Positions 1 to 18,363 of a DNA stretch of 18,363 nucleotides are shown here, piece by piece. The stretch comes from Bugula neritina (taxonomy: Eukaryota; Animalia; Bryozoa), in the NCBI GenBank assembly GCA_964035545.1, contig CAXIUT010000231.1, positions 1-18,363 of the forward strand, read 5' to 3'. Made by a program: the position numbers and the translations under genes. The notes under the pieces were generated by a model that was given only the letters and a program-made list of their open reading frames with translations, searched no databases and was not told where the DNA came from. Every line of letters begins with the position of its first letter. Positions within the stretch are counted from its first letter, which is position 1.

Positions 1-118
1 ATTAAATCTCTGCCGCCCCAAACAGTCCTCAATCAACAAAAGAACATCAACATACAAAAGACAGACAGATAAATATCCAAATGATGGTTTATTTTGGTTT
101 TAATCTATTGAAAGATGA
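1..118 (+). CDS. 3' end of a gene truncated by the window edge (frame uncertain)
   Basis: Frame 2 reads ...KRQTDKYPNDGLFWFESIER-TGA(116-118). Frame 1 reads ...QKTDREISK-TGA(82-84). An AT-rich spacer follows. No recognisable domain. Confidence 0.4.
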
Positions 119-209
119 AATTTTAATATCTAATTTGTACATTTTTATGGTTTGATATAAATATAGCAATAAAAAATAAGATTTAATCATATAAAACATC
201 AGATTTACT

Positions 210-1270
210 ATGTTTCTATAATATTTTATGTCAGAAAACTCATTTGGATAATACAAAAAATCAGACATAGCTTTTTATAAAGGCTACCAAACATACAGAA
301 ACTCATACATATTTTAAATAGCTCTGCATCTTATCCAATTTACTATTCTAGTAATTTTTATTCCCATCAATATTACTCTTCAATCTCCAGAGCCATAAAT
401 CATAGTTGCATAAATAATCGCCCTAGCAAGCGCCATATTCTCATCTATAATCTATCTTTATCAATACTGCTTCTTGTTCAAAAGATAAGGAATACTAGGT
501 TACCTAAAACTAGCTAGAGACACTCTACATGCAACAGAATAAGTATTGGAAAAAGTTGATTCTGAATAAAATTGCACAAGTAAAACCATTCTAGACAATC
601 AGAGTGGAGTGACTGTCGAAGGAGTTCCTTAAAAAACAATATAGGTATTAAGTTTAGTATATAGGTTTTTGGGAAAGTAGCTAAATTTCATATCTAGCAA
701 GTAAACTAAGGTCAAAACTATCATTTAAGATGCTGGTAAAAAATATAGTACTTTGCCAGTGTAGCTGCTATAATAATCGTTATAGTTATGATGGCTATCA
801 GTGATGAAATCAATACAGCTTAAATAATCGTTCTCACTTTGTTTTTAATTCTCGAAGCCATCAGCAAATGGAAAATCATCCTAGTAGCACTATTGGTAGC
901 AATTTCACCTATTTTATGCATATTTTTCTGTGTCTATATGTGTTGCTGCGCCCCATCACAATAAGTAACTGTCCTAGATATATCTCCTATCAAAGCTACT
1001 GCATAACACGTAATCAAATGCGATGGATAATGCGCTATTTGTCTTATGAATGTGCAACCAGAATAGAGTATATATCAATTACCTTGCTCTGATAAACATG
1101 TCTTTCACAGAGGGTGTATAGATAAATGGGTTCGAGTTAAACAGTCTTGTCCTACTTGTAGAAAGTTGCTGCCTTTTAAAGAAGTGGCTGTTGGACCTGG
1201 AGCTGAAGACATGAGAGTGGGGAATCAAGAATAAGAATATTAGCCTGAACCGGTTTTGATGCCTGTTTGA
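210..1270 (+). CDS. Multi-pass transmembrane RING-H2 E3 ubiquitin ligase (~346 aa; one 20-nt intron at 645-664)
   Basis: Open from ATG210 (alternative ATG228) to TGA1268-1270 with TAR=Glu after removing the intron. About 4-5 hydrophobic segments precede the RING-H2 pattern ECAICLMNVQPEESIYQLPCSDKHVFHRGCIDKWVRVKQSCPTCR. Confidence 0.9.
645..664 (+). other. 20-nt spliceosomal intron
   Basis: gtattaagtttagtatatag. Removing it joins the N-terminal frame to the RING frame; the unspliced frame hits TGA near 789. Confidence 0.85.
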
Positions 1271-1315
1271 TTCTACTTATTTTGATTATTATATAAGTAT
1301 ATAATTTCAGTTAAT

Positions 1316-3662
1316 ATGTCAAAATACTCACCTTTATCTCACAATCAAAACGACCTTCAATCTTCTCCTTTTACTCTCTCTCAAACTCTATAGGTATGTA
1401 TTACTTAAAATAGAGACCTAAGAAAAGGAAGTAAAATATGAACTTGATGTTAAATAATACTTTAGGTCCATAGTGTCTAAAAACATATTTTGATGAAATA
1501 TCACCAATGAAAACAGAAAAGAAAGAAGGAACTATGCAAAATAACGTATTTTTATTATTATAGCAAAATAAAAAACTACTGGCATAAAATAGCTAAATGG
1601 TATAATTGATCCATAAAAAGCAACAAATGATCGAAATACTATAAAAAAAGAATTTTACTAGATTAAAATAAAAAGAATAAATACTAAAAGATATGGATAA
1701 ATAGAAAAAAAGATTTATTGGTTAAGTAGCTACCTATAAAAATTAAAGTTAATCAAAAATAGCTTTATTGTAAAAGTAAACATATTATTTGAAATAAAAA
1801 GTATCAAAAATTGATAAATAAAAGAAAAAATAAATATAAGTTGTTAATAAAAATTATCAATCAGCTGTAAAAACACTTTAATAAGAAAAATCAAAATATA
1901 AATAACTCAAATAGCAGAAATAGAAATATTTGAATTCTGATCGAGTATAAATGAACGAGACAATATAGAAATTAAAAAATAGTTTATTGAAGGCATAAAA
2001 ATAAACATAAAAAGCTTTTTAAAAGAAAAGTAAAGATCTAGAATAACAAAAACTATTCTATTAAAATAAAATATAAAAAATACATCTTGAAAATCGTAAA
2101 AATAAAGAATAATTTTTTTAGTAACATTAAAATCAAATATCTAAATTATAAAACAAAATATCATAGATAGAATAAAATACAAAGATAAAATAAAATTTGA
2201 TGCAAACGAAATAAATATAAATGAAGAGATAAATTCAAAGATACGAAGATGATAAAAATAAATGGGATAATCAAATGTAAAATATAATACTTCATTGTAA
2301 TGATAAAATCGTTAAAAATAAACAGAGTTTGTAGATAATGCTAGAAAATTAAAATTAAAATATATTGGCAAGTAATCAGCATGAGATTGACAATTTAGTT
2401 AAGCAAAATAATACTTTAAATACACTTCTTTCGACCAAAAATAAAGAGATTAAAAATATAAGTAATTAGATAGAATCTTTAAGAGAACTCTATAAATAAC
2501 AACTACAGTATAATTAGAAAGTTATTTAATCAATATCTTAGAAGTTATAACTTAAATAAAAAGGAAATTAATAAGAAAAATAATTGATGAAAGCTAAATT
2601 AACTATATTAAGATAAAGCGATATTTCTGGGTTAAAAAATTTATACTAAAATTAAATACAATTATTAAGCAATCAATTGGTAGAAAAATAAAGAATAATT
2701 GAAGATTTTAGATAAAAAATGCAAGCTTAATTGAGATGCAAAGTTTAAATAAAAAAGAAATATTAATTTGAAATATCTAGGTATAAAAATTAAATCTTAA
2801 ATCTGAAAAGTGAAATAACTTCACTTTAAAAATAAATAAATCATAAAAGATAAAAAAAAATATTTTTGTAAATATAAATGAAAAAAGCAAGACATAATTA
2901 TAGAAATAATAATAAAAAGAATAATATATTCATCATAACTAGATATCTAACCTTCAATCAATCATAGCTGCAAAAGATGAATAATTAGTTCATTTATAAA
3001 CTAAATTTTAATTATTTAAGTCCAATCAAAAACAATAAATCATACAAAAATAAAACTAACTAAAAAATTAGAAAGAAAAGACTTAATAATAAGTTTTATA
3101 AAAATAAAAAATATTAGATTAAATACATAAATAGTTAAATAGATAAATAAATAATAATAAATCATTTCAATAAAATCATAATAAATAGATTAAATAGATA
3201 TAGATGAAATATTAAAATTAAATAGATTAAATTAGTCATCACTTTTAAAGATAAAAAATGTAGTATTAAAATAAAATTAGTTAGTTAATCAAAAATAACA
3301 GAAATCTATAATTTTAAATTAGTTAACTCAATAATAAAATCAATCTAATGTAAAATAGTATGATAAATATTCAATAAACATAAAAACAAATCAAATTTAG
3401 ACTCAAAAATAGAATAAAAAACTTAAATAGTTCTATAATTAGGAACTAAAGAATAGATATGAATAAATATAGGACCTCAAATAGAGAAACAATCAGTTAT
3501 CAAGTGATATTTTAGATTCAAAATAAAATTATTCCAATTTATAACAAAAATTCTAAAACCCTCATCTAATCCCAAAACACTCTAACAGAACTCTAAAACA
3601 AAGTAATGAATATAGGTAAATAAAACAGTCTTATCAACTCCCTTCAAACCCTCCACAAATGA
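1316..3662 (+). CDS. Long Glu/Lys-rich coiled-coil protein (~770 aa; intron 1394-1413, probable intron 2868-2887; frame uncertain at ~3240-3560)
   Basis: ATG1316 to TGA3660-3662. With TAR=Glu it gives heptad-like text such as LYENEIQLLSNQLVEKERIIEDFREKM, KYEFEISRYKNEILNLKSEI and AKDEELVHLETKFE. No catalytic motif. Confidence 0.75.
1394..1413 (+). other. 20-nt spliceosomal intron
   Basis: gtatgtattacttaaaatag. Required to join the ATG1316 frame to the long downstream frame. Confidence 0.8.
2868..2887 (+). other. Probable 20-nt intron (alternatively an indel error in the A9 run at 2852-2860)
   Basis: gtaaatataaatgaaaaaag has the modal length and gives the frame 1 to frame 3 switch needed for the Glu-rich reading. 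It ends in AAG rather than TAG. Confidence 0.45.
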
Positions 3663-3754
3663 ACAATTATTTCTAATTTGATAGTTTATCATTTGATAGT
3701 TTAATTCAACATTCATATTAGATAAAATACCATATTAATTTTATATCAAAAGCT

Positions 3755-4404
3755 ATGAGTGAAATCGACGACGGTTCTCTAAAAAATTATAAAACCATAA
3801 TTATCGGTCGATCAGCTGTCGGCAAAAGCACTCTTTTGATCCGATATGTCGATTGCTAGTTCAATCCTCAAAAACCTACCATCGGCATCGACTATCGCTT
3901 CAAAAAGGTCAGCCATCATGACTCGACTTTCAATTTATAACTATGGATTCAGCAGGTCAAGAGAGATATCGAACAATAGTGTACAATTATTTTACTTTAT
4001 CAAAAGCAGGAGTCATAGTATTTGATTTAACGAATGAAGATTCATTGAATGATGCTAAGAGTTGGTTGCAAAATTTAGTTAATCATTGTGGTAATGAGAT
4101 ACCTAAAATATTATTAGGAAATAAATGTGATTTGTTAAGTCCTGGAGAGCTGAATGATAAATTATAGAAATACAAGGAGAAGATAAATTAATTAAAAAAT
4201 GATTTTAATTGTTAATTTTTTACTGTTAGTGCTAAAACAGGATAAAATGTTAATGAAGCCTTCAATTATCTAACTAAATAAATTTATAATAGAAATAAAG
4301 TTAGTTCTCCTTAAAATGTAAAAAAAACATAAACTTTTAAACTCAAATCATCATATATATCAGTCCAGGAAGAATAAAAGAAAAAAAAGAAAGGATGCTG
4401 CTGA
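3755..4404 (+). CDS. Rab-family small GTPase (~216 aa) with an apparent one-base deletion at 3944-3947
   Basis: Motifs: G1 GRSAVGKST, effector PTIGIDY, G3 LELW/DSAGQERYR, G4 GNKCD, G5 SAKTGENV, and a polybasic prenylation end KKKKKGCC-TGA. The span is 650 nt; TGG GAT needs one more G than is present (ctatggattca). Confidence 0.92.
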
Positions 4405-4552
4405 AATATAATTGATTATTGCTCTTTAAATAAATAAAAATATTTTACTAATTCAATAGTAAAAGGATTTGAATTCTAAATATATTTATTTATTTTACAG
4501 TTACAATAATATTTAAGCTTGTTATCTGTTCTGATTTGATATTACATTATAG

Positions 4553-4996
4553 ATGGGCAATTGTGTGAGTAGTAAAGAAGGCAAGTAAAACAACTATGGT
4601 CAGAAAGGAGGTGATGATACCAAATATCTCAAACATGCAGACACTTTTCCATTGTAAAAGGGCGATGAAGAAACCTTTAGGAATGGTGGAATATTGAAAT
4701 AAAAGATCAATAACCTCGAAGACAGCAAAATTAAGGAGCATAAAAGATTGCATAGGTTCTCCCTTAATGAGAAAGTTCCTGGAGAAGGATAAAGATAAAA
4801 AACGAAAGAAATCTATGACTAAGGGAACATTCCAACTGAAACCAGTTCCAGGAATATGAAAGGGATAACTCCACTAGAGGATGTTTTTTTGAGTGAAAAG
4901 AAGTTCAGAAGACATAGCTAATGTCTCGAAGTAAACAGAGAGTATAGTATGTGTGCTTCCGAGATGAAGAAATGGCTTAAGAAGGTTAGAACTTGA
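4553..4996 (+). CDS. Hypothetical 147-aa protein with an N-terminal MGNC myristoylation/palmitoylation motif
   Basis: Uninterrupted ORF MGNCVSSKEGKENNYG...SEMKKWLKKVRT-TGA under table 30. It is hydrophilic with a basic C-terminus. The supplied minus-strand ORF 4547-4753 is its shadow. Confidence 0.75.
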
Positions 4997-5429
4997 TAAT
5001 GGATTATTTTTGATTTAGAAAAGAATGGGTTTATTCTAAAATTCAGTTTGAAAGAAGTTTGATGGCATAGAAATTATCCTTTACCTTGAAGCCTGTTATT
5101 TTTTTGAAAATAAGATTATATGTTTCTTGATATAATATATCACTCCTTTCATATGGAACAAATCAAATAGATAAAGATTAAACAAAATTATACAAGAGGT
5201 CGCTTGATCTTTCTTAAAATTCATTTTATTATTCAAGCCTAAGAGTTTCTGAAAATATTTCTTCTTGATTTTGAGTTATCAATTTTAAAAGCAATAGAAA
5301 TAGAATAAATAAGATTAAAAAATGAAACTTAGGTATTATTTGATTATATTATGATAGTAAATATTTTCCATGATTAAATTCCTAATTATTATTCCATCTC
5401 TATTATAATAGAAGAGTTTTTTGAGAAGA

Positions 5430-6345
5430 ATGTCAGTCACTATTTCCAACCACGTTGAAATCAATCAAAGTCCTACCAATAGATCTCCATCTAAAATGCA
5501 ATACTCCTTTCCCAAAACAGCTCGGTTTAGCTCTCGTCGCCTAAAATAGTACCTTCCATCCTACTTAGATGTGACCGCTTCTATAACCTCCCATCCACTA
5601 TTGACAACTGTAGAACCACCTCGCTTGGCTTTGGGCATAAATATGACTTCACTCATGAGTATTTATTATTTTATCTAGTGCACCCAAAAATCCTCCACCT
5701 AATACCTATGACATCCCCAGCACTTTTACACCCAAAAACAACAGCTATGGATTCGGAAAAGGTAGAGAAGAAATGGAAGCAACTGGTCCCTTATCTAGTG
5801 TTAGATCCAACAAAAATCCAGGACCTGGAACTTATTAATATTCATCAACGAACTCTCATTCAGCCTTTTCTTTAACTAGCAAACCAGTTGAAGAAGACAA
5901 AGAAAAGTTAAAGATTCCAGGACCAGGCACATACCCTGTCTCTTTCTGTCTCAGCCAAAGTGGAAACTATTTCCTCTCCACATATAAAAACAGCTGCACT
6001 AGAGACTTTAGTAAAACAGGAGGAAGACCTAAAGTGTTAGGAAATAAAATACCAGGACCAGGATCCTATAGCACTAATCAAGTGGATTTATCTCCTCAAG
6101 GAAAATACACAATATCAAGATTAAAAAATTGTTTGACTCGTAAATTTGCAATTACAACCAGAAAACCTATCAACTAGAACAATTTGAACCCAGGACCTGG
6201 ATCTTATAAAGTTCCAAGTGATTTTGGACACTACATGGACAGAAAAGCCTTCAATGATCTCAATGGAATGAGTTCCAGAGGAAATAGATCAATGGAAAAA
6301 TCTCTCTAAAAAGTTAAAACAGAAGAAACTGCTTCCAAGGTTTGA
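5430..6345 (+). CDS. SHIPPO-repeat (sperm-tail PG-rich, ODF3/STPG-like) ciliary protein, 291 aa; 20-nt introns at 5549-5568 and 5659-5678
   Basis: Repeated PGP motifs NPPPNTYD, NPGPGTYE, IPGPGTYP, IPGPGSYS and NPGPGSYKVPSDFG, plus YSFPKTARF and TSLGFGHKYDF. The frame is continuous only after both introns are removed. Confidence 0.9.
5549..5568 (+). other. 20-nt spliceosomal intron (splits a TA|A Glu codon)
   Basis: gtaccttccatcctacttag; restores the frame. Confidence 0.85.
5659..5678 (+). other. 20-nt spliceosomal intron
   Basis: gtatttattattttatctag; restores the frame. Confidence 0.85.
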
Positions 6346-6509
6346 TTCTTTAATTCATTATTTTGATCTTAATCATGGTCTAGTCAATGATAATAACTTT
6401 ATTCAAAAGATCTTAACATTTTTGCATTACTTATTGACTTTGAAGTCACTATAGCTGAATAAACTAAATGAAAGGAACGACTGAGATAAGATTAATTTAT
6501 TTGATTCAA

Positions 6510-6849
6510 TCAGAAACGTTGCCTACGAATACCAGCCAAGCAAGCCCGATAGATATTTTCTGGTTCAGTTGGAAACATTTATGAATGCACTCTAAGATCA
6601 TCAATAGCCTCAAGTTCACCCACTTCTGTAGCCATTGATTCAGTTGTAAATCTTCTGCACATTTTTCTAGCTTCTTCTCTTCCTTTATCACTATTGACTC
6701 GTCCAGTTCCATAGTCGCAACCTTTCCAACAGATACTAATCGATGGGTTATAACTGGGTTAGAAAGAAGTACAAGACGAAGGTTTCCATACATGCGGCAT
6801 AGCAAGGTCCTCCTTAATATCGGTTGTTCCAGATTCCAAGAGCTGACAT
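6510..6849 (-). CDS. Small Cys-containing hypothetical protein (106 aa; 19-nt intron at 6754-6772)
   Basis: MSALGIWNNRYEGGPCYAACMETFVFYNPSISICWKGCDYGTGRVNSDKGREEARKMCRRFTTESM...PENIYRACLAGIRRQRF-TGA after removing gtacttctttctaacccag. Contains two CxxxC motifs. Confidence 0.75.
6754..6772 (-). other. 19-nt spliceosomal intron
   Basis: Minus-strand gtacttctttctaacccag; the unspliced frame hits TGA. Confidence 0.75.
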
Positions 6850-7001
6850 GTTGACTATTAAATAATTATCATAATTTCATCATTCAGCAGTCAATCATTT
6901 AAGTTCAATGAAATCATAAGGAAATAAATGAAAATTCATTGATGAAATATGACATGACTAAAAATTGAATTTATTATTTGGTTATTAAATAATAGTTGTT
7001 G

Positions 7002-7474
7002 ATGAAAAGTAAACGAGGAAAATCATCATCAAAGAAAGAAACCGAAAGCAAGAGTAAATAAAACTCTTTGATTTCTACTCTTATAAGAAAACATCAACCA
7101 ATGATCGAATAAATAGATAAAAAAGATCAAATCGCACTTCTTTTGTAAACCATACTATCTGGTTCAGATGAAGAACTTCAAAAAATATTGTAGTAATGGG
7201 TAAAATAATTGATATTTAGAGTGATTTTTCAGGAATAAATCAAATAGTATCTAGTTGGGGTTCAGGAAATTCTCTTCTTCTTTTCAACAAATTAATCCCT
7301 TATCTTAAAAAATAAAATAAAAGATGGACATATCCATGGCTCAAAGCCCTCCTCAGTCTAAATCTCCAAATCTCATAAAAAACAAGAAATTAATTTCAAA
7401 CAAACATTCAAAACTAAAACATGAATTTATAAAACGTTCTAAAACTAACAGGAAAGCTATAATTATTAGAGTGA
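7002..7474 (+). CDS. 150-aa protein resembling a stand-alone Utp12/Dip2 (Utp5/WDR43 C-terminal-like) helical domain; 20-nt intron at 7200-7219
   Basis: IALLLETILSGSDEELQKIL...WLKALLSL...VLKLTGKLELLE-TGA resembles the LLxQaLxSxDxxlL...W+kxLL...LxGkLxll pattern of that domain. The N-terminus is basic and NLS-like. The ORF is solid; the family is recalled from memory. Confidence 0.6.
7200..7219 (+). other. 20-nt spliceosomal intron
   Basis: gtaaaataattgatatttag; restores the frame. Confidence 0.85.
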
Positions 7475-7565
7475 TATTTTTACTTAACCATCATATCTAT
7501 TTATTTCATTTAACATACCAACTTTATACCTGAGCACACGCTGTAATAGTAATATATTAAATAGC

Positions 7566-10530
7566 ATGGGAGCTGCCTAAAATTAGAGCACATACTCTGA
7601 AATCCGACTGAATCATCCCCATCTAATCAACTGCAGAGGAATAACTAAAAATAATCTCACCTATCTCAATACCACCCTCATGTGCCAAAAACCACAGTAT
7701 GAACAATGGAAAAAAGACATAAAAACATTCAAATCTAAAACTCTATAAACATAACATTTATTTCTACCCATAAAACATAAATTCTAAGACGGAGGAGTCT
7801 GCTCAACAACCGGATAATTACAGGTAAATACTGATCTAGTTAGATTGCCTATTAATTTTACCCCAAGTTGCTGTAGACCTAGATTCACGATAGAATGAAT
7901 AATAAGAATAAATTCAGCTAAGCATAACTATGGTATCTTTTATACGTATTGGTATAAGTTCGATAGACGCTTATTTCCCAAGGCATGGAAATAAATGATT
8001 TACAACCGCGTAACATCTTTCTCAATGTTGATCAAAAAGTAAAAGTAGCCTGTCCTCTCTCATGGCCAGGACATCTCTCTCTGTATAGACAAGCTGTCCT
8101 AGAATAGTCTTTCGAATATCTATCACCAGAAGATATTGTCAGATTGAAGTTAGGAGCTCTTGATAATAAGGCCAACTTCTAATCATAGATCTTTTCAATG
8201 GGATTAACTTTATTGTCAGCAAGTTCTTTGCAAAGTTAGAAGGAGTTATATAGAGCTAAAGATCGTGACTTTGATTAAGAATTATTTGGAGCTCGATTGG
8301 CTATTTTTCAACAAGATAAGTCTTACTCTTAAATATATCGATCAGTAGTTTGCAACCTTTTAGAAATGGATCCCTAAAAAAGAATGAATCAAGAATAACT
8401 GACATAATTACTCTTTAAACATCGTTAAAATTTATAAGAATTGAAACCATTGATGTTTGACAATGTTGGCAAAAAACTACAACAATCTCTAAACGGTTTA
8501 TTAAGGATAGCCCCTCCAGTTAAAAATTAAATATCTAATTCAAGTTCAAGAGCATCAAATGTCCTGCCCATCAGCAATAAATACAGTAGACAACAGGAAG
8601 GTAGAGTTTAAAGTGTACCTAATGTTGTCCTTTAAGGAGGAAGTAATCAAGTTAGACCATCTTCAAGGGAAAGAAGGTAAAGTGTTATCAATTATACATC
8701 TAATGGAAATCCTTTAACTACACCTATTTCGCCAAGAAATCAAAAAGGAGGGATTCTGTTTAATATTCCACCGATACATCCAGGAACAAATAATGCTCCT
8801 AAGACTAATAATATGCCTAGTCAAGGACCAAATCAGATGCCAAATCAAATATCAAATCAAGTACCAAATCAAATACCAAATCAAGTACCAAATCAAATAC
8901 CAAATCAAGTACCAAATCAAGTACCAAATCAAGTATCAAATAAAGTACCAAATCAAGTATCTCCAAATTATATGCATAATAATGTATATCAAATAATGCC
9001 GAATCATATCCCAAATTAGATCCCTCATCAAACAAATAATCAATTACCACCTTATCAAATGCACAATCAGATGCCTCCACGTCAAATCATTACTCATGCT
9101 GAACCAATCAGACTACCTAATTCTCATTCTCCCCCACCGAAAGTTGAATTCCACCAAAACATAGTCAGAACTCCTTCTTCTCAAGAATAAATAGCATAAT
9201 CTCTAAAAGCTCAAGCTAATCAGGTTATTTATCAACCATTCAATAATATAAATAGACCATAGATAGCTCAAACTCAAAATCCATAGGGCTATCTTTATTC
9301 TCAAAATAGATATCAAGAAACGATAGGTTAAAGAAGCGGATAGGGCGGATCAGGATTAGGTAATTTATTGATAGAAACTAGAAAAGAAGTCCTTCAATCT
9401 GATATAGGTAAGATAGATAATAACTAATCTAAAAAAATAGCTGATTCATCTGTAATAAAAAAAGAGTATTAAAGTGAGTTAATCATAGCAAAAGATAAAA
9501 AATAATACTAATCTTAAGTTACTTAACCTATTAAAAATTAAATCAATCAATAAATATTCAACCATCATCATCAGTTAAAAAATAAATATCAAGTGTTAAT
9601 AAAAAAGAATAAAGTATCGTTTAAAAAATAAAATAGGTATAAAATAATCAATAAGTTAAAGTTTAATTAAAGGAATAAAAGAAAATAGAGTAACATCAAC
9701 TTTAAAAACAAATATCTCCTAAAGTAAAAGTATGGGGATTTCAAAAAGGAAAAGCAGAAGATAAAAATAAAACAGACAACATCAAACCTTCAGAAACTGT
9801 ACAAGTTAAATAAATAAAAATATATACAAAAAAATAATCAAATAACTAAAATAAATAACTACATAACCAACAAAATTATAAAGAGCTAAAAGAAGTCAAA
9901 GTACTATAAAGTTAAAAAACAAATCAATCAGATGAAAAAATAAACAAGAAGTAATTTGTTATTTAGCCAAAATAACCAAAAGCAAGTAACTATATTCTCA
10001 TCGAAGAACCAAGTAAAAATCCAACAGAAAAAGAATCATAATTACGATCAGATAAACCAAGCTAACCTAAACCTTAATCCTCAATAAACAAATAAGAATC
10101 AAATCAATAAGTCCACTCATAAACTAGAAATAATTTTGTCTTTTTGAGTGTACCTACTGAAGGCGAGTTCGACGATTGCTGGAACGAATTAAAAATAATG
10201 TTCAAAAAACCATAAGAATATTGCAATAAAATCAATGCTGATAAAGTCTTTACCAATGAAAGTTAACGTGGACAATGTTTGAAGATAGGACCAGCATAGA
10301 TGAAAGTTAACTTGAATTATGAACAAGGTAAAATATGGTTATAAAAGTTGCCTAAATCTAAATGCTAGGGTGATTTTTTATGCGGAGTTATTAAAAAATA
10401 AGATCAAAAACATCATATCTGGTTCAATTCATCTATGACCTATAAAAACAAACGCTTTCCTTCAAATTAAGTCATGCAAGAAGGACTAAACATTCTACAA
10501 AAAAACATCAACCTCTCCAAAAGAACATGA
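7566..10530 (+). CDS. Large protein (~980 aa): N-terminal pseudokinase, Pro/Asn/Gln low-complexity repeat region, Glu/Lys-rich linker and a C-terminal globular domain; intron 7824-7843; apparent -1 frame break near 9533-9543
   Basis: MGAA start. Kinase C-lobe motifs IAYEFY, FSEAELWYLL, INDLQPRNIFL, YLSPE, SEIFSMGLTLL and LLEMDPEKRM. Frame 2 reads well to ~9530, then frame 1 (KKEESIVEKIKEVE...) runs to TGA10528-10530. Confidence 0.8.
7824..7843 (+). other. 20-nt spliceosomal intron
   Basis: gtaaatactgatctagttag. It contains an in-frame TGA, and its removal joins the kinase frames. Confidence 0.88.
8828..8959 (+). repeat. Coding 12-nt tandem repeat, 11 units of (C/T)CAAATCAA(G/A)TA encoding (P/S)NQ(V/I)
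   Basis: Directly visible as PNQM PNQI SNQV PNQI PNQV PNQI PNQV PNQV PNQV SNKV PNQV. It generates the three overlapping ORFs in the supplied track. Confidence 0.95.
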
Positions 10531-10584
10531 TTCAATTGATTTATTTATACATATCCAATAACTATGATTGTTGTTTAATTGATA

Positions 10585-11217
10585 TCATATGCAATAGTGA
10601 TCATCCTGTTCCTCAACATTCCACCCCTCGATCATCTCCTCCCTCACATTCCCTCTCATTTCCATACTATTAAGTCTATTTTTATAATTCTTATTCAAAA
10701 CATGAATATAAGCCGAAGAAGGACGACCAATTCCGCTCTTCCCCTTCATGCAACTCAATCTAAACTAATGTTCATTCAAACGATCGCCAAATGGTTTTCT
10801 ACTAAATCGACCCACAGTCAGATCATTATTCTTTCTATAAGATATGTTCTATTAGTTAGGCTAGAAGGACCTCTGAGTACGAATTCGTAATTTTTTAGTA
10901 TTGTTGCTATGAATTATCGCTTTTGATACCTCTACGCCACATGAATTTTTATGGCTACTTGTAGTTATGTATTTTCTTAATATCTCGGTCTTTACTATGT
11001 TTTACTAGTTTTCATAGTTTGGTTTATAGTTTTCATAGTTTGATTTATAGTTTTTTTATAATTATACCTTCCTTTTGCTTCTATATTGTTTCGACAAAGT
11101 CACCGCCAGCAAAGATCCCTGAGGAGTAATATTTTTATGATTAAATTGACTCCTTCGATGAATAGTAAATAAAGTCGATCGATATTTGTTTGAGTTCTAT
11201 GGAATCTATGTATTCAT
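10585..11217 (-). CDS. Hypothetical basic low-complexity protein (210 aa)
   Basis: Uninterrupted ATG11217 to TGA10585: MNTEIPENSNKYRSTLF...REEMIEGWNVEEQDDHYCI. It has a short internal 21-nt duplication (NYKSNYE/NYKPNYE). Confidence 0.75.
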
Positions 11218-11274
11218 CTAATAAAAATTGGAAAAAAAGAAAATATATTTTATTAATCATAAAACAACATATTA

Positions 11275-12207
11275 TCAATCATCATCATTGTCTATTATAA
11301 ATTATGACTAATTTGAAAACTACTAATCCTCCATATAGTTCTGATCCCAATCAGATATCTTCTCAATACATTTCTTCACATACTACTCTATCTATCTAAA
11401 CTTTTTTATATGAATATTGTCCAAGTCAAATAAATACTACTTTACCTCAGATGATGACTCAAACATTATATAAATTATCTGCTGTAGATGCTCAGATGAC
11501 AACTTACGGATCATCATCCCCAGCTGTCTCTTTTCATGAGTAGTTGCTACTTTGTATGTAGATAATGGCTGATACTGCTTTACCTGAGAACCTTTCTTGC
11601 GACCTCCTTGATTTGCCCTCAACTAACCACGTTTAGGATCTCCTCTTTATATTTTCATGAGGTGGATTAAAAAGTTGTCAAGCTAGCCAGCTTGACGATA
11701 CTCCATCGTGTTCCTCGGTTGACTATAAGCAGCAAGAAATAACCTTTTCATATCGACTTATAGATCTTCTATGCTATAACTTTCTGATAGTTTTTTAGCT
11801 TTTTACTCAATTTATATCAAAGACAGATGAGACTAATCTTTTCTATAATTATAGAGATGTCGATATGCCTGATGACTTCCCAATCTCTACAAAAGTTTAA
11901 TACTCGTCCCCACTGCAATTGAATACACTTCAGGAATAGATGGAATTACTATTGATTTCTTTTAAGGCTCATATTCATCTTCTTTCTAGATTTTAACTCG
12001 AACTTGTGGCGCTACCTGCGGTACCACTTGCGGTGGAGTAAGTGACTACACTGATACTGCAGGTGTAATTTTCTTTTTAGGTGCTGATTTTTGAGTACCA
12101 CGTTTGATTAGTTCTTCTTTAGTAACAAATTTGTATCCTTTAGGAAGAAGACAGTTTATTTTTTTTAGTTATTCACCTGAAAACTTGAAAGTGCGAATAT
12201 TATCCAT
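11275..12207 (-). CDS. BET/GTE-like protein: degenerate bromodomain plus ET (extra-terminal) domain, 310 aa
   Basis: ET domain: TTHEKRQLGMMIRKLSSEHLQQIIYIM...EYLFDLDNIHIKKFREIEEYVKKCI. Bromo-like helices: KLLERLGSH...LSLIEIEEK...YSIEDLEVDMKRLF...YRQAGELDNF. Acidic tail. No introns needed (933 nt). Confidence 0.85.
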
Positions 12208-12280
12208 GCAACAATTTAGTTAATTAGCTATTATAAATCAAATTAAAAATTGACTCTTTTAACAAATAAACAAAAAAATA

Positions 12281-14640
12281 TCAAAAACTTTGATTAACAT
12301 CCATCGACTCCCCATTCTTTTTAACTTTTTTCTTAGGATTCTTCTTTTTCTGTTTGTTTTTATTTACATTAGATTCCTTTTGCTTGTTATATGTACTTTG
12401 CAGTTCATAAAGAAAAGGTCTTTTGATAACTTTTGAATATATTTCATTCAAATTTTATTCATATTGATGATCCAAGTTTTTCCACTACTTTTTGTGTCTT
12501 TATATCTTTGCCTGAGACTATAATTCACATAATTTAGCTGTATTAGGAAGTTTCGAGAAAGGTTGTTTCATATATTTAGCAAAATTCTTATGCTTTTTGG
12601 ATCTTTCTTCGTCTTCAGCTAGCTTTTTATTGATACTGAGTTATCTCTGATAGGCATGTTGTCGATTCGCTACAACCATATCAGTAAATTTTTGAGTATA
12701 GTATATTTCTGGTGATTCTGTGTATAATATTTTTTTGTAATCATAACTTGGTTCAGATTGCTAGTATTATTCTTATTTTGCTGTATATTTATAAGGATGC
12801 CTTTCTTTGGTATGAAAATAAAACTATTGCACTTCTGTTGGTTTGAATACTATCTTTCTAGCTTCTAATTCATATTTCATTCGATCTTGCTATGCTTTAT
12901 AATCTGGAATTTCGTGAACAGATATTTATTGGGTTGGTTTTCGCTAGATCTAGAATTCATTTTTAGTTAAAGTAGCTACTCGAGGTAATTGTTATTAGGA
13001 ATACTGATATTTATCTTTTGTTAAACTTTGTATCTTCTTTTTTCTTTACATTTTTTATGATTATATTTATTCAAGTCTTGGAGATAGACAAATTTCAGGA
13101 ATAGGTCTTGGCTTAAAATTAAATTATTTTATTTATGGAGTAGAATGTCGAGATATTTGAAATAGTTTAGTTTATTTTTTAAGTTTTTATACCTATTTTT
13201 ATCTTTTCTATAATTTACTTCTTTATTTTTATCGATTCATTTTCTTTCTATTATTCAAATCAGACATAAACAACTCATATTTCTATTCACTCCTACTTTT
13301 AGAGTAGGGTCTTGCCTTAAATTTATAATTTTTAAGTTTTTCTTCTTCCATTTTTTATTTCTATTCTTTTTCATCAATCATTTCTTTAACTTTCTGTCTC
13401 CTAATTCCATTTGATATTCCTCCTGATAGCATATATTCATTATTCCAATTATTTCTAAAATTATTTTTCATAAATTCATCAGATCTAGCTCTGTTTAACT
13501 TGTTGGTCGATGATTTTTGTAATTAAATAGATTCTTAGAGACAGTTTCTTTCTTCTAGAGGATAAAAAGCAAAGGGACTTGCTGAAAAGTAAAGTAAAAA
13601 TTAATCCGAATCTACAAAGATTGGACCTTTTCGTTTGATATAATTTATTACATCTTTTATAGTCAAAGCAAGTTAATAATGATTTTTAGGTTTAACATTA
13701 GTTTAGCTATATTTTTTGATAATAATCGAATTTTATATTTTAGAAACCAATGAAAATAAAGAACAATATCCCATAAACTGATCTACAACCTTTTTAAATA
13801 TATTTTTCAATTAATTAATCACTTAAATTTTAACAAAAAATGTATTTTTAGCCTATTTTGCCCCATCTGTTTTAAATCTCTTAACCAAATGCTCAATTGA
13901 AGGCTACTAACAATACTAATAACTAATTAACATATTTTTAAATTCCTTCCAACTACTTTTAGATTTTAGCTCTTTAGTTTTATACTGAATATCAAATAAT
14001 ATTTTTTTTATATTGATTTTTTTCTTTATTATTGGAATTTATAAAACTATAGCCTCACTATAATGTATTCCTAATCTATTTATTTTTCTTATCAATTTTT
14101 TAATATCGACCATAGCTGAATCATCTTGCATTTACTACCAAATCTATTTTATCTTTTACTCTACATCATCAGTTAAAACATATTTAATATACTCTTTTCG
14201 ATTGATATTAACTTTTTTATTCAGCCTTCGAATTTAACCCATATCAATATCTCTTTAAACAAGTACAACATTGCGATAAGAAGACGTAGGCTGAGACATC
14301 TTCATCTCTTATCCCCTTCCATTCTCCTTTGATTCATAATTATTAACATCAAAATATTTCTTATCTTAATTCATTCTCTCTCCATAGATCATTTACAAAT
14401 ATTTACTGATCTAATCCCCATCTCCAACCGGAAGATGATTAATCTAACTATTTTACTAGTTAGATTCATTCGATTCTTAATACATTTTATTAATTTTGTA
14501 TCGAATGTAGTCGATATCTTGGTTGGTACTTTATCTAAGTTCATCGCGCATAGCTGCTAATTTTCTATTAAGATTTTACAACTATATAACAATGACGATA
14601 CTGTTAGGTTTTGAAGATGTTTTGATGGTTGGTAATTCAT
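12281..14640 (-). CDS. FAM161: FAM161-family (UPF0564) basal-body/microtubule protein with an N-terminal extension, 779 aa; 20-nt intron at 14582-14601
   Basis: Motifs FKARPY, FKPRPIP, IPDYKAEQDRMKYELEARK..PTEVQEFYF and YEENLNEIYSKVIKRPFLYE match recalled FAM161A/B signatures (FKAxPvP, vPDF, KRPLLFE). One open frame from ATG14640 after splicing. Confidence 0.8.
14582..14601 (-). other. 20-nt spliceosomal intron
   Basis: Minus-strand gtatcgtcattgttatatag; joins ATG14640 to the long frame. Confidence 0.8.
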
Positions 14641-14704
14641 CTGTTTAATTTAGAATTATGGGCTGAATCAAATTTGATAAAAAGCACTTGATATAAATAA
14701 ATAA

Positions 14705-16021
14705 TCATGAAACTATCTGCTTTGATTTCTTTGTATTAAATTTCTTTTTAGCACGACACGCCACCCCACTCCCATGATTCTTCTTCTTCCCTTCAAGAGA
14801 TACCTACTCACATATATTAAAAGTATCATTATTTTCATCTGATACCAGAAGTTGCAATCGCTTGGTATTTAACTTGCTTTTACTACTTGGAAGTCTATCG
14901 ATTAATTGGATGGTCTATTGATCTTTTTTTGAATGAGATGATTGTTTATTTGATTGTTTTGATTTCTATATTGATTGTGGTTTGTTTATGAGAGATTTTT
15001 CACTTTTTTAGCTTATTTATTCTATCACCTCGATTTGTTTGTCACTTTGTTATTGCAGATATTACATTGGACTTTACTAAAGGCAGTTTATGAGTATGGT
15101 TTATTTTTTGTTGAAATTGTGGTTGATCATTGACTGATCATGACTTAAAAAACTATTAATAATACTCTAATTAATTTATTTTGATTTATCTCGACTAAAA
15201 CTCAAAGAATCTTATTCCATAATAATCTAATTCTTATTTTTACTACTATTTTCATTCGATATATTACTAAGACCTGAAATACTGGTTGGTTTGCTAAAAT
15301 ACTAAAAGTTCATCAATGGTGCACTATTCTGAATAAAAGATATAACATTTGTTTGTTAGTTTTCTTATCCTTTTCTAAAATGATTCAACTAATTTCTCAA
15401 AAAAGCTATCATCAGTTCTATCATACTATTATTTATACCTTTTTATTGAATTGTCTATTATGCTTTTTTCATTTTGAATCTCTCCATCTAGACTACCTTG
15501 CAACATTATTTTCTTATTCTTTACAACTATTTTTATAACATGCTATTTGCTTTCTTATATCTCTATAACTAACAATTAACTGTCTATATTTCTTGTTATT
15601 TAGCTATTCGTTAATTCTACACTATCTTTTGCTCTTCTTTTTTATCCTGAACCAATCTATTATAACTATTCTTCAACATCTTATATTCTGACTTCAAATT
15701 TATCAACTACCCATACATTTATGTAAACTGCTTGCTATTCATCGGCATGTCATCATTCTTTTTAGTACTGCTATCTAACCTCTTACTTTTTGATCTTGTT
15801 AGCTAGTGTGGGGATTGATTCAGTCTACTCTATCTTCTTGAACTTTTACGATCTTTTGAACAATATGGTCTGATAGCATGCAAATGTTTAATATCACTTT
15901 GATTGATACAAATCGTTTCAAATTATCTAGATTTTGTTTGAGTTTATTTAATTCTGTGTTTGCTTTTAGGATTTTCTCTGTGAAAAAGAGTAGGATGTTA
16001 TGATAGTTCGTGTTTGTTCAT
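14705..16021 (-). CDS. Hypothetical protein with a central coiled coil (~438 aa; possible in-frame 21-nt intron at 15418-15438)
   Basis: 1317-nt frame with no TGA: MNKHELSEHPTLF...MYGELINLKSEYKMLKNSYNRLVQDKKEEQKIVENERIAKEQEIE...KSKQIVS-TGA. Confidence 0.8.
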
Positions 16022-16216
16022 TTGAAATTTAACGAGTATGATTAATATCACTAGTTAAAAATCTATAGAATTATTAAATATTTGAATGATGATTGTTGAT
16101 GTATACTTAAATCAGATGATCATCTATTTTTGTTTCTAGACTTATTTAGTTGAGTAGCTGAATGCTTTCAAGTATTTTGATGAAGTTTCAGGATTAATAT
16201 TCCTATTATATCGACT

Positions 16217-16688
16217 ATGAGATCAAAGAAGGACAAGAACGAAGACTACAGCTTTGATTGTGACCAATTGTCAGATGAATAAGAATCATCGTAAGAAGAA
16301 TACAGGATCAAGTTAAAGAAAACAAAGTCTAGTATTTATCATGAGGAAGGTAACAAGAAAATATCTGATGATAAAAAAAAAAAGTTAATCCAAATGGTAA
16401 CAAAATAAAACTATAGAATAAAATAAGTATTTTATATCATTATTTTAGGCAGGAAAGGCAATTCAAGTGAGTTACAGCACTGCAAAAAAGATATTTACCA
16501 ATTTTAGAGTTAATTTAAAGAAAAAAGAGAAGTTATAATCAAAATAATAAGTCAATAGTCAAAGATGTCGATATTTGACACTCTAGGAAGGCTAAGAATT
16601 TAAAAATAACAAAAAAGGAATTCAAATAATTTCTTCAATAGGAGGCGATACTCAGCTAGATGATCGAAGACAAGACGATTCATAATGA
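16217..16688 (+). CDS. Homeodomain-like helix-turn-helix DNA-binding protein (~149 aa); 22-nt intron at 16427-16448
   Basis: KISDDKKKKLIQMVTKENYRIKE|AGKAIQVSYSTAKKIFTNFR matches the K-I...L-I..V.....IKeAa..l.i.YSTAK.I HTH pattern common in ciliates. Acidic run DEEESSEEEY. First TGA at 16686-16688. Confidence 0.8.
16427..16448 (+). other. 22-nt spliceosomal intron
   Basis: gtattttatatcattattttag; joins the two halves of the HTH motif. Confidence 0.85.
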
Positions 16689-16960
16689 ATAGAGAAAACA
16701 TGATAGGACCTTGATAAATTATCTTAATTTTAATGACTTTAATTCTGGTGCTGTTAGACAGCTGATTCTTTGGTCACTAAAATCAACAGAAAAGTTAAAT
16801 TTAATAAAACAGTTCATCAGAAATAAAACTGTATATTAAAGTATATGGAAAAGTAAATTAAACTTTTTTATCTCAAAGAATATCAAATTATGCAAGATGA
16901 CCAATTAGATAACTTTTACAGGTACTTTTAATTTATTTGTTTATATGATTTTTATTAACC

Positions 16961-16971
16961 AACCCATAAAA
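16961..16971 (+). promoter_or_regulatory. Putative USE/PSE (snRNA-type upstream sequence element) for the downstream ncRNA
   Basis: AACCCATAAAA lies ~50-60 nt upstream of the first helix of the structured RNA, with TATA-like segments between (16973-16980, 16994-16998). It resembles the ACCCATAA element recalled from ciliate snRNA and telomerase RNA promoters. Confidence 0.6.
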
Positions 16972-17019
16972 ATATATATATCAAAATTATCTCTATAAGG
17001 AGCTTAAGGCTATATAAGA

Positions 17020-17204
17020 TTGAACCAAGTCAGTTGTGGCGATCCAAACTATGTACTAAATCATTTGTGCTATCTTGGAAAGGTTCAACAACTATTTGCA
17101 GGGTTGAGCTTCGGTTCCCCTGCAAACTATCCTAGTATTCCATCTCAGGCGGCAGTTGACTCACTCGAGTTGTTGACGTCTGATAAACCCTAGGCGAGAT
17201 ATTT
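17020..17204 (+). ncRNA. snR30: snR30/U17 (SNORA73)-type box H/ACA snoRNA for 18S rRNA processing (5' end approximate)
   Basis: Three hairpins: TTGAACC 17020-26/GGTTCAA 17082-88; TTTGCAGGG 17095-103/CCCTGCAAA 17118-26 capped by GAGC-UUCG-GUUC; CCTAG 17131-35/CTAGG 17190-94 with TCAGGCG 17145-51/CGTCTGA 17177-83. H box AAACTA at 17124-29. The 3' hairpin internal loop carries m1-like TATTCCAT (17136-43) and m2-like AAACCCT (17185-91), followed 7 nt later by ATA at the ACA-box position. Confidence 0.8.
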
Positions 17205-17208
17205 TTTT
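17202..17208 (+). terminator. Oligo-T (T7) tract, possible RNA polymerase III terminator
   Basis: TTTTTTT immediately follows the ACA-equivalent box. T runs are common in this AT-rich DNA, so position is the main support. Confidence 0.5.
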
Positions 17209-17355
17209 ATCATGATAAATCTCACATTTTCAACACCCAAACTACATCCAACAAACTAGCAATCGAAGATAGTCAAAGAATAAACAAACGATTAAATCAG
17301 GTAAAAGTTCAACTAAAGATATAAATAAAGTAATTGATTGAATATCATAAATAAT

Positions 17356-18124
17356 TCATTCTTTAGGACCATTGATTCCCCCATTCATACAATTTTCACA
17401 ATTACACAAATATGAACATTTAACACCCGTAAAGAAACACTCACAATATTTCTTAAAACAACTTGTCTTCTTGCAATTGCAACCCCTCTTCAACCCAAGT
17501 TAGGATTGCTCTCCCACCAACTCTGTTTTTATATCAAATGCATTTGGATTTTTCTCAAGTACGGCCCTTCTAGCCTTTTGTTTCTTGTCTTAAAAATCAC
17601 TGTTATTTCTGCATTGATAGCAAGAACACCTTTAATTACACTAAAGGCCTTTAGAAAAACACTAGCAATACATGAGCAAACATTTTGATTTTGGACACTT
17701 ACAACTGACTTAAGTAACCTTTTTTCCTACCGGCTAAGCCTAAATGCTCATTTTTTGCACTTATCTACATAAATAAAGAGCTACTCGACCATATATTCAA
17801 GCTATGTTTCCCGCTTTTTTGATTTAAATGATCCCTCATCTCTCATTTAAGAGTAGAACAGCTCCTACTAAGCTAAATTATCAAAAAGATCTTTATTCTA
17901 ATATTTTTATAAAGCTTTAGCTGATATATCTGATTAAAGGCTTATTCTATTTCAAATAAAATATACTTCTGGTTGTTGTATGAACCTCTATTTTGATAGT
18001 GTGTGCCTCCAATACTGAAGCAAGACTCATTGGAATGACGGCTGTTGATTGATATTTTAGGTTAGTTTTTGATATTGTTGAGAGGGTTAGACTGAGCGTT
18101 ACCTTATTAGTATTCAATGTCCAT
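17356..18124 (-). CDS. CRC (tesmin/TSO1/LIN54-type CXC) domain DNA-binding protein, 242 aa; 20-nt introns at 17947-17966 and 17765-17784
   Basis: Two CXC repeats, [33 protein letters not shown] and [34 protein letters not shown], joined by the hinge LEKNPNAF (RNPxAF-like). Confidence 0.93.
17765..17784 (-). other. 20-nt spliceosomal intron
   Basis: Minus-strand gtagctctttatttatgtag; the unspliced frame hits TGA shortly after. Confidence 0.8.
17947..17966 (-). other. 20-nt spliceosomal intron
   Basis: Minus-strand gtatattttatttgaaatag; restores the frame. Confidence 0.8.
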
Positions 18125-18257
18125 TTATAATATTAGAAAAATTACTAGTATTACGTTTTATCAAATAATTAAATAATATATACTGTGATATGGAAATGAT
18201 TTAGAAAGAATTAATATTCCTATTAAATATTTAAGATCTACAATATATATTTATTTA

Positions 18258-18363
18258 TTGGGGTTGGGGTTGGGGTTGGGGTTGGGGTTGGGGTTGGGGT
18301 TGGGGTTGGGGTTGGGGTTGGGGTTGGGGTTGGGGTTGGGGTTGGGGTTGGGGTTGGGGTTGG
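18258..18363 (+). repeat. Telomere, (TTGGGG)17 plus TTGG, at the chromosome end
   Basis: Perfect, invariant TTGGGG array running to the end of the window, with the G-rich strand oriented 5'->3' toward the terminus. Confidence 0.98.

Follow-up and report, generated by a model that had tools for sequence, protein, structure and literature searches.

The window, that is, the whole 18,363-nt stretch of DNA analyzed here, has a GC content of 28% and the features of an AT-rich ciliate macronuclear chromosome end. About 13 genes were recognized, in addition to telomeric repeats (Table 1; L numbers denote orthologous loci of relatives). Only TAA and TAG interrupted the reading frames, and TGA was found at the end of every gene. 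The RING, Ras/Rab, SHIPPO, BET (ET) and TCR (CXC) domains were confirmed as Pfam matches on stop-free pieces, and all the codons quoted in an initial annotation lie where, and on the strand on which, it had placed them.

Table 1. Genes, diagnostic codons and other features of the window.
Feature	Position	Strand	Basis or remark
RING-H2 protein gene	228..1270	+	Pfam zf-RING_2 on piece 1067-1231; TGA at 1268-1270
Lys/Glu-rich coiled-coil gene	1450..3659	+	Composition, net charge, orthologs in L001 and L007
Rab-like GTPase gene	3755..4404	+	Pfam Ras, orthologs in L001 and L007, DNA alignment
TAG in Rab (VDC-TAG-F)	3857..3859	+	GAA in L001, GAC in L007
TAA in Rab (FNL-TAA-LWD)	3938..3940	+	GAG in L001 and L007
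Small MGNC gene (N-myristoylation-like start), TGA end	4553..4996	+	Translation; weak L001 ortholog, 29% identity
SHIPPO/PG-rich repeat gene, TGA end	5430..6345	+	Pfam SHIPPO-rpt; five orthologs, 62-69% identity
Conserved small gene, no known family	6507..6873	-	79-83% identity to relative
Divergent kinase-like gene, several frames	6942..10530	+	Three-frame translation; orthologs L008, L014, L025, L026
FS-TAA-A-TAA-LW in kinase	7919..7927	+	L025 FSEAELW, standard Glu codons
TAG at Gln position of degenerate PNQ(I/V)P unit	9017..9019	+	Repeat comparison; gap in L025
Gene downstream of ET gene, no known family	10588..11256	-	31% identity to neighbouring L018 ORF
ET (BET extra-terminal) domain gene, ends DDD-TGA	11278..12237	-	Pfam BET
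Three ET-helix TAG codons (11437-39, 11392-94, 11383-85)	11383..11439	-	L018: Glu, Glu, Asp
Large Lys-rich ORF, TGA end	12284..14707	-	41 TAA and 21 TAG; same-frame TGA 14705-14707 precedes
ORF ending at TGA 14705-14707	14708..16111	-	22 TAA and 18 TAG codons
ORF with DE-TAA-ESS-TAA-EE	16184..16663	+	Translation; no ortholog
Tesmin/TSO1-type CXC gene, two CXC repeats	17359..17799	-	Pfam TCR; orthologs L020 (66% identity), L024
Telomere, GGGGTT repeats (G4T2)	18262..18363	+	Sequence

Individual genes pointed to the meaning of TAA and TAG. The RING-H2 gene, which passes from frame +2 to frame +1 around 620-650, contains both codons in frame, and its ortholog in L001 (46-47% identity) carries GAA or GAG opposite four of five TAG sites. 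In the coiled-coil gene, TAA and TAG (UAR) account for 12-16% of the codons, the frame changes near 2800-2940, and Glu was the partner at 30 of 80 TAA codons. The Rab gene holds 2 TAG and 8 TAA codons; DNA alignment with its orthologs indicated that one nucleotide (G) is missing from the TGGG run at 3944-3946. The SHIPPO gene is interrupted by two 20-nt GT..AG introns (5549-5568 and 5659-5678), and its TAG at 6175 is GAA or GAG in four relatives. No Pfam match was obtained for the adjacent small gene (6507..6873).

Similar observations were made toward the telomere. Across the 8 TAA and 12 TAG codons of the ET gene, the L018 ortholog (51% identity over 317 aa) placed Glu opposite all six aligned TAA and 7 of 11 aligned TAG codons. 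Human BRD3 ET, aligned through the L018 piece with a weak E-value of 0.38, showed Glu, Glu and Arg at the three helix sites. In the CXC gene, the internal control proposed in the initial annotation, YC-TAG-CF (17662-64) versus YC-GAG-CF (17440-42), held on the minus strand for both, and L020 and L024 each carry GAA at the TAG site. The two kinase TAA codons that had been proposed as Glu sites (7919 and 7925) are likewise Glu in L025; in L026, the first of them is again TAA and the second is Glu. A duplicated peptide in the same gene (9458-78 versus 9497-517) had also been offered as an internal control. Its codons were placed correctly; it is nevertheless a weak control because the coding frame is uncertain at 9458-9517, where the L025 ortholog indicates passage from frame +1 to +0 between 9385 and about 9700. 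The conserved C-terminal domain then lies in frame +0 (about 9700-10527), followed by TGA at 10528-10530.

Next, we aligned the window codon by codon with orthologous loci, which came from Logan contigs, from metagenomes at JGI and ENA, and from a contig that contaminates a water-lily assembly. UAR codons were masked as X, and 194 TAA and 65 TAG sites were covered. Counting the single closest standard-codon partner per window codon gave 177 TAA sites, at which Glu was the commonest partner (59), followed by Asp (20), Gln (19) and Lys (10). A likelihood test was calibrated with these alignments and recovered 43 of 46 standard codons. For TAA, it favored Glu over Gln by 62 nats, over Asp by 65, over Lys by 152 and over Tyr by 295, and Glu won 1999 of 2000 bootstraps with unfiltered sites and 2000 of 2000 in well-aligned context. 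In the reverse direction, Glu in the window was the best pairing for the relatives' own TAA and TAG codons; the relatives' UAR codons stood opposite window GAA at 15% of sites, compared with 5% for CAA and 2% for AAA. Together with the TAG counts given below, these alignments support TAA and TAG each independently as glutamate codons and speak against Gln, Lys, Tyr and Asp, all of which were rejected. We consider it very probable that the window is part of a macronuclear chromosome from a ciliate whose nuclear code is of the peritrich type (NCBI table 30), in which UAA and UAG are ordinary glutamate codons and UGA is the terminator. The same reading had been put forward in the initial annotation, and the ortholog alignments and conserved C-termini support it.

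Termination was then considered. All ORFs in the window end in TGA, and TGA follows conserved C-termini in Rab (...CC in three species, with ...GCC-TGA, a prenylation motif and then the stop, in the window), in SHIPPO (KTEET.. in five) and in the ET gene. Thus, TGA is the sole terminator within this window. A context-dependent code, in which UAR means Glu yet sometimes stops, or UGA is sometimes sense (e.g. Trp), appears improbable. It would accommodate the TGA that lies in frame at 7472-7474, where a kinase exon ends and where L008 has TGA one codon away, but a GT(7471)..AG(7564) intron removes this triplet and joins two conserved frames. It would also accommodate the two long minus-strand ORFs that share one frame across the single TGA at 14705-14707; however, the sequence past 14705 looks intergenic up to an ATG about 46 codons on. 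Genes with orthologs all end at conserved positions with TGA, and no gene here requires a UAR stop. A search for sense TGA with all three stops masked as X gave mostly spurious out-of-frame alignments, among which only the case at 7472 merited inspection.

The common ciliate code (table 6), with TAA and TAG as glutamine and TGA as stop, was weighed against the glutamate reading and found very improbable. Gln is the second or third commonest ortholog partner, and its rate opposite TAA (~11%) exceeds that opposite GAR-coded Glu (~6%), which we attribute to the single transition separating TAA from CAA. The likelihoods stand against Gln by 62 nats for TAA and by 24.7 nats for TAG. Two sites had been listed initially as contrary hints. 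One of them, L-TAA-LWD in Rab, corresponds to LQIWD in distant homologs, with Gln in 68% of 136 sequences; across 148 distant representatives and seven UAR sites this position drives a slight Gln preference. That preference is overridden because the close orthologs both carry GAG, and the site, which needs a 1-nt frame correction, no longer counts as a contrary hint. The other, PN-TAG-IP at 9017, does contain TAG and is the one remaining contrary site. It lies in the PNQV repeat of the kinase-like gene (8825-9083), which had been described as using only CAA and CAG for Gln. Apart from the single TAG at a Gln position, its 15 Gln codons are indeed all CAA (13) or CAG (2), a point against table 6. 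Furthermore, reading UAR as Gln would raise Gln to ~12% of residues, leave only 4.5% Glu, and give every gene a strongly positive net charge (e.g. +62 over 466 codons), whereas with Glu the charge is near neutral.

A split code also deserves very little credence. It would take TAA as Glu and TAG as Asp, another acidic residue or ambiguous, or else would follow the Oligohymenophorea sp. PL0344 type with TAA as Lys and TAG as Glu. A precedent for splitting UAA and UAG exists in one oligohymenophorean, as summarized in PMC11687900. At the 62 TAG sites the partners were Glu (23), Asp (9), Gln (4) and Lys (3), and the runner-up, Asp, was only 10.6 nats behind Glu (Lys 64, Tyr 109) and won 6.6% of bootstraps with unfiltered sites. 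However, Glu won 90% of these, and 1990 of 2000 in well-aligned context. TAA and TAG also interchange freely, both as polymorphisms and between orthologs (window TAA versus relatives' TAG 15 times, TAG versus TAA 3 times), and a GAG>TAG polymorphism was present in two runs.

Population variants were taken from contigs of other runs that are ~99.8% identical and represent the same species; 19 variants were obtained in total. Thirteen SNPs fall in the ET gene and the large ORFs, of which eight are standard synonymous changes and the remaining five are GAG>TAG, TAA>GAA, TAG>TAA, TAA>TAG and one CAA>TAA, the last being a point in favor of table 6. The Lys-rich ORF (12284..14707) contributed TAG>TAA, CGA>AGA and TTG>TTA, and the ORF at 14708..16111 contributed TAA>GAA, TAA>TAG, CAA>TAA and five standard synonymous changes. 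SNPs in the ORF at 16184..16663, located near contig ends, were mostly non-synonymous. Ten of the 13 gene-body SNPs, both TAA/TAG interchanges among them, are synonymous under any meaning of UAR, and reading UAR as Glu makes another two synonymous. These SNPs are suggestive: they agree with UAR as Glu but are not decisive. There is virtually no room for the view that TAA and TAG truly terminate and that the DNA is non-coding or consists of decayed pseudogenes: the longest standard-code ORF in the window is 119 aa, but orthologs from at least five organisms (22-52% GC) hold the same frames through UAR codons, Pfam domains run across them, and the SNPs are predominantly synonymous as counted above. 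The longest ORF with TGA as the only stop reached 807 codons; in 200 shuffled sequences, the longest had 672. Such length is weak evidence, as few TGA triplets occur in DNA of 28% GC; homology through TAA and TAG codons carries the case.

Codon usage was also analyzed. Among ~4,160 coding codons, Glu was encoded by 326 UAR and 188 GAR codons. Across relatives, the UAR share of Glu codons fell with rising GC (0.71 in the window, but 0.15 in L018, a locus with 52% GC), as expected of synonymous codons under mutation bias; UAR thus behave as ordinary members of the Glu codon set. One of two modest additions made here is that most Glu codons of an AT-rich member are UAR, with a share that tracks GC among relatives. 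For annotation, the standard code or table 6 would truncate or mistranslate every protein, with ~8% of residues wrong and ~63% of glutamates affected.

By analogy with known variant-code ciliates, the UAR codons would be decoded by tRNA-Glu-derived tRNAs with UUA and CUA anticodons, and eRF1 would recognize UGA alone. No tRNA or eRF1 gene was detected in the window, nor in 16 loci of relatives that were scanned.

We compared this code with those of other ciliates. Table 6 is used by Tetrahymena, Paramecium and Oxytricha; sense UAR and UGA as the sole stop are common to both codes, whereas the amino acid here is Glu and not Gln. The Mesodinium code (table 29) reads UAR as Tyr and likewise reassigns stops, but Tyr was rejected here by 109-295 nats. 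Condylostoma and karyorelict codes correspond to tables 27 and 28, and there was no sign in the window that all three stops are ambiguous. Table 30 was described for Vorticella and Opisthonecta by Sanchez-Silva et al. (2003), as summarized in PMC4967479, and has also been described for Campanella and Carchesium (PMC4967479, PMC10089648, PMC11687900). With this code the window shares UAA and UAG as Glu, UGA as stop and an AT-rich ciliate context, and no difference was found at the code level. Since UAR as Glu has already been published for peritrichs, our result is a confirmation and not a discovery. Oligohymenophorea sp. PL0344 reads UAA as Lys and UAG as Glu (McGowan et al., as summarized in PMC11687900); it shares UAG as Glu and the UGA stop, but UAA here is Glu, Lys accounting for 10 of 177 partners and being rejected by ~150 nats.

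Regarding the organism, an Rfam scan found no rRNA in the window, which also holds no marker gene, and a look-up of the exact product of one window ORF matched no record. Circumstantially, a sessile oligohymenophorean fits, given the G4T2 telomeres, the 20-nt introns, and relatives in biofilm metagenomes and on water lily. We take G4T2 telomeres to be consistent with an oligohymenophorean; Tetrahymena has the same repeat. No papers on peritrich telomeres or genome structure were found in the literature searched. It is unlikely that the source is a non-peritrich, in which case UAR as Glu with UGA as the sole stop would have arisen a second time or spread wider in Oligohymenophorea than is known. 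If that were so, the relatives at 22-52% GC would mark a broad unsampled clade sharing the code. The relatives came from freshwater, marine biofilm and plant-surface samples. The second modest addition is that organisms with UAR as Glu sit unlabelled in public metagenomes, and one of them contaminates the assembly of the water lily Nymphaea colorata.

The window (18,363 bases, 28% GC) ends in approximately 100 bases of GGGGTT repeats, which form a telomere, and its longest ORF under the standard code was 119 amino acids. When TGA was taken as the only stop, approximately 13 genes were obtained on both strands, and Pfam matches to RING-H2, Ras/Rab, SHIPPO, BET (ET), and TCR (CXC) were found on the stop-free ORF pieces. 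The window represents the gene-dense end of a ciliate macronuclear chromosome. A tRNA scan and an Rfam scan at the gathering threshold found no tRNA genes and no families in it, respectively. Among ~4,160 coding-frame codons, TAA and TAG (UAR) made up 7.8%, GAA and GAG (GAR) 4.5%, and CAA and CAG 4.3%. The longest TGA-only ORF reached 807 codons versus at most 672 in shuffles; a long ORF is weak evidence where DNA is so AT-rich, and the argument must therefore rest on homology across TAA and TAG codons.

Coordinates of genes, introns, stops, and frame changes in the window
Feature	Coordinates	Strand	Remark
RING-H2 gene	228-1270	+	
Coiled-coil gene	1450-3659	+	
Rab gene	3755-4404	+	
Rab frame change	3938-3950	+	TGGA; TGGGA in L001 and L007
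SHIPPO gene	5430-6345	+	
First SHIPPO intron	5549-5568	+	GT..AG, exactly 20 nt; splits a TAA codon between TA and A
Second SHIPPO intron	5659-5678	+	GT..AG, exactly 20 nt
Small gene	6507-6873	-	79-83% identity to relative
Kinase-like gene	6942-10530	+	
Candidate kinase intron	GT(7471)..AG(7564)	+	
In-frame TGA	7472-7474	+	End of kinase frame-1 exon
Kinase frame change	9385-9700	+	Frame +1 to +0
Kinase gene end	10528-10530	+	TGA
ET gene	11278-12237	-	
Large ORFs	12284-14707, 14708-16111	-	
TGA between large ORFs	14705-14707	-	Sole stop between two same-frame long ORFs
CXC gene	17359-17799	-	
Telomere	18262-18363		GGGGTT repeats

Relatives were searched for with an 81-aa Rab piece, which matched fragments at 84% and 68% identity; their contigs were L001-L006 (JGI metagenomes, 40% GC) and L007 (46% GC). 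L007 is the 40.5-kb contig VYXN01000881.1 of the public Nymphaea colorata assembly GCA_008831285.2; it is ciliate DNA, presumably of an epibiont contaminant with the same code as the window. Synteny with the window extended from the RING gene through the gene after Rab in L001, and from the coiled-coil gene through Rab in L007. Both contigs carried their own in-frame TAA and TAG at other positions than those of the window, and their Rab genes ended in ...CC-TGA, and therefore they use the same kind of code. Further relatives (22% to 52% GC) were obtained by a metagenome scan with a SHIPPO piece (L008-L017) and by word searches with ET (L018), CXC (L020-L024), and kinase (L025, L026) pieces followed by contig look-ups.

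All frames bounded by TGA were translated, with TAA and TAG written as X, and compared by BLASTP; for each locus, only the best HSPs that did not overlap and lay on the coding strand were retained. In the window, 194 TAA and 65 TAG sites were covered by these alignments, and the single partner of a site was the closest relative with a standard codon there. Glu was the most frequent partner of TAA (n = 177; E 59, D 20, Q 19, S 10, K 10) and of TAG (n = 62; E 23, D 9, Q 4, A 4). Relative to Glu, the log-likelihoods in nats for TAA were -62 for Gln, -65 for Asp, -152 for Lys, and -295 for Tyr; those for TAG were -10.6 for Asp, -24.7 for Gln, -64 for Lys, and -109 for Tyr. Glu was recovered in 1999 (TAA) and 1793 (TAG) of 2000 site bootstraps. 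With sites restricted to those having well-aligned flanks and no gap within three columns, 42/93 TAA and 19/36 TAG were paired with Glu, which then won 2000 and 1990 of 2000 bootstraps, respectively. As a control, standard codons were left out one at a time in the same procedure, and 43 of 46 were assigned correctly; the misses were ATG, a codon without synonyms, and two Leu/Val codons called as Ile by a small margin. In the reverse direction, the TAA and TAG of relatives also paired best with Glu of the window, lying opposite 15% of GAA, 5% of CAA, and 2% of AAA sites. These results supported both halves of the initial annotation's claim, TAA and TAG as Glu, and the finding is real; this biology is already known.

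Single genes gave the same picture. GAA or GAG in a relative gives its residue with no assumption on the code. In the Rab gene, the TAG at 3857 faced GAA and GAC in two relatives, and the TAA at 3938 was GAG in both L001 and L007. The ET gene was 51% identical to L018 over 317 aa, with Glu opposite 6/6 alignable TAA and 7/11 TAG; of the three TAGs that lie in the conserved helix at the C-terminus, two were paired with Glu, and human BRD3 has Glu at the same two positions in an alignment of weak E-value. Kinase NF-TAA-S-TAG-IF had Glu at both codons in L025. Every codon quoted in the initial annotation was present at its position and strand. Of its proposed Glu sites, YC-TAG-CF of the CXC gene was paired with GAA in two relatives, kinase FS-TAA-A-TAA-LW was FSEAELW in L025, the kinase hinge Y-TAA-F had Glu or Asp, and DP-TAA-KR had Asp. 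Rab SAKTG-TAA-NV was matched by Glu in L007 and by TAG in L001. The duplicated peptide offered as an internal control (9458-9517) sits in the frame-uncertain kinase stretch.

When 148 distant Rab representatives were taken as a profile, Gln was slightly favoured across seven sites because of the LQIWD position; the subfamily orthologs have Glu there, and this is therefore a family-specific substitution, which removes the L-TAA-LWD site as a hint against Glu. TAA was also paired with Gln somewhat more often than was Glu encoded by GAR, which probably reflects the single transition between TAA and CAA. The PNQV repeat, said to use only CAA and CAG for Gln, has a single TAG at 9017 besides its 13 CAA and 2 CAG; this PN-TAG-IP unit stays as a contrary datum, together with one CAA>TAA SNP. 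The SNP came from contigs of three other studies (~99.8% identity to the window stretch), which gave 13 variants within the ET gene and the two large ORFs: 8 standard synonymous, 2 TAA/TAG interchanges, and one each of GAG>TAG, TAA>GAA, and CAA>TAA. Thus, 12/13 are synonymous if UAR is Glu versus 11/13 if Gln, which is only suggestive in favour of Glu. Reading UAR as Gln made all genes strongly basic, the two coiled-coil segments being +62 and +38, and reading it as Glu brought net charges close to zero. An acidic residue is thus indicated, with Glu and Asp unseparated by charge. The split code of PL0344, where UAA is Lys and UAG Glu, was ruled out by the 152-nat deficit of Lys at TAA.

TGA at every ORF end follows from how ORFs were called. 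Its role as terminator was nevertheless upheld by conserved ends followed by TGA, namely Rab ...CC-TGA in three organisms, SHIPPO KTEET.. in five, and the ET gene. The in-frame TGA of the kinase gene could be removed by the candidate intron predicted from its sequence, uniting two conserved frames; in the relative L008 (~11825), a TGA lies one codon off, with no obvious GT at the matching place. Approximately 46 codons after the TGA between the large ORFs look intergenic, and we take that TGA for a genuine stop separating tandem genes. In the downstream ORF, motifs of the FKARP, FKPRP, and FYFHTKER type may recall TPX2-family microtubule proteins. Nothing within the window requires a sense UGA or a UAR stop. 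At the Rab frame change, one homopolymer G is missing between ...LW and DSAGQERY (3944-3946); an error of the assembly, a frameshift allele that is real, and programmed frameshifting are all candidate causes. The kinase gene also switches frame at 7215 and 7471. Its ortholog L025 keeps a single frame where the window changes frame at 9385-9700, and an end of the kinase gene at 10145 was rejected.

Glu at UAR and termination at UGA make up the peritrich code, which has been described for several Sessilida (PMC11687900, PMC10089648, PMC4967479, and a 2003 paper as cited therein); the introns of peritrichs are reported to be narrowly distributed (PMC13685798). The window has this same code, and its G4T2 telomere, two 20-nt introns, and relatives from marine biofilm and a water-lily assembly fit a sessile peritrich; an independent origin is very improbable. 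By analogy with variant-code ciliates (PMC10089648, PMC4967479), UAA and UAG would be decoded by dedicated tRNAs with UUA and CUA anticodons, and eRF1 would be restricted to UGA. A tRNA scan found no tRNA genes in 16 fetched loci, and the tRNA and eRF1 genes of this machinery are absent from the window and these loci. In the same columns, the UAR share of Glu codons was 0.71 for the window and dropped to 0.15 for the relative of 52% GC, as should be expected of synonymous codons under mutation bias. The practical value of the finding is correct annotation.

The small gene between SHIPPO and the kinase gene was the most conserved of the window, and a Pfam search found no match for it. The chromosome of the JGI relative (40% GC) has a break at the counterpart of window 4996-5430: L002, L004, and L005 carried GGGGTT repeats at their 3' ends, whose position downstream of the ortholog of the 4553-4996 gene varied, and L011 had CCCCAA repeats at its 5' end, 1.5 kb ahead of SHIPPO. 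In the window, the two parts are joined. This relative also has ~8 kb of extra DNA between SHIPPO and the ortholog of the small gene.

Follow-up and report, generated by a model that had tools for sequence, protein, structure and literature searches.

A probable ciliate U17/snR30 box H/ACA snoRNA gene with a USE promoter, an oligo-T end and an AUA box

One essential H/ACA snoRNA, U17/snR30, is needed for the making of 18S rRNA. Is such an RNA encoded in a short GC-rich island near one end of the 18,363-nt stretch of DNA analysed here (hereafter the window, taken at its full length)? The original prediction, made from the letters alone, placed in this island a snR30/U17-type H/ACA gene with its own USE promoter, an oligo-T end and an AUA box where ACA is expected, and each of the sequence features on which it was built was indeed found where it had been located. 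Members of the family are defined by two elements in the basal part of the loop of the 3' hairpin, m1 (AUAUUCCUA) and m2 (AAACCAU), with m2 lying 7 nt ahead of ACA and with m1 and m2 pairing to rm1 and rm2, two sites that lie within expansion segment 6 (ES6) of 18S rRNA (PMC7601244, PMC2664660). The features of the locus are collected in Table 1. The 5' end of the predicted RNA was set by promoter geometry and by the start of the outer stem, P1, and its 3' end was set 3 nt past the AUA box, within the T run.

Table 1. Features of the predicted U17/snR30-like gene, in window positions
Feature	Position	Strand	Remarks
USE, AACCCATAAA; ciliate type-3 snRNA/snoRNA promoter	16961-16970	+	9/10 positions of the Tetrahymena/Paramecium consensus AAACCCATAA (PMC3273799)
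TATA-like box, TATAAG	16994-16999	+	23 bp past the USE, ~26 bp ahead of the first stem
Predicted mature U17/snR30-like H/ACA RNA	17020-17204	+	~185 nt; both ends predicted
5' domain	17020-17088	+	Y-shaped three-way junction lacking a pseudouridylation pocket; P1, 17020-17026/17082-17088
Sub-hairpins of 5' domain	17029-17040 (small); 17043-17079 (long)	+	From the fold
Hinge 1, ACAACU	17088-17093	+	H-box-like (ANANNN), directly after the 5' domain
Internal hairpin	17095-17126	+	Outer stem GCAGGG/CCCUGC, UU bulge, inner stem GAGC/GUUC, C(UUCG)G tetraloop with its loop at 17110-17113
Hinge 2, AAACUA	17124-17129	+	H box (ANANNA) of the original prediction; shares some positions with the A-U end of the stem predicted for the internal hairpin
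3' hairpin	17131-17194	+	Lower stem CCUAG/CUAGG (17131-17135/17190-17194), internal loop; MFE fold
Upper part of 3' hairpin	17145-17151/17177-17183; 17153-17156/17172-17175; 17158-17171	+	Helix; CAGU/GUUG; apical stem-loop
m1 element, UAUUCCAU (core UAUUCC)	17136-17143	+	5' strand, at the base of the loop and next above the lower stem
m2 element, AAACCCU (core AAACC, 17185-17189)	17185-17191	+	3' strand, base of the loop
AUA box in ACA position	17199-17201	+	7 nt past m2, ~16 nt from the loop top
T7 run, likely Pol III terminator	17202-17208	+	Homologues: T4-T5 directly past ACA

The window as a whole is rich in A and T (28.6% GC). If TGA is read as the sole stop codon, its longest ORF spans 807 codons, compared to no more than 119 under the standard code, and it ends in a (TTGGGG)n telomere (18258-18363); together, these properties identify the window as one end of a macronuclear chromosome from a ciliate. 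The island stands out at 43.8% GC, against 25.6% and 31.6% in its flanks. It folds better on the plus strand (-54.9 kcal/mol, z -2.1) than on the minus strand (-44.8 kcal/mol, z -0.4), in line with the strand originally assigned. A composite of USE, TATTCC, AAACC-N9-AYA and TTT, in this order, was matched in 0 of 200 shuffles of the window.

We scanned metagenome contigs with the pattern ACCCATAA-N(150-180)-TATTCC-N(30-60)-AAACC-N9-AYA-TTT. Twelve loci were returned, seven of which are clear homologues over the whole length of the gene. They represent four distinct sequences: L001, L003 (identical to L010 and L011), L006 (identical to L012) and L007. All share the USE, the TATA-like box, the domains and the T run with the window gene, and the encoded RNAs measure 182-191 nt. 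The remaining loci (L002, L004/L008, L005 and L009) are chance matches to the pattern and were not recognized by the covariance model described below. On the homologue contigs, ORFs read with TGA as the only stop are much longer than those read in the standard code, which fits, but does not prove, a ciliate origin. When synteny was looked for by tblastx between the window and these contigs, similarity was confined to the RNA gene.

For a search independent of the window gene, a covariance model (R1) was built on the four homologues alone, using their 3' domains and leaving the window gene out. R1 found 17087-17205 on the plus strand at 78.2 bits (E 9.9e-16), its sole match in the window. In the 3' domain, 88% of the alignment cells are paired and both sides have changed in 9 of 31 pairs. 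Shuffled controls reached the observed value in 0 of 500 cases on four of five measures and in 4 of 500 on the fifth, and sliding the partners by 1-3 columns lowered pairing to 39-50%. The 5' domain behaves similarly, with 86% of cells paired (22-49% in the slid controls) and both sides changed in 5 of 15 pairs. Both alignments were fitted to the structure, which biases these values in its favour; the controls with slid partners, together with MFE folds made for each sequence on its own, counter this bias. Compensatory changes at homologous loci had been named at the outset as a check on the gene, and they are present in both domains.

Searches with Rfam were another such check, and here the outcome was negative. 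Neither a scan of the whole window at the gathering score nor two local scans with E up to 10 gave a match to SNORA73, snR30 or TtnuHACA7 in the window gene. The sole matches in these scans, S_pombe_snR35 (on the wrong strand) and CrcZ, are noise. The SNORA73 and snR30 models presumably represent animal and yeast sequences. One of the homologues, L006, gave a weak match (25.5 bits, E 0.33) to RF02314, TtnuHACA7, which is reportedly a Tetrahymena H/ACA snoRNA from the work of Andersen and Nielsen in 2011. The RF02314 consensus contains a GGuugaGc-type hairpin, CUAUAUUCCUa, AaacCAu and ACA, arranged as they are in the 3' domain of the window gene, and at 130 nt it covers the 3' domain only. We infer from this likeness that RF02314 may be Tetrahymena U17, represented by its 3' domain and filed under a different name. 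The name of the RF02314 family carries no mention of U17.

What does the predicted RNA look like? Three hairpins had been proposed, and two of these, the internal and the 3' hairpin, are present in the fold; the 5' 'hairpin' is instead a Y-shaped three-way junction. When the five sequences (the window gene and its four distinct homologues) were folded separately, each gave a Y of the same shape, consisting of the outer stem P1, a hairpin of 3-5 bp and a longer hairpin. In the internal hairpin, both sides have changed in four pairs of the outer stem, while the inner stem GAGC/GUUC is unchanged in all five sequences and GUUGAGC is found in four of them (GGUGAGC in L003). The loops that close this hairpin are UUCG, UUCU, GCAA, GCAA and GAAA. 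Placement of the H box is ambiguous. Hinge 1 has A-N-A in 5/5 sequences (AGAUUG, AGAUUG, AGACUG and AAAUGG in the homologues), and its sixth base is G or U, never the final A. Hinge 2 has the full ANANNA in the window, and the corresponding columns read AGAUGA in L003, AGAGGA in L007 and UAAGUC in L001, with no clean match in L006, so that this candidate lacks a counterpart in two homologues.

The box at the 3' end differs between the window gene and its relatives. ACA occupies the same columns in 4/4 homologues, and the window gene alone has AUA; the ACA of the family definition is thus absent from it. Of 28 H/ACA snoRNAs in Tetrahymena, 6 carry AUA in place of ACA, and some of these serve as guides for conserved modifications (PMC3273799). 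Since the T run directly abuts the AUA, an RNA ending in AUAUUU would retain the usual 3 nt past the box.

To see how the gene is represented elsewhere, we searched sequencing runs. It was present in no run recorded as RNA. Five runs of unrecorded type, under three organism labels, contain it, and the four of these that were examined, as DNA runs, gave genomic contigs from near-identical strains that differ by ~1%. The sole variants within the gene in these four runs are A>C at 17042, in a junction of the 5' domain, and G>U at 17113, by which the UUCG loop becomes UUCU; neither position is paired. The AUA box had no listed variant, with coverage only few-fold in some of the runs. There are 2 strain differences in the 185-nt gene and ~21 in ~1,400 nt of flank, numbers too small to call purifying selection. 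One run, X3, holds a second U17-like contig at a depth of 6, compared to more than 100 for the AUA form. It is 86% alike over 17102-17199 and ends in ACA and a T run, and its upstream letters resemble those of L003. This contig may represent a paralogue or another ciliate in the sample.

The ACA boxes of the homologues, along with that of the second X3 sequence, could be taken to mean that the window holds a decaying or non-functional copy, in which ACA has become AUA, and that the U17 gene that works is at another locus of this genome. We regard this as improbable. Promoter, helices, m1 and m2 cores, box spacing and terminator are all intact; the AUA form is the high-depth form in X3 and recurs under three organism labels; the Tetrahymena precedents include AUA snoRNAs that evidently work; and the low-depth ACA copy may itself stem from a different ciliate. 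By analogy with Tetrahymena, the AUA of the window gene can be read as a working variant box.

Assignment to the U17 family draws on the 3' hairpin's internal loop. The full canonical elements, AUAUUCCUA and AAACCAU, are found in L001 and L006, each with ACA 7 nt past m2, and L007 has AUAUUCCAA and AAACCAU, again with ACA 7 nt past m2. The motifs of these three homologues agree with the table that defines snR30/U17 (PMC7601244). The window gene and L003 have GUAUUCC and AAACCCU. Thus, the window gene keeps the UAUUCC core, the AAACC core and the 7-nt spacing (AGGCGAG), the last of which is found in all four homologues as well. Its m1 region reads GUAUUCCAU where the canonical element reads AUAUUCCUA, with 6 of 9 positions equal. 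Read as UAUUCCAU, it is the exact complement of AUGGAAUA and would form an 8-bp duplex (-8.5 kcal/mol), compared to 6 bp for canonical m1.

How is the variant m2 explained? The original prediction called for a GGGUUU-like site in 18S rRNA to match it. As a reference we used 58 distinct eukaryotic ES6 sequences, which are contaminants recovered from bacterial assemblies and come from other organisms. GGGUUU was seen in 0/58, and UUGGUU was seen in 58/58, 31-36 nt past GGAAUA. The rm1 word formed part of the pattern used to find ES6, so its presence in all 58 is no evidence. Against these 18S sequences from other organisms, the m2 of the window gene forms 4-5 bp and canonical m2 forms 5-6 bp. 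Further searches for 18S were negative: the window contains no rDNA, and viral contigs gave no match. As to additional complementarity with rRNA, the 18S loci that were recovered lack a conserved site for the reverse complement of any of the RNA's conserved motifs (GGUUGAGC, CAGUUAGC, AGCUAUUG, GGACUGAG).

An explanation comes from the RNA itself. In the canonical homologues, the lower stem is CCUAU/AUAGG, and its top pair joins the first U of UAUUCC to the A of AAACCA. In the window gene and L003, a G is inserted ahead of UAUUCC (17135) and the A has become C (17190), so that the stem is CCUAG/CUAGG and is topped by a G-C pair. Because G17135 and this C top the lower stem, the m2 variant is tied to a change within the RNA rather than in 18S, and this intramolecular pair replaces the reading in which a variant rm2 (GGGUUU) accounts for AAACCCU. 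The alternation of G-C and U-A means that the last 'm2' and first 'm1' bases are, in these sequences, bases of the lower stem and not rRNA contacts.

An ordinary pseudouridylation-guide snoRNA would also have an H/ACA-type 3' hairpin, with the top of its internal loop ~16 nt from the box as here, and the failure of the Rfam U17 models to match the window gene could suggest that the U17-like words sit in a guide pocket by chance. The pattern of conservation points the other way. UAUUCC (17136-17141) is constant in 5/5 sequences, and so is AAACC; the sixth base of m2 is C in two sequences, the window gene and L003, and A in the other three. The three loop bases above UAUUCC vary (AUC, AAC, AAA, UAC and UAU), as do the distal bases of the 3' strand (GAU, GGC, GAC, GAC and GAU), and it is here, next to the upper stem, that guides pair around the target U. 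Constant basal bases and varying distal bases correspond to the binding mode of snR30, which is the opposite of that of a pseudouridylation guide (PMC7601244, PMC2664660). Above the loop, both sides have changed in five pairs of the upper helix, and CAG...UUG is unchanged in 5/5. In addition, three homologues have full m1 and m2 elements with the 7-nt gap to ACA, and the 5' domain has no pocket. By a rough estimate, which was not computed, the two cores would be rightly placed by chance in ~1e-5 or less of H/ACA RNAs. A guide function for the window gene is therefore very unlikely in our view.

It is hardly credible that the locus is instead a small ORF that codes for protein (17020-17193, 57 aa) or a GC-rich patch that arose by chance: a reading frame does span the region, but long ORFs are common here with TGA as the sole stop, 1-nt insertions and deletions separate the homologues from the window gene, the helix substitutions are compensatory, the region has a USE on one side and a T run on the other, and in Tetrahymena GC-rich ncRNA genes have been noted to attract false ORF calls (PMC3273799).

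The sequence features, the homology, the covarying structure and the fact that m1 core, m2 core and box keep their places are direct observations, and 16961-17208 (+) is, with high probability, the gene for a ciliate U17/snR30 box H/ACA snoRNA. The central claim of the original prediction thus holds, borne out by four distinct metagenomic relatives of the same architecture and by a model that finds the gene without having been trained on it; USE, oligo-T end and AUA box are likewise upheld through the homologues. The claim that the gene is compact, at ~190 nt, does not survive, as ~185 nt is not unusual: the homologues fall in the same range, and human U17 is 207 nt (PMC7601244). Longer RNAs are known from Tetrahymena thermophila (~240 nt) and yeast (606 nt).

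Within ciliates, Tetrahymena U17 is described by Atzorn et al. 2004 (AJ544686), as reported in PMC7601244 and PMC6315972, and Oxytricha U17 corresponds to Onc90 (PMC3177221). The window gene shares with snR30/U17, including these two RNAs, the H/ACA layout, the pocketless 5' domain and the internal hairpin; the basal placement of m1 and m2 in the loop of the 3' hairpin, one on each strand, and the 7-nt distance between m2 and the box; and a predicted complementarity to rm1 and rm2 of 18S ES6 (PMC7601244, PMC2664660, PMC3177221). It differs in the letters of m1 and in its m2 (AAACCCU versus AAACCAU), in the extra G-C pair atop the lower stem, and in having AUA instead of ACA. Vertebrate U17, which is intronic, and yeast snR30, an independent Pol II gene, belong to the same family and have the same presumed role in 18S processing, but the window gene stands alone as a compact unit that has a USE, a TATA-like box and a T-run terminator. 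This layout (USE, T tract, occasional AUA) is that of the monocistronic type-3 snoRNA and snRNA genes of Tetrahymena and Paramecium. Tetrahymena snoRNAs that are transcribed independently, from genes having a USE and a T tract, have already been described, and so have AUA boxes in Tetrahymena snoRNAs (PMC3273799).

Which polymerase transcribes the gene? In Tetrahymena, the USE AAACCCATAA sits 53-179 bp upstream of H/ACA snoRNAs, T tracts lie downstream of the monocistronic snoRNA genes, and a role for Pol III has been proposed for these genes w/o experimental proof (PMC3273799). Arabidopsis Pol III genes are marked by a spacing of 23-24 bp between USE and TATA box, and in plants and ciliates alike the polymerase is selected by the spacing of the two elements (PMC8287931). 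The distance from the start of the USE to P1 is 60 nt in the window gene and 60-63 nt in the four homologues. The TATA-like element begins 33-35 nt from the start of the USE in the window gene, L003, L001 and L006, and 24 nt from it in L007; expressed as the gap between the two elements, this is 23 bp in the window gene, 23-25 bp in three homologues and 13-14 bp in L007. The window gene fits Pol III-type spacing, as judged by the Arabidopsis value and the ciliate rule from the literature, and has a T-run terminator. Given the spacing, the T runs and the promoters described in Arabidopsis and in ciliates such as Tetrahymena, transcription by Pol III seems a reasonable proposal, which we favour slightly.

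The proposed working of the gene is as follows. Transcription would start near 17020 from the type-3 promoter, the TATA-like box following the USE by 23 bp, probably by RNA polymerase III, and would end in the T7 run. The resulting RNA of ~185 nt would keep the first three U as the 3 nt past the box, and it would consist of the pocketless Y-shaped 5' domain, the internal hairpin and the 3' hairpin, with AUA 3 nt from the end. It is predicted to assemble with the H/ACA proteins Cbf5/dyskerin, Nop10, Nhp2 and Gar1. In pre-rRNA, m1 (UAUUCCAU) and the AAACC of m2 would pair with rm1 (AUGGAAUA) and rm2 (GGUU[U]) of 18S expansion segment 6. Such pairing, in the inverted, non-modifying mode of snR30, would then serve the early cleavages that free 18S/17S rRNA.

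Somewhat more speculatively, this branch of ciliates may have a U17 that is made by Pol III from a type-3 promoter; that binds rRNA through an 8-bp m1/rm1 duplex and a m2/rm2 duplex of 4-5 bp, with the extra G-C pair in place; that ends in an AUA box; and that uses the GAGC-loop-GUUC hairpin (preceded by GUU in 4/5 sequences) as a lineage-specific functional element. We advance this combination tentatively, at rather less than even confidence. If true, this would be the first demonstration of a U17 that is a Pol III product and that works with a shortened m2 duplex.

The known working of U17 is left unchanged by these data, and the gene is a fresh example of a known RNA family with small lineage-specific twists. 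Because standard Rfam scans miss the gene, U17 would stay unannotated in this genome. The alignment of five sequences and the covariance models provide a means to find U17 in other ciliates of the same type. They bring out the fixed parts of the RNA, namely the two cores (UAUUCC and AAACC), the 7 nt that separate m2 from the box, the internal hairpin with its GAGC/GUUC stem and the helix CAG/UUG, and they also reveal the parts that are free to vary.

The window ends in an array of TTGGGG repeats (see the table), which is a macronuclear telomere, and the U17 gene thus lies ∼1.05 kb from the chromosome end. In one of the sequencing runs with contigs matching the U17 gene region (X3), a single contig diverges from the window after position 17162 and continues with CCAACCCCAACCCCAACCCC. 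These letters belong to the C-rich strand of the telomere, which is not the orientation that the right-hand end of a chromosome would show, and the contig may be an amplification chimera.

The same run contains a second U17-like sequence, on a 176-nt contig with a depth of 6, that is 86% alike over window positions 17102-17199. It has letters like those of the metagenomic homologue L003 upstream (..GGTTCTAAATGG..), and ACA at its end followed by a T run. This sequence is either a paralogue or comes from another ciliate within the sample. In a second DNA sequencing run, X2, loose ends occur at window positions 16591, 17270 and 17833, and all three start with GATC, which is what ligation junctions in a DpnII/MboI Hi-C-type library would show.

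Features surrounding the U17 gene and two of its homologues are listed below. Judging from its sequence motifs, the plus-strand ORF at 3922-4401 looks like a putative Rab-type GTPase. The second copy of ACCCATAA immediately precedes a long TGA-only ORF (7835-10144), and the sequence downstream of this copy shows no obvious GC island, set of hairpins or T run.

Features in the window and next to metagenomic homologues of the U17 gene
Feature	Position	Strand	Remarks
ORF with ..DSAGQERY.. and C-terminal CC	window 3922-4401	+	TGA-only code
Second exact ACCCATAA within the window	window 7766-7773	+	exact sequence match
Cys-rich ORF, CXC-type spacing	window 17359-17796	-	TGA-only code; adjoins U17 gene
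Telomere repeat array, TTGGGG	window 18258-18363		∼17 tandem copies; reaches window end
tRNA 3′ part	L007:1-55		∼60 nt upstream of the USE (upstream sequence element) of the L007 U17 gene
SNORD75-like match, weak (23.1 bits, E 0.05)	L006:1407-1468		∼490 nt downstream of the U17 gene in L006

The pattern search of genome assemblies that supplied sequences of 18S expansion segment 6 (ES6) for comparison returned eukaryotic 18S rDNA on at least 120 contigs (L013-L132) filed as bacterial or archaeal, among which there are 58 distinct ES6 sequences. By eye, many of the sequences look fungal. These contigs are contaminants of the bacterial and archaeal assemblies.

The consensus of Rfam family RF02314 (TtnuHACA7), reached via L006:784-915, contains the U17 motifs m1 and m2 and ACA in the correct order. 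Based on this arrangement, RF02314 appears to represent the Tetrahymena U17 3′ domain, but the displayed family name gives no hint of this.
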